Below, piece after piece: positions 1 through 64,000 of a stretch of 64,000 nucleotides of DNA. This DNA comes from Spirochaetia bacterium. GTDB taxonomy: Bacteria; Spirochaetota; Spirochaetia; UBA9216. Within the stretch, counting starts at the first letter, position 1, and every line of letters begins with the position of its first letter. The notes beneath the pieces are model-generated. The model saw nothing but the letters and a program-made list of their open reading frames with translations. It searched no databases and had not been told where the DNA came from. The position numbers and the translations under genes are program-made. The stretch covers positions 493,881-557,880 of the forward strand of contig OZ223272.1 in NCBI GenBank assembly GCA_965140585.1, read 5' to 3'.

Positions 1-945
1 CCAGAACGGAAGGCTCCGGCCTACCAGGTTTTCCCAGAAACGTGACTGTGATTCATGAATACCAAGTGATACACCGGTACCGAGGATTCCGCCTTTCAGA
101 TTATCGCCTACGCCTAGTTCATAGAGGGCATGTCCGCATTCGTGGATATTGCTGAACACACCGCTCATTACGAGTTTTTCATCGTAGCGGGTGGTTATTC
201 TCACATCATCTGCACCAAGAGTTGTTGTGAAGGGGTGTGCCGAAATATCAAGCCTGCCCCGTTTTTCAGGGTATCCCATCCGATCTATAAGCATACGGCC
301 GAACTGATCCTGCAGATCTGTCGGATAGCTTTTCTCCAGAAAGGACGAGTCGGGAGCCCCGGCCTTTTTAATATCCGCAACCAGGACGGAAAGTTCCGCA
401 GCAAGGGGTGTAAACACCTTTTCAACCTCGGCGGCTGTCATCCAGGGTTCATATTCATCAAGCAGGGCATCATAGGGATGTTCTTTATAGCCAAGTTTCT
501 CAGCCTTCTGATGGTTGAGCTCATATATCTTTGTAAGAGAATCCTCAAATATGCTGAAATCAGCCTTCTTTCTTGCCTCAACCCAGACCTGATGTGAAAT
601 ACCCGTCTGTTTTGCAAGTTCGGTTACAAGACTTTCAGGCAACTTCGAAGCGTGACTATACAGCCGGAACATTTCACGGACAAAGGCCTTGTCCGCAGTA
701 TCAAAATCACCCTTGCCCTCGGGTTTGCCTTCTTCTGCGCCGAGAAACGACAGCAGACGTCCGATTTCAGGTGAAGTTATTTTTCTGTGTGTTAATCCTT
801 CAAAAAGTGCAAGCTGGTCGGCGCGTTCTTCGGCACCGTCTTCAGGCATCTGGGTTTCCATATCCCATTCAAGTACGGCCTGGGCGTGCTGCATTAAATA
901 AATCTCTCGCCCTAGCTGTTTAAGGTTTGACAGGCTCTCTTTCAT
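1..945 (-). CDS. Carboxypeptidase M32 (Taq-type), 3' end runs off the window
   Basis: Not in the ORF track; translated by hand from the ATG at 945: MKESLSNLKQLGREIYLMQHAQAVLEWDMETQMPEDGAEERADQLAL..., with the HECGHALYE (HEXXH) and GIHESQSRFWENLVGRS motifs diagnostic of family M32. Confidence 0.92.
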   Translation of the reverse strand, partial: MKESLSNLKQLGREIYLMQHAQAVLEWDMETQMPEDGAEERADQLALFEGLTHRKITSPEIGRLLSFLGAEEGKPEGKGDFDTADKAFVREMFRLYSHASKLPESLVTELAKQTGISHQVWVEARKKADFSIFEDSLTKIYELNHQKAEKLGYKEHPYDALLDEYEPWMTAAEVEKVFTPLAAELSVLVADIKKAGAPDSSFLEKSYPTDLQDQFGRMLIDRMGYPEKRGRLDISAHPFTTTLGADDVRITTRYDEKLVMSGVFSNIHECGHALYELGVGDNLKGGILGTGVSLGIHESQSRFWENLVGRSLPFW

Positions 946-1065
946 CTCAATCTCCGATACACATGCCCTCTTTTCCGGTATTCTCAAATAGGTATTGCCG
1001 GAGGGCTGAAGCGTATGTATATTTTACTGATAAATTCGTAAAAATACAAATTTTTAGAGGTATTA

Positions 1066-1791
1066 ATGAACAAAAGCTCTGTAACAAACCTTATAGCTGC
1101 AGCAGTAATTGCTGCAGGATACATCATAGCCGCCCGACTGGATCCGGTGTGGGGGGAAAGGATTAGAAGTATAGGCTTCTTTGCACTTTCGGGAGCCCTT
1201 ACAAACTGGCTTGCGATTTTCATGCTGTTTGAAAAGGTTCCCGGACTCTATGGTTCCGGTGTAATTCCGGCTCATTTTATTGAGATAAAGGTATGGATCA
1301 AGGAACTTGTAATGGATCAGTTTTTTACGACTGAAAATCTGCACAAGTATTTCAGCGAAGGCCAGGACATGATCCTCGAATCGATAGACTTTGAGTCAGC
1401 AGTCGACAAAGTCGACTATGACAAGATTTACGACACAGTAAAGAAAGAGATTCTTTCAAGCGGATTTGGAAGCATGCTATCGATGTTCGGGGGCGACGGC
1501 CTGTTTGAAAAGTACAGAGGCAAGTTTAAGGAAAAAATCAGGGAATATCTGCTTGAAGAGGTTGCACACCCCAAGTTTATCAAGGGTATTCTCGAATCCG
1601 GGAATTTCGACCTCTCCGCAGTAATAAAAGACAAGGTTGACGGTATCGTTCAGGGAAGACTTGATGAACTTACACCAAAGATGGTAAAGGAACTGGTAAA
1701 AGAGATGATGAGAAGGCATCTTGGATGGCTTGTTGTCTGGGGAGGCGTCTTCGGCGGCCTTATTGGCTTTGTAATGAGCTATTTAAAATAA
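1066..1791 (+). CDS. DUF445 family membrane protein
   Basis: GALTNWLAIFMLF...GSGVIP at the N-terminus and HLGWLVVWGGVFGGLIG at the C-terminus; GAGG RBS. Confidence 0.8.
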   Translation: MNKSSVTNLIAAAVIAAGYIIAARLDPVWGERIRSIGFFALSGALTNWLAIFMLFEKVPGLYGSGVIPAHFIEIKVWIKELVMDQFFTTENLHKYFSEGQDMILESIDFESAVDKVDYDKIYDTVKKEILSSGFGSMLSMFGGDGLFEKYRGKFKEKIREYLLEEVAHPKFIKGILESGNFDLSAVIKDKVDGIVQGRLDELTPKMVKELVKEMMRRHLGWLVVWGGVFGGLIGFVMSYLK

Positions 1792-1836
1792 ACTGAATTG
1801 TTCATTTTAAATTGCAAAATGCGTTTTATTATTAAA

Positions 1837-2481
1837 TTAACGATTCCGCAGCTTTGCAAGAAGACCCTGCTTTGGAGCCTTTTCCGTTTTAGCTGAAGCA
1901 CCCGCTGTCGGTGAACCGGAAAGCTGGGAATCATGCTCAATTGCGGTCTCCGCAGCACGGGCCTCACGGGTTTCCTGACTGCGGGCATCGGTTATCCAGC
2001 CGCTTCCGGCGGCCGGAGTAATCCTTTTTGTAAAAACCTTTGAACCGTCAAGGCTTCGGCCGTTTTCCTCTTCACATTCCCGAAGGACTATCTGCCAGGC
2101 CGGAGCAAAGCCTGGAGCCTGAAGCGACATCTTCTCTACAGCATCCTGGTATATCCGAAGCTGAAGGTTTTCCTTCCTGCCGGCCTTCTGTGAAAGATTG
2201 GAAATGGATGACTGAAGGTTTGCATTCTTTATCCGCAGTGATTCAATTTCCTTCCGCATCCGGTCTATCGACTCGGAATCAAGGTCAATTCTGCTTGTTA
2301 GGGTATGTTTAAGCCCCCGAATAACCTTTTTACTGCGGGATTTGAGCACCAGTATCCTGATTCCGAATATCAGCCAGGCAAGAATAAACCCGGCAGCAAA
2401 GGAATATACAATGGTATGATCAATGGGGCCAACTTCAAAAACAGGTACTGACAATTTTATCTCCTTGGTAATATCCTTCAC
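1837..2481 (-). CDS. Hypothetical membrane-anchored coiled-coil protein
   Basis: 214-aa ORF with one TM segment then coiled coil; TTGATG-17-TATATT promoter-like sequence upstream. Confidence 0.65.
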   Translation of the reverse strand: MKDITKEIKLSVPVFEVGPIDHTIVYSFAAGFILAWLIFGIRILVLKSRSKKVIRGLKHTLTSRIDLDSESIDRMRKEIESLRIKNANLQSSISNLSQKAGRKENLQLRIYQDAVEKMSLQAPGFAPAWQIVLRECEEENGRSLDGSKVFTKRITPAAGSGWITDARSQETREARAAETAIEHDSQLSGSPTAGASAKTEKAPKQGLLAKLRNR

Positions 2482-2525
2482 GGATATTAATCAAATATAC
2501 TTCAGAATACACCGTTCATCAAATC

Positions 2526-2555
2526 AAAAAAAACCGGGTCCATTTCGAACCCGGT
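2526..2555 (-). terminator. Rho-independent terminator after thrS
   Basis: Minus strand ACCGGGTTCG-AAAT-GGACCCGGT followed by a T run. Confidence 0.8.
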
Positions 2556-2585
2556 GATTATTATGCGTTATCTAAAGCTGCTCAA

Positions 2586-4328
2586 TCAGCCTTTATTTTC
2601 AATTGCCTCGTTCAGTTGTTTCATAAAATCAGCAAATGGAACACCGTTAGTCTGTTTTCCGGAACGGAATCTTACAGAGACCGCACCTTCTTCAGCCTCT
2701 TTCTCACCCAGAACCAGCATATAGGGAATCTTCTGATTCTGTGCATTTCTAATCTTTGCGTTCATGCGATCATCTGAAAGATCAGTTTCAACCCTTATTC
2801 CTGCGGCTCTCAGTTCGGCTGCCACCTTCTTTGCATATTCATCAAAAGCTGCAGCAACAGGAATAACTTCAACCTGGACGGGAGCAAGCCACACAGGGAA
2901 GGCTCCGCCGAAGTGCTCGATAAGCACGCCGAAGAACCTTTCGATAGATCCCAGAAGTGCACGGTGAATCATGTAGGGCTGTTTTTCCTTACCATCCTGA
3001 TCAACGAAGGTCATTTTAAACCTTTCAGGAAGGTTGAAGTCAAATTGTATTGTTGACAGCTGCCAGGCGCGGCCCATGGCATCCTTTATCTTGATATCGA
3101 TTTTCGGACCGTAGAATGCTCCACCTCCCTCGTCAACCTCATACTCAAGACCTTCTTTTACAATAGCCTTCCTGAGTGATTCGGTTGCTGCTTCCCATTT
3201 GGACTCATCACCAACACTCTTTCCACCGCCCGGCTTGGTTGACAGGTAGGCCTTAAACTCGGTAAATCCGAAAGATTTAAGCATATATAGCGAGAACCGC
3301 AGCGTTTCTGCTATCTCATCTTCCATCTGATCCGGTGTACAGAAAATATGCGCATCATCTTGGGTAAATCCCCGGACACGCATCAGTCCGTGAAGAACTC
3401 CTGATTTCTCATAACGGTAAACGGTTCCAAGCTCCGCCCATCTGCAGGGAAGATCACGGTAGCTGTGCTTCTTGTTGTTGTAGATCATTATATGGAAGGG
3501 GCAGTTCATCGGCTTGGCGTAGTAGTCGCTTGCGTCCATTTCCATGGAGTTAAACATCCCCTCTTTGTAGAAATCAAGGTGTCCGGAAGTTTCCCAGAGC
3601 CAGGATTTACCTACATGCGGGGTATAAACCATCTCATAACCGTTTTTATAGTGCTCTTTTCTCCAGAAATCTTCAATTGCGAGTCTGATTCTTGCACCCT
3701 TGGGATGCCAGTAAACCATTCCGGGACCGGCTTCCTCATGAAGACTGAACAGCTCCAGTTCTTTCCCAAGCTTTCTGTGGTCGCGTTTTTCCATCTCTTC
3801 AAGATGCTGCAGATGCATCCTAAGTTCCTTCGGGTTACTCCAGGCTGTACCGTATATACGCTGAAGCATCGGTCTGCTTTCATCACCCCGCCAGTATGCC
3901 CCGGCTATGGAAAGAAGCTTGAATGACTGAGGATTAAGTTTTCCGGTATTTTCAACATGGGGACCGCGGCAGAGATCTGTGAACCCACCCTGGTTGTAGG
4001 TTGTAATAACCGCATCTTCAGGAAGGTCATTGATCAGCTCAACCTTGTAGGGCTGATCCTTGAAAAGCTCAAGGGCCTCCGCCTTTGAGACTTCAGTTCT
4101 TACAAACTCTTTCTTTTCCTTCATTATTTCCTGCATAACCTTTGTAATTTCTTCAAGGTCATCAGGACCGATTGAGCGCGGCAGATCGAAGTCATAATAG
4201 AATCCGTTTTCTATAGACGGTCCGATTGCTATTCGGGCTTCGGGAAACAGTTTTAAAACAGCCTCCGCCATTACATGCGCTGTAGAGTGCCTTATTAATT
4301 CAAGTTTTTCGTTTTTTTCTTCTGCCAT
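2586..4328 (-). CDS. thrS: Threonine--tRNA ligase (short form, no TGS domain)
   Basis: RHSTAHVMAEAV, DLCRGPH, RDHRKLG, KPMNCP, GAFYGPKID and HRALLGSIERF motifs; start at MAEEKNEK after a GGGGAG RBS (the ORF-track start at 4385 lies inside the T-box terminator). Confidence 0.98.
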   Translation of the reverse strand: MAEEKNEKLELIRHSTAHVMAEAVLKLFPEARIAIGPSIENGFYYDFDLPRSIGPDDLEEITKVMQEIMKEKKEFVRTEVSKAEALELFKDQPYKVELINDLPEDAVITTYNQGGFTDLCRGPHVENTGKLNPQSFKLLSIAGAYWRGDESRPMLQRIYGTAWSNPKELRMHLQHLEEMEKRDHRKLGKELELFSLHEEAGPGMVYWHPKGARIRLAIEDFWRKEHYKNGYEMVYTPHVGKSWLWETSGHLDFYKEGMFNSMEMDASDYYAKPMNCPFHIMIYNNKKHSYRDLPCRWAELGTVYRYEKSGVLHGLMRVRGFTQDDAHIFCTPDQMEDEIAETLRFSLYMLKSFGFTEFKAYLSTKPGGGKSVGDESKWEAATESLRKAIVKEGLEYEVDEGGGAFYGPKIDIKIKDAMGRAWQLSTIQFDFNLPERFKMTFVDQDGKEKQPYMIHRALLGSIERFFGVLIEHFGGAFPVWLAPVQVEVIPVAAAFDEYAKKVAAELRAAGIRVETDLSDDRMNAKIRNAQNQKIPYMLVLGEKEAEEGAVSVRFRSGKQTNGVPFADFMKQLNEAIENKG

Positions 4329-4361
4329 ATTTATCTCCCCGGCAGGCAAGGTTATAAAATT

Positions 4362-4712
4362 CAAAAAAGCCCTTACGCCTGCCATCCTTACGTATTATGC
4401 AAGGACGAAAAGCATAAGGGCTCTTTCAAGCCGTTTCGCTATCCGCGGTTCCACCTTACTTCGTCAGATAAAAACAGGTTTAAGAAAACTTGTTTTTATC
4501 CACGCACCTTATGGAAGATTTTTACGTGTCGTCCACGGCCCGGAATAATTGCAGAAATAGACGGGCAGAGTCCTTAAGGACTTTGGCCGGATTTTTCCAC
4601 GTTCCTGCGGGCAGCTCGGGAGTGGTTTTGGGCGGGCAGTCATCAGCACCTTCCAGCCTGTGGGTGCTTTCTCTATCGATAACTGTAACCGCTTACTCGT
4701 CTCCGTCTATGC
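4362..4712 (-). ncRNA. T-box riboswitch (Thr-specific) in the thrS leader
   Basis: Minus strand: stem I start GACGGAGACGAGTAAG, AGAGA box, GGCTGGAAG loop, specifier ACC (4626-4624), antiterminator AAGG-TGGAACC-GCG pairing with CGTCCTT, terminator GCCCTTATGC...GCGTAAGGGC-TTTTTT. Confidence 0.9.
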
Positions 4713-4756
4713 TGTTATTTATAATATGCTAATTTGAATCCAAAGTGTCAAGACAA

Positions 4757-5866
4757 TCAATAATTCAGAAGCTGAATCTCGCCGTCAATTATTGTGTAGG
4801 CAGTCATTCCGCTGGTACAGTCACCGTACTTATCGAAAGAGTAGTCAAGATTCACACCGCTGTATCGACCTTTACTGATTATTTCATTCTTAATCCTGCC
4901 GGGATCCATCTTTTTTTCAGTAACTGCTGTTTGGTAAAGAAGCTTTACCAGATCATAGTTTTTAACAGATTGAAAGGTCGGTTCTGTACCGAATCTTTCA
5001 TGGTATACATTCACAAAATCGGCATATGCATCAGATTCCGAATCGCCGCCGTTCGAAACAATCGCAACGACCCCTTCCACTGCCTGACCGCCGTTTTCAA
5101 TAAATTCATTGGATAAACCCCAGGGGGCAATCAGCTTAAGCCTGGGCCTGGCACTCATGTGCTGAAAAATAAGGGCTGAATCAAATGGATTGGCGATAAC
5201 AAGAACGGTATCCGGTGCAATGTCGGAGGCCTGTGCAGCAATATCTTTGAAATTCGGATTGTTCAGTGTATTGTAGATAATCCGGGAAATCATTTTCGGG
5301 AGTCCCGAACCATTCAGCTGTTTGACGAAGCTCTCGGAAAGGCTTTGTGAATACATCTGATTACTGCCGTCAGCAATTATTAATGCGTTTGTGACTCCAT
5401 TCTCTGAAGCATACTTTCCAAGAACAGTACCAAAGGTAGAAGACGAAACCTCTGTTCTTATAAGATTATCATCCTTGCCTGTAAAGACTTCTGAGGACAC
5501 CGTTGATGAAAGAGCCAGAACATCGCTTCCGTCAATCAGATCGGCGGCCTCTCCATAGTTTGAACTTACAACCGCCATAACCAGAAACTTGACATCCTCT
5601 TCAAGAAGTTCCTTAACCCTGCCTTTTATAATATCCCGATCACTTTCGTCATCTTTAATAGTTAATGCAATTTTCAGTTCATTTTCATTGTTTATCTCTT
5701 CTACTGCAAGCAGAGCCCCGTTTCTGGCAGAGGTAAGCAGGGATGAGTATTTTCCGGTCAAACTTACAACCATTCCTATGCTTAAAGACCGTTCACCGGA
5801 ACCGCATGATAGAAGGAGAATCAGAATAACAAAAACAGTTAACTTTTTCGTAAATACATTCCTCAA
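4757..5866 (-). CDS. Type 1 periplasmic-binding lipoprotein (LivJ-like ABC substrate-binding family)
   Basis: Lipobox LLLSC; IGMVVSLTG...SARNGALLAVEEIN N-terminus; SFDKYGD C-terminus. Confidence 0.85.
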   Translation of the reverse strand: MRNVFTKKLTVFVILILLLSCGSGERSLSIGMVVSLTGKYSSLLTSARNGALLAVEEINNENELKIALTIKDDESDRDIIKGRVKELLEEDVKFLVMAVVSSNYGEAADLIDGSDVLALSSTVSSEVFTGKDDNLIRTEVSSSTFGTVLGKYASENGVTNALIIADGSNQMYSQSLSESFVKQLNGSGLPKMISRIIYNTLNNPNFKDIAAQASDIAPDTVLVIANPFDSALIFQHMSARPRLKLIAPWGLSNEFIENGGQAVEGVVAIVSNGGDSESDAYADFVNVYHERFGTEPTFQSVKNYDLVKLLYQTAVTEKKMDPGRIKNEIISKGRYSGVNLDYSFDKYGDCTSGMTAYTIIDGEIQLLNY

Positions 5867-5904
5867 AGTAGACTTACTTTAATAATAGTATGATAATTTA
5901 GATT

Positions 5905-7596
5905 ATGCAAAGAGTCATAAAAAGTTTCAGGCTTCAGCTTCTTACAGGAATGATACTATTCTCATTTTTTGCAGTTCTAATCTCACTTATACTGGTAATT
6001 TCAACAGACAGGATTTATAAAAAGCGGATGATGTCTGAAATAGACAGTCTGACTGAAATAGTGAGTCAAAGTATTGATCATAACTTTTATATACCGGTCA
6101 GTTATCTTAAAGGTATCAGAACTTATTTCAATGAACATTATGAGCTCGGCCAGAGTTCTGATGACCCCTGCTTTATTTCGGATATGATAGAATATACGCA
6201 AACTTTTGAGGCAATTGCGCTAGTAGATGAGAAGGGAGAAGTATCTGATATGTGGCCCTTCGAAGAGAATTTTCTCGGGATTGATATTACCAACCAGCCC
6301 TTCTACAAAAAGGACCTTGCGCCCGATGAAGTTTACTGGTCGGGCAGCTTTCTATCATTTATTTCCGGAGCACCCACAATTGCCATGTCCACAAGATGTG
6401 ATGCCGGCATTCTGATAGCCTTCTATAATATGAAACAGCTGGAACAGTATATTTCCATAGAAGTTGAGTATGAATCGGATTTTATTGCTATTCTTGACAG
6501 CAGGGGGAATATTGTTACCCAGTCCAGGAATTCAGACAAACTTATCGGAAACCTTAACAACCTTCCTGCGATCCAGAACTCAATAAGTGGAGATTACGGA
6601 ACCTCAATTAACTATCTCTTCAATAAAAAAGGACTGGTCAGTGTAAAAAAAACAGATATCAGCGGATATATGATCCTTGTCTTCAAGGATTATGATCTGA
6701 TGTACCGTAAAATATATATTGTTACAACCTCACTGCTCCTCTCAATTATTTTCATTGCAGCGGTCTTTACCACTATAGCTTTTCTTATTATAAGGAGATT
6801 TTTTCTGCCTCTTTCAGAATTTCAGTTATCGATGAGCAGTGCCGCCTCTGGCAGATACGATCAGATGAAACCCGCTGCCTACAGTGAATTTCAGTCCCTT
6901 GCCAACAGTTTCTCAAAAATGATAAATAAAATTCAAAGCAGGGAAACTTCGCTAAATGAGGCAATTTCAGAAAGAGAAACACTGCTTTCAGAGCTGAATC
7001 ACCGGACAAAAAACAACATGCAGATGATAATAGCCCTAATGCAGCTCTATGAAAATCAGTACCAGGATGCGGATCCTCAGCAGATTCTGAAAAAAATCAA
7101 ATCCAAAATTGAATCCATAGCCCTTATACACGAAAATTTTTATAATTCAGCAGAGCTCTCACATATAAATTTTAAAAACTATATAACCGAGCTTGTCCCA
7201 ATTCTGATTTACAGCTTTACGCCCCCTTCAAAGCAGATAGAGTATCATATTGTTTCGGGAGAGCTGCATCTGCTCATCGATTATTCCATTCCGCTTGGAC
7301 TGGTAATTAATGAGCTGATTATGAACAGTCTTAAATATGCTTTTAATGAAACAGACAATGGATTGATAGAAATAGATGTAAAAATCTGCGAAGAGAATAC
7401 ACTGGAAGTCCGGTACCGGGATAACGGACCGGGGCTGTCTGCCGGATTTGATATAGAAACAACAGAATCACTAGGCCTGTCAATAATTAACAATCTTGTA
7501 ACATCACAACTTAACGGAACTCTTACATTTCCGGATGATGCACATTTTTCATGTATAATCCGAATTAATCTGGAAACCTATAACCAGCGAATCTGA
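5905..7596 (+). CDS. Sensor histidine kinase (Cache-HAMP-HisKA_2-HATPase)
   Basis: Two TM segments around a Cache-like region; ELNHRTKNNMQ H-box, NELIMNSLKYAF N-box, DNGPG and SLGL G-boxes. Confidence 0.9.
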   Translation: MQRVIKSFRLQLLTGMILFSFFAVLISLILVISTDRIYKKRMMSEIDSLTEIVSQSIDHNFYIPVSYLKGIRTYFNEHYELGQSSDDPCFISDMIEYTQTFEAIALVDEKGEVSDMWPFEENFLGIDITNQPFYKKDLAPDEVYWSGSFLSFISGAPTIAMSTRCDAGILIAFYNMKQLEQYISIEVEYESDFIAILDSRGNIVTQSRNSDKLIGNLNNLPAIQNSISGDYGTSINYLFNKKGLVSVKKTDISGYMILVFKDYDLMYRKIYIVTTSLLLSIIFIAAVFTTIAFLIIRRFFLPLSEFQLSMSSAASGRYDQMKPAAYSEFQSLANSFSKMINKIQSRETSLNEAISERETLLSELNHRTKNNMQMIIALMQLYENQYQDADPQQILKKIKSKIESIALIHENFYNSAELSHINFKNYITELVPILIYSFTPPSKQIEYHIVSGELHLLIDYSIPLGLVINELIMNSLKYAFNETDNGLIEIDVKICEENTLEVRYRDNGPGLSAGFDIETTESLGLSIINNLVTSQLNGTLTFPDDAHFSCIIRINLETYNQRI

Positions 7597-7598
7597 GT

Positions 7599-7895
7599 TT
7601 AACTGATAACCGAAATCTTCTTTATACCGTCAGGAACAGTATATACACCAAGAAGTTTCTTCATATCATCAATTTCAGAGAGCGTGGCTCCGCTTTTTTC
7701 ATTGTAGGCATTCAGGACATATTTAAGATCATCCCCGTTATCATCAAAAAGCGCTGAACAGAAAGCAGCACGGTACAGACCCTTATCTGCCAGCGCTTTT
7801 GTACCAAGCTTTCCATATTCCTTTTTGGCCTTTCCGTCGATGATTGCCGACTCACCCTGGAATCCGATTGAAAACACAAATTCTTCTCTGGTCAT
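7599..7895 (-). CDS. Small conserved hypothetical protein
   Basis: 98-aa ORF with a GGGGTG RBS. Confidence 0.65.
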   Translation of the reverse strand: MTREEFVFSIGFQGESAIIDGKAKKEYGKLGTKALADKGLYRAAFCSALFDDNGDDLKYVLNAYNEKSGATLSEIDDMKKLLGVYTVPDGIKKISVIS

Positions 7896-7909
7896 ACTTT
7901 CACCCCTTC

Positions 7910-7943
7910 AAAAAAAAGCCCCGCCCAAAACCGGGCAGGGCTG
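7910..7943 (-). terminator. Rho-independent terminator downstream of groEL
   Basis: Minus strand AGCCCTGCCCGG-TTTT-GGGCGGGGCT followed by a T run. Confidence 0.75.
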
Positions 7944-8072
7944 TATAAATCATTCTATCAACCAATCAAAAAGCCTGATTGATCGTATTTTTAATTGGTC
8001 ATTATGGACGTTTTGTACGGAAATCCATTTCCGGACAAATACTCCAAAAACAAAAAAGCTAAGCTTTTTTGT

Positions 8073-9713
<1,641 letters not shown>

Positions 9714-9965
9714 TTATATTACCTCTCTTATTTTTGGTTTTACCAGCTGCGGATGACAAAGAAGCAGATATCTGCCTTCTGTCTGATAAAACTCCGCAAA
9801 TACCCCCCGACATAGTGGAGGTTTCTTTTCTGTATGAATTTTCTGTTATTAAGATACAAATATTAATACTGATCATCAACAGAAAAATTAAAAAATTTTT
9901 GCAGTAATTGTATTTAGTAAATATATGCTTGACTTTATATCCTTTTCGGTGCAAAAAATAAAGCG

Positions 9966-11429
9966 ATGGCTGTTAAAAATCCGGAAAATATACTTTTAAT
10001 CGTAAGATTCTTCTCAGAATTCAGCGAAAAGCTGCCGGAAATGACTGAAAAACTGTCGGAACTTCTGGCTGAAGATTCTTCAGGGCTGATTCCGGGCTCG
10101 GTGGCACTCAATATACCTGCTGATCCGGAAACGCTTGCAGTTTCAGAGAAAGCGGGATTCCATATACTGCCGTCAGGAAAGAAAGGCTTACCGCTTCTCA
10201 ACCTGCCTGCAGGGGATATTGATGCAGAAATTGATGTGCTAGGTCCTTACATCATGCCGGCAGCCGCAGACTGCTGCAATACCACCCTTTTAAATAAGCT
10301 TACAGAAAAAAAACTGAGCCTGCTCTGTATCAGAAAAATCGGAAACAAACCGGTTCTGACACTGACAGATGCTGAAAAGGAAATCAGTATTCCTGCCTTA
10401 ATTGTAAATGCAGCTGCTGAATCAGGAAAACTTACGGCCGTTCTTTCAGAACTGAAAAATACAGGAAACACTGCGGCTCTGGTTTTTGATTATTACCCGG
10501 GGGATGATGAAAAGTTTTCTGAATTCCTTAATATACTTAAACTTAAATTCCTAAGGAAAAACAGGATTAACTTTATTGCTCCTGAAGCTCTCAAGCAGAT
10601 TAGCACTGAAGCACTTTCAAAAATCTCAGCGCTCCCATGCTCAGGCCCGGCTTCAACCCCGCTTTTTCGGAGCAGGATGATTCCCGAGAACAGCTTTTCA
10701 TCTGTCGCATCCGCAGCCGGAGCAAGAACACTTGTTGCCAACATGAGCGGACAGACCCAGCTGGCCGGAGAGAAGATAAATCTTCACTTTTACAGAGGCA
10801 GACCGACTGGAGTTTCCTGTTCAAAGCTCAGTATTCTCAACTGGACCGGAGGCGGCGCCTCAATCAAAACCTCGGAAGGGGTTTTCAAGTACACAAATGA
10901 AAGTGCTTTTTCATTCGAAGACGAAGATGAGTACGGAATGCGTACTCTTCAGTATCCCGAAAAACTCAGCCAGGATAGCCGAATCATCACAGATTTTTAT
11001 TTTTCAGATAATTTTGACGATCCTCTTATTTCAATATTTTCTGATTACCCGGAACTTCCGGATGATTCTGTAGTTTATGAGGCATCCCTTTGCGAAATAC
11101 CTCTTTTCGATCTGAGACGCGGAGAAATCAAAATTGAATATTCATCTTCCGACGGAAGTTCAGGTTCGGCAGAACCGGGCAGAGGGATCGGTAAATGGCT
11201 CATTCCCGGAAACAGGTTTACACTTAAATCGGGAAAACGTATTGTTGAAATCAGTTATTATAGCGATACGAACGGAATCAACCCGGGACTGCCGGTGAAA
11301 ATTGCCGGCCACAGGGGCAGGCGGTACTTTTTCGTTAACCCGGGCGGTAACTACTATCCGGTGCCTGCCTGGTTCTACAGCGGACACCGCGATCACATAC
11401 AGTTCAGCTTCAAAGCCGTTGAAATCTGA
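9966..11429 (+). CDS. Hypothetical protein
   Basis: 487-aa ORF filling the space between groEL and birA; no recognised motif. Confidence 0.65.
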   Translation: MAVKNPENILLIVRFFSEFSEKLPEMTEKLSELLAEDSSGLIPGSVALNIPADPETLAVSEKAGFHILPSGKKGLPLLNLPAGDIDAEIDVLGPYIMPAAADCCNTTLLNKLTEKKLSLLCIRKIGNKPVLTLTDAEKEISIPALIVNAAAESGKLTAVLSELKNTGNTAALVFDYYPGDDEKFSEFLNILKLKFLRKNRINFIAPEALKQISTEALSKISALPCSGPASTPLFRSRMIPENSFSSVASAAGARTLVANMSGQTQLAGEKINLHFYRGRPTGVSCSKLSILNWTGGGASIKTSEGVFKYTNESAFSFEDEDEYGMRTLQYPEKLSQDSRIITDFYFSDNFDDPLISIFSDYPELPDDSVVYEASLCEIPLFDLRRGEIKIEYSSSDGSSGSAEPGRGIGKWLIPGNRFTLKSGKRIVEISYYSDTNGINPGLPVKIAGHRGRRYFFVNPGGNYYPVPAWFYSGHRDHIQFSFKAVEI

Positions 11430-12287
11430 TTAAACTATCAGCTCGCCGCTTGAGTATTCACAGGACTTACCGTTTACATCAATCAATAAAGCACCGCTTA
11501 AACCTACTCCTGCCATGACTCCGCTTACAACAGCTCCCGAAGCCCCCGAGGAGAAATCATCAGGCATGCCTGTTCTGAATTCAACATTTTCTCCAATGCG
11601 GTAAAGCCGTTTTTCCAGCCTTGCCTGCCACTGATTCTCAGAAACAGTACTTTGAAGTTTTTCAAGAAACAGCTGAAGCAGTCGGTTACCATAAGGTCCG
11701 TATCCGGGTCCGTCTGCTGATTCATAGTATAATGCTTCTCCGGAAGTCACCGGCTTTCCCGAACCGGAAAGAAGCTCCATACTGGTTGCGGGTCTTCTGA
11801 ATCCCTCATCATGTTTTTCAAGCCTGAGATTAATACCGACACCGGCGTAAATGAACCTTCCCGAAGCCTCGCATAATATTCCGCATATTTTACGGCCGTC
11901 CGCCAGAACATCATTAGGCCACTTGATTGAAACAGTCCCCTTCGGAGTCCCTGCAAACTCTTCGATCGCCTCAGCCGCGGCAATACCGCATAGAAGGGGT
12001 AAAAGAGTAAACGGCTTATCACCCATAGCAGGGTTAATATGATCCTGATGAAATATCACTGTAAAAAGAAGACTTCCGCCGTGCTCCGACTCCCAGCGCC
12101 TGCCGTCTATTCTGCCGCGGCCGCTGTTCTGGAATCCTGCCGCAATTACCGAACCGGAGGGCGCCTCATCACGCGCAAGAACACGGGCATCACTCATGGT
12201 TGATTCAGTTTCACCAATATACCAGACCGGGGATTGTTTACCATTGACAGAGAACGGGTTAATTATATCAGGAATAAGCTCATACAT
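11430..12287 (-). CDS. birA: Biotin--[acetyl-CoA-carboxylase] ligase (no HTH domain)
   Basis: ETESTM, QNSGRGR...RRW, IKWPNDVLADGRKICGILCE, GVGINL. Confidence 0.93.
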   Translation of the reverse strand: MYELIPDIINPFSVNGKQSPVWYIGETESTMSDARVLARDEAPSGSVIAAGFQNSGRGRIDGRRWESEHGGSLLFTVIFHQDHINPAMGDKPFTLLPLLCGIAAAEAIEEFAGTPKGTVSIKWPNDVLADGRKICGILCEASGRFIYAGVGINLRLEKHDEGFRRPATSMELLSGSGKPVTSGEALYYESADGPGYGPYGNRLLQLFLEKLQSTVSENQWQARLEKRLYRIGENVEFRTGMPDDFSSGASGAVVSGVMAGVGLSGALLIDVNGKSCEYSSGELIV

Positions 12288-13383
12288 TATCGGATCTCTG
12301 AATTATTCCGCCGCCAATGACGAGCTCTCCGTCATAAAAGACTGCTGACTGGCCGGGGGTGGCTACGGCCGGAGATTCAAGACGAACCTCAAACCTGTCA
12401 TCACCTGCGGGAGTAATCTGTGCGGCATATTCTGTTGAATTGTATCTGACCTGAACTTTGCATTCCAGCTGCTTTACAGGTTTGTCTATAAACCAGTTTG
12501 TATCAGAAATAACAAAATCATCAGTGCCCTGCTCTTCCTTCCGGCCTACAACTACACGGTTATCCGCGGGGTCAATCGAGACAACATACCAGGGGCCGTT
12601 ACCCAGCCCAAGACCCTTGCGCTGACCGATTGTATAGTGAAGGAACCCTCTCGACGGCCCCAGCTTCTTCCCGCTTGTATCACAGATTGTTCCGGGATGA
12701 TCATTTTTATCCAGAACATCTGAAGGAAGGTAGCGCTTCATGAATTTTATATAATCATCATCTATAAAACAGATATCCTGACTTTCCTTGATGGCCTTGC
12801 CGAAGAATCCGTGTTCATCAGCTATATCCTTGATTCTCTCCTTGGTGTACTCTCCAAGCGGAAAAATACAGTGCTGCAGAACTTCACGCTTTATTCGATA
12901 AAGCATGTAGGACTGATCTTTTGACGGGTCGGCTGCCTTACGAAGGAACAGCCTGCCGTCTGACTCTGCAGTACGGACATAATGACCCGTGCAGAAGTAA
13001 AAATCCCCGGCCGATGCCCCCTCCTTTTCACAGGCGATATTGAGGCAGCTGCGGTAAAACTCGCTGAATCGGACCCTCTCATTGCAGCGTACACAGGGGT
13101 TGGGAGTCATCCCGGAAAGATAGTTTCCGGCAAAATCATCCATAACACTTTTCCGGAAAAGGCTCTCAAGATCGACTACATGGTAATTTATACCGAGCCT
13201 GCTGCAGACATTGCCCGCCCTTTCCTGAAGACCGGGACTCGAAAGCCTCAGCTCATCCCACCAGTGGGTAACTCCGAATATTTTATTGTCAGGATAAATC
13301 TCCCGGAAGCCGGGATCATTTTTAAGAAGCCAGGCGGCAGCGCTTGAATCCACCCCGCCGCTCATTGCTACAGCAGTTATCAT
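12280..13383 (-). CDS. mnmA: tRNA 2-thiouridine(34) synthase
   Basis: AMSGGVDSS, TPNPCVRCN, TGHY, KDQSY, ESQDICF, YTIGQRKGLG, TPGQSAVFY. Confidence 0.96.
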   Translation of the reverse strand: MITAVAMSGGVDSSAAAWLLKNDPGFREIYPDNKIFGVTHWWDELRLSSPGLQERAGNVCSRLGINYHVVDLESLFRKSVMDDFAGNYLSGMTPNPCVRCNERVRFSEFYRSCLNIACEKEGASAGDFYFCTGHYVRTAESDGRLFLRKAADPSKDQSYMLYRIKREVLQHCIFPLGEYTKERIKDIADEHGFFGKAIKESQDICFIDDDYIKFMKRYLPSDVLDKNDHPGTICDTSGKKLGPSRGFLHYTIGQRKGLGLGNGPWYVVSIDPADNRVVVGRKEEQGTDDFVISDTNWFIDKPVKQLECKVQVRYNSTEYAAQITPAGDDRFEVRLESPAVATPGQSAVFYDGELVIGGGIIQRSDNV

Positions 13384-13409
13384 TTTTCAAATATAGTATT
13401 AATGGAGAC

Positions 13410-13438
13410 AAAAAAAAAGCGGCTGTAAAAACAGCCGC
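13410..13438 (-). terminator. Rho-independent terminator
   Basis: Minus strand GCGGCTGT-TTTT-ACAGCCGC followed by a T run, after the 14084 gene. Confidence 0.75.
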
Positions 13439-13451
13439 CTGCTGGGTAGAA

Positions 13452-14084
13452 TTACATTGTTAACGAAAAGGTTCCGGATTCACCGCTAAGGACATAGCCA
13501 TTAACAGTTCCAGTACAATCATAGGTTGCAATTGCGGATGTACTGCTGTCAGAAAGAGTCATCGAATAATCCAAGGAATTAACAACATCTATTTCAATAT
13601 CAGTATCAAGATCCGCTCCGGTTATATGGAGGGTATCATCATCTCTAGTATAAAAGAGCAACTTGTAACTGTATGTGTAGGTAGTGAGATTAACGATCGT
13701 GAATGCATAGGTATACTCATAATACATTGTACCATCAAGAGTATATACAGTGGAATTATCATCCTCATCAGTATAGGCTACCTCATAATCTGTGAAAGAT
13801 ACAGAAAATGTACCTACAGCATTGGTTAAACTATCCTCACCGTCATAATCTGAAGAATATACAAATTCAGCTACTCCACCACCGCTCTGTTCATAAGTAA
13901 ATGTATTATCTACCGTTGCACCTAATCCGCGACTTCCAGCACTGTCATCTACTTCATTAAACCCTGAAGATAAAACCTGTACTGTTTTTACTGCAGTAGC
14001 TTCATCCATTTCATCAATATTTCCACAGGATGATAACCCCAGGATTATTGCAACAATACTTGTTAATATAAGAAATCGTTTCAT
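13452..14084 (-). CDS. Hypothetical acidic, beta-rich lipoprotein
   Basis: Lipobox LGLSSC; GGAGGG RBS before MKRFLIL; rich in D/T/Y/S. Confidence 0.75.
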   Translation of the reverse strand: MKRFLILTSIVAIILGLSSCGNIDEMDEATAVKTVQVLSSGFNEVDDSAGSRGLGATVDNTFTYEQSGGGVAEFVYSSDYDGEDSLTNAVGTFSVSFTDYEVAYTDEDDNSTVYTLDGTMYYEYTYAFTIVNLTTYTYSYKLLFYTRDDDTLHITGADLDTDIEIDVVNSLDYSMTLSDSSTSAIATYDCTGTVNGYVLSGESGTFSLTM

Positions 14085-14245
14085 ATTTCCCTCCATAAAA
14101 AACGTTTATTCTTTTATCGATTAATATAACACCCTTTTCACAGGAAACAAATGAGTTTCTACTCACTTTAATATTTACATACAGTTTACCCATTTTTTAC
14201 ACTCCCCGGATCTACATTAAATACATACAGAAACAGGGAGTTGAA

Positions 14246-14633
14246 ATGAAAAAGAAATCACACTTTAACCCGAAACACATTCTGCTTCTTCTTTTTACGG
14301 CTTCAGCTGTGCTGTTTACATCATGCCTGACAGACAAAGAAGAAGAAAATAATCAGCCGTCCATGCAGCAGCCTCCGCAGGACGGAATGCTGGGTCCTCC
14401 ACCGGGAGTACATGCTGATAAGCAGCATATTGCGGCACTGCTTAAAGGGCTGTATACGCTTGACGGTGGTGAAGACTCTCGCAGCGGTGCTCGTAACTAA
14501 AGGCTTAAACATCAGCCTTAAAAGCAAAAATATTGTTACGACAGAGGGTTCGAAGCCGCGTGTGTGTAAGGACGAAACCCAGTTCATCAACCGGAATTCT
14601 GCTGGAGTCGTCTCCGGACAGATGGGATACTGA
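14246..14633 (+). pseudogene. Probable degraded lipoprotein gene (beta-helix-type surface protein remnant)
   Basis: Good RBS and lipobox (LFTSC) ORF 14246-14500 stops after GLYTLDGGEDS; a shifted frame continues as LAAVLVTKGLNISLKSKNIVTTEGS, resembling beta-helix repeat text. Confidence 0.45.
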
Positions 14634-14755
14634 TAGAAACAACGGAAACAGGCTGGTTCCCGCTTTTATCTCTGATGCCGATTTCTGCTCATTATGGGGT
14701 CAGGAAAATCTGTTATATTTTTGATTAATTCTTGAATGACGGTTATACTCAGCCC

Positions 14756-15121
14756 ATGTATCAGATAACTTTCTTTGTACCCAAAGAACAGGCCGAAGAG
14801 GTCAAAGAGGCGATGTTTGCAGCAGGTGCCGGTGCGATGGGTGAGTACTCAAACTGCAGCTGGGAAATTGAAGGAACCGGCCAGTTTAAGCCGCTTTCAG
14901 AAAGCACTCCGTTTATAGGCGAGCGCAACAGCCTTTCAAGGATTCCCGAGTTGCGTGTTGAAATGATGTGTCTTGATGAATGCATTGAAGCGGCGCTTAA
15001 GGCTCTTGTAGACACGCATCCGTATGAAGTTCCCGCCTACTTTGCGGTTAAATTCTCAACTCTTGAAGATTTCCCCGAGGGGGTGGCGGAAGACCGGCCC
15101 GGCGTACCCGGCGGAGTATAA
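14756..15121 (+). CDS. NIF3/YqfO-like (PII-like domain) protein
   Basis: FFVP...VKEAMFAAGAG.MGEYSNCSW...GTGQFKP and HPYEVPAY motifs. Confidence 0.88.
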   Translation: MYQITFFVPKEQAEEVKEAMFAAGAGAMGEYSNCSWEIEGTGQFKPLSESTPFIGERNSLSRIPELRVEMMCLDECIEAALKALVDTHPYEVPAYFAVKFSTLEDFPEGVAEDRPGVPGGV

Positions 15122-15198
15122 ACGAGCCGGGAGCTGTACGGCGGATTAAACCGGGCTGTAGACAGGGGGAGACTTCCCCCTCTTAGATTCTCCGGATT

Positions 15199-15462
15199 TT
15201 ATTTATTGTCCGGGGTAGTAGCCTTATCAAAGGCGCGGAGGATGGTCATTGCCTCTTCATTGCTTGAGCCGCAGAACTCCGGTGTCGGGGTGAAGTTGCG
15301 GCAGGCTGAGGGGTAATCGGGGCTGTTCCAGATTGTACAGAGTCCGTGCTCATCAAGATTGACGCAGCGGACGCCACCGGGTTTACCTTCGGGCATTCCT
15401 GGTATTGCCTGGGAAATTGAAGCTTCAATACAGCATGCGGCACAGCCTTTGCGGCATTCCAT
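15199..15462 (-). CDS. YkgJ/YeiW family cysteine-cluster protein
   Basis: MECRKGCAACCI...PGMPEGKPGGVRCVNLD...C.I...P.AC..F.P..EFCG. Confidence 0.88.
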   Translation of the reverse strand: MECRKGCAACCIEASISQAIPGMPEGKPGGVRCVNLDEHGLCTIWNSPDYPSACRNFTPTPEFCGSSNEEAMTILRAFDKATTPDNK

Positions 15463-15511
15463 TTTATCCTCCGATGCCGCGATTATCTCATCTTTTTTCT
15501 ATAAATACTAC

Positions 15512-15568
15512 TTGATACAAACCGATAATAGGCGTATATTTATGCACACTTTGGTATATTTATACATT
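15512..15568 (+). promoter_or_regulatory. arg operon promoter with tandem ARG boxes
   Basis: TTGATA(15512)-17-TATATT(15535); repeated palindromic cores GTATATTTATGCA (15534-15546) and GTATATTTATACA (15554-15566) with 20-bp period directly before argR. Confidence 0.8.
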
Positions 15569-15578
15569 GGGGTTGATT

Positions 15579-16040
15579 ATGCAGAAAACACAGCGGTTTG
15601 AGGCGGTAAGAAAGATCATTCGTGAAAAACGGATAGAAAGTCAGGAACAGCTGCTTAACGAGCTGCACCGGAAGGGCTTCGACGTAACCCAGGCTACCCT
15701 GTCCAGGGATCTGAAACAGCTGAAGGTTGCAAAGGTTCCCGACGGAGTATCAGGCTACAAGTATACAATACCCGAGTACCAGAAACCGCAGAGGGAGGCA
15801 GGTGCCGCCTCTGTATATATAGAAGATTTGCGGAGAGGCTTTGTATCACTTGCCTTTTCTGGCAATATATGTGTAATTTCAACACTTGAAGGTCATGCGA
15901 ACAGCGTGGCTTCGGCCATCGATAATATCGAAGTCCCGGGGATACTGGGAACTCTGGCCGGTGACGATACAATCATGGCGGTACTGTCGGAAGGCAGCGA
16001 TCGCAGGGAAATTGAAGATTTTTTCAGGGGGATAGAATGA
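15579..16040 (+). CDS. argR: Arginine repressor
   Basis: SQEQLL..L...GFDVTQATLSRDLKQL and GTLAGDDTI. Confidence 0.96.
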   Translation: MQKTQRFEAVRKIIREKRIESQEQLLNELHRKGFDVTQATLSRDLKQLKVAKVPDGVSGYKYTIPEYQKPQREAGAASVYIEDLRRGFVSLAFSGNICVISTLEGHANSVASAIDNIEVPGILGTLAGDDTIMAVLSEGSDRREIEDFFRGIE

Positions 16041-17077
16041 AAGCAGCGATACTCGGAGCAACAGGTTATACGGGAATGATCCTGCTGAGGCTTCTTGCTG
16101 ATCATCCGGATATTACAGAAATCATACCGGTCTCATCATCGAGCGCCGGAAAGCATATAAAAGAAATCGACCCGGGCGTATACACTGCCCTTGCTGCAAA
16201 GACTGCGGCAACCGGCGGATGCACGACAACCGTAGCCGAGGCGGTTAAGGCAGGGCCGGATGTTGTATTTGCAGCGCTTCCGCATCTTGAATCTGCAAAG
16301 ATATGCGAACCATTCTTCGGCAAGGCTGTCATCATTGACCTTTCAGCCGACTTCAGGATCAAAAATCATGATACATTTTTCAAGGCATACGGGGTTGCTC
16401 CCGAACGTCCGGACCTGCTTGAGAAGGCAGTATACGGACTGTCTGAAATTTATACCGATGAGATCAAAAAAGCGGACCTGGTTGCAAACCCCGGCTGCTA
16501 CCCTACATCTGTACTGCTTCCCACTCTTCCGATTGTTAAGGAGTTCGGACTGAAAGGCAGGGTGATAATCAATTCGCTTTCAGGAGTTTCCGGGGCCGGG
16601 AAAAAGGCTGCGGTTAACAACCTCTTCGTTGAACGGACCGAAAACTGCGGCGCATATGCTCCCGGAACCTCGCACAGGCACCAGCCCGAGATCAAGCAGG
16701 AACTTGACCGCAATGCCGATGTGGCCCTGCCGGTTCTTTTTACACCGCACCTTGTTCCGCTGAAACGGGGCATGGAATCAACTATAATTGTAGAACCTGC
16801 GAAGCAGCTTTCAGATGCCGATATTGCAGCTGTATACGAGAAATACTACGGCGCAAGCCCCTTCGTTGAGGCTGACGGCGGCAGGCTGCCGCAGAGCCGT
16901 GATGTCTGGGGTTCAAACTCATGCCGAATCAGCTGGAAAGTTGAGGACGGGGTTTTGATGCTTTTCTCGGTTATAGACAACCTCGTGAAGGGCGCATCGG
17001 GACAGGCCGTGCAGAACATGAACATCCGCTTCGGATTAAACGAAACTGCAGGTCTCAAGATCTACGGGGAACTTTAA
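16037..17077 (+). CDS. argC: N-acetyl-gamma-glutamyl-phosphate reductase
   Basis: GATGYTG, DLSADFR, ANPGCYPT, SGVSGAG, DNLVKGASGQAVQNMN. Confidence 0.97.
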   Translation: MKAAILGATGYTGMILLRLLADHPDITEIIPVSSSSAGKHIKEIDPGVYTALAAKTAATGGCTTTVAEAVKAGPDVVFAALPHLESAKICEPFFGKAVIIDLSADFRIKNHDTFFKAYGVAPERPDLLEKAVYGLSEIYTDEIKKADLVANPGCYPTSVLLPTLPIVKEFGLKGRVIINSLSGVSGAGKKAAVNNLFVERTENCGAYAPGTSHRHQPEIKQELDRNADVALPVLFTPHLVPLKRGMESTIIVEPAKQLSDADIAAVYEKYYGASPFVEADGGRLPQSRDVWGSNSCRISWKVEDGVLMLFSVIDNLVKGASGQAVQNMNIRFGLNETAGLKIYGEL

Positions 17078-17838
17078 TGGAAACAGTACTCATCAAAATA
17101 GGCGGAAGGGCGGCTTCTGAGACAGAGGCGCTTAAGGCTCTGGCATCAGAGATGGCTGAGCTGTCATCAGAATACAGCTTCATACTCGTGCACGGCGGAG
17201 GAGCCGAGGTTACAAAGGTGTCGGAAGTCTTCGGCCTGAAGGCTGTTTTTGAAAACGGAGTAAGAAAAACGACGCCGGAGGAGATGGACATCGTGGACAT
17301 GGTCCTGGCCGGCAAGATGAATAAATACATTGTACGGCTCTTTGCCTCTATCGGGGTGAAAGCTGTAGGAGTCAGCGGCTGCGACGGCGCGGTATTTACC
17401 GGTAAATCTGTTGCAGCCGGATCCAGAACCGGGGCTGTTACCGGGACCTCACCGGAACTGCTTAAGCTTCTGGTTGATGGCGGCTACATGCCGGTAATGT
17501 CGTCGGTTTCGATGGATGATGCGGGAACAGCCCTCAATATCAATGCCGATGACGCGGCGCTTGCGGTTGCCTGTTCAATGCCTGCGGACAGGCTAGTGTT
17601 CATATCGGACATCCCCGGAATACTGAAAGACGGAAAGGTGATTACAAACCTAACCCCGGCGCAGGCGGAGGCCGAGATAGAAGCAGGGGTTATTGCCGGC
17701 GGCATGATACCGAAGGTTCGTTCATCGGCCGGAGCTCTGGCAGAGGGAGTAGGCTCGGTAACTATCGGCGGATACAATGAAAGCGGAGATCTCGCTAAGC
17801 TTCTTGAACGCAGCGAGGGAACAAACATACACAAATAA
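17077..17838 (+). CDS. argB: Acetylglutamate kinase
   Basis: IKIGG, VHGGG, NINADDAA, GGMIPKV. Confidence 0.96.
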   Translation: METVLIKIGGRAASETEALKALASEMAELSSEYSFILVHGGGAEVTKVSEVFGLKAVFENGVRKTTPEEMDIVDMVLAGKMNKYIVRLFASIGVKAVGVSGCDGAVFTGKSVAAGSRTGAVTGTSPELLKLLVDGGYMPVMSSVSMDDAGTALNINADDAALAVACSMPADRLVFISDIPGILKDGKVITNLTPAQAEAEIEAGVIAGGMIPKVRSSAGALAEGVGSVTIGGYNESGDLAKLLERSEGTNIHK

Positions 17839-17860
17839 TACTAAGACAGGAATATATATT

Positions 17861-19093
17861 ATGGAACACATGGAAAAATATGAAGTAACGACGGAAGCAT
17901 ACGATGTTCCCTACCCCAACAACTATACGGTCCCTTTCCATATCTTTGAACATGGAAAAGGCTGTTATGTATACGACAAGGCAGGGAAGGAATACCTTGA
18001 TTTCGGAAGCGGGATAGCGGTAAACGCCCTCGGACACGGCAGGGATGACCTTGCACTTACCGCATATGAGCAGATGAAGAAACTGATTCACGTTTCGAAC
18101 CTCTACACAACCGAGCCGACCCTCGAACTCGGCTTCAAGCTGACATCCTCAGGCAATTTCGAAGCGGTTCATTTCGGTAACAGCGGCTCTGAAGCGAACG
18201 AGGCTGCAATAAAGTACGCAAGAGTCTATTCGCTGCGGACAAAGGGAGAAGGACATCACAAACTGCTGTCCTTCACCAACGCCTTTCACGGAAGGACTCT
18301 CGGGGCGCTCAGCTGCACACCGACCCCCAAGTACCAGGAGCCCTTCGGGCCGCTTGTACCGGGTATTGAAACCTGCACATATAACGATGCGGCTGAACTT
18401 GAGAAGGTACTTGACGACAGCTTTGCAGCAGTAATCGTTGAACCGGTACAGGGCGAGGGCGGCCTGACCGTGATGACTGCGGAGTTTGCCGCAAAGCTCA
18501 ACGAACTGTGTAAAAAGTTCGATGTAATTCTTATTGCAGATGAGGTTCAGACAGGAATTGGCCGTACCGGCTTTCCATATGCCTCATCAATCGTAGGGCT
18601 TGAACCGGATATAATCACCCTGTCAAAACCCCTCGCGGGAGGACTCCCGCTTTCTGCAACACTGATACCCAAAAAGGTTAACAAGATCATCCACGCGGGA
18701 GAGCATGGAACCACCTTCGGAGGCGGACCTGTTACCTGCGCCGTTGCAAACAAGGTTCTGGATATCATCTTTACTCCTGATTTCCTTGCTGATGTACAGG
18801 CCAAGGGCGAATACCTTGCTGAAGGTCTGAAAGCTCTTTCCGACAAGTACGAGGCAGCCGGCGAAGTGAAGGGCCTTGGAATGCTTCGGGGCCTGGCAAT
18901 CGGGACAGCCGACGAGGAAGGAATGACACTCTGCGGAAAGGTCATATCCGAGGGTAAGGAGAAGGGGCTGCTGTTGCTTCGTTCAGGAAAAAATATCCTG
19001 CGCATAGCACCTCCGCTTGTTATAACAAAGGAAGAAATAGACAAAGGTCTTAACATAATTGAAAGCATTTTAAAGGAGATTCAGAATGGCTGA
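17861..19093 (+). CDS. argD: Acetylornithine aminotransferase
   Basis: [52 protein letters not shown]; located in the arg operon. Confidence 0.93.
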
Positions 19094-20360
19094 CAAAGAA
19101 ATAAAGAAAATAGTACTCGCCTACTCCGGCGGACTCGACACTTCAATAATCATCCCCTGGCTGAAGGAAAACTACAACGATGCTGAGATCATCGGCTGCT
19201 GCACCAACGTCGGCCAGGATGAAGACTGGGACGGAATGGAAGAGAAGGCGCTTAAATCAGGCGCAAGCAAACTCTACATCAAGGACATCAAGGATGAATT
19301 TGCGGAAGACTTCCTGTTCAAAATCATCCGTGCCGGTGCAAAATACGAAGGCAAGTACCTGCTTGGTACATCAATCGCAAGACCCCTTCAGGCAAAGCAC
19401 ATCGCAGAGGTAGCTCTCGCTGAAGGTGCCGACGCAATCTGCCACGGATGTACAGGCAAGGGCAACGACCAGGTTCGTTTCGAACTTACTTTCAAGGCAC
19501 TTGCGCCCCACCTCAAGGTAATTGCTCCCTGGAGAATATGGGACATCACAAGCCGTGAACAGGCCATCGACTATGCAAAGGCACACAACGTTCCGCTTGG
19601 AAATATCACAAAGAAGAACATCTACTCACGCGACTGGAACATCTGGCACATGAGCCATGAGGGCGGTGATCTGGAAGATCCGTGGAACAGACCGAAAGAG
19701 GAAATGTTCCAGCTTACAAAGTCACCCGCTGACGCACCCGATGCTGAAACAGAGATCACAATTGACTTTGAAAAATCATTCCCTGTTGCCCTCAACGGCA
19801 AGAAGATGAGCGGATTTGAAATCATTGCTGAGCTCAACAAGATTGGCGCTGCAAACGGAATCGGACGTTCCGACCTGGTTGAAACCCGTGTTGTTGGAAT
19901 GAAAAGCCGCGGTGTTTACGAGACTCCGGCAGGAGAGATCCTTTACAAGGCTGTCCGCGAACTTGAAATGCTCACAATGGACTACGATACACTGAGCATG
20001 AAAGACACTTTAAGCCTCAAGTACGCGGACCTCGTATACTGCGGAAAGTGGTTCACCCCGGTAAGAGAATCAATCGATGCATACATGGATAAGGCTGCCG
20101 AATACACAACCGGTTCTGTAAGGCTTGTCCTCTACAAGGGAAATGTAATCATAGCCGGAAGGAAATCACCCTACTCCATCTACATCGAGGATCTTGCCTC
20201 ATTCGGAGAGAGTGCCTACGATCATCATGATGCAACCGGATTCATCAATCTTTACGGTCTTTCAACAGGTGTAACAGCCATGGTGCACAAGAACGTAAAT
20301 GTTTCCGGCGGACAGGTTGAGGAGATAGTTGCCACTGCGGCGACCTTCCACGACAAATAA
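19086..20360 (+). CDS. argG: Argininosuccinate synthase
   Basis: [45 protein letters not shown]. Confidence 0.98.
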
Positions 20361-20374
20361 TCCAGGAAATAAAT

Positions 20375-20851
20375 ATGGAAAATATCATTATGCGGCGGGC
20401 AACCGCCGATGATGTTGACAGCATCTATAATCTTACATCTGGCATGGCAGCACAGGGGCTTATGCTTATGCGCAGCAAGTACAAGATAGTCACAACACTG
20501 ACTACATACTTTGTAGCCGAGGACAGTGAAAGCAAGAAGATCGTAGCCTGCGGTTCGCTTGCTCCGCTTTGGACCGACCTCTGCGAGGTATGCGCCCTTG
20601 CCGTCCATCCGGTCTGGCAGGGAAAGGGGCTTGGAAAAAAGCTGGTCCTGGAACTGATTGAAGAAGCAAAATGGATAAGAATTCCCAGGGTCATAACCCT
20701 GACCTATCAGGTGAAGTTCTTTCAGAAGCTCGGGTTTACTATTGTGGACAAGAACGAGTTCCCCAGAAAGCTCTGGCGTGAATGTCTTGAGTGTCCTAAA
20801 CTCGAAGCCTGTGATGAAACAGCACTGGTGATAGATACCGATTTGAGCTGA
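20375..20851 (+). CDS. argA: Short GNAT-type N-acetylglutamate synthase (amino-acid N-acetyltransferase)
   Basis: GNAT motif A (LAVHPVWQGKGLG), LTYQVKFF and P.KLWRECLECPK...CDETAL typical of short ArgA; last gene of the arg operon. Confidence 0.8.
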   Translation: MENIIMRRATADDVDSIYNLTSGMAAQGLMLMRSKYKIVTTLTTYFVAEDSESKKIVACGSLAPLWTDLCEVCALAVHPVWQGKGLGKKLVLELIEEAKWIRIPRVITLTYQVKFFQKLGFTIVDKNEFPRKLWRECLECPKLEACDETALVIDTDLS

Positions 20852-20871
20852 TTTATCAGCGTAAGAATTTG

Positions 20872-20902
20872 AGGCATGGATGACTCAATCCATGCTTTTT
20901 TT
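20872..20902 (+). terminator. Rho-independent terminator of the arg operon
   Basis: AGGCATGGAT-GACTCA-ATCCATGCTT followed by a T run. Confidence 0.75.
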
Positions 20903-20973
20903 ATACAGTTTCAATCTTAAATACTGATTGACCGTTTATTCATCTGGAAGTATGATTCATGAAGGTATCATGA

Positions 20974-21729
20974 ATGAGTAGTTTCCAATCACTTGACCGG
21001 GCAATTGAAATTCTGTTTGTCTTTACAAACACCACTCCGCATATGACCGCTGAAGAGATAGCGGCAAAAGCAAACCTGCCCAGAGGCAGCATATACAGAT
21101 ACATCAATGCCCTTATGGAAAACGGGCTCATTGAAAGATGTCCGAACAGCAATAAATTCCAACTTGGCTACAAGCTCTTATATTTTCAATCTGTCATACA
21201 TCAAAATGATGTTCTGGAAGATATCGCCCTTCCGTACATGCGGAAAATACACGAAGCTACATCCGAAACCGTCCAGCTTGCGCTATACAGAGACGGAATG
21301 GCAATCCCCATCGAAGCAATTGAATCTACGGCTTCTGTACGGGTAGCGCCTCCTATTGGCAAAATGGTACCTCTTCACGCAGGAGCCAATAACAAGGTAA
21401 TACTGGCATTCCGACCGGATGAAGAAATAAAACAGATTCTAAGTAAACCAGTTGAAAAATTCACAGAATCTTCTCCCGTTGATCCGGAGCAGATATGGGA
21501 AAATATCAGGACTATAAGAAAAGACGGCTACGCTTACTCCTGTGAAGAAATGCATTATGGAGCATACGGTATCTCGGCCCCTATTCTCGACCGTAACGGT
21601 CATGCGATTGCCAGCATCGGAGTCTCCGGTCCCATAATAAGAATTTCAGACGAAATGAGAAAATCAGTCAAAGACATTCTTATAAAGGCAACTACAGAAA
21701 TATCAGATCGTTTCAGATTCAGTAAATAA
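20974..21729 (+). CDS. IclR family transcriptional regulator
   Basis: QSLDRAIEIL N-terminus, HTH, ETVQL, PLHAGANNKVILA, GISAPILD...ASIGVSGP. Confidence 0.93.
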   Translation: MSSFQSLDRAIEILFVFTNTTPHMTAEEIAAKANLPRGSIYRYINALMENGLIERCPNSNKFQLGYKLLYFQSVIHQNDVLEDIALPYMRKIHEATSETVQLALYRDGMAIPIEAIESTASVRVAPPIGKMVPLHAGANNKVILAFRPDEEIKQILSKPVEKFTESSPVDPEQIWENIRTIRKDGYAYSCEEMHYGAYGISAPILDRNGHAIASIGVSGPIIRISDEMRKSVKDILIKATTEISDRFRFSK

Positions 21730-21811
21730 ACCCAGACCTATTTTAATCACACATTGAGAGCAATATTCACAGCAGAAATTCACGACTCCTGAACTTCAGC
21801 ATAAAATAAAA

Positions 21812-21865
21812 TTGACAGGTTAATTATATTATCATAGAATGATAACCGTGTTCACATAGTGATAA
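21812..21865 (+). promoter_or_regulatory. sigma70 promoter and IclR-type operator of the TRAP operon
   Basis: TTGACA(21812)-17-TAGAAT(21835) followed by the palindrome TGTTCAC-ATA-GTGATAA (21849-21865). Confidence 0.7.
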
Positions 21866-21883
21866 AGGAGTTCGATTAATTCT

Positions 21884-22381
21884 ATGAGAAAAGACTCAAA
21901 AGGACAGCCAATAGAAACGTATTTGAATCTGGCCACGACTTTTGTTCTGATTCTGATGCTCACGCTTCAAATTCTTGCAAGATTTGTTTTCCACAAATCA
22001 ATAGCCTGGACTGAAGAAGTATCAAGAATCGCATTTGTCTGGCTGGTTTATTCAGCAATGGTGTATGCCGCAGGTATGGATAAACATATCCGGCTTACTT
22101 TCTTCCTGATGAAAATACCAAAAGCTGGGCAGAAAATAGTACTTACACTAGCCGATACACTCTGGCTGGCCATGAATGTACTTATTACCTACCAAAGTAT
22201 TTTCTATATCATCCGTCTATTTAAATTTCCCTATATCTCTCAAACACTGGGAATCAATCTTGTCTGGGTTTATTTTATTGTCCCGATAGGATTCGGCCTT
22301 AAATCGTTCAGAATCATCCAATGCATGATTGGCAGGTTTAAAAACGATATTGAACTTTACGACTCAAGAATGGATATGTAG
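21884..22381 (+). CDS. TRAP transporter small permease (DctQ)
   Basis: Four TM segments; QILARFVF...AWTEEVSR...HIRL. Confidence 0.92.
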   Translation: MRKDSKGQPIETYLNLATTFVLILMLTLQILARFVFHKSIAWTEEVSRIAFVWLVYSAMVYAAGMDKHIRLTFFLMKIPKAGQKIVLTLADTLWLAMNVLITYQSIFYIIRLFKFPYISQTLGINLVWVYFIVPIGFGLKSFRIIQCMIGRFKNDIELYDSRMDM

Positions 22382-22392
22382 GGAGTATTGAT

Positions 22393-23682
22393 ATGAGCAT
22401 AGTTTTATTAATGGTAATCGGTCTTATTTTATTCCTGATAATTGGCCTCCCGGTAGCTGTAAGTCTTGGAACAACAGCCTTGATCGGACTGATTGGAAAA
22501 GGAATTCCACTTGAATACATTGCAAAGACAGCATACAACGCTGTTGATTCATTCACTGTAATAGCAATTCCCATGTTTATCCTTTCGGGCGCTATCATGG
22601 AAAAAGGAGGTCTGACAAGAAGGCTGGTTAATTTTGCCAAATCATGTGTCGGAAATACAAGCGGCGGCCTGGCAATCGTAACAGTTCTTACCTGCACGAT
22701 GTTCGCAGCAATTTCAGGTTCCGGTCCAGCTACAACAGCAGCAATCGGTTCTATTCTTGTTCCCGCAATGATTCATGAAGGATATGGAAAAGATTTCGCA
22801 GGCAGCGTCGCAGCCTGTTCCGGCGGCATAGGAGTTGTAATACCTCCAAGCATACTGATGATTATGTATGGAGTAGCCGCGGAACAGTCAATAACAACAT
22901 TATTCATGGCCGGTGTAATACCGGGGCTGCTTCTTGCTGTCTTTCTTATCGGAACTGTAAAACTGATAAGCTGGAAAAGAGGCTACAGCTCAAAAGAAAA
23001 TGAACAGAGAAATGTAAAATCATTTTTTAAGAGCCTGGCTGATGCAAAGTGGGCACTGCTTTCACCGGTAATAATTCTTGGAGGCATTTACGGTGGAATC
23101 TTCACAGTTACCGAAGCATCCATAGTCTCAGTTCTTTACGCGTTATTCATCAGCACAGTAGTTTACAGGGAACTGACCTGGAAAACCTTGAAAGAGACAA
23201 TTCTCTACATGGCAAGAATGACGGGAACAGTGCTTGTCATCCTCATGTTCGGAACAATCTTCGGCCGTGTTCTCACAATCTATCAGGTACCGCAGCAGGT
23301 TTCAGAAGCACTTATTACCACGATTAAAAACCCGGTAGTACTGATTCTTCTGATCGATCTCATGCTGCTGTTTATCGGGATGTGGATGGAGAGTATTACA
23401 CAGATAGTCATCTTGACTCCTCTTCTTCTCCCGGCTGTGGTCGCAGCAGGAGTTCATCCAATTCAATTCGGAATCATGTTTACTATTGCCTGCGAAATAG
23501 GATATGAGACACCTCCGCTCGGAGTAAATCTTTTTGTAGCTAGCGAGCTGGCGGAAACGACTATAGAAGGAATAAGCAGAGAGGCTGTAGTTCTCGCTCT
23601 GGCAGAAATTGCGGCGCTTGTCCTGGTAAGCCTTATCCCTGAAATATCACTCTTTCTCCCTAAACTACTGGGAATGATATAG
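22393..23682 (+). CDS. TRAP transporter large permease (DctM)
   Basis: AIPMFILSG, FAAISGSGPAT, IPPSI, TPPLGVNLFV. Confidence 0.95.
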   Translation: MSIVLLMVIGLILFLIIGLPVAVSLGTTALIGLIGKGIPLEYIAKTAYNAVDSFTVIAIPMFILSGAIMEKGGLTRRLVNFAKSCVGNTSGGLAIVTVLTCTMFAAISGSGPATTAAIGSILVPAMIHEGYGKDFAGSVAACSGGIGVVIPPSILMIMYGVAAEQSITTLFMAGVIPGLLLAVFLIGTVKLISWKRGYSSKENEQRNVKSFFKSLADAKWALLSPVIILGGIYGGIFTVTEASIVSVLYALFISTVVYRELTWKTLKETILYMARMTGTVLVILMFGTIFGRVLTIYQVPQQVSEALITTIKNPVVLILLIDLMLLFIGMWMESITQIVILTPLLLPAVVAAGVHPIQFGIMFTIACEIGYETPPLGVNLFVASELAETTIEGISREAVVLALAEIAALVLVSLIPEISLFLPKLLGMI

Positions 23683-23731
23683 GCATTTGTTTTTATTAAC
23701 ACCAAATAAATTTTTTATAAGGAGTATTTTG

Positions 23732-24739
23732 ATGAAAAGAGTACTGTTGGCGGTTTTATTTATAGCCGTTGTATTGGGAAGTGTGTTTGCCTCCGGCGAA
23801 CAGGAAAACGGAGGTGAAAAAACTTACACAATTAAATTGAGCCATTCAAACACCGAGCAGGATCAAATTGGTCAGGCATCTGATCTGTTTAAAGCAAAGC
23901 TTGAAGAGTACAGCAACGGAAGAATCAAGGTAGAAGTCTACCCGATGAGTCAGCTTGGAACAGAACAGGAAAACGTTCAGGATGTAGCATCAGGAAGTAT
24001 TGAAGCAGCTATCATTTATACAGGAAACTATAAACCATTCGCACCGTCATGCGGTGTATTAATGCTTCCATATATCTTTAAAAACAATACAGAAGCCTGG
24101 AATGGAATGGATTCTATAGCCGGGGAACTCAATGAAAGAGTAATCGCTGAATCAGGTACCAGAATAATTGGCTATTTTGACCGTGGTTTCAGATACCTCA
24201 CTAACTCAAAAAAACCTGTTAATACCATCGAAGATCTTAAAGGTCTGAAGATTCGAGTATCCAAGGTTGATATTGCTATAGAAACATTCAAAGCATGGGG
24301 TCTTGAACCGGTGCCTATGGCATGGGCTGAAGTACCAACTGCGCTTCAGCAGAAAGTAATAGACGGACAGGAAAACCCATACGCTACAATATGCAGCCAG
24401 AAATTCTATGAAACTCAGGACTATGTTACAGAGATTCACTACCTGATATGGACAGGACCTATTATTATCAACAATGCTTTTTATGAAAGCCTTCCTGCAG
24501 ATCTTCAGGCTGCTGTTGATAAAGCCGGACAGGAAGCTGCCCAGTTCGCCAGAGACTTTGCAACAGAAAGTGAAAATAACGCAAAAAAGATCGTTGAAGA
24601 AAAAGGCATGATTCTCAACGGCCCCCCTGCTGATGAAGAAGTATGGCAGAAAAAAGCCCAGGAAATATGGCCGATGTTTTATGAAGGCGTTGGCGGAGAA
24701 GACTGGGTAGAAAAAGCCCTTTCTTTGATGGGTAAATAA
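23732..24739 (+). CDS. TRAP transporter substrate-binding protein (DctP)
   Basis: Signal peptide; EVYP.SQLG, DLKGLKIRV, EVPTALQQKVIDGQENP; AAGGAG RBS. Confidence 0.95.
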   Translation: MKRVLLAVLFIAVVLGSVFASGEQENGGEKTYTIKLSHSNTEQDQIGQASDLFKAKLEEYSNGRIKVEVYPMSQLGTEQENVQDVASGSIEAAIIYTGNYKPFAPSCGVLMLPYIFKNNTEAWNGMDSIAGELNERVIAESGTRIIGYFDRGFRYLTNSKKPVNTIEDLKGLKIRVSKVDIAIETFKAWGLEPVPMAWAEVPTALQQKVIDGQENPYATICSQKFYETQDYVTEIHYLIWTGPIIINNAFYESLPADLQAAVDKAGQEAAQFARDFATESENNAKKIVEEKGMILNGPPADEEVWQKKAQEIWPMFYEGVGGEDWVEKALSLMGK

Positions 24740-24797
24740 ATCCATTTAAGTGAACCGGTATATCGCCGGTTCACATATTAACTTTACAGGAAGAATT

Positions 24798-25631
24798 ATG
24801 AAGGAAACCCGAATATTTGACATAAAAGGGAGAAGTTGTATTATAACAGGGGCAGGAGGAGCAATCTGTGGAACTTTGGCTCAGGCACTTGGTTCTGAAG
24901 GAGCCGAAATTGCAGTCCTGGATATCAATAAAGAAAATGCGGAAGCAATCGCCCACAACATTGATCTGGCCGGAGGAAAAGCACTCCCCTATGTCTGCAA
25001 TGTTCTGGACAGGGAGAATCTCTTGTCAGTAAATGAATCTATAATAAAAGAGATAGGTTCTCCCGATTTTCTTATAAATGGTGCAGGAGGCAACAACCCC
25101 GGTGGCAGCACCGATCATGAATATTATGACACAGCTCCTGACTCAATATCATTCAATGACCTATCATACGAAGGGATGCTTAAAACATTCCAGCTGAACT
25201 ATTTTGGAACAGTTCTTCCTATTCAAGTGTTTTCAAAAGGAATGCTTGAAAGAAAAAAAGGATCAATTATAAACTTTGCATCGGCGAGTTCAATGACACC
25301 TCTGACCAAGGTTGTAAGTTATTCTTCGGCAAAGGCGGCAATTGCCAATCTGACTAAATGGCTGGCTGTTCATTATTCTCCCTACAATGTCAGAGTTAAC
25401 GCTCTTGCACCGGGTTTTATAATGACCGAACAGCTTAAATTCCTCCATATAGATTCCAATGGTAACTATACCGAAAGAGCAAAAAAAGTAGTAGAACACA
25501 CTCCGTTTAAACGTTACGGTGAGGCTGAAGAATTAGTTGGTGCTGTTTTATGGCTCCTTTCTGATGCAGCATCTTTTACAACAGGTTCGGTTATACCTGT
25601 TGATGGGGGCTTTACATCCTACTCGATTTAA
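24798..25631 (+). CDS. SDR oxidoreductase, D-mannonate oxidoreductase (Firmicutes-type UxuB)-like
   Basis: TGAGGAIC, LINGAGGNNP, PLTKVVSYSSAKAAIANLTKWLAV, VNALAPGF. Confidence 0.8.
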   Translation: MKETRIFDIKGRSCIITGAGGAICGTLAQALGSEGAEIAVLDINKENAEAIAHNIDLAGGKALPYVCNVLDRENLLSVNESIIKEIGSPDFLINGAGGNNPGGSTDHEYYDTAPDSISFNDLSYEGMLKTFQLNYFGTVLPIQVFSKGMLERKKGSIINFASASSMTPLTKVVSYSSAKAAIANLTKWLAVHYSPYNVRVNALAPGFIMTEQLKFLHIDSNGNYTERAKKVVEHTPFKRYGEAEELVGAVLWLLSDAASFTTGSVIPVDGGFTSYSI

Positions 25632-25671
25632 ATATTTAATCATATAGCAAACAATCAAGAGGAGACAAAAC

Positions 25672-26406
25672 ATGAGCAGCAGAACAGCACTCGTAACAGG
25701 CTGTGCAGGCCCGATGGGGCAGGCATTTGCCGAAAGACTGATGGGAAACGGACACAAGGTAATCGCCGTTGATTTGAATGATGAGAAACTCAATGAGTTT
25801 GCGGCTAAATTCCCCGGAAAATGCTTCGCATACAAAGTGGACGTATCCAGTGAACAGGACGTAATAGATCTGGCTGAAAAGGTAAAAGCTGAACCTGGCA
25901 GCCCTGACATCCTTGTAAACAATGCCGGTATACTTACAAACAACAAAATAGCATCTACCAGCTATGCAGAATGGCAGAAGGTAATGGCAGTAAACCTGTC
26001 AGGACCATTCCTGCTGTGCAAATACCTGCTTCCGGCAATGCTTGAGAAGGGCTGGGGCAGAATTATCAACATAAGCAGCCTTGCTGCAAAATCAGGCGGA
26101 ATCACCGCAGGAACAGCCTACAGCACCAGCAAGGGAGGCGTAATGTCGCTGACCTACTCGCTTGCAATGGAAACTGCAGGCACAGGCGTCACTGTAAACG
26201 GAATCGCCCCCGCATATGTGAAAACTCCGATGGTAACCGAACAGCTGACCGAAGCAGAACGGGCAGCAATTATAGAAAAAATCCCTGTAAAGCGCTTCTG
26301 CGAACCTTCTGAGGTTGCCGCCCTTGTGGCATTTCTTGCAGGAGAAGAGGCAGGCTTCATTACAGGTGAAATTGTCGATCAGAACGGCGGACTTCTTTTC
26401 GACTGA
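25672..26406 (+). CDS. SDR family oxidoreductase (FabG-like)
   Basis: LVNNAG, YSTSKGG (YxxxK), VNGIAP. Confidence 0.88.
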   Translation: MSSRTALVTGCAGPMGQAFAERLMGNGHKVIAVDLNDEKLNEFAAKFPGKCFAYKVDVSSEQDVIDLAEKVKAEPGSPDILVNNAGILTNNKIASTSYAEWQKVMAVNLSGPFLLCKYLLPAMLEKGWGRIINISSLAAKSGGITAGTAYSTSKGGVMSLTYSLAMETAGTGVTVNGIAPAYVKTPMVTEQLTEAERAAIIEKIPVKRFCEPSEVAALVAFLAGEEAGFITGEIVDQNGGLLFD

Positions 26407-26430
26407 TATCCGCTTACTGCAGAATACATC

Positions 26431-26469
26431 AGCCTCCGGAAACGGACCTTCAGTCTTTGGAGGCTTTTT
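26431..26469 (+). terminator. Terminator of the TRAP/SDR operon
   Basis: AGCCTCCGGA...TTTGGAGGCT followed by a T run. Confidence 0.65.
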
Positions 26470-26530
26470 ATTATAAAATTACAGCCTGAATTGACTTGAT
26501 CTTTATTTTTAATCAATACATTCTTCAATT

Positions 26531-27913
26531 ATGAGCGATATAAAAGTAAATGAAATTCCGGGGATGTTTGAAGGCCCTATCCGGCCTCTGCTTCTCAAAC
26601 TGTCTATCCCCATGTTTGCCGGGATGATCGTCCAGGTTCTGTACAATGTTACAGACACCTTCTGGGTTGCAAGAATAGACCTTGCCGACCCCTCGTATAT
26701 GGGAGGTACAGCCCTTGTATTCCCCCTTATATTCTTTTTTATGGCCCTCGGAAACGGTCTTACAGTGGGAGTGAGTTCACTGGTGGCAAGAGCCATTGGT
26801 GAAAAAAACGGAAAAGTTCTGGGAACAACAGCAGAATCAGGCATGTTCATAAGCCTCATACTCTCTATACTTTCACTTGGAATAATACTGCCCTTTGCAC
26901 CGCAGCTGCTGAAGATACTAGGAGCAGAAGGTGATTACTATGCACACGGCCTTGAATATCTCCGCTATATAATCCCGGCCGGACCGGTTATCTTCTTTGC
27001 CATGATCTTTCAGGGCATACTTCAGGGTGAAGGACTAATGAAATACGTCATGAACGCGATGGTAATTGGAACAGTCCTCAATATAGCGCTTGATCCTGTC
27101 TTCATCTTCCTGCTGAAGATGGATGTACGCGGCGCTGCCATAGCAACAGTCATTGCACAGGCAGTCTCAATGGTCTATATAGTCAGTGTTTTTCTGAAGA
27201 ATAAGTCATCAATCAAAATAGAATGGTCCAAGTCAAATATCAAAGGCGGAACAATTAAGGATATCCTCGCAATAGGAATACCCCAGTCTTTTGCAATGAT
27301 CATAATGTCCATGAGTTTTCTGATTTTCAACAGAATAGTTATTAACATCGATGCTCTTGCCCTCACTGCATTCGCACTCTGCGGCAGGTTTGAACAGCTC
27401 ATGCTGATGCCGGCCTTCGCCTTAGGTGCTGCAATAGTTACAATTGTCGGACAGAATTCAGGCCGTGGAAACTTCGGTAGAATCCGGGAAACTATGAAAG
27501 ATGCATGGCTTATGGGGCTCATTGCAGTCGGAGTCCTGACAGGGCTGATGGTCGGATTTGCACCATGGATCTTCAGACCCTTTACAGACGTTGACAAGGT
27601 TCTCTGGTATGCGGTGATGCAGTACAGAGTCCTCGGAATTTCCTATCTCACAGCACTTGTAGGAATAATCGGCCGCTCATTTTTCCAGGCAATCGGTTAT
27701 CCGCTGCCGGCTCTTTTTCTGACGCTGCTGCGTTTGATTCTTATAGCAATACCGGTTATGCTTATTCTTATATACGTTTTCAATCTGGGGATCTGGGGTG
27801 TCTGGCTGGGTCTTGCAGCAGGAAGTGTTGTATCAATGATTATTGCAATAATTTTTGTTAACAGGACAATCAGCCGGCTTGAAAGCGGAAAGATAAAAGT
27901 TCACCGCGTTTGA
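26531..27913 (+). CDS. MATE family efflux transporter
   Basis: LSIPM...YNVTDTFWV, LNIALDPVFIF, GAAIATVIAQ, G.WGVW; about 12 TM segments. Confidence 0.93.
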   Translation: MSDIKVNEIPGMFEGPIRPLLLKLSIPMFAGMIVQVLYNVTDTFWVARIDLADPSYMGGTALVFPLIFFFMALGNGLTVGVSSLVARAIGEKNGKVLGTTAESGMFISLILSILSLGIILPFAPQLLKILGAEGDYYAHGLEYLRYIIPAGPVIFFAMIFQGILQGEGLMKYVMNAMVIGTVLNIALDPVFIFLLKMDVRGAAIATVIAQAVSMVYIVSVFLKNKSSIKIEWSKSNIKGGTIKDILAIGIPQSFAMIIMSMSFLIFNRIVINIDALALTAFALCGRFEQLMLMPAFALGAAIVTIVGQNSGRGNFGRIRETMKDAWLMGLIAVGVLTGLMVGFAPWIFRPFTDVDKVLWYAVMQYRVLGISYLTALVGIIGRSFFQAIGYPLPALFLTLLRLILIAIPVMLILIYVFNLGIWGVWLGLAAGSVVSMIIAIIFVNRTISRLESGKIKVHRV

Positions 27914-27977
27914 AAATCCGTTTGTATACTGTAATTTTTCATGCTACCATTCAAGAAAAATTTATATGAGGGAAGAA

Positions 27978-28373
27978 ATGAAAAAAACTATAATTGTCCT
28001 TTTTCTGGCCTTGGCAGTATTCGCAGGATGCAAGAATTTTACAATCACAACCCCTGCAACTTCAGCAGGCATTCAGGGGGACTGGCTGCTTGAAAAAGTA
28101 AGCGGTACAGCCTGTGCCGGAGGAATTCTGGAGTATTCAATTGAAGGTGATGTTGGTGATTATACCATTGGAACAATCTACTGCAGCTCAAACGGAGCGT
28201 CTTTCGACTATGAATATGATGATACCGACAGCACAATTACCATAACAGGTGCTGATGCTGCCGGTGCCGGGCTTTTAGACGGCGAATACTACGTATTCAT
28301 TGATGAAGAGGAGATGGCCTGGGAGCTTGTAACAGATTCTTCATTCACTGCATACGAATTCTCGGCACAATAA
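27978..28373 (+). CDS. Hypothetical lipoprotein (lipocalin-like beta protein)
   Basis: Lipobox VFAGC followed by IQGDWLL (GxW motif). Confidence 0.7.
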   Translation: MKKTIIVLFLALAVFAGCKNFTITTPATSAGIQGDWLLEKVSGTACAGGILEYSIEGDVGDYTIGTIYCSSNGASFDYEYDDTDSTITITGADAAGAGLLDGEYYVFIDEEEMAWELVTDSSFTAYEFSAQ

Positions 28374-28934
28374 TCAATCTGAAATCGATCGTATGGATGC
28401 ACCGAGTATCCATACGATCTCATCCATTACCATTGTAATACCATATCCATACAAAAGACCTGTTGTCACCCTCAGCAGATTATTACTCTCATAATCAGTA
28501 TACTTCTGGACCAGACCGTCAACGGCAAGAGGGGTCATCATCAATCCGTGAAGAAGAATACTTCCCAGGCTGTCGTTAAGGCTTTCACGTCCAAGCTCTC
28601 CCCGGGCATCCCTGAACGGAAACACCGAAGCCCCCAGAACTTTTCCGACATTTATACCCATGCAGCGTGCACAGACAGGCATTGGGTAGCTGTCAAGATA
28701 AAATGATCGATCAGGCAGCTGATGGCAGAGCCAGCTGTTATAATAATAGATATACCATCCCGCATTGCTCTCATGTATATAGGGCCCTGTAAAGATCAGT
28801 GCTGTATGCACTGTAAAAACACCTGCATACAATGAACGGAAGACCACCTGTTCAGGAAAGGAGGGCTCAGTCCCGGCTGCAGCTGCATGGAGAAAAAGAG
28901 CAAAGAAAACAAATGCAAGAATCGGCTTCTTCAT
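28374..28934 (-). CDS. DUF2085 family membrane protein
   Basis: CHQLPDRSF...MPVCARCMG and PLAVDG..Q...ESNN.LR..TG. Confidence 0.88.
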   Translation of the reverse strand: MKKPILAFVFFALFLHAAAAGTEPSFPEQVVFRSLYAGVFTVHTALIFTGPYIHESNAGWYIYYYNSWLCHQLPDRSFYLDSYPMPVCARCMGINVGKVLGASVFPFRDARGELGRESLNDSLGSILLHGLMMTPLAVDGLVQKYTDYESNNLLRVTTGLLYGYGITMVMDEIVWILGASIRSISD

Positions 28935-29009
28935 CCATGTATTATATACAGCAGGCATTGATTTTGCTAAGATTAAATGTATAAAATTATTATAAAAAAG
29001 GAGTTAGAC

Positions 29010-29225
29010 ATGTCTGATTTCAGCTATGAAATTGTTAAAAATATTGGAACCATATCAGAGTCGGCAAAGGGATGGAAAAAAGAACTCAATCTTGTATCAT
29101 GGAACGGAAGGGAGCCCAAATATGATATCAGAGACTGGTCGGCCGATCACCAGAAAATGGGCAAGGGCATCACTCTCAGCGAGGCTGAGCTTAAGGCTCT
29201 TGCATCCCTGGCTTCTGAATTATAA
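29010..29225 (+). CDS. PC4/YdbC family ssDNA-binding protein
   Basis: GWKKELNLVSWNGREPKYDIRDW....KMGKGITL. Confidence 0.93.
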   Translation: MSDFSYEIVKNIGTISESAKGWKKELNLVSWNGREPKYDIRDWSADHQKMGKGITLSEAELKALASLASEL

Positions 29226-29239
29226 AACCGGAGGAGATC

Positions 29240-30823
29240 ATGAATTTTATTAACCTTGATAAGACCAAAACTTACAGCAAACTAATGGAACTGAAGGCGC
29301 CGTCACTGAAAGCGGTAATAAGTCCGGAAAGAATTGCAGCATATTCAATCAAAGCTGCAGCGGGGCTGACATACAACTATTCTGCCAAAACTGTCGATGA
29401 GACAATCATCGATACCCTTGGAGAACTGGCTCTTGAACAGGAACTCATTCAGAAATACATGAGCATACTCAAAGGCGAGCGGATGAATACAGGTGAGAAC
29501 CGTATGGTGCTTCATCAGCTGACCCGCGGAATCACAGTAGCTCCGGTTTCCGAGAACGAACAGAATCTTGCTGATTTTTACGTTGAACAGCAGAAAAAGA
29601 CCGCTGATTTTGCAAAGGCCGTTCACAGCGGAGCAATAAAGGGATCAACCGGGAAAGAATTTGATACTGTAGTGCAGATTGGCATCGGCGGATCGGATCT
29701 TGGTCCAAGGGCGCTTTATCTTGCGCTTGAGGGATGGGCTGAGGTCAATAATAAAGCTGTTATGGACGCTCTGTTTATCTCAAACGTTGACCCTGATGAC
29801 GCAACCGCGGTCGCCTCATCAATAGATCCTGAAACAACCCTTTTTATTCTAGTATCAAAAAGCGGAACAACCCAGGAAACCCTTACAAACCGCGACTTTG
29901 TTCTCGAAATTATCAAACAGTCCGGAACAGAAGGTCTGGATCCGTCAAAACACATGATAGCGGTAACAAGCCAAACCAGCCCTATGGCAGGCTCCGACAT
30001 GTTTCTCGACAGTTTTTATATCGATGATTACATCGGCGGAAGATACTCATCAACCAGTGCAGTAGGCGGGGTGGTTCTGAGTCTGGCTTACGGCGCAGAC
30101 AGTTTTTCAGCCCTGCTGGCCGGTGCGCATGAGGCCGATGTTATGGCGCTTGAGGCTGATATAAGAGAAAACGCAGCCCTCATGGATGCCATGATCGGAC
30201 TTTTTGAACGAAACATAATGAACTTGCCTTCTACAGCGGTACTTCCCTACTCCCAGGCACTTTCCCGATTTCCGGCTCACCTTCAGCAGCTTGATATGGA
30301 AAGCAACGGAAAATCTGTAAACAGAAACGGTGAACCCATAGCATACAGCACAGGCCCTGTTATTTTCGGTGAACCGGGAACAAACGGACAGCACAGTTTT
30401 TATCAGCTGCTTCACCAGGGAACCGATATAGTGCCGCTGCAGTTTATCGGCTTTAAGAACTCTCAGAGAGGTTTCGACCTTGAAATTGAAGGCTCAACCA
30501 GCCAGCAGAAACTCAATGCTAACCTAGCGGCCCAGATAACAGCCTTTGCACTTGGCCAGAAAAACGCAAACCCCAATAAAAACTTCAGCGGTGAACGTCC
30601 GTCAAGTCTTCTCTGGGGTTCGGATCTTAACCCTGAATCACTTGGGGCTCTGCTTGCCCACTTCGAGAACAAGGTAATGTTCCAGGGCCTTGCATGGAAC
30701 ATCAACTCCTTTGACCAGGAAGGTGTTCAGCTTGGTAAGGTTCTGGCCAAAAAACTGCTGGACAACAACGGAGCCGGAGCTGACGCGGTTCTCAAGGCCT
30801 ATTATCAGATTCTAAACGACTAA
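29240..30823 (+). CDS. pgi: Glucose-6-phosphate isomerase
   Basis: IGIGGSDLGP, SKSGTTQET, IGGRYS, QQLDMESNGK, GTNGQHSFYQLLHQG, FDQEGVQLGK. Confidence 0.97.
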   Translation: MNFINLDKTKTYSKLMELKAPSLKAVISPERIAAYSIKAAAGLTYNYSAKTVDETIIDTLGELALEQELIQKYMSILKGERMNTGENRMVLHQLTRGITVAPVSENEQNLADFYVEQQKKTADFAKAVHSGAIKGSTGKEFDTVVQIGIGGSDLGPRALYLALEGWAEVNNKAVMDALFISNVDPDDATAVASSIDPETTLFILVSKSGTTQETLTNRDFVLEIIKQSGTEGLDPSKHMIAVTSQTSPMAGSDMFLDSFYIDDYIGGRYSSTSAVGGVVLSLAYGADSFSALLAGAHEADVMALEADIRENAALMDAMIGLFERNIMNLPSTAVLPYSQALSRFPAHLQQLDMESNGKSVNRNGEPIAYSTGPVIFGEPGTNGQHSFYQLLHQGTDIVPLQFIGFKNSQRGFDLEIEGSTSQQKLNANLAAQITAFALGQKNANPNKNFSGERPSSLLWGSDLNPESLGALLAHFENKVMFQGLAWNINSFDQEGVQLGKVLAKKLLDNNGAGADAVLKAYYQILND

Positions 30824-30846
30824 ATCCCGCAAAAATGCATGTTTAA

Positions 30847-30881
30847 CGGCCGGAGGTACTTTTCAGTCTCCGGCCGATTTA
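30847..30881 (+). terminator. Terminator after pgi
   Basis: CGGCCGGAG...CTCCGGCCG followed by a T-rich tract. Confidence 0.6.
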
Positions 30882-30920
30882 TTTATTGAATTTTTCTCAT
30901 AGACAGTTGATAATGTAGGG

Positions 30921-32558
30921 ATGCTTAATAGAAATTTTGTAGAAACCATAAAACAGAGCCTTACTGAGAACTGGGACAGGCCCTGCTTTTCAAATTACGG
31001 TGAAGAGATCTTTTACTACCGTGACGTTGCCGAGAGTATACTCACTTTTCACGAAGCCTTCAGGATAAACGGAATAGAACCCGGCAATAAGATTGCAGTC
31101 TGCGGAAGAAATTCCGTCAACTGGGCAAAGACATATCTGGCCGCTGTGACATACGGCGCTGTAATAGTACCGGTACTCCCGGACTTTTCAGCAGCAGATA
31201 TCACAAACATTATCAATCATTCTGAAGCCCGCTTCTTCTTCGCTGCAGATTATATCTGGAAGAATCTCAAAACGGAAGAAATGCCGAATCTTGAGCTGGT
31301 AATCAACCTTGAAGATTTCGCAATAATAAAAGCCGGCGAAAAGTATGATTCAGAGGTACTTCTTCACGCCCGTGCAGCACTTGAGAAGAAATACCCCGGC
31401 GGACTCACCCCGGAATCGGTACAGTTTGATGAAATTTCAAACGATACCCTCGAATCAATAGTTTATACATCAGGAACAACCGGATTTTCAAAGGGTGTAA
31501 TGCTTAACCACAACTGTATGATTGCAAACGTTGACTATGCGCAGCATAACATAGCGCTTAAAGCCGGAGACAAGATTGTCAGTTTTCTGCCGGTTGCACA
31601 CAGTTTCGGCTGCGCATTCGAGTTCCTTTTCCCTTTCAATACGGGCTGCCATATAACTTTCCTGCACAAGAGGGTTTCTCCTCAGCTGATAATGAAGGCT
31701 TTCGGGGAAATCAGTCCAAGGCTCATCCTTTCAGTTCCGCTTGTTATTGAAAAAATATACTTCAAACAGCTGAAACCGATTTTGAATAAACCATATGCTA
31801 AACTCCCGTTTATAAAGCAGATCCTCGACAGGGTCATTTACAAGAAGCTCACCGCTACTTTCGGCGGAAACTTTATATCAATTGTCATAGGAGCAGCAGC
31901 GTTCAACCCGGAAGTTGAAGCCTTCCTCAGCAGGATCAAATTCAGATTTACTGTAGGCTATGGAATGACCGAATGCGGACCGCTTATCAGCTACATGCCC
32001 TGGGATATCTATAAAAGCGCTTCTGCAGGCCGTATTATAAATCACCTCGAATGTAAAATAGATTCTGAGGATCCGCAGAATGTCCTGGGTGAAATATGCG
32101 TTCGCGGCGAGAACGTAATGCTCGGCTACTATAAAAATGAAGAGGCAACCGCCCAGTCCATCGACAAGGACGGATGGCTCCATACCGGAGACATGGGAAC
32201 CCTCGATCCGGACGGAACAGTCTATATCAAGGGCCGCTGCAAGAACATGCTGCTGGGACCTGCCGGACAGAACATCTACCCTGAAGAAATTGAAGCAAAA
32301 CTGAATAATTCAGACATTATTGCAGACTCTTTGGTAATATCACGTGATCACCGGATCATCGCAATCGTATACGCAGATCCTGACTACATCGAATCAAAAA
32401 GTCTTTCCGATGCCGATGTGGATAAGGCATTATATGATGCAATGAAAACACTAAATAAAGAACTTCCTTCCTATTCAACTCTGGTAGCCATAGAAAGAAG
32501 GAAAGAGGAATTCCAGAAAACACCTACTGCAAAAATTAAACGATACCTCTACGAATAA
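30921..32558 (+). CDS. Long-chain-fatty-acid--CoA ligase (AMP-binding)
   Basis: YTSGTTGFSKGVML, GYGMTE, GWLHTGDMG, IKGR. Confidence 0.92.
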   Translation: MLNRNFVETIKQSLTENWDRPCFSNYGEEIFYYRDVAESILTFHEAFRINGIEPGNKIAVCGRNSVNWAKTYLAAVTYGAVIVPVLPDFSAADITNIINHSEARFFFAADYIWKNLKTEEMPNLELVINLEDFAIIKAGEKYDSEVLLHARAALEKKYPGGLTPESVQFDEISNDTLESIVYTSGTTGFSKGVMLNHNCMIANVDYAQHNIALKAGDKIVSFLPVAHSFGCAFEFLFPFNTGCHITFLHKRVSPQLIMKAFGEISPRLILSVPLVIEKIYFKQLKPILNKPYAKLPFIKQILDRVIYKKLTATFGGNFISIVIGAAAFNPEVEAFLSRIKFRFTVGYGMTECGPLISYMPWDIYKSASAGRIINHLECKIDSEDPQNVLGEICVRGENVMLGYYKNEEATAQSIDKDGWLHTGDMGTLDPDGTVYIKGRCKNMLLGPAGQNIYPEEIEAKLNNSDIIADSLVISRDHRIIAIVYADPDYIESKSLSDADVDKALYDAMKTLNKELPSYSTLVAIERRKEEFQKTPTAKIKRYLYE

Positions 32559-32581
32559 AAATAACAGCTGTCTAATAATAT

Positions 32582-32615
32582 CGGGAGCATCCTTCACTAA
32601 GGGAGCTCCCGTTTT
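32582..32615 (+). terminator. Terminator after the acyl-CoA ligase gene
   Basis: CGGGAGC...GCTCCCG followed by TTTT. Confidence 0.65.
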
Positions 32616-32624
32616 ATATAATCC

Positions 32625-32653
32625 TTGACCCCTTCATAAATAGAATATAAAAT
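32625..32653 (+). promoter_or_regulatory. sigma70 promoter of the riboswitch-controlled operon
   Basis: TTGACC(32625)-17-TAAAAT(32648), placing +1 near 32660 immediately before the riboswitch. Confidence 0.7.
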
Positions 32654-32661
32654 AATCCCGT

Positions 32662-32762
32662 TATTCTTCCGAACCCTGATACCTAAAAATCACAATATTT
32701 AAGGAATGAGGGTCGAAGGGCTGTTCCGGAAACAGAACAGCCTCCCGTGTTTGGAAAGGAAG
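32662..32762 (+). ncRNA. Moco-family riboswitch, P3-less (Tuco/tungsten-cofactor type)
   Basis: P1 TTCTTCCGAA / TTTGGAAAGGAA; P2 with CCTAA...TAAGG receptor-like element; AGGGCTGTTC-CGGAAACA-GAACAGCCT hairpin; 3' signature GCCTCCCGTGTTTGGAAAGGA as in the moaA leader; P1 3' strand contains the SD of the ATG at 32767. Confidence 0.88.
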
Positions 32763-32766
32763 TGGG

Positions 32767-34257
32767 ATGCTCAAAAAATCGATTCTTGTTCTCTTATTGA
32801 TCTCAGCCTCAGCAAGCGTCAGTGCTCTTGATTTCACCCTGAATGGAAAACTCTGGAAATCTTTTACATCTGAAAACCTTCATACACTCAGCTATCCGGT
32901 ACCTGCAGAGGACAATAAGGCTGTTGGAATATCTATCGATGAGCTCTTCCCTCCTATGTATGAAGCATGGAAAATAAATATTTCAATTGACGGCGGCCTG
33001 ATAGAAAAAAAAGAAAATCAGCTTGCCGATCTGCTTCCCCGGATTTATCTGACAGAAACAGATTCAGGATGGGCACTTAAAGGTCCCGGATGGACTGTCG
33101 AGGATGTTCAGGGCATTGATTTACGAGGTGAAAAGCTGATTACCTCAAAGCTTGAAATATGGACAAACTGGGAAGGTGAAGATCTTCTGAAAGAAGAAAT
33201 CAGCAGATATGCAGAGCTGCATAACATCAGCATAAACACGGTTTCCGTTCCCCGGCCCGACTCCAAACTCATTGCCGTTTCAGGCGGAGGAGGAAGCGTT
33301 CCCGATATAATAATGGTTCAATCGACCTATATGGAAAGTCTTTCGAAATCGGAAAGTATACAGAACCTTGATTACATGTATCCGGAAGGACTTATAAAAG
33401 AAGGCCGGGAGGTTTTCAGTCTTGACGGAAAAACCTGGGCGGTCCCATTTTACTATGATGCCCAGATGATGTTCATCAACACCGGGCTGATGGATACTCC
33501 AAAAAACAGCTGGACAACGAAAGACTATGAAACTTATGCCTCGCAGTTAAAAGCCCGGGGAATAATTCCGTCGGCATGGAACGCCTACTCATCATCTTTT
33601 CTTATCCCCTTTCAGATAAGCTTCGGTAAAAAGACGCTGATTGAACCTGACGGCTCGGTAATCATAAATGATGAGGCAAATATCAGATCACTTAAGTATA
33701 TTCTTAGCCTGCAGGGGAGGGGCCTGATGGAGCCGATGGAACGTGATGCCATGACATCGATGTTTGTATCAGGAGATGTTGGTATGATCATAAGCGCCTC
33801 ATACAGCATTCCCTATTTTGAAAAGCTTGGCATACCCTTTGAGGCAGTGCCGCTGCCGATCAACTCCGAAACCGGAATCCGGCTTTCAGGCCTTCTTGAT
33901 TTCAAGGGTTTTGCAGTGCCTAAAAAAAGCCGCAATACCGCCGCAGCCGTCAGACTGATCGAATATCTCTGCGGAGCAGGCGTTCAGCAGAGATTTACCG
34001 CAGCCGTTTCAAAACTTCCCGCATCAGAAGAAGCACTGAAGCTTGCCGCAGATGCAAACAGATACATGAAGCAACTGACCATCGGATCGGAAACCGGGAC
34101 AATAATCCCACCGGATCAGGCTTTTGGAATATATAAGAATACAATGTGGAAAATGCTTAGATTCGCGCTTTCAGGAAGGATGTCTCCTGAAGCTGTCTTG
34201 GAACAGACTCAGAAGATTATAAATAACAACTTACAGCAAAAAAAGGAGATAGAATGA
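32767..34257 (+). CDS. ABC transporter extracellular solute-binding protein (sugar-type, family 1) with an extra N-terminal domain
   Basis: Signal peptide, about 100 aa extra domain, then LEIWTNW, GGSVPDII, DGKTWAVPFY, F.SG.VGMI and P.S motifs of MalE-like proteins. Confidence 0.85.
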   Translation: MLKKSILVLLLISASASVSALDFTLNGKLWKSFTSENLHTLSYPVPAEDNKAVGISIDELFPPMYEAWKINISIDGGLIEKKENQLADLLPRIYLTETDSGWALKGPGWTVEDVQGIDLRGEKLITSKLEIWTNWEGEDLLKEEISRYAELHNISINTVSVPRPDSKLIAVSGGGGSVPDIIMVQSTYMESLSKSESIQNLDYMYPEGLIKEGREVFSLDGKTWAVPFYYDAQMMFINTGLMDTPKNSWTTKDYETYASQLKARGIIPSAWNAYSSSFLIPFQISFGKKTLIEPDGSVIINDEANIRSLKYILSLQGRGLMEPMERDAMTSMFVSGDVGMIISASYSIPYFEKLGIPFEAVPLPINSETGIRLSGLLDFKGFAVPKKSRNTAAAVRLIEYLCGAGVQQRFTAAVSKLPASEEALKLAADANRYMKQLTIGSETGTIIPPDQAFGIYKNTMWKMLRFALSGRMSPEAVLEQTQKIINNNLQQKKEIE

Positions 34258-35651
34258 AACTGACTGTAAAAACATTATTATCAGTTCTGCTGCTTGCCGC
34301 ACTGCTCATCAGCGGCTGCACCACAGCATCACAAAGCCCCTCAGGCCTTGTAATTGAAGAAACAGAAGCTGACGCAGTCGCACATGCGACCCCTAAGGGA
34401 ACCGGATGGATAATCAGTATCAGCGGTGTCAGAGAAGATGAAATTTGGGAATCCAATTTCGAAAAATGGAAGGAAATGGAAGGCTCGGAATACGGTGAAT
34501 ACATGTTCCAGCTTAAAGGTGAAGATACAAGCTTCATGGCCATCCCTTTTAAAAACATCATTGCCATGGTTGATGATCCTGATGCGACAATGCCCTACGC
34601 ATTTGATGCTGAACTTTGGAAATCAGGATATCAAATAACTTTTACAGCTTCCGACGGATATTCAGCTACAATCAACACTGCAGATTTTGCAGTGGAAGAT
34701 CTCTACATAGCAGATGCAATGCGGGGTGAAAAAGTAGCTCCCATGTTGACCGGAAATATTTCAACTCAGTTCTGGGTAAAAGAACTCGCTTCAATTACAG
34801 CAGATCTTAAACCGGTTTCACTTGCTGAAAACAATTTTGAACTAATCCTTGACATCGGCGAAAAACATGCCGTTAAAACAATCGCAGAGCTTGAAAAGCT
34901 TCCCTACTACATTGAGGACAAGGGGAACTACACCAACAGCTATGACAATAATTTCCAGTATATATGGGGAGGAGTAAAGATTGTCGATCTTATAGAAGAA
35001 TATGCATCGCTTACACCTGAAATGACGGTAGTAATCGAGGCAATGGACGGTTATGCCATGACCTACAGTGCTTCGCAGCTTCTGGACAACTCTGACGGCG
35101 ACTGGATTCTTGCCTTCAAGGAAAACGGCGAATACATGCCCGAAGATCCCGGTTATATCCGGCTTGTAAAGGTAGGACCCAACAACCCCAATATCACAGG
35201 ACATGTTTCTGCACGGATGATAAAGAAGATCATCATCAAGGATGTAGCATTCAAGGATTTCAGCCTCGATCTTATACAGAACGGCAGGACTGAGGTAATG
35301 GACAGACAGACTCTTCAGAGCGGAGTTACAACTTCACGAACAAAGGTTGCCTTCTTCAATAAAAAGGCCGGTGAGGCTGTGGAATACCTGGGCATTCCCG
35401 TATACGTGCTTCTTGAAAGGTACACCGACTATAAGACTGTAACCGTACAGGCCGCCGACGGATACTCTATTAGTCTCAATGCCGCCGAGCTTGCAGGAAA
35501 CGATGATGTAATTATTGCAATGTTCTACGGCGATGAGAGCGAACTTTCCGAAAGTGAATTCCCGCTCGTTATAGTGTGGGATCAGGATGCAGCCATTGTA
35601 CCGGCAGGAATCAAGGCGGTAAGAAACATTTCTGCCCTGATTCTTGAATAA
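34254..35651 (+). CDS. Lipoprotein with three tandem molybdopterin-oxidoreductase-like domains
   Basis: Lipobox LLISGC; three repeats containing ASDGY/AMDGY/AADGY and ending WVKELASI/SARMIKKII/AVRNISALI; WGGVKIVDLI, GYIRLV and FPLVIV resemble the Oxidored_molyb fold; ATGA overlap with the upstream gene. Confidence 0.75.
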   Translation: MKLTVKTLLSVLLLAALLISGCTTASQSPSGLVIEETEADAVAHATPKGTGWIISISGVREDEIWESNFEKWKEMEGSEYGEYMFQLKGEDTSFMAIPFKNIIAMVDDPDATMPYAFDAELWKSGYQITFTASDGYSATINTADFAVEDLYIADAMRGEKVAPMLTGNISTQFWVKELASITADLKPVSLAENNFELILDIGEKHAVKTIAELEKLPYYIEDKGNYTNSYDNNFQYIWGGVKIVDLIEEYASLTPEMTVVIEAMDGYAMTYSASQLLDNSDGDWILAFKENGEYMPEDPGYIRLVKVGPNNPNITGHVSARMIKKIIIKDVAFKDFSLDLIQNGRTEVMDRQTLQSGVTTSRTKVAFFNKKAGEAVEYLGIPVYVLLERYTDYKTVTVQAADGYSISLNAAELAGNDDVIIAMFYGDESELSESEFPLVIVWDQDAAIVPAGIKAVRNISALILE

Positions 35652-37653
35652 AAACAGCTTATTAAAAAACATATACTACTTTATCCCCGTCCTGCTTCTT
35701 ACGGCAGCGGCGGGGATTGCTCCCTTTATTGAAGCCTTTCAGACTTCTTTTTATCATGATATTTACGGGCAGAAAACATTCGCCGGACTCGAAAACTATT
35801 TCTTCCTGAGGCAGGACAGCGGATTCCGGCTAAGTGTAAACATAACAGCGCTATGGTCGATCGGCTCCGCGCTTTTGAGTGTCTTTACCGGTTTTATCCT
35901 TGCATCAATGATGACATCGGTAAAAAAACTTTCAAAATTACTCTACGGGGCATTGCTGATTCCCTGGGGTATTCCAGTTTACATAGCCGTACCGCTCTGG
36001 AGGGCGCTTATTCACGGCAACGGGGGAAATTCAGTCTTCACGGAACTCTTCGGACTCAGTTTCAACCTGATGATGGATCCGGCTGCGGGTTTTATATCCT
36101 GTCTTGCTGTGAACCTCTGGCTTACACTGCCGTTCACTGTTTTTATAATTCACGGAGCAATAAGCCGCATTCCGGTTACCATGAAAGAAGCCGCTGAAGT
36201 TGACGGGGCTGATCGGATAACAGTTTCCATGCATGTTATAATGCCTCAGATCAAAAATGTCCTGATCACTATGGGAATACTCAACTTCATCAAGGCATTC
36301 AAGGAATTTTCAGTTCCCTTTCTGATGACAGCCGGCGGCCCGCCGCTGCTCAGCGGTATCACAGACCGGTTTATTATCGGTGCAGTTACAACCCTCGATG
36401 TCTTCATATATGATATCTTCAATACAACTGAGGACATGGGAATTTCATCCGCATACTCAGTGATGACGGCAGGTCTGATTATTTTACTCATTGCGGTGTG
36501 GTATATCTCTGGTTCATCAAAGAAATCAGCAGCATTCCGATTTAGAATACTTTCAGTATCCACAGCCCTTATACAGCTTATATTCTCCGGCCTTTCCGGA
36601 GGGCTTCCTGCTCTGGGCTACCTCACCGGCCTTATTAACAGAAAACTTTTTTACATTTCAGCATTAATTCATTTCATTTTTATCTGCATCAAAACAGCTC
36701 ATAACGGATTTCTTTCCGGTTTTGATCCGGGAATTATCCCGGCTGTCTACACTGCCGTATGGGTAGTACTTCAGCACAGAAGAAATCCTGAAAACCGGAA
36801 AACTTCAATACAACCGATAATTCGCGGACTCAAACTGCCTGCAGCCGGTTTATCGCTGGCGGCCTCAGGCCTGATCATTGTTTCGTCTGCTGTAATTATT
36901 TACCTGCTGCTATGGATGAGCTTTTCAGGAATCAGTGCCTGCTTTATCGACGGTTTTCTGCCTCCATCGCCGGGTATTGAAAGCTACCGTGAGGCTTTCA
37001 GCGAACATAACATTATATACTACTTTAAAAACACAATAATTGTTTCAGCCCTTACCGGAGTTCTAACTCCTCTTGTCTGCTTCCCGGCAGCAATGTATCT
37101 TAACAGCAGAGGCAAGGTCTTTACCGGAACAGTTCTTGCAGCCATACAGCTTATAAGTATTGCCGGAGGAATGCATTCCCTTATACCTCTTTATGAGATA
37201 TTCAGAAAGGCGGGACTTGTTAATTCCTTCACTCCTCTGATAATAATCGGAACCTATCATGCAGTTCCCGTTGCAATCTTCACAATTACAGCATGGCTTG
37301 ATCGTATGCCCGATTCTTTCAGGGATGCAGCTCTGGTGGAAGGAATGAAGCCGTTCGGATATCTCATAAGAGTACTGATGCCGCTGTCAATTCCTGTGAT
37401 TGTCACTTCGTTTATGGCAGCCTTTATATCGGCCTGGAATTCTTTCATGGTGCCGCTTATCTTTCTGAATGAGGAACGTCTCTACACCATAAGCATCAAA
37501 ATATACTCTCTGATAGGAAGCATTGCATCCGGAACACCTTCCTGGAATATATTTGCAGCGGTATCTGTTCTTAACTGTCTGATTATTGTTTTTATTTTCT
37601 CATGGTTTAGAAAACCGGCGGGAAAAACCGGTATTTCAGAGGTTATGGATTAA
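35644..37653 (+). CDS. Fused ABC transporter permease (MalF-like plus MalG-like)
   Basis: FAGLENY and EAAEVDGA (first EAA loop); YFKNTII, DAALVEG (second EAA loop), FISAWNSF; start overlaps the previous stop codon. Confidence 0.9.
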   Translation: MNKNSLLKNIYYFIPVLLLTAAAGIAPFIEAFQTSFYHDIYGQKTFAGLENYFFLRQDSGFRLSVNITALWSIGSALLSVFTGFILASMMTSVKKLSKLLYGALLIPWGIPVYIAVPLWRALIHGNGGNSVFTELFGLSFNLMMDPAAGFISCLAVNLWLTLPFTVFIIHGAISRIPVTMKEAAEVDGADRITVSMHVIMPQIKNVLITMGILNFIKAFKEFSVPFLMTAGGPPLLSGITDRFIIGAVTTLDVFIYDIFNTTEDMGISSAYSVMTAGLIILLIAVWYISGSSKKSAAFRFRILSVSTALIQLIFSGLSGGLPALGYLTGLINRKLFYISALIHFIFICIKTAHNGFLSGFDPGIIPAVYTAVWVVLQHRRNPENRKTSIQPIIRGLKLPAAGLSLAASGLIIVSSAVIIYLLLWMSFSGISACFIDGFLPPSPGIESYREAFSEHNIIYYFKNTIIVSALTGVLTPLVCFPAAMYLNSRGKVFTGTVLAAIQLISIAGGMHSLIPLYEIFRKAGLVNSFTPLIIIGTYHAVPVAIFTITAWLDRMPDSFRDAALVEGMKPFGYLIRVLMPLSIPVIVTSFMAAFISAWNSFMVPLIFLNEERLYTISIKIYSLIGSIASGTPSWNIFAAVSVLNCLIIVFIFSWFRKPAGKTGISEVMD

Positions 37654-37673
37654 TCGTTAGTACTTCGGGTAAA

Positions 37674-39206
37674 TTATTTTTTCTTGCTGTAATGCTGCAG
37701 CAGCTGAACAAAATAATAACTTTTCTTGTAGATTGCTGAAAGACGCTCATCAACCAGACCATCCATCGCATTTTCAATTTCTTTCCAGTTTGTTATCAGT
37801 TCATGCGGTTTTTTATGAAAATCTTCAATAACCATCTTCAGACTTTTTGCAAGAGCTATGAGGTGAAGACCGGTTGTATTTATCATACCCGCGGCTTCCT
37901 GATTCACATCCTTAAGCTCCTTCCTGAGTTTGGTTATATGTGATTTATCCGCATCACGCCTTTTCAGAAGCTTCGAAAGTTCGGCGCCTTTTGCCCCTTC
38001 TTCAGAAAGGTTCTCATCAAATTTTACAACCTCATCTGCAACAGCCATCAGTCCATAGAAAGCTTCCGAAAGCTGCTGTGAGTTTATATTTGTTGTCCAC
38101 TTCCCCCTGATTATCAGGATGTCGCTTACTTCTCTGATATCCTTCTTGCAGTAATCGACAAGGAAGGCTTTCAGATAGTTCATCGGTGCTATGTAAATAT
38201 ATCCTCCCAGCATCTTCTTCTCGAACGCAAGGTTAGCCTTTTCTGTATAGTGATTCATTCTTGATACAGCAGATGTTCCGAAAACCTTGAAGGCAAGATC
38301 ATCGAGCTTACTCTTCTGCTGTTCTTTCATGATTTTCTGAATTATAAGCTCAGCCTGGCTTTTAAGCTTTGTAAGATAGTCCTCAACTATTCTGTTTGCC
38401 GGCCGGGCGACTTGATAACTGTAGGAAGGGTTTTTATCAATGCTCTTTATTATCAGTTCAAGAACCTTTGAGGTTCTTACATCCCTGAGTTTTCTCAACT
38501 GCTTTGTCCATTCACTTCTGTTAAGCACTTCCGCACCCTTATATGCGCTAAGGACATCAAAAAGGTCATTCCAGTCGGCATCCAGTTCAAGAAAGGGTAT
38601 CAGCGTCAGAAAGTCCTTAAGATCTTCGGATACATACTCGCCGTTTATATCCTCAAATCTGGGGCTGTAATTAAAATCATTTTCAGGGAATCTGGAATCA
38701 AATTTCCGCAGGAAGAAATAAAAGTCAAATGAAATAAAATCAACGAAGACAGCCATAAGGTTATAAGTTGAATTAATTGATTTCACCTTGGCTGTATCAA
38801 AAAATGAGAAGAAATTAACCAGATTGTTTTTAAGTTCATCAGCCACAGCCTTGATATTACCGTTATTCTGCTTGATAGCTTCACGAATCGCAGATTCATC
38901 AAAACTGTCACGGATCTCAACCTGTTTTTCATTAAGGGAATTCTCAATAATTATTGTTTTCAGAACGACTGAAGATTCGGCGTGATCCAGAAGAAGTTTG
39001 GTGGGTCCGATAACACGGTAAAAATCATAGAAGAACTTTGCCATAGCAGAGAGTGCTTCTACTGATTTAGGTTTGTAAAACTTGAATTTGCTCTTTTTAA
39101 GTTGTTTGTCAATCTCTTTAAGGAGCCGCTTCTTTTCTTTTTCAGGATCAGCGGATCTTCCAATTAGAGACAGTATCTTTTCAAGAAAACCGGAACCATC
39201 GCTCAA
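37674..39206 (-). CDS. DUF5312-like conserved spirochaete protein
   Basis: FLEKIL.L...DPEKEKKRLLK.I.K.L N-terminus and FDFYFFLRKFD; GGAGGG RBS with TTG start. Confidence 0.7.
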   Translation of the reverse strand: MSDGSGFLEKILSLIGRSADPEKEKKRLLKEIDKQLKKSKFKFYKPKSVEALSAMAKFFYDFYRVIGPTKLLLDHAESSVVLKTIIIENSLNEKQVEIRDSFDESAIREAIKQNNGNIKAVADELKNNLVNFFSFFDTAKVKSINSTYNLMAVFVDFISFDFYFFLRKFDSRFPENDFNYSPRFEDINGEYVSEDLKDFLTLIPFLELDADWNDLFDVLSAYKGAEVLNRSEWTKQLRKLRDVRTSKVLELIIKSIDKNPSYSYQVARPANRIVEDYLTKLKSQAELIIQKIMKEQQKSKLDDLAFKVFGTSAVSRMNHYTEKANLAFEKKMLGGYIYIAPMNYLKAFLVDYCKKDIREVSDILIIRGKWTTNINSQQLSEAFYGLMAVADEVVKFDENLSEEGAKGAELSKLLKRRDADKSHITKLRKELKDVNQEAAGMINTTGLHLIALAKSLKMVIEDFHKKPHELITNWKEIENAMDGLVDERLSAIYKKSYYFVQLLQHYSKKK

Positions 39207-39274
39207 CCGGGAACCCTCCTGCGTAATGTTATTTTAAAAAGAGGCCGCTGTCAATCACAGAAAAAATTCCTTCG

Positions 39275-39643
39275 TTATGTTCCTGTTCTAATTACCCTAG
39301 TTAGCAGAATTTTGGCAATGAGTCCAAGCACTATCCCAGCCAAATCCGCTGCAAAATCGGCCAGTTCCGGGCTTCGTCCGGTAAAAGACTGTATAAATTC
39401 CATCAATATACCGTAACCAGCAAGCATGAGCACACAAACCAGAACTCCGGTGATTTTCTTTCTGAATTCAGGAAGGGACATTAACAAAAGCATCGATAAA
39501 ACTGCATAAGCAGCGGCGTGCTCAGCTTTGTCGATATATTCAAATGAGCCTGGAAGTTTCGGCGGTGACGGAATCAGCGAGAGAACAGTTACTGAAGCAA
39601 GACAGACAAGAAAAAGTATGAAGCTAAGTTTTTTTACAGTCAC
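39275..39643 (-). CDS. VanZ family membrane protein
   Basis: DKAEHAAAY, EFIQSFTGRS.E..DF.AD. Confidence 0.88.
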   Translation of the reverse strand: MTVKKLSFILFLVCLASVTVLSLIPSPPKLPGSFEYIDKAEHAAAYAVLSMLLLMSLPEFRKKITGVLVCVLMLAGYGILMEFIQSFTGRSPELADFAADLAGIVLGLIAKILLTRVIRTGT

Positions 39644-39724
39644 GGTTTACAATAGATATAAAAGAAGATTCAGTCAATCAGGCTTGTATTGACAAATAAA
39701 ATCCTGAAAGATATCCTCCGTAAT

Positions 39725-41014
39725 ATGAATAACTTGGCAGTTGAATTGAATAAGATTCTGGAAAAAACATGCGCATATGAATTGCTCTCCGACTACGGGA
39801 AAAGAATGTACTTCCCGGCTGGCATTGCAGCCCAGTCAGCAGAAGCAGGAAAAAAGGCAAAAACCTATAATGCGACTATCGGTATGGCTATCAGCAAGGG
39901 TGAAGCCATAGAATTACCGTCCCTGAGGAAACTTCTTCCCGAACTCAGCCCCGCAGAGGCTGTTACCTATGCTCCGACCGGAGGAGATGCAAATCTCATC
40001 AAACTCTGGAAAGAAGATATGGTCAGAAAGAATCCGGCTGTAAATCCTGAGAAGATATCAAACCCTGTAGTTGTTCCCGGACTTACAAACGGAATATCCC
40101 AGCTCATGGATCTTTTTGTCGATGAAGGCGAATCAGTTGTAATCCCTGATATGTTCTGGGGAAACTACAGACTGATGATTGAAGAAAGAAGATGCGCCTC
40201 TATAGCTGGGTTTCCTTTTTTCAATGCTGAAGGCGGACTCAATATCGCCGGTTTTGTTGAAACAATCAAGAAAACCGCAGTTAACAAGAAGTCTGTGATG
40301 ATTGTAAACTTTCCGAACAATCCTACAGGATATTCTCCAAGCAAGGCTGAGGCGACTGAACTTAAAAATGAACTGGTAAAGCTTGCTGAAGACGGATATA
40401 AGCTTGCTGTAATAACCGACGATGCATACTTCGGCCTCTTCTTTGAAGAAGATACATACAAAAGCTCACTGTTCAATGAACTCTATGATGCACATGAAAA
40501 CATCCTTGCAATAAAGGTTGACGGCGCTACAAAAGAACACTTCGTATGGGGATTCAGGGTAGGTTTTGTAACCTTCGGCGCAAAAGGAATGGATGCTGAG
40601 GCATGCAAGGCTATTGAAACAAAACTGTCCGCTTCTCTTAGATGTACAGTATCAAACTGTTCAAGACCGGCTCAGAGCCTCCTTCTAAAGGCCATGCAGA
40701 GCCCCTCCTACAGCAGTGAAAAAGCAGCATATGAAGAAGAGATCAAGGATCGATACATTAAAATAAAGGGAATCCTTGAAAAGCACAGTGACGATCCTGT
40801 ACTTGAAGCACTTCCTTTCAACTCAGGATACTTTATGAGTTTTAAGATGAAAAAAGGAAGCGCAGAGCAGCTTCGTAAAAACCTGCTTGACGGTGAGGGT
40901 ATCGGAACAATTTCTATTCAGGATAAGTATCTAAGAATCGCATTCTCTGCGGTTGATATTGAAGATATTGATGATCTATACGCAAGGATATTTGCAGCAG
41001 CCGGAAAGCTTTAA
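39725..41014 (+). CDS. Aminotransferase class I/II (PLP-dependent)
   Basis: NATIGMA, NFPNNPTGY, DDAYFG, DGATKE...WGFRVGF. Confidence 0.9.
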   Translation: MNNLAVELNKILEKTCAYELLSDYGKRMYFPAGIAAQSAEAGKKAKTYNATIGMAISKGEAIELPSLRKLLPELSPAEAVTYAPTGGDANLIKLWKEDMVRKNPAVNPEKISNPVVVPGLTNGISQLMDLFVDEGESVVIPDMFWGNYRLMIEERRCASIAGFPFFNAEGGLNIAGFVETIKKTAVNKKSVMIVNFPNNPTGYSPSKAEATELKNELVKLAEDGYKLAVITDDAYFGLFFEEDTYKSSLFNELYDAHENILAIKVDGATKEHFVWGFRVGFVTFGAKGMDAEACKAIETKLSASLRCTVSNCSRPAQSLLLKAMQSPSYSSEKAAYEEEIKDRYIKIKGILEKHSDDPVLEALPFNSGYFMSFKMKKGSAEQLRKNLLDGEGIGTISIQDKYLRIAFSAVDIEDIDDLYARIFAAAGKL

Positions 41015-41038
41015 AGAAATCCGGCGTTAAATCCAGAG

Positions 41039-41078
41039 CATCTCACGGAAAAACGTTTTCCCTGAGATGTTTTTTTTA
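41039..41078 (+). terminator. Terminator between convergent genes
   Basis: CATCTCA...TGAGATG followed by a T run. Confidence 0.65.
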
Positions 41079-41558
41079 TTCCGGAACGAGCAGCTTTCCG
41101 ACTTCCTGAAGCTCGGACATCCTGGAATAAACCGGCATCCGGCCTTTTGCTTCCAGCTTATCCATCTCTATCGTTTTCATATAAAGTTCATTGACCATAT
41201 CGGCAAGAATTCCGAGATTATCATTAAAATTACAGATTGCCATATCCATCAGAAGCTTTTCATTTCCGCTAGCCCTGCTGCTTCCGAGAATAAACCTGAG
41301 ATTCGGAGCAACATCTTTCCTTACCTTTCTGATAAAAACAGCCAGATTGTAGATTCCATCGTAGAGTTCGGCAAAGCTGTATCCCTGCATCCTCTCATAA
41401 TCGGAAATCTCGGTAATTTTTTCTATCTTTTCCCAGGCGCCCTTTTCAATGGTAATGTCGTTAAAGGCCTTTCTAAGATAGCGGTTCCCTATGTTCTGTT
41501 TATAGTGTTCGCTGATTCTTTCAACAATATTAATAATTTGTGTATTTTTCGCCGCCAT
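41076..41558 (-). CDS. Hypothetical helical protein
   Basis: 160-aa ORF with a GGAG RBS directly after the radical SAM gene. Confidence 0.7.
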   Translation of the reverse strand: MAAKNTQIINIVERISEHYKQNIGNRYLRKAFNDITIEKGAWEKIEKITEISDYERMQGYSFAELYDGIYNLAVFIRKVRKDVAPNLRFILGSSRASGNEKLLMDMAICNFNDNLGILADMVNELYMKTIEMDKLEAKGRMPVYSRMSELQEVGKLLVPE

Positions 41559-41578
41559 TCTCTTCTCCGTGAAAAATA

Positions 41579-42544
41579 TTATAGCAGATCAGTTTTAAAA
41601 AGTCGCCCCTGAAAAGTTTTGCGTGCTGACAATTCACGTCTTACAAGATCATAGAATTCAGTCTTCTTCATAAAACCAAGGGGAGCCGCCAGCTGACTGC
41701 TGCTGCTGTCACAGGTCAGTCTCATTATCATTGTTTCAAGAGGCATGCGTTCAATTGCTCCGATTGTGTATTCCAGATGCATGGCGGTATCGGGAGCATC
41801 AACCTCTCCTTTTTGAAACTCACGGTAAAGAGGACTGTTAACCGGAATATGAAGGTTATGAAATTTCACACCTTCCGGATGAAGCGAGGCCGTATATTCG
41901 CAGCTTGCAAAAATATCTTCCTCGGACTCTCCGGGAAGCCCGAAGATAAGGTGAACCGCTATCTTGATTCCCCTGGAGCGCAGAAGATTGAAAGCTTTTT
42001 CAAAGTCTTCCACAGAATGTCCCCGATTAATCCTTTCCAGCGTTTTATTATGCGCCGACTGAAGCCCCAGCTCGACCCACACATCAAGTCCTTTCCCACG
42101 ATAGGAGGCAAGCAGATCGGCAACATCTTCATCTACACAGTCGGGGCGGGTTGAGACTATCAGCTCGCTGTAAGGATTCAGAGAGAGGCTGTAATCATAA
42201 ATTTCCTTAAGCCGCTCCACAGGGGCGTAGGTTCCCGAAAAGGCCTGAAAGTACAGCAGAAAAACCTCTGCCCGATAGCGTTTTTTAAGAAAAGCTGTAG
42301 CTTTTTCAGTCTGCACAGCAATATCAGCGAATAAATCCGCAAGCGGCGCATCCTCAAATGCATCCTGGGTGCGCTGATACATAGCCCGGGCCCCGAAGGC
42401 ATCGCAGTAGCTGCATCCGGGAGACTGCCGTCCGCCGTCCCTGTTGGGGCATGAAAACCCGGCATCAACACCAACCCTGAATGCCGGGACTCCATACCGT
42501 TTTTTTAGATATGCACTGTAGCTGTAGAATAGATTTCTGTTCAC
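41579..42544 (-). CDS. TIGR01212 family radical SAM protein (YhcC-like)
   Basis: DAGFSCPNRDG....GCSYC, YFQAFSGTY, TRPDC, ELGLQS, HLIFGLPGE. Confidence 0.93.
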   Translation of the reverse strand: MNRNLFYSYSAYLKKRYGVPAFRVGVDAGFSCPNRDGGRQSPGCSYCDAFGARAMYQRTQDAFEDAPLADLFADIAVQTEKATAFLKKRYRAEVFLLYFQAFSGTYAPVERLKEIYDYSLSLNPYSELIVSTRPDCVDEDVADLLASYRGKGLDVWVELGLQSAHNKTLERINRGHSVEDFEKAFNLLRSRGIKIAVHLIFGLPGESEEDIFASCEYTASLHPEGVKFHNLHIPVNSPLYREFQKGEVDAPDTAMHLEYTIGAIERMPLETMIMRLTCDSSSSQLAAPLGFMKKTEFYDLVRRELSARKTFQGRLFKTDLL

Positions 42545-42610
42545 AGCCTATTATCCACCTAATACGGCGGGATTGACAACCCTGCTGCATACGCTTAAAT
42601 TTAGCGGCAG

Positions 42611-43855
42611 ATGAAAAGAATCATATTTACTTTTTTAACACTCAACGTGATGATGCTTTCAGGCTGTTTTCTCATAGATAACAAGACAGCCATTCTAAGC
42701 ACCGACCGGCCGGAAGTCGCTGCCTATGTAGAGATCTTCAATGCTTCCCAGTCAGAATACCGGATAGAACTAGTTTACTCGGAACAGCCATGGGACAGCC
42801 GAACTCTTTATTCACAGGATGCTCCTGATATAGTGATTTCCCGAAACCTGGCGGCGAACACTGTAATAACAGCATTCAATCCGCTTACAAAGCTGATTGA
42901 AAAAGAGCTTTTTGATCCCTCAACTCTGTACCAGCCTCTGTATGCAACCGGAACCAGAGAAGGCGTACCCTATGTACTGCCTTTATCCTTCAACCTTCCT
43001 GCAGTTATATACCGTCAGGGAGCTGTAGATACAAGAGGCTCCGCACTGATAATAACACCTGAGCAGATGAAAAGCATTTCCGGAGATTTTAATTCAAAAT
43101 CCACCGACAGATTCAGAGTTAAGGGATTTGTTCCATCCTGGTCTGAGGACTTCATATACTACAACTCTGTCATCCAGGGCACATCCTATGGTGAAACAGC
43201 AGACGGCTCTACCATCTGGAACAACGAGAATCTTACAGCCTCTGCAGAGTTCTGCCGGGACTGGACCGAAAATCTCAATTCCGGATACGCCGAGGAAACC
43301 GATTTTACCCTTACCTACTGCTATGATCCTGGATATAAACTGCTTAACGCTGAACGCATAGGCTTTTCTTTCACAACACTTCGTGATTTTCTGAGCATTC
43401 CTGCTGAAGAACGTACAAGCCTTGAGTTCAAATGGTTCGGCGGTGATGGTTTCATACCGGTCTGTGATGATATCAACTATATTGGAATTCCAAAAGAATC
43501 ATCCAAAAAGAAAACCGCCGAGGCTTTTCTGGTCTGGATGCTTTCGGCCGACACGCAGAGAACCCTGCTTGAATCAGCACAGTTTAAAAGACTAAGGGTT
43601 TTCGGCATCTGCGACGGCCTCTCTACCATAAGCGAAATAAACGAAAAGGTTATTCCCGAATATTATACAAGGCTGATAGGTCTGATTCCCCCTTCAGAAT
43701 ACCTGCGGGTACCGGCTTCACTTCCTGCTGACTGGGATGAAATAAGGGACGGAGTATTCATTCCCTGGCTTATGGATCAGATATCAGAAACACCCCGGAT
43801 GCCGGCTGTTTCTGACCGGCTCAGAACATGGCTGCTGCAGGAGAAGAAAAACTGA
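42611..43855 (+). CDS. Substrate-binding-like lipoprotein (family 1-like, orphan)
   Basis: Lipobox MLSGC; FNASQ, LPLSFNLP, GIPK.S.....AEAFLVW. Confidence 0.72.
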   Translation: MKRIIFTFLTLNVMMLSGCFLIDNKTAILSTDRPEVAAYVEIFNASQSEYRIELVYSEQPWDSRTLYSQDAPDIVISRNLAANTVITAFNPLTKLIEKELFDPSTLYQPLYATGTREGVPYVLPLSFNLPAVIYRQGAVDTRGSALIITPEQMKSISGDFNSKSTDRFRVKGFVPSWSEDFIYYNSVIQGTSYGETADGSTIWNNENLTASAEFCRDWTENLNSGYAEETDFTLTYCYDPGYKLLNAERIGFSFTTLRDFLSIPAEERTSLEFKWFGGDGFIPVCDDINYIGIPKESSKKKTAEAFLVWMLSADTQRTLLESAQFKRLRVFGICDGLSTISEINEKVIPEYYTRLIGLIPPSEYLRVPASLPADWDEIRDGVFIPWLMDQISETPRMPAVSDRLRTWLLQEKKN

Positions 43856-44355
43856 TGAACAAACCGGTATCACTTAAATTCCTTGAAACCGCACGCAGTG
43901 CCGGTATCTCAGCCGCCTTTGCCGAATCTATTACCGCCGGCAATCTCACATCTGAACTTGTGCAGTACCCGGGAGCTTCCGCCGTACTTCGAGGCGGGGT
44001 AACGGCCTACTCAAACGAGGTGAAGCGCTCGGTTCTGGGCGTTCAGCAGAGCACACTTGATGCCTACGGTGCTGTATCTTCGCAGACTGTTACCGAAATG
44101 CTTAAAGGACTGTCTGAACAAATCAGGGCCGATATCTACGCGGCTGTTTCAGGAGTCGCAGGTCCTGACGGGGGAACTGTAGAAAAGCCGGTCGGTACCG
44201 TCGATATAGGCTTCATGTTCAGGGATAAGCTGACAACTGAAAGAGTTATTTTCTCCGGAACCCGTGAGGAAATCATAAAAGCTTGTGTTGAACATGTTTA
44301 CACAAGACTGCTTGAAGAGGTCGAGAAAGCTTGCAGCAGCAAATTGCAGCAATAG
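43855..44355 (+). CDS. pncC: CinA C-terminal domain protein / NMN amidohydrolase
   Basis: AESITAG, PGAS, AYSNEVK, GAVS, SGVAGPDGGT.EKPVGTV. Confidence 0.85.
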   Translation: MNKPVSLKFLETARSAGISAAFAESITAGNLTSELVQYPGASAVLRGGVTAYSNEVKRSVLGVQQSTLDAYGAVSSQTVTEMLKGLSEQIRADIYAAVSGVAGPDGGTVEKPVGTVDIGFMFRDKLTTERVIFSGTREEIIKACVEHVYTRLLEEVEKACSSKLQQ

Positions 44356-45842
44356 CTGTTCCCCCTGTATTCGATTTTTACTTCACACCTTCGAGGGCAT
44401 CAGCTCTTGGAGCCCGGACAGTTAAAACCATACTTGAACATTACGGTTTTGAAACGGAACTTTTTAATTTTCCGGCCCTCAGAAAGCGGGGCAGTAGACA
44501 GCCCCTGCCCGATGAGTTAAGCCATTTAAAACCTCATATAATAGAAAATGAAACAGGGCCCCTGTCATTTTTCACAAAGTATCAGCGTTTCGGTCCCGAC
44601 TATCATGAATGTGCAGAAATGATAAAATCCTGCGGAGCCGATTATCTGTTCATATCCTGCTTCGCATGGGCATACGCCGAATCAACACTAAAGCTTGCCG
44701 AAGCAGTCAAAAACATTTCACCCGAAGTCAGGATAATTGCAGGAGGTGCCGGGGTCACAGTTAACCCTGTATACTTCGCAGACTGCCCTGACATAGACCA
44801 GGTTCTATGCGGAGAGGCCGAGAAAGTCCTCGGCGATTTCCTGAAACATGAAGCGGGAATTTCCGGCAGTCTGTATGAATCGGAATTACAGCCCTTTATT
44901 CCTTCAGCAGCAGTGAATGAAGGAAGGGGAAAACAGGGGACAACACGGGTAACGCTTTCAGTAAGCAGGGGCTGTCCGAACCGCTGCAGTTTCTGCTCAA
45001 ACTTCCTGGTTCACGGACGTGAGTTCAGAAAACTGCCAATACCGGCAGTCGAAGATATGCTGAAATCCTTAAGACTGAAGGGCCCGCTTCATTTCAATTT
45101 TGAGGATGACAACCTTCTTGCCGACAAATCCTACTTCATAGCTCTGCTGGAATTGCTTGGAACAAGATATCCCGGTTCGATATTCACAGCCGAGAACGGC
45201 CTTGAATACAACCTGCTAAGCCCCCAACTCACAAGACAGCTGATAGGGCTTGGTTTCAGAAGTTTCAACCTTTCAATGGCCTCCTCAGATTTAATACTTC
45301 TTGATTCCCAGAACCGGCCGTCTACGCCCGGAAGGCTTAAGGAAATATCCGGAGTCCTGCAGGTCCGGAATATCCTGTCCACTGTTTACTTTATCTGTGG
45401 AATGAAGAATGAAACTATTGACTCTACAGCTTCAAACCTCATAGCCCTTCATAACATGCCGGTTCTCACCGGAATAAGCATGTTCTACCCGGTCCCGGGC
45501 CTTCCCGGTTTTGAGAATCCGGAAATCTTCAGCAAGTACAAGCCCTTTCTATGCGCAGGCAGTTCTGCCTGGCCCTGGAACAACTCTCTCTCCACTGCCG
45601 GACTGATAACCGCATTCAGACTCGCAAGGCTGTCAAATATGATTAAAACTCTTACAGCACAAATTCCCGGAACCAGGCACGATAAAATCCAGGAACAGGA
45701 CAGCCGGCTTGTGAAAGAAATTTTCAGAGAGAGAAGACTCAAAACCATCAGAGGAAAAGAGATAACAGATATTCCGGAAGCTGAAAACAAGCTGGTTGAG
45801 ACCTTCCTTGAACAGGCTCTCAGACCGGGGCTACTTGACTAA
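44331..45842 (+). CDS. B12-binding domain radical SAM protein
   Basis: IIAGGAG...GEAE B12-binding region; SRGCPNRCSFC; F.DDN; start codon uncertain. Confidence 0.87.
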   Translation: MQQQIAAIAVPPVFDFYFTPSRASALGARTVKTILEHYGFETELFNFPALRKRGSRQPLPDELSHLKPHIIENETGPLSFFTKYQRFGPDYHECAEMIKSCGADYLFISCFAWAYAESTLKLAEAVKNISPEVRIIAGGAGVTVNPVYFADCPDIDQVLCGEAEKVLGDFLKHEAGISGSLYESELQPFIPSAAVNEGRGKQGTTRVTLSVSRGCPNRCSFCSNFLVHGREFRKLPIPAVEDMLKSLRLKGPLHFNFEDDNLLADKSYFIALLELLGTRYPGSIFTAENGLEYNLLSPQLTRQLIGLGFRSFNLSMASSDLILLDSQNRPSTPGRLKEISGVLQVRNILSTVYFICGMKNETIDSTASNLIALHNMPVLTGISMFYPVPGLPGFENPEIFSKYKPFLCAGSSAWPWNNSLSTAGLITAFRLARLSNMIKTLTAQIPGTRHDKIQEQDSRLVKEIFRERRLKTIRGKEITDIPEAENKLVETFLEQALRPGLLD

Positions 45843-45910
45843 TTTCACTGCTTCAATATAGGATCGGCTCATCTATCTTTGCCTTTTTACAAGCATTCAG
45901 GGAGTATATA

Positions 45911-47236
45911 ATGAACACGGAAAGAATCGGTGTAGCCGTAATAGGCTGCGGAGTTGTGGGCGGCGCAACAGCAAATCTACTTGTTAAAGACAGTGAACTC
46001 CTTACCAAGAAAACCGGAAAAGAACTATTTTTGAAATATATCGTTGATGTCAATTTCAGCAGGGCCGAAGAAATGGGTCTGGACTCTGCTCTTTTTGAAT
46101 CAGACATAAATAAAGTTCTTGCTGATGAGGAAGTTAAAATCTGTGTGGAACTCATCGGCGGAACTACCATTGCAAAAACAATGACCGAGAAGATTCTCAA
46201 AACCGGAAGAACCGTGGTTACTGCCAACAAGGCTCTTCTTGCCCTTCACGGTCAGGAACTCATGGCGGTTGCAAGAGAAAACAACGCAGCAATAGGCTTT
46301 GAAGCATCATGCGGCGGAGGAATCCCGATCATCAGGGCGTTAATGGACGGCCTTCTTGCAAACAGAATCGACGCCTTCTACGGTATTGTTAACGGTACCT
46401 GCAACTATATTCTTACAGAGATGATCCAGAAGGGGCAGAGCTATGCCGATGCCCTTGCCGATGCACAGAGAGACGGACTTGCTGAAGCCGATCCGACCCT
46501 CGACGTAACCGGCGGAGACTCGTCCCACAAACTCGCAATTATGTCGGCACTTTCATTCGGAAAGAGCATTGACTACAGTAAAATCTCGGTTCATGGAATC
46601 GATACTCTGGACCTTCAGGATGTTAAATACGGTCAGGAACTGGGCTATATTGTCAAGCTTCTTGCTATTGCTCAAAGAAAGGACAATGGCTTAAGCCTCA
46701 GAATCAGTCCGGCCTTTATTTCAAAGGAACATCCCCTGGCATGGGTATCAGGCCCATTCAACGCGGTAAGCGTTTACGGCAGCAACGTAGGGCATACCAT
46801 GTACTATGGACGCGGAGCAGGCGGATCCCCCACAGCTTCTGCTGTTATGGCTGATGTAATATCGGCAGCACTCGGCATCACCCAGCTTCAGTTCAACAGC
46901 CTTGGACTCTGGCCTGATCAGACCGAACCTGCCGTTCAGCTTCCGGTGGAGGAATTTGAAAGCAGGTATTACCTTAGAGCAATGATTGAGGATGAGCCCG
47001 GAATGCTGGGCAGACTGGCTACAATACTCGCCGATCACGACATCAGCATCGCATCAGCTCTTCAGAAGGAGCCGGCCTCACCGAAAAGTAAGGAAGTTCC
47101 TCTGGTAATCACAACTCACGACACCAGCGAGGGAAGTATGCGGAAGGCTGTAGCTGCAATCGAGAACCTTAGCGGCGTAAGCGGAAAACCGGTTTTTATC
47201 GGTATCGTTGATGAACATGAAGAGTTCAACAGATAA
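45911..47236 (+). CDS. hom: Homoserine dehydrogenase with C-terminal ACT domain
   Basis: GCGVVG, VVTANKAL, FEASCGGGIP, GIVNGTCNYIL, AEADPTLDV, GAGG.PTASAV. Confidence 0.96.
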   Translation: MNTERIGVAVIGCGVVGGATANLLVKDSELLTKKTGKELFLKYIVDVNFSRAEEMGLDSALFESDINKVLADEEVKICVELIGGTTIAKTMTEKILKTGRTVVTANKALLALHGQELMAVARENNAAIGFEASCGGGIPIIRALMDGLLANRIDAFYGIVNGTCNYILTEMIQKGQSYADALADAQRDGLAEADPTLDVTGGDSSHKLAIMSALSFGKSIDYSKISVHGIDTLDLQDVKYGQELGYIVKLLAIAQRKDNGLSLRISPAFISKEHPLAWVSGPFNAVSVYGSNVGHTMYYGRGAGGSPTASAVMADVISAALGITQLQFNSLGLWPDQTEPAVQLPVEEFESRYYLRAMIEDEPGMLGRLATILADHDISIASALQKEPASPKSKEVPLVITTHDTSEGSMRKAVAAIENLSGVSGKPVFIGIVDEHEEFNR

Positions 47237-47270
47237 ACAGCTGAGTTTAACCCTCAAATAATAAATTACA

Positions 47271-47299
47271 AGCCTCTGCATAATGCAGGGGCTTTTTTT
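47271..47299 (+). terminator. Terminator after hom
   Basis: AGCCTCTGCA-TAA-TGCAGGGGCT followed by a T run. Confidence 0.78.
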
Positions 47300-47330
47300 A
47301 CTGATATGAAAAATACCGGATTAAATTGGA

Positions 47331-48038
47331 TTAAAGACTAAAGGGAAGAATCGGATCGATTGCAGCAAGCAGTGCAACAAGGATCAGGGCTGGAAGAAAA
47401 TTGGCAGTCTTTATATCCTTCAGTTTCAGAAGATTGATACCTATCATTATAATCATTATCCCGCCGAGTCCGGATATTTCGGAAATTACAAGCTGTGGTA
47501 TGAAATCACCGAAGAAGACAGCAAGAAGAGTCAGTCCGCCCTGAATAACCAGTACGGTAATAATGGAAAAAGCCACACCTATACCCATTCCGGCAGCAAA
47601 AATAATTGATGAAATACCGTCCATAACCGACTTGGTCAGAAGCAGGTCGTATTCCTTTGCAACTCCAGCCCGTATTGAACCGACAATTGTCATTGCTCCT
47701 ATGCAGAAGAGGATCGAACCGTTAAGAAACCCGTGTGCAAAGGCTCCGGTTTTTTCGGATGACTTCCGGCTGAATCTTTTTTCAAGAAAACTGCCGAATT
47801 TCATAATAGCTCCGTCGATGTTCATCAGGTAGCCGATATAGCCGCCGAGCGTAATCGAAATTACCACATACAGGGTCTTTGTGTACTCAAAGCACATTCT
47901 GATCCCGATCACCATAGAGATCATCCCGATTCCCATAAAAAGCACCTCATTGTGCTCTGTTTTAACCCGATCCCCAAGCTTTACCCCGATCACCGACCCG
48001 ATCAGGATTGTTAGACAATTGATAAATGTTGCTATCAT
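47331..48038 (-). CDS. DUF554 family membrane protein
   Basis: T.IN...I..GS.IG, LFCIGAMTIVGS, KSVMDG, IKTANFLP. Confidence 0.9.
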   Translation of the reverse strand: MIATFINCLTILIGSVIGVKLGDRVKTEHNEVLFMGIGMISMVIGIRMCFEYTKTLYVVISITLGGYIGYLMNIDGAIMKFGSFLEKRFSRKSSEKTGAFAHGFLNGSILFCIGAMTIVGSIRAGVAKEYDLLLTKSVMDGISSIIFAAGMGIGVAFSIITVLVIQGGLTLLAVFFGDFIPQLVISEISGLGGIMIIMIGINLLKLKDIKTANFLPALILVALLAAIDPILPFSL

Positions 48039-48203
48039 ATCCCCGATAATAACTTTTTTGTGGTATAATGTGAATAATATAAATGATGGACGTGAGTTTT
48101 TTGTTATCAGCAATATTAACTGACAAATCGCTCAGCAAACCCTTAATAATTACAATAAAACAGTCGATTAATAATGTAGATAATATAAAAAAAGGGGGAT
48201 TCC

Positions 48204-48536
48204 ATGGGAACCGCTCAGGCAACTAAGATGAATGACATCGTTGAGTCAGCTGAATCTATCTCGGAAAACAAGATCTACTGCGCCAATTGTGTACACTGCA
48301 AACTAGTAAGAACAAAAACAGGTGCAGGCGGGCAATACTGTCTGAGAGTAAGATGCGATGCCGGCATGTGGCGGAAAAAGCTTGGAGAGGAAAAAGTATA
48401 CAAATACTTTACCGTAGCAAGAAGAAGCCCTGATTCCTGCAGTCATTATGAGCCGATGGGAGATCCCAAGGAATTTATCAAAGAACTCAAAAAGACACTG
48501 CCGATCAAGGATGAGGTTTACACAAGCCTTTATTAA
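48204..48536 (+). CDS. Small Cys-rich hypothetical protein
   Basis: CANCVHC...C..RC...C; GGGGG RBS. Confidence 0.7.
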   Translation: MGTAQATKMNDIVESAESISENKIYCANCVHCKLVRTKTGAGGQYCLRVRCDAGMWRKKLGEEKVYKYFTVARRSPDSCSHYEPMGDPKEFIKELKKTLPIKDEVYTSLY

Positions 48537-48551
48537 TCCTAATATATCTTC

Positions 48552-48947
48552 ATGAAAAGAAGATTCATATTAGCTGCAGCAGTACTGCTGGCCTTAACAG
48601 CTTCATGCACAACAACCGAAACTGTAATCGATGAAAATCTCAGTCCGGGTGAATACTTCAGACTCGCCCAGACTGCATCAAGCGACTATGATGACTATTC
48701 CACAGCGCTCGCTTATTATGAAGCTTTCATAAAAAGATATCCTGATGATGCAATAATGATCATTGAGGCCGAATATGAAATTGCTTTCCTTTATTACAAG
48801 ATGGGTGATAAAACTACAGCCGAAAAACTCTTTAATGAAATAATTGACAAGTACAGCAGACCAGAGGCTGCAATTCTTCCTGCATGGCCTAGAGTTTTAT
48901 CATCGAAGATGCTCGACAAACTGAACAACTCTACTGCGGCAGAATAA
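48552..48947 (+). CDS. TPR-repeat lipoprotein (BamD/YfiO-like)
   Basis: Lipobox LTASC; YY..FI.RYP.......A.YEIAFLYYK.G. Confidence 0.78.
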   Translation: MKRRFILAAAVLLALTASCTTTETVIDENLSPGEYFRLAQTASSDYDDYSTALAYYEAFIKRYPDDAIMIIEAEYEIAFLYYKMGDKTTAEKLFNEIIDKYSRPEAAILPAWPRVLSSKMLDKLNNSTAAE

Positions 48948-50040
48948 TAGTAGTTATTTCAATATCAAAAGCTTCAGCATCATCATAAACCATTTCTTTA
49001 GTAACCTTACCCCGCGGTCTTTCGTGGGGTGGGGCATCTCCGATTAGAATAAGCTTGCGATCTTCTGCCTGCCATGAAAAAGCATGTATTCCTTCATAGA
49101 GAGCTTCATATACAGCCTCTGGAATATCTCTTCCGCCGAAAACGGTAGTCCTGTTAAGGACCGCCTGCACGGTATTGAAATCGGACTGAAAGGGCCTGAC
49201 CCTGGTAAGATATTCATCGTGATAGTCCCTGTAGAGAACCATTCCAAAACGAAAATGACTGTAACCGGCTGTAATCTCCTTAAGCATAGGAACCAGTTCT
49301 TTTTTAAGGAATGGAATATCATTTTCCATGCTTGCGGTTGTATCAAGAGCAAGAACCAGATCAAGACTGCCGCTGTCGACATCGTCCAGAATCTCACCGA
49401 GAACTCTAAGGATATCTTCCTCACCAAGACATTTTATAGCCTCACCCCGGCCTTCCTCTGCAATTTCCTCATAGCTTTCCAGTGTATCTTCCATATAATT
49501 ACCCTCGGGAGGTCCGGGAAGCGGAACCTGCTCTACAGCTATTATAAAGGGATTGTCCTTGAAGCCTGCTGCATAATCGGCATACTTATTTCCGAAAGCC
49601 CTGATACTGAGGTAGGTACCGTCAACGACAAGGATTTCACCGCTGCGGCTCCATGAATAACCGTAGACTACAATGTAGGGTATAAATATTCTGAACGCGT
49701 CTCCAAAACCTTCCAGATATTCGGGGGTGGAATCGATAAGCGAATAAAGTTTCTTTTCAGGATCGAGAAACTCACCGTTAAGCATCCGCTTCTCATCACC
49801 GTTGTACTTGTTGTATTCGGGAGCCCTTAGGGCATATGAGGCAGCCTGCTTCTGTGGATCAGCCGTTGATTCGGTAAGAAGAATGGAGCCTATCCCCTCC
49901 TTTGCCTTAACCCACAGAAAATATCCGCCTTCAATAGTCTGTTCAATCCGGAGATCCTCAACACCTATACTCAGGTCCTGCGCCGCAGAGGGAAGGATCT
50001 GTACAGCAATCATTAAAAGAAAAATTACAGCCTTTCTCAT
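48931..50040 (-). CDS. Secreted von Willebrand factor A domain protein
   Basis: Signal peptide; DLVLALDTTASM (MIDAS), YRDY, GG.D.PEAV, LIGDAPPH. Confidence 0.88.
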   Translation of the reverse strand: MRKAVIFLLMIAVQILPSAAQDLSIGVEDLRIEQTIEGGYFLWVKAKEGIGSILLTESTADPQKQAASYALRAPEYNKYNGDEKRMLNGEFLDPEKKLYSLIDSTPEYLEGFGDAFRIFIPYIVVYGYSWSRSGEILVVDGTYLSIRAFGNKYADYAAGFKDNPFIIAVEQVPLPGPPEGNYMEDTLESYEEIAEEGRGEAIKCLGEEDILRVLGEILDDVDSGSLDLVLALDTTASMENDIPFLKKELVPMLKEITAGYSHFRFGMVLYRDYHDEYLTRVRPFQSDFNTVQAVLNRTTVFGGRDIPEAVYEALYEGIHAFSWQAEDRKLILIGDAPPHERPRGKVTKEMVYDDAEAFDIEITTIILPQ

Positions 50041-50096
50041 ATCTATAAGTATCGGCGCGGGACTGCCGGTTTACAAGTTGTAAATTAAAAGAGACA

Positions 50097-51032
50097 TCAG
50101 CCGGCCTGTGCAGCAGTTTTCTTATTACTTCCTGCCTTAGCCCCCCAGCTGTTCTGACCAATTATAACACCTGCCAGAACAACAGCGGCGGCGGCAGTTT
50201 GTACCGGAGTAAGCCCCTCTCCCAGTATGAGCCAGCCGGTAATAATTGTAATCACCGGGACGAGGTTGATGAATGATGATGCCTTTGAAGCATCAATCCT
50301 GCTTATTCCCCAGTTATACATACCGAAGGCGCCGAGCGTTACGAATGTACCCAGAAAAACCATTAGAATAATCAGCTGAGGAGTCCAGACCGCAGTTCCG
50401 CTGTGCACAAGGCCGGCGGCTCCGGGAAGAAAAAACAGGGTGCCTGCAAGGGCTTGAAATGCAGTAAGCGTCCATGGGTTATATCGTCTGCTCAACTTTT
50501 TGATTATAAGCATATTTCCTGCGGCAAAAAGCATGGCCGCAGCCTCAAGCAGGTTTCCTATGACAGGATTTGCAGCCTTCTCATCATGCCCCTGAAACAT
50601 AGTAAGAAAGATAACCCCTCCAACCGAAAGCAAAAGCCCTGTAACGGTAAACATGCTTATACGTTCATTGAACATAAACCTTGCGCCTATAGCAACAAGA
50701 ACAGGAACCGAAGCGGCAATAACACCCGCCTGACTTGAGGTTGTAAGAGTAAGGGCATTTGATTCAAACAGAAAATACAGGCAGGGCTGAAACAGCACCA
50801 TCGGAATTATATATCGAAGATCTCTTATTTGAAAATCCTTCGGCCTGAGTTTTCCGAAAAAGGGAATCAGGACAATCAGGGCTGTGAGCATTCTTGTAAA
50901 TACTACGGTTGTAGGCGGCAGAACCCTCAGTACAATTCGCATTGCAACAAATGAGCAGCCCCATAGAATTACAGCAGCCATTATTGCTGTTACCGAAATC
51001 GCTGTACTCTTACTATTATTGTTCTGCATCAT
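50097..51032 (-). CDS. DMT/EamA family transporter
   Basis: LWGCSF, about 10 TM segments, AS.ASSFINLVPV...LGE. Confidence 0.9.
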   Translation of the reverse strand: MMQNNNSKSTAISVTAIMAAVILWGCSFVAMRIVLRVLPPTTVVFTRMLTALIVLIPFFGKLRPKDFQIRDLRYIIPMVLFQPCLYFLFESNALTLTTSSQAGVIAASVPVLVAIGARFMFNERISMFTVTGLLLSVGGVIFLTMFQGHDEKAANPVIGNLLEAAAMLFAAGNMLIIKKLSRRYNPWTLTAFQALAGTLFFLPGAAGLVHSGTAVWTPQLIILMVFLGTFVTLGAFGMYNWGISRIDASKASSFINLVPVITIITGWLILGEGLTPVQTAAAAVVLAGVIIGQNSWGAKAGSNKKTAAQAG

Positions 51033-51086
51033 ATGTCTCTCCATCGCCTTTGATTAGGATGCATTCTATTACTGTGATAATTTTTT

Positions 51087-51929
51087 TTATTGGAGAAAAT
51101 TGCTGTCTGAGTGCAGATACTGCCTGGGTGTTGCACCGGTGTAGGTTCTGAATGTATTTGTCAGATGGCTCTGATCACTGAAACCGGAGGCAAGAGCTAC
51201 CTCGGAAAAGGGCATACCGCTTCGGATAAGTCTTCCGGCTGCAACCAGTCTTTTCTGAACCCTGTATGCATGAGGAGATATACCGTAATGCTGTTTGAAT
51301 GTTCTAAGGAAGTGATAACTGCTTAAGCCGGCTTCGGCAGCAGCTTCCTCAAGCCCTATTTTCCTATCAAGCTCCGATGAAAGCAGCTCCGCCGCCCGTC
51401 TCAAAGCCGGAACATTTCCTGCAAGGGATTCAGCCGCCCCGGGGCTTGCTGTATATCCTTTGATCAGCCTGCCTATAAACTCAAGTCCCGCAGTCTCAGC
51501 CGCCAGGCTGTCCACTGAATATCTGACAACATTTACAAGACTGCTGAAGCCGGCAGAAAGTTCGCTGTCACTGATAATAACGCTCTCAAACTCGGGAAGA
51601 TCAACCGGCAGATCTCCGTAGAGGCAGCTGAAATTCCGCATTGCCTCATTGCTGATATACATCATGGTGTAGGTATAGCATTCTCCGGGCCTGGGGATTC
51701 CGGAGTGAACCTGCCCCGGGTTGATGACCGCGATATCTCCTGGTTTAACAAATGAACTCTCATCAAACCTGCCGTTCCATGAATTACCGCCGCGGTTCAT
51801 CAGACCTACAGCATAGAAATCATCATGAGAGTGCTTCGGAAATGAGTGCTGCATGTCTATACTCAGACACAATTCAATTCCGTTTACTGCGGGGTTTCTG
51901 AAGTATGATACATTGTTCAGGTTGTTCAC
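51087..51929 (-). CDS. AraC family transcriptional regulator
   Basis: Cupin FPKHSHD...INPGQVH; HTH LSSYHFLRTFK and VALASGFSDQSHLTNTF. Confidence 0.93.
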   Translation of the reverse strand: MNNLNNVSYFRNPAVNGIELCLSIDMQHSFPKHSHDDFYAVGLMNRGGNSWNGRFDESSFVKPGDIAVINPGQVHSGIPRPGECYTYTMMYISNEAMRNFSCLYGDLPVDLPEFESVIISDSELSAGFSSLVNVVRYSVDSLAAETAGLEFIGRLIKGYTASPGAAESLAGNVPALRRAAELLSSELDRKIGLEEAAAEAGLSSYHFLRTFKQHYGISPHAYRVQKRLVAAGRLIRSGMPFSEVALASGFSDQSHLTNTFRTYTGATPRQYLHSDSNFLQ

Positions 51930-52041
51930 ACTTTGATAATAAAAAACCGCGGTATATGCAGTCAAGATCCCTTAGCCCCGCCAAATAGACAAAGGACATG
52001 ATTTTGAATAGTATTACAGTAATTACAGCCAAGGAGTTATG

Positions 52042-52482
52042 ATGAAAGTAATAATAGGAAACGATCACGGTGCAGTGGAACTTAAAAACAGGATTATTCT
52101 GCACCTTGAAAAAAAGGGATATGAGGTAGAAAACATCGGTGTCGATACTGCCGATTCGGTAGACTATCCCGATATGGCCGAAAAAGCCTGTACAAAATTC
52201 CTGGCAGGAGGTTATGACTACGGAATAGTATGCTGCGGAACCGGAATCGGAATATCAATTTCAGCAAACAAAATAAACGGAATACGCTGCGCTCTTCCCC
52301 AGGACTGCTTTGCATCACAGATGGCAAGAGAGCATAACAATGTCAACTTTATAGCCTTCGGCGGAAGAATCGAATACAAAGACAGCATTGAGGATATGCT
52401 TGATTCCTTTTTTGATAATAAATTCGAAGGCGACCGGCACCAGAAAAGGGTTGATAAAATCATGGCCCTTGAAAGCAGATAA
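52042..52482 (+). CDS. rpiB: Ribose 5-phosphate isomerase B
   Basis: GNDHGA, DYPD, CGTGIGISISANK, AREHNN, F.G.RH. Confidence 0.95.
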   Translation: MKVIIGNDHGAVELKNRIILHLEKKGYEVENIGVDTADSVDYPDMAEKACTKFLAGGYDYGIVCCGTGIGISISANKINGIRCALPQDCFASQMAREHNNVNFIAFGGRIEYKDSIEDMLDSFFDNKFEGDRHQKRVDKIMALESR

Positions 52483-52507
52483 TACTGCCTGAACAATAGC
52501 CTTATCT

Positions 52508-52565
52508 AAAAAACCGGAACAGTGAATGAAGCTCCTGCCCTGGAGGTTTCACTTTCCGGTTTTTC
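52508..52565. terminator. Bidirectional terminator between rpiB and eda
   Basis: AAAAAACCGGAA...GAAGCTCC-TGCCCT-GGAGGTTTC...TTCCGGTTTTTT; A run on the left and T run on the right. Confidence 0.75.
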
Positions 52566-52581
52566 TGCCTTTTGTGGTGTT

Positions 52582-53217
52582 TTATTTTTTTAGTGTTTTT
52601 ATAAGCTTCACAGCTTCTGAAGTGAGCCTTGTTATTTCATCGAACTTACCGCTTGAAATGAGCTCGGCTTTTACCATCCAGCTGCCTCCGCATGCAAGGA
52701 TTTTGTCATACGCAAGGTAGTCCAGCAGATTCGAAGAATCTATTCCGCCGGTAGGCATATATTTCACGTCATAAACTGCACCCATTGCTTTCAACATTTT
52801 GAGACCGCCCGCAGCCTCTGCCGGAAAGAATTTCAGCACTTCAAGTCCGCGGCTCAGCCCCATCTCAACCTGTGTCGGATTTGTAACGCCCGGAACAACA
52901 GGAATCTGCCGTGAAATACAGTAATCCACAACCTCGGGATTAAATCCGGGAGATACAATAAATGAGGCTCCTGCATTTATTGCCTTCTCTACATTCTTGA
53001 CATTCAGAACAGTTCCGGCCCCGATAAGCATATCCTTATGCTCCCGAACCATGAGGCTGATAGCCTCTTCTGCAGCAGCAGTTCTGAATGTAACCTCGGC
53101 AACCGGAAGCCCCCCGTCTTTCAGGGCCTGGCCCAGACTGACCGCATCAGCGGCATTTTCTATTTTTACAACCGGCACAAGTTTCAGTTCTGATATCCGA
53201 TTAAATAAATTATCCAT
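52582..53217 (-). CDS. eda: KHG/KDPG aldolase
   Basis: AEVTFRT, IGAGTV, FIVSPG, LKFFPA, PTGGI, ACGGSW; AGGAG RBS. Confidence 0.95.
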   Translation of the reverse strand: MDNLFNRISELKLVPVVKIENAADAVSLGQALKDGGLPVAEVTFRTAAAEEAISLMVREHKDMLIGAGTVLNVKNVEKAINAGASFIVSPGFNPEVVDYCISRQIPVVPGVTNPTQVEMGLSRGLEVLKFFPAEAAGGLKMLKAMGAVYDVKYMPTGGIDSSNLLDYLAYDKILACGGSWMVKAELISSGKFDEITRLTSEAVKLIKTLKK

Positions 53218-53317
53218 AATTTCAGCTTCTCCTTGCACTTACATTACTTAAAAGAATTCAATTTTTCAACAGAACATACGCTGCCGGAGCTCTGCCGACC
53301 ATTTTTTCTCAGTGATT

Positions 53318-53334
53318 GTCTCACATAGTGAAAC
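53318..53334. promoter_or_regulatory. IclR-type palindromic operator upstream of eda
   Basis: GTCTCAC-ATA-GTGAAAC; the 11-bp core TCACATAGTGA is identical to that at 21852-21862. Confidence 0.6.
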
Positions 53335-53452
53335 TGTGATAGAAGTCGGTCAAACCCGTACAGTCCGGAATTTTTATTCAGCCCGGTGTTGTTTTTCTGG
53401 GGATATCGGTTATCCTGTAATCAGGATAAAAATTAAACCCAAGGAGAAAAAC

Positions 53453-54001
53453 ATGACCCTGATAATTTTAGCAGCACTGGTCATTTTAATCGCAATAATA
53501 ATCACAGCAGTATATAACAGCTTTGTAGGAATCAGAAACAAGGCTGAGGAAGCGTTTGCGACGATGGATGCATACCTGAAAAAAAGATGGGATCTGATTC
53601 CCAACCTTGTCGAGACAGTCAAAGGATATGCAGCCCATGAAAAAGAAACCCTTGAGGCGGTCATAAATGCAAGAAACATGGCAGTCAGCTCCAGCAACCT
53701 GGGCGAACTCAAACAGAACGAACAGGCTCTTTCCGCCGGCCTGAAAAGCTTGTTTGCACTAAGCGAAAGCTACCCCGACCTAAAGGCCAATGAAAACTTT
53801 ATAAATCTTCAGAACCAGCTTCAGGCTGTTGAAAACGACATCCTGCAGGCAAGAAAATATTACAATGCAGTGGTAAGGCAGTACAACACTAAGAAAGAAC
53901 TCTTTCCCCAGTCATTGATTGCATCGATGATGCACCTGGAAAAGAAGGAATATTTTGACATAGATGAGTCCGAGCGCGGCAGCGTAAAGGTATCATTCTG
54001 A
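53453..54001 (+). CDS. lemA: LemA family protein
   Basis: YN.FV, LKKRWDLIPNLVETVKGYAAHE, E.YPDLKANENF, ARKYYN; AAGGAG RBS. Confidence 0.94.
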   Translation: MTLIILAALVILIAIIITAVYNSFVGIRNKAEEAFATMDAYLKKRWDLIPNLVETVKGYAAHEKETLEAVINARNMAVSSSNLGELKQNEQALSAGLKSLFALSESYPDLKANENFINLQNQLQAVENDILQARKYYNAVVRQYNTKKELFPQSLIASMMHLEKKEYFDIDESERGSVKVSF

Positions 54002-55896
54002 TGAAAATATCACTGCCCCTGAAAAGACTTGCACTTACAGTACTTTTATTAACAGCGGTTCTGCTGCCGCTCACTGCAGATGAATTCTTCATCATTGACC
54101 ATTATTACATTGACATCCGGGCAAATGAGAACAATTCCTATGATATCACCGAGATCATCGATGTCGAGTTCCAGGCGGAACGGCACGGTATCTACCGGAA
54201 TATTCCGCGCTCCACATATGACGGCCATCCGGTAAAGATTTCAGACATAAATGTAGAAGGCTTTCAGAGTAAAACAAAAAGATCGGGTAAAGATCTGGTC
54301 ATCCGAATAGGTTCTGCAGACAGCTATGTTAATGGACTGCAGAAGTATGAAATAAGCTATAGCTATGATATAGGCGATGACCGCAACCCGGACATGGATG
54401 AGCTCTACTATAATCTGATCGGCGCTCAATGGGACACCATAATCAAGGAAGCAGAATTCCGTATTGAGATGCCCTTTGATTTTGATAAAAGCCGGCTTAA
54501 TTTCACTACCGGCCCAATAGGCAGTACTGATAATTCAAATGTGGAATGGAAGGTCAGCGGCAAAGTCATTACCGGCAGAACAAAGTCAATGCTCGACTAC
54601 TACGATGGACTTACCGTTGCCCTCTCGCTCCCTGAAGGTTACTGGGAGAATCCGGTCCACCATATTGATTTCAAGAAACTGTTTTTCACTATCTTCGGAC
54701 TGCCGCTTCAGGCTCTGGTAATAATCCTCACCGGGCTTCTGTGGTTTTTTAAGGGCCGCGACAACAAGCTCTATCCATCGGTTGAATTCGACGCTCCGGA
54801 GGGTCTGACTCCTGCAGAAATCGGCTATATCATAGACGGCAGCGTTGACAGTAAGGATGTAACAGCACTCCTGATTTACTGGGCGGACAGGGGATACATC
54901 GAGATTGAAGATAAAACAAGCGGTGAGGGCCTTTTTGCCAAAAAAAACATGCTGATCACAAAGAATAAGGAGCTCGGAAGCGAAGCATACTCATATGAGA
55001 AATACATGTTCAAGAAGCTGTTTAAAACATACGGCGATGGAAGCTCGGTAGAAACGAAAGACCTCGTCAATAAATTCTATTCAACTGTAAATGAAACAGG
55101 CCGCAGGGTTAAAAAGAGCTTCACAGATAATAAGGAAAGGCGTATTTATGAAAAGAAGACCGGAAAATACACCTTCCTCGGCGGGTTGCTGGCCGCCCTG
55201 CCTGTAATAATAATGACGGTTCAGGGTTTCTCGGGGCTTTCAGGCACAGGAGGCCCTCCGTCGGTGTTAGGAATACCTTTCAGCATGTTCATCCTTATTC
55301 CGGCTTTTCTTATAAGTTCCGCGATTGTTCCATCAGCCGGAGCATCCGGGAGTATGAGAAGATCATCATTATTTTTCGGGCTTATCTTCGGGATTATCTC
55401 CCACAGCATATTTCTGTTCATCATGGTATTCGAGGGTCGTGTTCCACTTGAAGTCTTTATTGGCGCTGTACTCAGCTGTTACATTTCAGCAGTATTCGTT
55501 CATCTAATGCCTAAAAGAACAAAACGCGGTGACGAGATCCTCGAAAAGGTTCTTGGATTCAGGGAATTTATAAAAACGGCGGAAAAGGAAAAGCTTGAGA
55601 CTATGTTTGAAAGCAATCCGGAATACTACTACAATATTCTACCCTACGCCCTAGTATTCGGACTCACCAGGAAATGGGCAGAACATTTTGAAGGGATGAC
55701 AATCGAGCCCCCTACATGGTACCATAGCTACAGAAAAACTTCGTTTTCACCGGTTGGGTTTGCAGATAATCTTCAGACAGGATTCAACACTCTCAACAGC
55801 TCGATGAATTCCTCTCCTTCCTCATCTGGAGGAGGCAGTTCATCAGGGGGCTCATCGGGAGGCGGTTCCGGCGGCGGAGGCGGAGGAAGCTGGTAG
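54001..55896 (+). CDS. DUF2207 family membrane protein
   Basis: HGIYRNIP, DELYYNLIG, LPYALVFG and a C-terminal Ser/Gly tail GGGGGGSW; usual partner of lemA. Confidence 0.9.
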   Translation: MKISLPLKRLALTVLLLTAVLLPLTADEFFIIDHYYIDIRANENNSYDITEIIDVEFQAERHGIYRNIPRSTYDGHPVKISDINVEGFQSKTKRSGKDLVIRIGSADSYVNGLQKYEISYSYDIGDDRNPDMDELYYNLIGAQWDTIIKEAEFRIEMPFDFDKSRLNFTTGPIGSTDNSNVEWKVSGKVITGRTKSMLDYYDGLTVALSLPEGYWENPVHHIDFKKLFFTIFGLPLQALVIILTGLLWFFKGRDNKLYPSVEFDAPEGLTPAEIGYIIDGSVDSKDVTALLIYWADRGYIEIEDKTSGEGLFAKKNMLITKNKELGSEAYSYEKYMFKKLFKTYGDGSSVETKDLVNKFYSTVNETGRRVKKSFTDNKERRIYEKKTGKYTFLGGLLAALPVIIMTVQGFSGLSGTGGPPSVLGIPFSMFILIPAFLISSAIVPSAGASGSMRRSSLFFGLIFGIISHSIFLFIMVFEGRVPLEVFIGAVLSCYISAVFVHLMPKRTKRGDEILEKVLGFREFIKTAEKEKLETMFESNPEYYYNILPYALVFGLTRKWAEHFEGMTIEPPTWYHSYRKTSFSPVGFADNLQTGFNTLNSSMNSSPSSSGGGSSSGGSSGGGSGGGGGGSW

Positions 55897-55903
55897 GAAT
55901 AAA

Positions 55904-56734
55904 ATGAGCATAATTAAACTTGTAGCATGCGATATGGACGGAACCCTGCTGAACAGCAGCAAACATATATCAGAGGGCAATATCGCCGCAGTAAAAAAAC
56001 TTGAAAAAGCCGGAGTTCAGTTTGTAATTGCAACCGGACGGCATGATTCGATGATCAGGCACTATATTGATGAACTTGAGATCGATATGCCGGTAATTTC
56101 CTGCAACGGGGCAATAGTCCGGAACCCGGTCTCAAAGCAGAGATACGGAGCCCGGCCGCTGACTAAAGAACAGACAGAATCAATTATCGAAATATCCAGA
56201 GAATATGGAACTGATTTCCATATCTATGCTGACAATACGATCTACGGAAAGAGCGCCACAAACAAAATACTGCTTTACCAGAAACTGAATGCCGGCCTTC
56301 CCGAAGATCGCCGCGTAAAAATGTTCGTTGACCCGGATTACACAAACTTTATCAGAAACACTGAAGAAGATCTTTTTAAAGTTCTTGTAATTCCCGAAGA
56401 CCTCTCCATGATGGATGAAATAAAACAGAAGATAGAGGCAGAATGCGGAGTACAGGTTACACGATCAGACTATAACCTGCTTGATATCATGCAGAGCGGA
56501 ATAACCAAGGAAGAAGGGTTGAAAACACTTTGCGGAGCTCTTGGTATTGGAATTGAAGAAGCTGCTGTTATCGGTGATGAGTTCAATGATCTTGAAATGT
56601 TCAGGGGCGCCGGAACTTCAATTGCTGTCGCAAATGCGATTGATCTGATCAAGGAAGCTGCCAGCTTTGTAACAGAGGCCGACAACAACCATGACGGGGT
56701 TGCTGAAGCTATATCGATTATCTTAAAGCAGTAG
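55904..56734 (+). CDS. Cof-type HAD-IIB hydrolase
   Basis: DMDGTLL, ATGR, NGA, K..G, GD..ND..M, DGVA. Confidence 0.93.
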   Translation: MSIIKLVACDMDGTLLNSSKHISEGNIAAVKKLEKAGVQFVIATGRHDSMIRHYIDELEIDMPVISCNGAIVRNPVSKQRYGARPLTKEQTESIIEISREYGTDFHIYADNTIYGKSATNKILLYQKLNAGLPEDRRVKMFVDPDYTNFIRNTEEDLFKVLVIPEDLSMMDEIKQKIEAECGVQVTRSDYNLLDIMQSGITKEEGLKTLCGALGIGIEEAAVIGDEFNDLEMFRGAGTSIAVANAIDLIKEAASFVTEADNNHDGVAEAISIILKQ

Positions 56735-56736
56735 TA

Positions 56737-57102
56737 TCAGCCGAATACTTTCTCAAGTGCTGATTCAAGAATAGAGTCCTTTACAGGCTTAAGCAGGTAA
56801 TCCACCGGCTCAACCTTCATGGCCCTACTTTTCATATCCTCACTTGAGTAGGCTGTAAGATAGATTACAGGAGTATCGCGAATCAGACGGACCCTTGTAG
56901 CGGCATCAACACCGTCTATAAAACTGTCCAGTCTGATATCCATAATGATTAGGTCAGGACTGTGCCGAAGCACCGCCTGTATAACTTCATTACCGTCTGC
57001 TATGATTTCAGGTACATTGTAGCCCATGGCTTCAAGCCGCTCTTTTAACGCAAGCCCCTCAATTGGTTCGTCCTCGACAACGAGGATCTTGTGCTGATTC
57101 AT
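56737..57102 (-). CDS. Single-domain response regulator
   Basis: ILVVEDE, DLIIMDI, IYLTAY, YLLKP. Confidence 0.93.
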   Translation of the reverse strand: MNQHKILVVEDEPIEGLALKERLEAMGYNVPEIIADGNEVIQAVLRHSPDLIIMDIRLDSFIDGVDAATRVRLIRDTPVIYLTAYSSEDMKSRAMKVEPVDYLLKPVKDSILESALEKVFG

Positions 57103-57143
57103 AGTACAAATTATATTTCATAACTGTAAAAATATCTACAATT

Positions 57144-58181
57144 ATGCTAAGGTTATACATGCTGCTTAATTTCAAGGGAAATACGCTGCTTCTTAAATTT
57201 CACAAGAAACTCTTTGCTGATCACCCTCTGAATTCAACAGTAATCGGCTATCTCATCTATGCTGCGGCAATGCTGCTGTTAGTCAATCACCTTGGTGTTT
57301 CAAGCAACTTTATAATAATCATCCCCCTTATTTCGGCAGCACTTGCATACGGACTGCCGGGCGGAGCAATAGCAGGAGCAACAGGACTTCCGCTTAACCT
57401 GCTGTTTTTCAACATGTTCGGAAGCATGGAATACGCCCCGGCAAGCTTATTTGTTACTGAAATTTCAGGAATTATACTCGGCACAGCCATAGGATACCTC
57501 TCCGAATACTTCCGGACTATTGATAACGCGCGAAAAGAACTGGCAGAAGCGCTTGAATCAAATCAGCTGCTTCTAAACGAGCTTAACCACCGTGTAAAGA
57601 ACAATCTGAACATCATCAAGGATCTGCTTCAGCTTCAGCTCACCCGATCAGAGAGTCCAGAGTTCATTGAAGAGGGAAAGAAAATTATCGAGCGCGTGCA
57701 CAGCATAGCCTTAACACATGAGTTTCTGCACTCCAGGGATCAGTCACTGAAATCAAACATTGACAATTTCATCCGTGAACTGATTAATAATATTACTGAA
57801 ATCTACGACACAAAGAACGTAAACATTGAGTCGGATATTCATACCGGTAATCTTGCACTATCAAATAAACAGCTGACATTTTTAGGTCTTATTATAAATG
57901 AGGTTATATGCAACTCATTAAAGTATGCTGCCTCGGAAGATAATGAGCTGAAGCTGAATATCGCTATTTTTATCGAGAGCTCATATCTGCAGCTCAGAAT
58001 CCAGGATAACGGACCCGGTTTTTCTCAGGATGAACTTGTAGGAAACAAGGGACTTGGCCTTCTGCTGATTAGTTCTATAAGCAGGACGCTGAAGGCTGAA
58101 TACTCATTTAAGCAGGACAGCGGATGTCTTTTCGAGCTGAGTTTTAATCTAAGCGGCGGAAGCAGGGCGGATGATGAATGA
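57144..58181 (+). CDS. Membrane sensor histidine kinase (HisKA_2)
   Basis: TM N-terminus; ELNHRVKNNL, NEVICNSLKYA, DNGPG, GLGL; exact start uncertain. Confidence 0.88.
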   Translation: MLRLYMLLNFKGNTLLLKFHKKLFADHPLNSTVIGYLIYAAAMLLLVNHLGVSSNFIIIIPLISAALAYGLPGGAIAGATGLPLNLLFFNMFGSMEYAPASLFVTEISGIILGTAIGYLSEYFRTIDNARKELAEALESNQLLLNELNHRVKNNLNIIKDLLQLQLTRSESPEFIEEGKKIIERVHSIALTHEFLHSRDQSLKSNIDNFIRELINNITEIYDTKNVNIESDIHTGNLALSNKQLTFLGLIINEVICNSLKYAASEDNELKLNIAIFIESSYLQLRIQDNGPGFSQDELVGNKGLGLLLISSISRTLKAEYSFKQDSGCLFELSFNLSGGSRADDE

Positions 58182-59746
58182 ATAAAACCATTATCCGTAT
58201 TCTCGCGGTTGTCCTGGGGCTAGCGGTCTTCCTGGTACTGAAAATAACACTGAATGAAATAATTAAACCGGAGGGTTTAATCCTTGCAGAGGGGTGGACG
58301 CTGATTGAAGAATCCGGAACAAAAAAAGTCAATCTGCCCGATTTCCACAGAATAAAAAAAGCCGGAACAGTCCGGTACAGAACAAGCTTCACCTACAGCC
58401 GGGATGAAGATTTAACACTGATGCTGCTGCGAGTACCCGGAAATTCACTCCGGGTTTTTATGAACGGCACCCTACTGGGGCAGATTGGAACACCCGACGA
58501 CAGCAGCTCAAAATTTAAAAACTATGCATTTACGGTAAGACTTCCGTCGCAGAACAAGAAACAGAATATCCTTGAAATTGAACAGACGGTAGATTTCGTT
58601 CAGGGGTTTCCTATTCCGCCCTTTGTCATTCCTTCGTCTGATGCAGTATACCGAAAAGGTCTGATTAATTTTATATACGACAGCCTGCTTCAGTTTTTCA
58701 TCGGTGGCGTAATAACCATAGGGATTATTCTTATTGGTGTATATTACAAAACCGGCAAAAAGCTTAGAGCTTATCTGTTTATAGGCCTTGGCTCAGCACT
58801 TTCAGCTGTGTACTGTCTTGATTTTCTTCACTTTGACACACTGTTCACATCATCAATCCTGCTTAACCTGAGCAAGATCTTCTTCATAAGCGGTTTTATA
58901 GCATGCAACCTTTTTGTTCTGGGACTGAACATACTTACATATAATTCCAGATTCATAAGAGTTCTGCAGTATCCGTTTATGATTATTACTGCGACAGCCT
59001 TTATATTCAGTCCAGACAGACACATTCTTGATTTTTTTCTTCAGATTCTGAACGGACTGCTTCTTATTGATGTTGTGATTATTGCCATAATGGGGCTGAA
59101 CCTCTTAAAGAAAAGCAGTGTGATGCTGATACCTGCAATAGTTGTAGCTTCAACGCTATTTGATGCTGTCTATATAACCTTCACAACAACCCCGAGTCCG
59201 TTCATTATTCAATACGGTATTGCCTTCTCAACACTTTTCTTCTGCGCAGATCTTATTTTAAATTACTCGAAATTATGCTCAGAAAATACAGTGCTGTTCA
59301 CCTCGGCGCATAAGGATGCTCTGACAAATGCCTATAACCGGAAGGTTCTTGATCAGCTGAAACCTTCATCCTTTGATACAGCGGCAGTAGTTGATCTTGA
59401 TGATTTTAAAACATACAACGATACATACGGGCATCTCAAAGGTGATGAGCTTCTTAAACACTTTGTAAAAACTGCAAACAAAAATTTCAGGGAATCAGAC
59501 ATCATAGTCAGACTGGGAGGAGATGAATTTCTCATCCTGCTTAAAGGTCCGGACAGTGTAGGAGCAGAGGCTATCATATCCAGAATCAGGGAAGAATTCA
59601 TGGAACTTCACAGTTACGGCTTCTCCTACGGAATAGCAAAAATGAGGGAATCAATCAGCCGGACTTTTGACATAGCCGATACGGAAATGTACCGGATGAA
59701 AAAATCTGTTAAAAATAAAATGGAAGGTCTTTTAAATGAAGAATAA
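58178..59746 (+). CDS. Membrane diguanylate cyclase (extracellular beta-sandwich, multi-TM, GGDEF)
   Basis: DALTNAYNR, DLDDFK.YND.YGH..GD, RESD I-site, RLGGDEF. Confidence 0.9.
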   Translation: MNKTIIRILAVVLGLAVFLVLKITLNEIIKPEGLILAEGWTLIEESGTKKVNLPDFHRIKKAGTVRYRTSFTYSRDEDLTLMLLRVPGNSLRVFMNGTLLGQIGTPDDSSSKFKNYAFTVRLPSQNKKQNILEIEQTVDFVQGFPIPPFVIPSSDAVYRKGLINFIYDSLLQFFIGGVITIGIILIGVYYKTGKKLRAYLFIGLGSALSAVYCLDFLHFDTLFTSSILLNLSKIFFISGFIACNLFVLGLNILTYNSRFIRVLQYPFMIITATAFIFSPDRHILDFFLQILNGLLLIDVVIIAIMGLNLLKKSSVMLIPAIVVASTLFDAVYITFTTTPSPFIIQYGIAFSTLFFCADLILNYSKLCSENTVLFTSAHKDALTNAYNRKVLDQLKPSSFDTAAVVDLDDFKTYNDTYGHLKGDELLKHFVKTANKNFRESDIIVRLGGDEFLILLKGPDSVGAEAIISRIREEFMELHSYGFSYGIAKMRESISRTFDIADTEMYRMKKSVKNKMEGLLNEE

Positions 59747-61133
59747 GTTCAGGATAGTATTTATCTCCGGAAAACTCGGAGATGTTGACGGAGTCTCACT
59801 TGAAGTTGAAAAATGGGTTGATGTACTTATAAAAGAGGGACACGAAATATATGCAATAGCAGGAAAATTCAGCTCCAACCTCAAAGCTGTTCCGGAAGAA
59901 AGACGACTCTGTATTGATGAAATTAGATTTGATTCTTCGCATCAGCATGAATACGAACATCTTTTCTTCCCATATCTCAACAAGTTTCAGACTTATATTT
60001 CAGAAGAAAAGCTTCATACAGCAATAGAGGAAATGAATCATAAAAGCAGCTATATCGCCGACAGCATTTTCGATTTTATCCAGCAAAATTCAATCGATGT
60101 ACTGGTTGCCCAGAATACAAATGCGATGCCGATGTCCCTGCTCAGCGGACTGGCAGTCTACAAGCTTTGCGGCGAAAAGCGAATTGCAACAATCTTTCAT
60201 CATCATGACTTCTGGTGGGAACGAAGCCGGTTCAGCAACAGCGCAATTGAAACTCTTCTTTCAAGAACAATGCCCCCGCAGGTACCGGGCGTAGAACACA
60301 TAGTTCTTTCAACCTATGCAGCGCATATCCTTCGCTCAATCAAAAGGGTACAGCCTCGGATTATTCCGAACTGTGAAGACTTTGAGAATCCTGTCGTCAG
60401 GGATGATTACAATCAGGATTTCAGAAAAGAACTCGGATTCAACGAGGATGACATCCTTGTCCTGCAGCCGACCCGGATAGTCCCACGGAAACACATAGAG
60501 GACTCAGTAAGGTTTGTCGGAAAGCTCGGAATGAGGTACCCCGAAATAAGAAGAAAGCTTCATCTTATAATCTCGCTGTATCAGGGAGACGAGCCTGATG
60601 AAAATTACATTGCACTAATCAAGAGTCTGGCAGAACAGTTTGAAGTTCCGCTTCATTTCATCTCAGACAGAGTTTCTTCCGCCCGCGGCAAAAACGAAAT
60701 GGGACAGAAGCTGTACACCAACCGTGATGTTCTGGCCAACGCAGATTTTGTAACATATCTGCCGGTCTGGGAAGGATTCGGTAATGCCTTCCTGGAAGCA
60801 GTAGCAGCAAGGGTTCCGGTTGTGGTTACCACATATCTGGTTTATAAAACCGACATCAGAAACCGGGATTTCAAGACAATTGAAATAACCGATAACTATG
60901 ATGATAACAATCAGCTGATCATTCCGGATCGGGCGCTTGATAAAATTTACGACATCATTACGAATCCTGCTAAAAAAGAAAAAATGGTTAACCATAACTT
61001 TGATGTGGGAGAACGCTTTTTCAGCTATGAAACCCTTAAAGACTGCCTTCTTAAACTGTTTGATGATTACTCATACGAGATTCTGGCTAACAGAAAGAGA
61101 ATTCAGAAAAGCCGGGCAGAATTTTCTGTTTAG
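59736..61133 (+). CDS. Glycosyltransferase family 4 (mannosylglucosylglycerate-synthase-like)
   Basis: DGVSLEVEKW, HHHDFWWER, QPTRIVPRKHIE, WEGFGNAFLEA. Confidence 0.85.
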   Translation: MKNKFRIVFISGKLGDVDGVSLEVEKWVDVLIKEGHEIYAIAGKFSSNLKAVPEERRLCIDEIRFDSSHQHEYEHLFFPYLNKFQTYISEEKLHTAIEEMNHKSSYIADSIFDFIQQNSIDVLVAQNTNAMPMSLLSGLAVYKLCGEKRIATIFHHHDFWWERSRFSNSAIETLLSRTMPPQVPGVEHIVLSTYAAHILRSIKRVQPRIIPNCEDFENPVVRDDYNQDFRKELGFNEDDILVLQPTRIVPRKHIEDSVRFVGKLGMRYPEIRRKLHLIISLYQGDEPDENYIALIKSLAEQFEVPLHFISDRVSSARGKNEMGQKLYTNRDVLANADFVTYLPVWEGFGNAFLEAVAARVPVVVTTYLVYKTDIRNRDFKTIEITDNYDDNNQLIIPDRALDKIYDIITNPAKKEKMVNHNFDVGERFFSYETLKDCLLKLFDDYSYEILANRKRIQKSRAEFSV

Positions 61134-61149
61134 CCTACGGACAGCCTGA

Positions 61150-62715
61150 ATGAAACCCTATTCACTTTTAAGAAAGCCGAATTACTGGATCACCGGATTT
61201 CTGATTTTTATAGTTATATTTCTTATTCTTAAAACAAGTATAAAACCCGAAGGCTTTGTACTGGAAGAAAACTGGGAGCTTGAGCTTAACGGGCAAAAAA
61301 CAGAAGTTGAAATCCCCGGACAGATGTCTGTTGAGACTCTTACAATGGCAAGGTACATAAACACCTTCAATATTGACGACGCGTCGGAAAAAGCAATAGT
61401 AATCAGCCGGATTCCAGGGAATGCTCTTAAAATATTTTTAAACGGAAATCTTATCGGCAGTATCGGAGATGCAAATAATCCAACGGCCAGGTTCTGGAAT
61501 ATGGTTCAGATATTTCCAGCCTTCGGGAATCTTAAACAGGGAAGCAATACCCTGGTGATTGAGCAGTATACCAATATTACGCACGGAATGACCTCGGCTC
61601 CGATGATACTCGATTATCAGAGAGCACTTTCAAAAACAAACACTGCCAACTTTTTTTATGTTACCCTGATACGGCTCATGATCGGAGCGGGGCTGCTTGT
61701 AGGTACAATAATGCTTCTTATAGCGGCTCTTACTGAAACCGGCAAAAAAACTTATATCCTCATGGGCTGTGCAACTGTTTTCGCGTCCATCTACTGTATT
61801 GATTATCTTTATTTTGAACACCTGTTTAATCAAAGCTTTCTGCTTCTAAGCGATAAAATACTTCTGCTTTCCGGATTTCTGGCTTTAAACATTTTCACAG
61901 CAGGCGTTAACAACATAACCATCAACAGCAGGGTGATAAGGTATACTCAGTATCCCTTAAGCATAATCCCCGCCCTCCTTTTCCTTTTCAGCCCGACACT
62001 TCCTGAACTGATACGTTTTTTTCACTTTGTTAACCCTGCCCTGATTATCAACGGAGTCTTCATTGCTGTAATGCTTTTACATCTTGAAGAGAAGGATTAC
62101 ATAATGCTGATTCCCTCGATACTGATCCTGTGTACCGTTGGAAATTCTTTCTATGTCAGCATGATTAATCCGAATGCTCCCTACACAATTCAGTACGGAG
62201 CTCTATTCAGTACAGTCTTTTTCAGTGCAGACCTTATAATCAAGTATACAAATATTCACACCGAAAACTCAAAACTCCGTTATTTTGCCCAGACAGATCC
62301 GTTAACCGGCGCCTTCAACAGAAACATAATTGAATCTATAAAAAGGGAAAACTGGACTTCTGCGATAGTCGTTGATTTCGATAATTTCAAGGAATACAAC
62401 GACAACTTCGGCCACAAGCTTGGAGATGAACTGCTGTGCAGTTTTGTAAACCGCGCAAAAGAGAATCTACGGACTTCAGACCTCGTTATCAGAATAGGCG
62501 GTGATGAATTTCTTATTCTGCTTAAGGAAAATGATGCGGCCAACGCCGAAACTATTATCAGAAGAATCCACGACCAGTTTTATTACGAATACGATGCAGA
62601 GTTCTCCTATGGAGTTCAGACTATAGAACATGATATAACCAACTCATTTCACAAGGCAGACATCTCTATGTATCAAAATAAGCGGGCGAGAAAAAAACGT
62701 AATACCCCGTCCTGA
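61150..62715 (+). CDS. Membrane diguanylate cyclase, paralog of 58178-59746
   Basis: Same architecture (KPEG..L.E.W, R.PGN.L..F.NG, YC.D.L.F, IQYG..FS); DPLTGAFNR, RTSD I-site, RIGGDEF. Confidence 0.9.
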   Translation: MKPYSLLRKPNYWITGFLIFIVIFLILKTSIKPEGFVLEENWELELNGQKTEVEIPGQMSVETLTMARYINTFNIDDASEKAIVISRIPGNALKIFLNGNLIGSIGDANNPTARFWNMVQIFPAFGNLKQGSNTLVIEQYTNITHGMTSAPMILDYQRALSKTNTANFFYVTLIRLMIGAGLLVGTIMLLIAALTETGKKTYILMGCATVFASIYCIDYLYFEHLFNQSFLLLSDKILLLSGFLALNIFTAGVNNITINSRVIRYTQYPLSIIPALLFLFSPTLPELIRFFHFVNPALIINGVFIAVMLLHLEEKDYIMLIPSILILCTVGNSFYVSMINPNAPYTIQYGALFSTVFFSADLIIKYTNIHTENSKLRYFAQTDPLTGAFNRNIIESIKRENWTSAIVVDFDNFKEYNDNFGHKLGDELLCSFVNRAKENLRTSDLVIRIGGDEFLILLKENDAANAETIIRRIHDQFYYEYDAEFSYGVQTIEHDITNSFHKADISMYQNKRARKKRNTPS

Positions 62716-62721
62716 CAGGGG

Positions 62722-62988
62722 TTAAACACAGCTGTTATAAACAGCCCTGAAATCATCTGCCGTATAGCCTTTGGCCCCCCACTGCGCGGCAAGCGTCACA
62801 GCCTGCTCAGTCATCGTATCAATATCCGGATTATCTATACCAAGCTCCTTCATTGAAAGCGGACAGCCTATTTTTTTTATCCAGGATTCGTAAGCTGAGA
62901 TGACAGCTTCACAATCCGGCTGTCCTTCCATCATCAGAATATCTTTTCCGAACTTGATGATGCGGCTGCTTAGTTCATTTTTTTTTAA
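62722..62988 (-). pseudogene. C-terminal fragment of an iron-containing alcohol dehydrogenase (butanol dehydrogenase-like), truncated at the junction
   Basis: Frame reads KKNELSSRIIKFGKDIL...WIKKIGCPLSMKELGID...YTADDFRAVY, typical of the Fe-ADH C-terminus; the N-terminal three quarters are replaced by AT-rich DNA. Confidence 0.7.
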
Positions 62989-63752
62989 TTATCATATTTT
63001 TTATCCTGCTTTTTTTATCTATTGTCAAAATTTATGTGACTAATAAATTCATTCTTAAGCTTTGGAATATGTTCATTTTATAATATCGTAACAAAATTAT
63101 TAAAGACTATTTAAAGAAAATCCCTTATTTTAAAACTATGTTAATGATTTTAAAACACGAATTATTACTAATATTTAATACATTTATGATGACGATTAAA
63201 AATAAGTGAAATAAAAACCTATAGAATAACAAAAGAAAGGATTATTAAATTATTTTGGGAATGCTATAGAAAAATTAGGGGACAAACTTACAAGTTAAAC
63301 GTAATTTATATCATCCAAAATTGATAAAAAACTGTCTTCTTAAGCACAAGCCAATCAATAAAGTACTAGTCCTCCGAAAAGCAATTTTTATTATGACAAT
63401 AACTTAAAAGTTTGGGTTATAAACGGAAAACCTGCTGAAGAAACTGAAGATGTTGGTGCTAAGATTATTAACAAAGAGCAAATTTAGAATAAAGATAATC
63501 AATAAAGCATTTTTCCCCCACCAAAAAAAATAATTTCTTAGAATTAGCGTATATTAGTTTTAAATATAATTTAGTTCTAGATAAAGAAGAAAAAAAAGTA
63601 GAAGAAGAAGCACAAATTATTTAAAATACTGCAACTAAGATTTCTAATCCTTTTGGAAAACCAAGCGATTAAAATTAAAAGGCAAGCGGAAAAGTAACTA
63701 CTGGAAATCGTTAAAAAAAAAAAATATCTAATAAAATAGATATTTGGCTTGA
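62987..63752 (+). CDS. Fragment of a eukaryotic Sec16-like gene read in genetic code 6 (TAA/TAG=Gln); foreign DNA
   Basis: About 190 codons without TGA but with about 19 in-frame TAA/TAG; translates to IFYPAFFIYCQNLCDQQIHSQALEYVHFI...PPKSNFYYDNNLKVWVINGKPAEE...FPPPKK; candidate 26-nt GTA...TAG intron at 63549-63574; 3' end uncertain. Confidence 0.6.
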
Positions 63753-64000
63753 ATTTTATCATAAAATTATTAAAAATTATTATTATTATTTTTAATTTAC
63801 TTTTATTTGTTGAGTACTTTTTTAATGTACTGTCAATATTTTGCTAAATTCATAAAATATTTTGCCATAACGAAAACATTTTTCAAATCCTTAAAACTAT
63901 TCTTATGATATGACTGCTTTGAAAAATTCTTTTTTTTCACCTTAAATACAAACAAATAAATTTGATTATTTAAAATAAAGACCAATGGTTTCAAATGAAA

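What the first reader, a model, noticed from the sequence alone, without database searches (positions are those of the whole stretch)
32625..37653. Mo/W-cofactor riboswitch controlling an uncharacterised ABC uptake operon: candidate pterin-cofactor salvage system
Seen: a promoter, then a Moco-family riboswitch whose P1 sequesters the SD, then three translationally coupled genes. They encode a MalE-like binding protein, a surface lipoprotein with three molybdopterin-oxidoreductase-like domains, and a fused MalF/MalG-like permease. Known: Moco/Tuco RNA motifs normally precede Moco biosynthesis genes, molybdate/tungstate transporters (ModABC, TupABC, WtpABC) or Mo/W enzymes. These genes are none of those; the transporter belongs to the carbohydrate-uptake class, which carries organic solutes rather than oxyanions. 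Inference: the operon captures and imports intact molybdopterin/tungstopterin or a precursor, and is switched off when cofactor is plentiful, analogous to B12 or thiamine salvage transporters. I do not know of a characterised bacterial Moco importer of this architecture.
Basis: partly seen in the sequence, partly recalled or inferred. Interest (0 to 1): 0.88.

Follow-up and report, generated by a model that had tools for sequence, protein, structure and literature searches.

The report
Candidate tungsten-cofactor salvage importer in spirochetes
A riboswitch that senses the tungsten/molybdenum pterin cofactor switches off a three-gene uptake system whose lipoprotein is built from pterin-binding folds, and this system is found especially in spirochetes that have tungsten enzymes but cannot make the cofactor, so it is probably the first candidate bacterial importer of this cofactor.

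Summary
Rfam RF01055 matches 32655-32777 (74.6 bits, cut-off 36) and lacks P3, the variant proposed to sense the tungsten cofactor (Tuco). The P1 3' strand is the ribosome-binding site of the first gene. Three overlapping genes follow:
- a MalE-fold binding protein with an extra N-terminal domain;
- a Sec-type lipoprotein of three related sulfite-oxidase/PruR-like pterin-binding domains with no metal-ligating Cys;
- a fused MalF/MalG-like permease.

The cassette recurs in 75 loci, almost all Spirochaetota. 60 of the 64 loci with upstream sequence keep the riboswitch. 54 of 57 keep the start codon inside the aptamer.

In 401 class genomes at least 90% complete, 37 of 38 cassette carriers have AOR-family tungsten enzymes. 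Among 125 genomes with strong AOR hits, the cassette is in 18 of 27 without MoaC and 19 of 98 with MoaC. In 48 cassette genomes, 23 lack MoaA, MoaC, MoeA and TupA together, yet all 23 have AOR. In five of these, the cassette is the only riboswitch-controlled transporter.

Best reading (about 0.6): feedback-repressed salvage of a molybdopterin-type cofactor. Nothing is shown biochemically. The window's own genome keeps moaA, moaC and moeA. My searches found no such importer described.

The parts
32625..32653 (+). promoter-like site TTGACC-17 nt-TAAAAT, ending 2 nt before the aptamer match
   Evidence: 10 of 12 matches. Sites in the region are not above shuffles (11 found, 9.6 expected), so it is plausible only.
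32655..32777 (+). Moco/Tuco riboswitch aptamer (RF01055), P3-less variant
   Evidence: 74.6 bits against gathering 36, with P3 positions deleted; on 64 related aptamers, 24 of 29 pairs show changes on both sides, and 88.6% of cells are paired against 38-54% when the partners are slid.
32758..32762 (+). P1 3' strand GGAAG, which doubles as the Shine-Dalgarno sequence 4 nt before the ATG; the expression platform (translational OFF)
   Evidence: Read; in 54 of 57 related loci the start codon lies 4-25 nt before the end of the aptamer match.
32767..34257 (+). secreted solute-binding protein, 496 aa: signal peptide, N-terminal beta/alpha domain (about residues 20-123), then a MalE-fold core (126-496)
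   Evidence: model pLDDT 92.2, pTM 0.88; 2fnc_A Z 41.3, rmsd 2.7, 361 aligned, 21% identity.
34254..35651 (+). Sec-type lipoprotein, 465 aa, of three related SUOX/PruR-like domains (about 46-186, 190-335, 336-465) with no conserved metal-ligand Cys
   Evidence: pLDDT 83.9; 7kom Z 16.3, rmsd 2.4, 124 aligned on 336-465; 3hbg Z 15.7, rmsd 2.5, 141 aligned.
35644..37653 (+). fused double permease, 669 aa (MalF-like half plus MalG-like half), TTG start overlapping the lipoprotein gene by 8 nt
   Evidence: two BPD_transp_1 stretches; best NCBIfam matches are GlcU, MalF and MalG, all far below their cut-offs.

Best explanation
The operon encodes a binding-protein-dependent ABC importer that salvages a molybdopterin-type cofactor from outside the cell. 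The cargo is most likely the tungsten cofactor or metal-free molybdopterin, in the non-nucleotide form that AOR-family enzymes use.

Proposed mechanism:
1. The membrane-anchored lipoprotein captures the pterin with its three PruR/sulfite-oxidase-like domains. These are exported unfolded and empty through Sec.
2. It hands the pterin to the soluble MalE-fold binding protein.
3. The binding protein docks on the fused permease.
4. Energy comes from a shared MalK-type ATPase encoded elsewhere.
5. When cofactor is plentiful in the cell, the P3-less aptamer binds it, P1 forms, the ribosome-binding site of the first gene is sequestered, and the translationally coupled genes are shut off.

Shown: the riboswitch, its platform design, the folds, conservation of the cassette, and the genomic co-occurrence pattern.
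Inferred: the ligand, the capture-and-relay order, the ATPase partner, and the direction of transport.
For: 1. Riboswitch. RF01055 at 74.6 bits with P3 deleted. Six longer cassette aptamers also lack P3; their extra length is a P2 loop insert. Alignment A3 has only five columns between helices 2 and 3 in all 64 matches. Regulski et al. 2008 (PMC2408646, passages read) link P3-less variants to Tuco metabolism.

2. OFF design. The start codon lies within the aptamer match in 54 of 57 loci. The same design precedes the own genome's tupABC-moeA-moaA-moaC operon and an NAD aldehyde dehydrogenase. AOR leaders have their start 5 nt or more beyond the aptamer in the 4 of 4 I looked at.

3. Conservation. 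The order SBP-lipoprotein-permease is kept in 66 of 75 loci; 8 are cut by contig ends and 1 is rearranged. The riboswitch lies directly 5' in 60 of the 64 loci with upstream sequence.

4. Fold. Lipoprotein domain 3 matches the solved pterin-binding protein PruR (7kom Z 16.3, rmsd 2.4, 124 of 134; 7rkb, solved with neopterin, Z 16.1). Domain 2 matches the sulfite-oxidase Moco domain (3hbg Z 15.7). No Cys is conserved in 23 homologs. The signal is a Sec/lipobox signal without a twin-arginine motif (read directly).

5. Co-occurrence. AOR is in 47 of 48 cassette genomes. MoaC is in 24, MoaA in 23, MoeA in 21 and TupA in 17 of 48. 23 genomes lack MoaA, MoaC and MoeA together; none of the 23 has TupA and all 23 have AOR.

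6. Quality-controlled sample: 401 class genomes at least 90% complete. The cassette is in 38, and 37 of those have AOR. Among 125 strong-AOR genomes the cassette is in 18 of 27 MoaC-negative and 19 of 98 MoaC-positive genomes. The 18 are spread over 12 families.

7. Regulon. In five pathway-less genomes the 11 RF01055 hits precede the cassette (5 of 5), AOR or Fe-S/AOR operons, and NAD aldehyde dehydrogenases, but no other transporter.

8. ATPase. One MalK-type ATPase is encoded elsewhere in the own genome.

9. Complex prediction, SBP with lipoprotein: weak support only. Score 0.41 (runs 0.41, 0.47, 0.36) against a best control of 0.18. The mark was reached by 58 of 80 solved complexes and 2 of 110 mismatched pairs, but at 0.60 or under by only 7 of those 80 and by both mismatches. 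The runs agree in at least 40% of contacts and the partner's pLDDT is at least 82. I used my own alignments, so these counts hold only roughly.
Against: - No ligand binding, transport or regulation was measured.
- The window's own genome (98.49% complete) has moaA, moaC, two moeA, mogA/moaB and tupABC behind another copy of the riboswitch, so it is not an auxotroph by these genes.
- The PruR review (PMC13259868, passages read) says the PruR pocket is truncated and likely cannot hold the larger Moco.
- The binding-protein core is closest to maltodextrin binders, so a sugar-like ligand is not excluded by fold.
- Four loci labelled Sphaerochaetaceae keep the cassette without a riboswitch.
- 9 strong-AOR, MoaC-negative genomes lack the cassette. 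So do 30 more with single weak AOR-like hits, nearly all in family f12. It is therefore not the only route, or those hits are not pterin enzymes.
- MoaA, MoaC, MoeA and TupA are often in one operon, so their joint absence in a draft genome is not four independent observations.
- Most genomes are MAGs and related genomes are not independent, so the Fisher p of 6e-6 overstates.
- MoaE is missing even from most MoaC-positive genomes (6 of 48 have it; none in the own genome). The pathway in this clade is not fully understood.
- No outer-membrane passage and no in-operon ATPase were found.
- The free cofactor is chemically labile (general knowledge).
Confidence: 0.6

Rival explanations
1. The cassette imports the metal rather than the pterin: tungstate or molybdate, or a thio- or chelated form found in sulfidic habitats. 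The SUOX-like domains would act as oxyanion or metal-complex binders, and expression would be repressed when cofactor is plentiful.
For: - Moco/Tuco riboswitches commonly precede Mo/W transporters (PMC2408646, abstract and passages).
- The pathway-less genomes have no TupA homolog (0 of 23).
- The permease shows weak ModB similarity (53 bits).
- SBP_bac_8 is a broad family.
Against: - Metal alone is useless to the 23 genomes without MoaA, MoaC and MoeA hits, yet they keep the cassette. 21 of the 23 have a clear riboswitch upstream, 1 has a weak match and 1 has none.
- The binding protein is MalE-fold (Z 41.3), not ModA-, TupA- or WtpA-like. The TupA-type protein sits elsewhere in the own genome.
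- The ModB equivalog cut-off is not reached (53 against 182.6).
- The lipoprotein fold is that of pterin binders.
Confidence: 0.12
2. The cassette imports some other organic solute: a small pterin such as neopterin or monapterin, a folate-type precursor, or an oligosaccharide. Riboswitch control would only tie its use to cofactor status.
For: - PruR binds small pterins and is said not to fit Moco (PMC13259868).
- The binding protein's nearest solved relatives bind maltodextrins.
- Four loci have the cassette without the riboswitch.
Against: - A Tuco/Moco aptamer with the SD in P1 is conserved in 54 of 57 loci.
- The cassette occurs almost only with AOR (37 of 38) and is enriched where MoaC is missing (18 of 27 against 19 of 98).
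- NCBIfam sugar-binder equivalog cut-offs are missed by far (MalE 38.5 against 291).
- Being expressed when cofactor is low makes no evident sense for a carbon source.
Confidence: 0.15
3. The lipoprotein is itself a cofactor-using extracytoplasmic oxidoreductase of the sulfite-oxidase/MsrP kind. The riboswitch precedes the operon because it encodes a cofactor user, as with AOR.
For: - Pfam Oxidored_molyb scores above its cut-off (43.8 against 24).
- Sources label homologs 'molybdopterin-dependent oxidoreductase'.
- The same riboswitch class precedes AOR genes.
Against: - No conserved Cys to ligate the metal.
- The signal is Sec/lipobox rather than Tat, so the protein cannot be exported with the cofactor already inserted (read directly; the Tat rule is general knowledge).
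- The platform is the SD-in-P1 type shared with biosynthesis and uptake genes, not the AOR type.
- The lipoprotein is always flanked by a binding protein and a permease (66 of 75 loci).
Confidence: 0.05

Closest known systems
Riboswitch-controlled vitamin and cofactor salvage importers, such as B12 BtuFCD/BtuB with accessory surface lipoproteins, and thiamine or queuosine-precursor transporters (recalled; categories listed in PMC3766115)
   Same: A cofactor-sensing OFF riboswitch sits in front of an uptake system, and the system is enriched in genomes that lack the biosynthetic pathway. An accessory lipoprotein stands beside the transporter.
   Different: The cofactor class is different: Moco/Tuco. 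PMC3766115's table of 'coenzyme uptake' lists B12, thiamin, riboflavin, queuosine and folate transporters but none for Moco. The receptor fold (SUOX/PruR) and the MalEFG-type chassis also differ.
PruR, periplasmic pterin-binding protein of Proteobacteria (PDB 7kom, 7kos, 7kp2, 7rkb; PMC11194511 seen in a search listing with abstract; review PMC13259868, passages read)
   Same: A SUOX-type fold without the Mo-ligating Cys, secreted, and binding pterin outside the cytoplasm. Domain 3 superposes at Z 16.3, rmsd 2.4.
   Different: PruR is a single domain of about 170 aa that signals to DcpA- or DTB-type regulators. Here three such domains are fused in a lipoprotein inside an ABC importer operon under a Moco/Tuco riboswitch, in Spirochaetota. 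Sequence similarity is not detectable by phmmer.
MalEFGK2 / CUT1 carbohydrate ABC importers
   Same: MalE-fold binding protein (Z 41.3), MalF- and MalG-like permease halves, and no ATPase in the operon, as in many CUT1 systems that share one ATPase (general knowledge).
   Different: The permease halves are fused. The binding protein has an extra N-terminal domain of about 100 aa. There is a pterin-fold lipoprotein and riboswitch control. All NCBIfam equivalog cut-offs are missed.
ModABC, TupABC and WtpABC oxyanion importers
   Same: They are typical targets of the Moco/Tuco riboswitch. The own genome has tupABC behind another copy.
   Different: The binding-protein family is different, the ModB cut-off is not reached, and the cassette persists in genomes with no pterin synthesis.
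Dietary uptake of protein-bound Moco by C. elegans (PMC7849362, seen in a search listing with abstract)
   Same: It shows that an organism can live on Moco made by others, and that the protein-bound form is the stable, bioavailable one.
   Different: It is an animal and the transporter is unknown. It is not a bacterial ABC system.

Membership tests
Rfam RF01055 Moco RNA motif | score at or above the curated gathering score | tested here: met
   74.6 bits against 36.
Rfam RF01055 Moco RNA motif | conserved P1, P2 and P4 helices supported by covariation | tested here: met
   24 of 29 pairs change on both sides; 88.6% of cells are paired against 38-54% with slid partners; 0 of 500 shuffles reach the observed value. 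The alignment was fitted to the model, which leans towards the structure.
P3-less ('Tuco') subclass of the Moco motif (Regulski et al. 2008) | absence of the P3 stem | tested here: met
   P3 model positions are deleted in the window and in 6 of 6 long relatives shown. No insert columns lie between P2 and P4 in the 64 matches.
P3-less ('Tuco') subclass of the Moco motif | binds the tungsten cofactor | not testable with these tools
   Needs in-line probing or reporter assays. Even in the 2008 paper this rests on correlation.
CUT1 / MalEFGK2-type ABC importer | MalE-fold binding protein and two MalF/MalG-type permease domains | tested here: met
   (Z 41.3, 361 aligned).
CUT1 / MalEFGK2-type ABC importer | equivalog-level match to a named sugar system | tested here: not met
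   MalE 38.5 against 291; MalF 70.4 against 392; MalG 56.9 against 261; GlcU 71.3 against 340.
CUT1 / MalEFGK2-type ABC importer | MalK-type ATPase | tested here: inconclusive
   None adjacent in the cassette in any locus; L019 has an ABC ATPase-like hit on the same strand 1.7 kb downstream of the permease. One OB_MalK ATPase lies elsewhere in the own genome. The partnership is not shown.
ModABC / TupABC / WtpABC | oxyanion-type binding protein and ModB-type permease | tested here: not met
   The binding protein hits SBP_bac_8/1 and MalE. modB scores 53 bits against a cut-off of 182.6.
Sulfite-oxidase (SUOX) family molybdoenzymes, PF00174 | Pfam domain above its cut-off | tested here: met
   43.8 bits against 24, residues 235-333, profile positions 68-165 of 169 only.
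Sulfite-oxidase (SUOX) family molybdoenzymes, PF00174 | conserved Cys that ligates Mo | tested here: not met
   No Cys appears among the invariant or nearly invariant columns of 23 homologs.
Sulfite-oxidase (SUOX) family molybdoenzymes, PF00174 | export with bound cofactor (Tat signal) for extracytoplasmic members | tested here: not met
   The N-terminus MKLTVKTLLSVLLLAALLISGC has no twin arginine and ends in a lipobox (read by eye; no signal-peptide predictor was run).
PruR pterin-binding proteins | SUOX-type fold lacking the Mo-ligand Cys | tested here: met
   7kom Z 16.3, rmsd 2.4, 124 of 134; 7rkb Z 16.1; no conserved Cys.
PruR pterin-binding proteins | conserved pterin-contact Trp, Tyr and Asn | not tested
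   No residue-level structural alignment was available. phmmer found no PDB match for domain 3.
PruR pterin-binding proteins | single-domain protein in an operon with a DcpA- or DTB-type regulator | tested here: not met
   Here three domains are fused and flanked by ABC importer genes.

The most novel reading that the evidence does not exclude
Many anaerobic Spirochaetota are true auxotrophs for the tungsten pyranopterin cofactor. They run several AOR-family enzymes on cofactor made by other organisms, which they import ready-made, with the metal already in place, through this riboswitch-gated ABC system. Its triple PruR-like lipoprotein would be the first known receptor for extracellular Moco/Tuco. 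That would make the most labile of the common cofactors a shared community good, like B12.
Probability: 0.45. Interest if true: 0.92.

Novelty: new variant of a known kind. Interest (0 to 1): 0.85.

Why it matters
My library searches turned up no bacterial transporter for molybdopterin, Moco or Tuco. The 2026 pterin review states that it is unknown how pterins cross membranes (PMC13259868). If this reading holds, it would matter in four ways:
- It would show that the Mo/W pterin cofactor is exchanged between microbes, and that organisms without moaA/moaC can still run tungsten enzymes. That changes how Mo/W metabolism is inferred from genomes.
- It would give the Tuco riboswitch a role as feedback on uptake.
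- It would extend the PruR fold from signalling to nutrient capture.
- It would offer a protein scaffold that stabilises the cofactor outside cells, which is of interest for delivering the cofactor in Moco deficiency.

The hypothesis is directly testable with two soluble proteins and cultured relatives.

Tried and rejected
- hhalign of the binding protein's N-terminal domain against the three lipoprotein domains gave probabilities of 0.5-4.6%. The Atlas gave only a lead: 0.77, to clusters where 19-22% of members carry Oxidored_molyb. I therefore do not claim a fourth PruR-like domain, although the order of secondary-structure elements is alike. The whole-model fold search of the binding protein spanned only residues 126-496.
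- phmmer of domain 3 against PDB found nothing. Domain 2 gave only E about 0.9 to plant sulfite oxidase. A profile of A1 against PDB gave 7kom at E 0.28.
- DUF364 (PF04016) as a marker of the other riboswitch-led transporter was in 19 of 48 genomes and in 6 of the 23 pathway-less ones. There is no pattern.
- tblastn with own-genome ATPases, AOR, Moa, Moe and Tup proteins against the 75 loci found no ATPase adjacent in the cassette. One same-strand hit lies 1.7 kb downstream in L019. AOR or its Fe-S partner lies nearby in only 3 loci: L015, L021 and L070.
- MoaE: no hit in the own genome by Pfam or with three relatives' MoaE proteins (best E 1.2). This is left unexplained.
- The look-up of sequencing runs listed no RNA holder.
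- Literature: no paper holds 'aldehyde ferredoxin oxidoreductase', 'spirochet', 'molybdopterin' and 'tungsten' together. The other searches gave no bacterial Moco importer. Supplements were closed, so Regulski's Fig. S4 and table of gene contexts, and the RegPrecise regulon files of PMC3766115, could hold an unnoticed instance.
- Sampling: the 48 genomes are 48 of the 75 loci. I picked them by eye for long flanks before any of these families was counted. The other 27 were not searched.
- Not done: a signal-peptide predictor, a phylogeny-corrected association test, full annotation of the flanks in all loci, and the search of protein representatives.

Full report
WHAT IS THERE

The only Rfam gathering-level match in the window is RF01055 (Moco RNA motif) at 32655-32777 on the + strand: 74.6 bits against a cut-off of 36, E 3.5e-16. 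The 15 model positions of stem P3 are deleted. The 3' strand of P1 (GGAAG, 32758-32762) lies 4 nt before the ATG at 32767, so forming P1 buries the ribosome-binding site. A promoter-like TTGACC-17-TAAAAT ends 2 nt before the aptamer. Such sites are no more frequent in the region than in shuffles, 11 against 9.6, so the promoter is plausible only.

Three genes follow on the same strand and overlap by 4 and 8 nt:
- 32767-34257: a secreted solute-binding protein. Pfam SBP_bac_8, E 2.4e-19.
- 34254-35651: a lipoprotein with the lipobox LLISGC. Pfam Oxidored_molyb on residues 235-333, E 2.6e-11.
- 35644-37653: a 669-aa permease with two BPD_transp_1 stretches.

No NCBIfam equivalog cut-off is reached: MalE 38.5 against 291, MalF 70.4 against 392, modB 53 against 182.6. 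The downstream gene is convergent. There is no ATPase gene in the operon.

THE PROTEINS

The lipoprotein model (23-sequence alignment, pLDDT 83.9, pTM 0.58) has three beta-rich domains after a disordered linker. hhalign relates domain 1 to domain 3 (probability 98.5) and domain 2 to domain 3 (95.5); domain 1 to domain 2 is only 52.

In the second-look alignment of Foldseek's best chains (Foldseek list):
- Domain 3 (336-465) matches the solved pterin-binding protein PruR: 7kom Z 16.3, rmsd 2.4, 124 of 134 residues; 7rkb, solved with neopterin, Z 16.1.
- Domain 2 matches the Moco domain of sulfite oxidases: 3hbg Z 15.7, rmsd 2.5, 141 aligned.

The best-conserved stretch of the family, DPGYIRLVKVGPxNPNIxGHxSARM, lies in domain 2. 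No Cys is invariant or nearly invariant among 23 homologs. The N-terminus has no twin arginine. The protein is therefore exported unfolded and cannot carry a pre-inserted cofactor. It also lacks the metal ligand of SUOX enzymes, exactly as described for PruR (PMC13259868, passages).

The binding-protein model (27 sequences, pLDDT 92.2, pTM 0.88) has a MalE-fold core at 126-496 (2fnc_A Z 41.3, rmsd 2.7, 361 aligned, 21% identity). It also has an extra N-terminal beta/alpha domain (about 20-123). I could not place that domain: hhalign gives under 5% and the Atlas gives a lead only.

A complex prediction of the binding protein with the lipoprotein gave weak support only. The score was 0.41 (runs 0.41, 0.47, 0.36) against a best control of 0.18. 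The mark was reached by 58 of 80 solved complexes and 2 of 110 mismatches, but at 0.60 or under by only 7 of those 80 and by both mismatches. The runs agree in at least 40% of contacts and the partner's pLDDT is at least 82. I used my own alignments, so the counts hold only roughly.

One MalK-type ATPase (OB_MalK) is encoded elsewhere in the genome.

THE GENOME'S RIBOSWITCH REGULON

The window's genome (98.49% complete) has six RF01055 matches. By Pfam they precede:
1. this cassette;
2. an SBP_bac_11-like protein plus a Peripla_BP_2/FecCD/ATPase importer;
3. an NAD-dependent aldehyde dehydrogenase;
4. a Peripla_BP_2/FecCD/ATPase importer with a DUF364/DUF4213 protein;
5. TupA-like/permease/ATPase - MoeA - MoeA-PBP_like - MoaA - MoaC - MOSC - MogA/MoaB;
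6. a 4Fe-4S protein and an AOR.

So this organism has the cPMP-synthesis and metal-insertion genes of its own. In leaders 1, 3, 4 and 5 the start codon lies 9-10 nt before the end of the aptamer match, so the SD is in P1. In the AOR leader it lies 6 nt after the end.

CONSERVATION

The lipoprotein has 132 relatives at E up to 1e-3 among the 8000 candidates scored. The named ones are Spirochaetales, Spirochaeta or Oceanispirochaeta.

A scan of one genome per species found 75 loci, almost all titled Spirochaetota. One is titled Bacteroidales and one Thermotoga; both are MAGs. tblastn shows the order binding protein - lipoprotein - permease in 66 of 75 loci. Eight are cut by contig ends. In one (L076) the permease-like gene lies upstream on the other strand.

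A covariance model built from five of the own genome's aptamers found 63 matches in the loci.
- 60 loci have a match directly 5' of the binding-protein gene. Three of these are cut by the contig end. One, L062, is weak (34.3 bits) and is not confirmed by Rfam at gathering.
- Four loci with upstream sequence have none (L024, L025, L027, L047, all titled Sphaerochaetaceae), and Rfam agrees.
- Eleven cannot be judged because the contig ends.

Rfam confirmed three of the weakest hits that I tested (L059, L053, L055) and six long ones. In the six long ones P3 is again deleted, and the extra length is an insert in the P2 loop.

On the 64 aligned aptamers, 24 of 29 pairs show changes on both sides. 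88.6% of cells pair, against 38-54% with slid partners. That alignment is fitted to the model, which leans towards the structure.

In 54 of 57 loci the start codon lies 4-25 nt before the end of the aptamer match. The exceptions are L058, L086 and L079. The SD-in-P1 OFF design is therefore a conserved property of the cassette.

CO-OCCURRENCE

I searched the whole genomes behind 48 of the 75 loci. I chose them by eye for long flanks before counting anything.

| Family | Genomes with a hit (of 48) |
|---|---|
| AOR N-domain (PF02730) | 47 |
| MoaC | 24 |
| MoaA C-domain | 23 |
| MoeA_N | 21 |
| MoaE | 6 |
| TupA (own protein, E up to 1e-15) | 17 |

23 genomes lack MoaA, MoaC and MoeA together. 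All 23 have AOR and none has TupA. 21 of them keep a clear riboswitch before the cassette, one has a weak match (L062) and one has none (L024, on a record titled as a chromosome).

These genomes carry no quality figures, so I repeated the test on 401 genomes of the class that are at least 90% complete.
- The cassette is in 38, MoaC in 158 and AOR in 162.
- 37 of the 38 cassette genomes have AOR (cross-tabulation).
- Among 125 genomes with a strong AOR hit (E up to 1e-55), the cassette is in 18 of 27 without MoaC and in 19 of 98 with MoaC. The odds ratio is 8.3 and Fisher p is 6e-6, which is overstated because related genomes are not independent.
- The 18 lie in 12 families and are 90-97% complete.
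- Against the reading: 9 strong-AOR, MoaC-negative genomes have no cassette; 8 of these have a single AOR and are 90-94% complete. Counting all AOR hits adds 30 more such genomes with single weak hits, nearly all in one family (f12).

In five pathway-less genomes, the 11 RF01055 matches precede the cassette (5 of 5), AOR or Fe-S/AOR operons (3), and NAD aldehyde dehydrogenases (2 by Pfam; a third is likely by its size only). No other transporter is preceded.

INTERPRETATION

An organism that keeps several tungsten-pterin enzymes and a cofactor-sensing riboswitch, but has no MoaA, MoaC, MoeA or TupA, must obtain the pterin cofactor from outside. Metal uptake alone cannot serve it.

The one riboswitch-gated transporter such genomes keep is this cassette. 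Its lipoprotein has the fold of the only solved extracytoplasmic pterin-binding protein. Its leader has the same OFF design as the biosynthesis and uptake operon, and as the tungsten-independent aldehyde dehydrogenase that looks like a back-up for AOR.

AOR-family enzymes use the non-nucleotide pyranopterin form, and the SUOX fold binds that same form. Both statements are general knowledge, recalled.

I therefore rate salvage of a molybdopterin-type cofactor as the best explanation, at about 0.6. Which species is carried (W-loaded cofactor, metal-free MPT, or a breakdown product) is open. The loss of MoeA and TupA in the pathway-less genomes favours a metal-loaded form.

Weak points:
- There is no biochemistry.
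- The PruR pocket is said to be too small for Moco.
- The binding protein has a MalE-like core.
- No outer-membrane route was found.
- Four loci are free of the riboswitch.
- The pathway is incompletely understood in this clade. MoaE is undetectable in the own genome and in 18 of the 24 MoaC-positive cassette genomes.

COMPARISON AND NOVELTY

The system works like riboswitch-gated B12 or thiamine salvage.

By the membership tests it is not a ModABC/TupABC system, not a SUOX enzyme (no Cys, no Tat signal), not a PruR signalling module (different architecture and partners), and not an equivalog of any named sugar importer.

A comparative survey of riboswitch regulons lists coenzyme-uptake systems for B12, thiamin, riboflavin, queuosine and folate, but none for Moco (PMC3766115, passages). 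Regulski et al. 2008 associate the motif with Mo/W transporters, biosynthesis genes and cofactor-using enzymes (PMC2408646, abstract and passages). My five searches found no bacterial Moco/MPT importer. Supplements were closed and may hold unnoticed instances.

I class it as a new variant of a known kind: a cofactor-salvage ABC importer under a riboswitch, with a new cargo class and a new receptor architecture.

Noticed in passing
own genome C7:210541-210666 (-), gene L008:7436-8884 (-); also L100, L103 and probably L102: An NAD-dependent aldehyde dehydrogenase (Pfam Aldedh) sits behind a P3-less Moco/Tuco riboswitch with its SD in P1. This is seen in the own genome and in two pathway-less genomes. 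It looks like a tungsten-independent back-up for AOR that is repressed when cofactor is present, much as metE sits under a B12 riboswitch.
   Followed up: partly
own genome C9:227357-227482 (L011); L098, L099, L101: AOR and Fe-S/AOR leaders carry the same aptamer class, but their start codon lies 5 to 37 nt beyond the aptamer match, with a second SD-like AAGGAG in the own copy. This is a different expression platform from the cassette's and may have the opposite sign.
   Followed up: partly
own genome C1:58481 (L007) and C3:56352 (L009): Two further importers lie behind the riboswitch. One is an SBP_bac_11-like protein plus Peripla_BP_2/FecCD/ATPase. The other is Peripla_BP_2/FecCD/ATPase plus a DUF364/DUF4213 'heavy-metal chelation' protein. 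Their cargo is unknown. DUF364 shows no link to presence or absence of the pathway.
   Followed up: partly
own genome, whole (G000); operon at C6:700013-707900 (L010): MoaE (MPT synthase large subunit) is undetectable in a 98.49%-complete genome that has MoaA, MoaC, two MoeA, MogA/MoaB and a small MOSC protein in one riboswitch-led operon. Only 6 of 48 cassette genomes have a MoaE hit. This points to a non-orthologous MPT synthase or a real gap.
   Followed up: partly
own genome C6:700013-700190 (L010:1-178): The aptamer before tupABC-moeA-moaAC is 178 nt long, about 50 nt longer than the other five. I did not determine where the insert lies or whether it has P3.
   Followed up: no
L024, L025, L027, L047: Loci titled Sphaerochaetaceae keep the cassette without any RF01055 match. 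The genome behind L024 has no MoaA, MoaC, MoeA or TupA hit but has two AOR hits. The genomes behind the other three have MoaA and MoaC but no MoeA_N or TupA hit.
   Followed up: partly
window 37674-39206 (-), 29240-30823 (+), 30921-32558 (+): The neighbours are unrelated housekeeping genes: a DUF5312 protein convergent downstream, and glucose-6-phosphate isomerase and an acyl-CoA ligase upstream. The cassette is a self-contained unit here.
   Followed up: no

Follow-up and report, generated by a model that had tools for sequence, protein, structure and literature searches.

Proteins with the sulfite-oxidase (SUOX) fold include molybdoenzymes such as sulfite oxidase, SorA, SorT, SoxC and MsrP/YedY, and a recently defined non-catalytic branch represented by PruR (PDB 7kom, 7kos, 7kou, 7kp2 and 7rkb), found in the proteobacteria Agrobacterium, Vibrio and Klebsiella. 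PruR, whose SUOX fold is Cys-less, is a pterin binder that docks to a partner protein, and its cleft is reported as too short for the molybdenum cofactor (Moco) (PMC11194511). It is a single, degenerate module of ~135-150 aa, which is Sec-exported to the periplasm and works with a membrane partner, a DcpA-type diguanylate cyclase/phosphodiesterase (GGDEF/EAL membrane protein) encoded in the same operon.

Lipoproteins encoded beside the binding protein of a transporter are exemplified by TatT of the Treponema pallidum TRAP system, which is proposed to work with the binding protein TatP at the membrane. Here, we describe a lipoprotein of a Spirochaetia bacterium (GTDB UBA9216), encoded in the 64,000-nucleotide stretch of DNA that was analysed (the window; assembly GCA_965140585.1, contig OZ223272.1, positions 493,881 to 557,880), which is built from three PruR-like modules in tandem and lies within an ABC importer cassette. 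It thereby takes PruR-like proteins, the non-catalytic branch of the SUOX fold, into a new phylum, the Spirochaetota, with an architecture (modules in tandem, and one further module as part of a binding protein) and a partner (an ABC importer) that are new as well. On balance, we favour the view that the lipoprotein is a non-catalytic accessory subunit of this importer, serving to bind a ligand or to dock the binding protein.

The importer cassette and its conservation

The lipoprotein gene is preceded by a GGAG Shine-Dalgarno sequence and overlaps both of its neighbours (Table 1): a gene for a MalE-like binding protein upstream, with which it shares an ATGA overlap, and a gene for a fused MalF/G-like permease downstream. 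Residues 127-485 of the binding protein match the Thermotoga MalE1/MalE2 structures (E 3e-15), and the best matches of the permease are GlcU, MalF, MalG, UgpA and UgpE, so that the gene set is of the CUT1 type (MalEFG-like), with two MalF/G-type permease domains beside a binding protein of family 1. To our knowledge, described CUT1 systems have no counterpart of this lipoprotein. The binding protein has a type-I-like signal and no Cys within its first 30 residues, and is therefore itself no lipoprotein. The initial annotation of this locus, which read the lipoprotein as a cofactor receptor or carrier, overlooked its place in a MalE/MalFG-type cassette.

The gene order is kept in related loci, of which 76 were found in genome contigs: in 68 of 69 the gene directly upstream encodes the binding protein, and in 70 of 71 the permease gene follows downstream. 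A profile of the second module was positive in 19 of 61 relatives. The full-length profile at E <= 1e-20 found the protein in none of 300 other genomes of the phylum, which we take as a technical miss and not as absence, because only five candidates per genome were scored and the outcome conflicts with the 76 loci and the 19 positive relatives. In three loci (L038, L050 and L076) the binding protein and lipoprotein appeared to be fused; these fusions are artefacts of ORF extension with a stop codon between the genes in each case, and therefore provide no Rosetta-stone evidence.

No ATPase gene is found within the window's cassette. Among the two nearest ORFs on each side of the related loci (109 upstream and 111 downstream, with locus L004 left out as a near-duplicate), Pfam tallies revealed nothing consistent and no clue to the substrate (ABC_tran 10, MCPsignal 6, AMP-binding 5, Patatin 10, SpoU 7); ABC_tran occurs in 10 of the 109 upstream ORFs, three of them with a MalK OB domain. 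Promoter-like sites in the region number 11 in total against a shuffle expectation of 10.2, and promoter and terminator counts are both at chance.

In the literature searched, we found no description of a three-module SUOX-fold lipoprotein combined with an importer. The likeness to TatT/TatP is one of functional analogy only: TatT has a TPR fold, whereas the lipoprotein described here has a SUOX fold, and the transporter class is also different.

Table 1. Features of the importer cassette, in coordinates of the window
Feature	Coordinates	Strand	Evidence and remarks
Two sigma-70-like promoter matches	32593..32653	+	208-nt gap 5' of binding-protein gene; each 10/12 positions; weak evidence
Solute-binding protein, 496 aa	32767..34257	+	SBP_bac_8 E 2.4e-19; SBP_bac_1 E 1.1e-13
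Binding-protein N-terminal extra domain (residues 20-128), predicted fourth, more degenerate SUOX-fold module	32824..33150	+	AF2, VIA
Three-module lipoprotein ORF	34254..35651	+	465 aa
Lipoprotein signal peptide and lipobox (LLISG-C22)	34254..34319	+	No twin-arginine; lipobox Cys shared by most of the family
Disordered tether, predicted (residues 23-45)	34320..34388	+	AlphaFold pLDDT <50 for residues 22-45
Module R1 (residues 49-187)	34398..34814	+	A-S-D-G-Y 132-136; hairpin K88-G89; hhalign to R3 99.3%, E 1e-20
Module R2 (residues 193-332)	34830..35249	+	A-M-D-G-Y 263-267; DPGYxR 298-303; G-H-x-S-x-[RK]-M 316-322; PF00174 E 2.6e-11
Module R3 (residues 334-465)	35253..35648	+	A-A-D-G-Y 400-404; short form without haem motif; VIA to PruR 7kom; hhalign to R1 and R2
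Module 3 haem-motif site, residues 357-361	35322..35336	+	Window reads G-V-T-T-S
Fused two-domain ABC permease, 669 aa	35644..37653	+	BPD_transp_1 twice; start overlaps lipoprotein stop by 8 nt

A lipoprotein of three homologous modules

The lipoprotein had been read from its sequence as three repeats behind a lipobox, with no twin-arginine signal and no other Cys, and this description holds. Cys22, in the lipobox LLISGC, is its sole Cys, and the N-terminus (MKLTVKTLL...) contains no RR (in the twin-arginine test against SUOX enzymes, MKLTVKTLLSVLLLAALLISGC is likewise without RR); TatC is encoded in the genome, yet the protein has a Sec/lipobox export signal. The absence of Cys outside the lipobox is a property of the window's clade, as 53 of 73 compared sequences have Cys-His in repeat 3.

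The three modules, R1, R2 and R3, comprise ~135 aa each. In profile-profile comparisons of the family alignments with hhalign, R2 and R3 matched with a probability of 95.5% (E 1.4e-8) and R1 and R2 with 86.6% (E 4.4e-6), in addition to the match between R1 and R3 (Table 1). Smith-Waterman scores were not reached by any of 300 shuffles for R1-R3 (z 6.5) or R2-R3 (z 8.7), and were not significant for R1-R2, where 65 of 300 shuffles reached the score. By these sequence comparisons, the modules are true homologues and not a chance likeness. Of the two motifs by which the repeats had been recognized, A-x-D-G-Y stands, occurring exactly three times (residues 132, 263 and 400), whereas the terminal [KR]-x-[IL]-x-x-I is exact in only two repeats (KELASI at 176 and RMIKKI at 321), repeat 3 reading RNISAL with a final L instead of I.

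The Asp of x-D-G-Y is kept in 72 of 74 R1, 76 of 76 R2 and 73 of 73 R3 sequences; the Tyr (Y136, Y267 and Y404) is replaced by F in 41 of 73 R3 sequences. R2 is the best conserved and most sulfite-oxidase-like module, with a mean column identity of 63%; D265, D298, P299, G300, R303, S319 and M322 are invariant among 76 sequences, as are the further polar and aromatic residues Y267, Y271, W284, K306 and H317. In R1, the invariant residues (74 sequences) are W52, G58, D107, W122, G125, Y126, G135 and G167.

The SUOX fold and the comparison with PruR

Only R2 (residues 235-333) exceeds the cut-off of Pfam Oxidored_molyb (PF00174), with 43.8 bits versus 24, and this is the single PF00174 match across the 4.85-Mb genome. 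A sequence-only PDB search with the lipoprotein returned nothing relevant, profile searches of the PDB were weak (PruR 7kom E 0.32, plant sulfite oxidase E 0.21) and the R3 profile had no relevant match there, so that fold comparison was required; the ESM Atlas yielded nothing besides PF00174-named clusters. The AlphaFold (AF2) model has a pLDDT of 88.6. In VIA fold comparisons, R3 matched PruR 7kom (Z 16.2, rmsd 2.4, 124 aa) and R2 matched PruR 7kp2 (Z 15.4 over 133 aa), while the lipoprotein model matched neopterin-bound PruR 7rkb (Z 15.8) and the molybdoenzymes 3hbg (sulfite oxidase, Z 15.8), 2blf (Z 15.3) and 1xdq (Z 11.9). Foldseek gave E ~1e-6 to sulfite oxidase, SorA and SoxC and a TMt of 0.68-0.73 to PruR. 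The Mo domains of sulfite oxidases and the Cys-less PruR thus fit the model equally well (PruR Z 15-16), and the proposed check against MsrP and sulfite oxidase bore out a SUOX fold without a Mo-ligating Cys. R1 alone yielded only Eap-type matches in the VIA comparison (Z ~5), and its fold is assigned from its hhalign match to R3 and not from structural matches.

Like the SUOX molybdoenzymes, with which the lipoprotein shares its core fold (Z 12-16), R2 has the D-G, D-x-G-[YF]-x-R and G-x-x-S-x-[KR] stretches, and it retains Ser319 and Arg/Lys321 of the sulfite-oxidase G-x-R-S-V-K-W stretch. Unlike these enzymes, the lipoprotein lacks a Cys ligand, a Tat signal and any Pfam match to a dimerisation domain, and its modules are truncated and arranged in tandem; the hairpin tips have no Cys column that is conserved throughout the family and read K88-G89 in R1 and K371 in R3, their equivalence being judged from the secondary structure of the model.

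In a profile alignment, the pterin-contact motif L-N-x-Y of PruR is aligned with M-D-G-Y of R2. The Asn of the PruR pair N102/Y104 (Agrobacterium tumefaciens) is replaced by Asp in all three modules, while the Tyr is retained, with F in part of R3. The D-G pair also occurs in SorA and plant sulfite oxidase, both of them catalytic, and the motif therefore probably marks the fold and not pterin binding. The PruR Pro-Trp motif (L-P-W), which replaces the Cys hairpin, is absent from the modules and falls opposite a-g-n of R2 in the 7kom profile alignment. At the position of the sulfite-oxidase 'KW' Trp, R2 has Met322 (76 of 76), R1 has Asp or Glu and R3 is variable; this position probably corresponds to the stacking Trp of PruR (A. 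tumefaciens W160), in which case the lipoprotein modules lack that residue too and do not preserve the PruR pterin sandwich.

A fourth module and predicted docking of the binding protein

The N-terminal extra domain of the binding protein was modelled by AF2 from 52 sequences with a pLDDT of 95.0. In the VIA comparison, it matched SoxC (Z 9.7), sulfite oxidase (Z 9.6) and PruR (Z 8.5) over ~100 of 109 residues, compared with a Z of 3.3 for the next unrelated chain; Foldseek gave E-values of only 0.2-0.5, and hhalign only a 5.8% probability to R2. Judged from the models, this domain and the lipoprotein repeats have a common fold only, with no sequence-level homology established.

Complex prediction for the binding protein and the lipoprotein scored 0.53 (runs 0.53, 0.52 and 0.57), compared with 0.04 for the best of three controls; the runs had at least 57% of contacts in common and a partner pLDDT of at least 83. 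Of the solved complexes, 58 of 80 pass the mark applied, as do 2 of 110 mismatched pairs, and passing scores of 0.60 or below comprise 7 of the 80 solved complexes and both of the passing mismatches. The prediction lends weak support to an association of the two proteins.

Possible functions of the lipoprotein

In the model that we favour, a membrane-tethered periplasmic lipoprotein of three Cys-free, PruR-like degenerate SUOX-fold modules, which would be no enzyme, forms, together with the MalE-like binding protein and the fused MalF/G-like permease, a spirochaete ABC importer of three conserved components. The tether of ~25 residues would hold it at the membrane, and the modules, R2 with its highly conserved pocket foremost, may hold a small ligand, dock the non-lipidated binding protein, or both, whereby substrate and binding protein would be concentrated at the permease. 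The initial annotation had likewise preferred a binding function over an oxidoreductase, which agrees with the finding that, among solved structures of equal size, the PruR proteins, which are ligand binders and not catalysts, come closest.

A more specific proposal, which we regard as unlikely, is that the modules act like carbohydrate-binding modules and feed oligo- or polysaccharide chains to the MalE-like binding protein. The transporter parts agree with this, as the core of the binding protein is closest to Thermotoga maltose/maltotriose-binding proteins and the permease to GlcU, MalF, MalG and UgpA/E; furthermore, the modules contain many invariant aromatic residues, and related modules occur alongside PKD, SLH, CARDB and DUF2341 domains in giant surface proteins (three of six picked from at least 150 listed). 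However, glycoside hydrolases are not enriched among the 220 flanking ORFs, the haem motif of the orthologues (see below) fits such a role poorly, and we know of no carbohydrate-binding SUOX fold.

It is doubtful, by comparison, that the modules capture pterins other than Moco, binding excreted monapterin, neopterin or biopterin as PruR does, with the cassette serving in import or sensing. PruR proteins, including the neopterin-bound form, are indeed the best structural matches at equal size, and the PruR L-N-x-Y aligns with x-D-G-Y. According to a 2026 review, no pterin transport system is known (PMC13259868), so that there is a niche for such an importer; if the ligand were a pterin, the cassette would make the question of the pterin transporter raised there directly testable (PMC13259868). 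Against this proposal, the Pro-Trp motif of PruR is not conserved and its Trp lid probably is not either, D-G is shared with catalytic SorA and plant sulfite oxidase, and binding protein and permease are both of the sugar (CUT1) type.

We consider it improbable that the modules bind no small molecule at all and are purely a scaffold, which anchors the non-lipidated binding protein by contacts of like modules with one another. A lipobox is missing from the binding protein, which yet has a module of the same fold, and the complex prediction points weakly in this direction, but the invariant polar and aromatic residues of R2 seem to resemble a ligand pocket more than an interface.

We give little credence to the original proposal of a multivalent receptor or carrier, exported empty, for Moco or molybdopterin. 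It would be in keeping with the Cys-less SUOX fold and Sec export, with the sulfite-oxidase residues Ser319 and Arg/Lys321 kept in R2 and with the capacity of the genome to make Moco (MoaC is present). However, we know of no use for free Moco in the periplasm, and binding protein and permease are of the sugar type. A search of 10 other genomes with the cassette found no MoaC in four, including one assembled as a single chromosome, and modules of PruR size are reported to lack the long cleft required for Moco (PMC11194511). No result points to Moco specifically as the ligand.

Finally, a genuine periplasmic molybdoenzyme, as implied by the PF00174 score of R2 and by the database labels ('molybdopterin-dependent oxidoreductase' or 'YedYZ catalytic subunit'), is very unlikely, with next to no chance of being correct, since the model matches Cys-less PruR as well as Mo domains, the only Cys is that of the lipobox, there is no Tat signal despite TatC in the genome, and the ~135-aa modules are of PruR and not of Mo-domain size and come without a dimerisation-domain match. 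The labels are almost certainly wrong, as the initial annotation had anticipated of automatic naming, and a systematic misannotation, in which 'molybdopterin-dependent oxidoreductase' is put on a family unable to ligate Mo, can be corrected.

A haem-c-type motif in module 3 of orthologues

Most orthologues differ from PruR, and from the window protein, by a haem-c-type motif in module 3. At this site, C-x-x-C-H is found in 34 and G-x-x-C-H in 19 of 73 sequences (72 orthologues and the window protein), and all 53 motif-bearing sequences contain a 20-aa His-bearing 'DDPxYAPH' insert that is absent from the window protein. A cytochrome-c assembly gene (CcsA) was found in 9 of 10 genomes with the motif, compared with 2 of 10 without. 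The pattern of motif, insert and assembly genes suggests that SUOX-fold modules can carry haem c, and module 3 of most lineages probably carries it covalently bound. The initial annotation, made from the window alone, could not see this motif.

In the window's clade, both the motif and the insert have been lost. Its lineage is without cytochrome-c assembly and without the haem site, and the core role would therefore need no haem. In the favoured accessory-subunit model, haem c would be an addition to module 3 in most lineages. The haem-bearing orthologues hint at a redox role, which a pure binding model leaves unexplained. One way of accommodating it, which we regard as a long shot, is a new type of importer in which the ligand captured by four PruR-like SUOX modules is heterocyclic and cofactor-like, for instance a pterin, and covalently bound haem c senses or sets the redox state of this ligand in most spirochaetes; if this is true, no earlier uptake system for pterins and no earlier cytochrome c with a SUOX fold would be known.

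R2 also matches NCBIfam NF041762, 'GEGP motif-containing diheme protein', though weakly and only locally (E 1e-6). The score of 28 bits is far under the cut-off of 300, and the lipoprotein is therefore no member of this family; the window protein is also without CxxCH. The match suggests that other families may also join a SUOX-like piece with c-type haems.

A proposed accessory lipoprotein within an importer cassette

The best-supported reading makes the lipoprotein an accessory subunit in a MalE/MalFG-type importer, where it would bind a ligand, dock the binding protein, or both. Its gene has GGAG as ribosome-binding site and overlaps both neighbours: its ATG runs into the upstream stop codon TGA (as ATGA), and its last codons run into the TTG with which the downstream gene starts. 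The product begins with a Sec-type lipoprotein signal (MKLTVKTLLSVLLLAALLISGC), contains Cys22 as its sole cysteine, has no RR at its N-terminus and carries A-x-D-G-Y at residues 132, 263 and 400. The initial annotation was correct on the ORF, the sole cysteine, the missing twin-arginine and the A-x-D-G-Y motifs; it had also placed a [KR]-x-[IL]-x-x-I strand motif in each repeat, which is matched exactly in repeats 1 and 2 only.

Features of the cassette and its surroundings in the window
Feature	Position	Strand	Remark
AMP-binding acyl-CoA-synthetase-like gene	30921-32558		
Family-1 solute-binding protein gene	32767..34257		directly upstream of the lipoprotein gene
Binding-protein N-domain	32824-33150		
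Lipoprotein ORF	34254..35651	+	465 aa
Lipoprotein residues 357-361	35322-35336		G-V-T-T-S
Fused two-domain permease gene	35644..37653		downstream of the lipoprotein gene
DUF5312-like gene	37674-39206	-	opposite strand
Segment of low G+C	62001-64000		0.319, against 0.41-0.51 across the rest of the window

The binding-protein core (residues 127-485) most resembles Thermotoga maritima MalE1/MalE2 (E 3e-15), and the permease best matches GlcU, MalF, MalG and UgpA/E. A search for related loci returned 76, nearly all of them in Spirochaetota MAGs and genomes. The binding protein is encoded immediately upstream in 68 of the 69 with enough flank (L073 is the exception) and the permease downstream in 70 of 71, with L068 having it upstream on the other strand. 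No conserved genes were found outside the three-gene cassette in the flanks of these loci; in the window's clade only, the AMP-binding and DUF5312-like genes flank it, an arrangement conserved in L004-L007 and L025. Two-module forms of ~325 aa, with the first two modules only, occur in the same cassette (L076:6001-7014; proteins P0085, P0093 and P0096). The lipoprotein gene is present in 19 of 61 relative genomes, the window's own included, and in 8 of the 10 genomes of the window's own family. We found no description of this cassette architecture in the searchable literature.

Three homologous modules with a sulfite-oxidase fold

On the single sequence, pairwise scores of the three modules (R1 to R3, from the N-terminus) were compared with 300 shuffles each: R1-R3 (z 6.5) and R2-R3 (z 8.7) gave scores reached by none of the shuffles, and R1-R2 was not significant, its score being reached by 65. 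Modules were also excised from the 76 related loci, kept if at least 80% of reference length (73, 75 and 72 loci for R1, R2 and R3) and combined with the window's own in alignments A2, A3 and A4. Profile-profile comparison of these gave 99.3% for R1-R3 (E 1e-20), 95.5% for R2-R3 (E 1.4e-8) and 86.6% for R1-R2 (E 4.4e-6). Judged by these sequence comparisons, the repeats are real homologues, of which R2 is the best conserved (mean column identity 63%, with 58% for R3 and 55% for R1).

An AlphaFold2 model from a 53-sequence alignment (mean pLDDT 88.6) has a disordered tether at residues 22-45 and an identical order of secondary structure in all three modules. Foldseek matches it to sulfite oxidase, SorA, SorT, SoxC and nitrate reductase (E about 1e-6) and, at TMt 0.68-0.73, to PruR proteins (134-148 residues). 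In VIA-align, R3 aligns with PruR 7kom (Z 16.2, rmsd 2.4, 124 aa) and neopterin-bound 7rkb (Z 15.8), and R2 with 7kp2 (Z 15.4); sulfite oxidase 3hbg (Z 15.8) and YedY (Z 11.9) are also matched. R1 lacks a strong match of its own here, and its fold is assigned because it is homologous to R3. The Pfam scan placed PF00174 above cut-off on R2 only and gave no match to the Mo-enzyme dimerisation domain. Residues 235-277 have a weak local NCBIfam match to 'GEGP motif-containing diheme protein', scoring 28 bits where the cut-off is 300 (E 1e-6).

Molybdenum cofactor or another ligand

Molybdenum in enzymes of the sulfite oxidase (SUOX) family requires a Cys ligand. Since the lipoprotein has no cysteine outside the lipobox and uses Sec even though both TatC and MoaC are encoded in the window's genome, it is very unlikely to be a molybdoenzyme; that 4.85-Mb genome has no other PF00174 match. 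Among ten other cassette-bearing genomes, MoaC was found in six; the four without it include a single-chromosome assembly. Cassette presence does not track synthesis of the molybdenum cofactor (Moco). The initial annotation, which proposed a protein exported empty as a multivalent Moco receptor or carrier, was half right: the lipoprotein is non-catalytic and probably binds a ligand, but nothing points to Moco. PruR is reported to be a truncated SUOX fold without Cys whose cleft holds a small pterin and likely does not fit Moco; Y104 and W160 sandwich the pterin ring, N102 hydrogen-bonds it, and the protein exerts its effect when docked to a partner in the membrane (PMC11194511).

The family profile aligns M-D-G-Y of R2 with L-N-D-Y of PruR, and the Asp and Tyr/Phe of A-x-D-G-Y are kept in all three modules (Asp in 72/74 R1, 76/76 R2 and 73/73 R3 sequences); the Pro-Trp hairpin of PruR is not kept. 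D-G is also present in SorA and plant sulfite oxidase, and so marks the fold and not a particular ligand. In R2, G-H-x-S-x-R-M aligns with the plant sulfite oxidase stretch G-A-R-S-V-K-W, so that the 'KW' Trp position corresponds to Met322, which is invariant (76 of 76 sequences); at this position R1 has Asp/Glu, and R3 varies. Together with Met322, the invariant polar and aromatic residues of R2 (D265, Y267, M269, W284, D298-P-G300, R303 and S319) form a putative ligand pocket. Sphaerochaetaceae-type orthologues (P0071, P0072; L016, L017 and L019) have two extra cysteines, at reference positions 318, within the G-H-x-S stretch of R2, and 458, the R3 equivalent of the 'KW' Trp; these might be joined in a disulfide between modules or belong to a ligand site.

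A haem motif in orthologues

Across 73 R3 sequences (72 orthologues and the window), residues 357-361 read C-x-x-C-H in 34 and G-x-x-C-H in 19, with neither motif in 20, including the window and its close relatives. An insert of ~20 aa (DDPxYAPH[KR]Q...) is present in all 53 motif-bearing sequences and absent from 19 of the 20 others. Cytochrome-c assembly was surveyed in 20 of the 73 genomes, hand-picked with long contigs favoured: a CcsA/CcmC-type gene (PF01578) occurs in 9 of 10 motif-bearing genomes (the miss is that of L021) and in 2 of 10 motif-less ones (those of L014 and L012), and was not found in the window's genome. This co-occurrence is suggestive, the relatives being non-independent and the MAGs incomplete. 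We infer that the majority of the family consists of mono-haem c-type cytochrome lipoproteins and that haem site and insert were lost in the window's lineage, in which case the retained cassette function needs no haem.

A predicted fourth module on the binding protein

In every binding-protein orthologue the N-terminus is extended by ~105 residues. Modelled alone (pLDDT 95.0), this N-domain matches SoxC (Z 9.7), sulfite oxidase (Z 9.6) and PruR (Z 8.5), with about 100 of its 109 residues aligned; the first unrelated chain follows at Z 3.3. Foldseek E-values are 0.2-0.5 only, and sequence profiles show no significant similarity to the repeats of the lipoprotein. On its model, the N-domain is a degenerate SUOX fold, a predicted fourth module. 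As the binding protein is without a lipobox, its N-domain may plausibly keep it at the membrane by docking to the tethered lipoprotein. Structure prediction lends weak support to a binding protein-lipoprotein complex, with a score of 0.53 (best control 0.04). Of 80 solved complexes 58 pass the mark used, as do 2 of 110 mismatched pairs; only 7 of the 80, but both passing mismatches, do so with a score of 0.60 or under. The runs had at least 57% of contacts in common, with partner pLDDT of at least 83.

The module in larger surface proteins

An exhaustive representative search returned 216 proteins at E <= 0.001, from which six large ones were hand-picked for a Pfam scan (P0139, P0150, P0153, P0154, P0157 and P0162). 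All six giant surface proteins (1100-2100 aa) contain several PF00174-like modules, so the module is a building block widespread in extracellular proteins. Three of the six also have PKD, SLH, CARDB or DUF2341 domains, with PKD in P0154 and P0162 and SLH together with CARDB in P0157.
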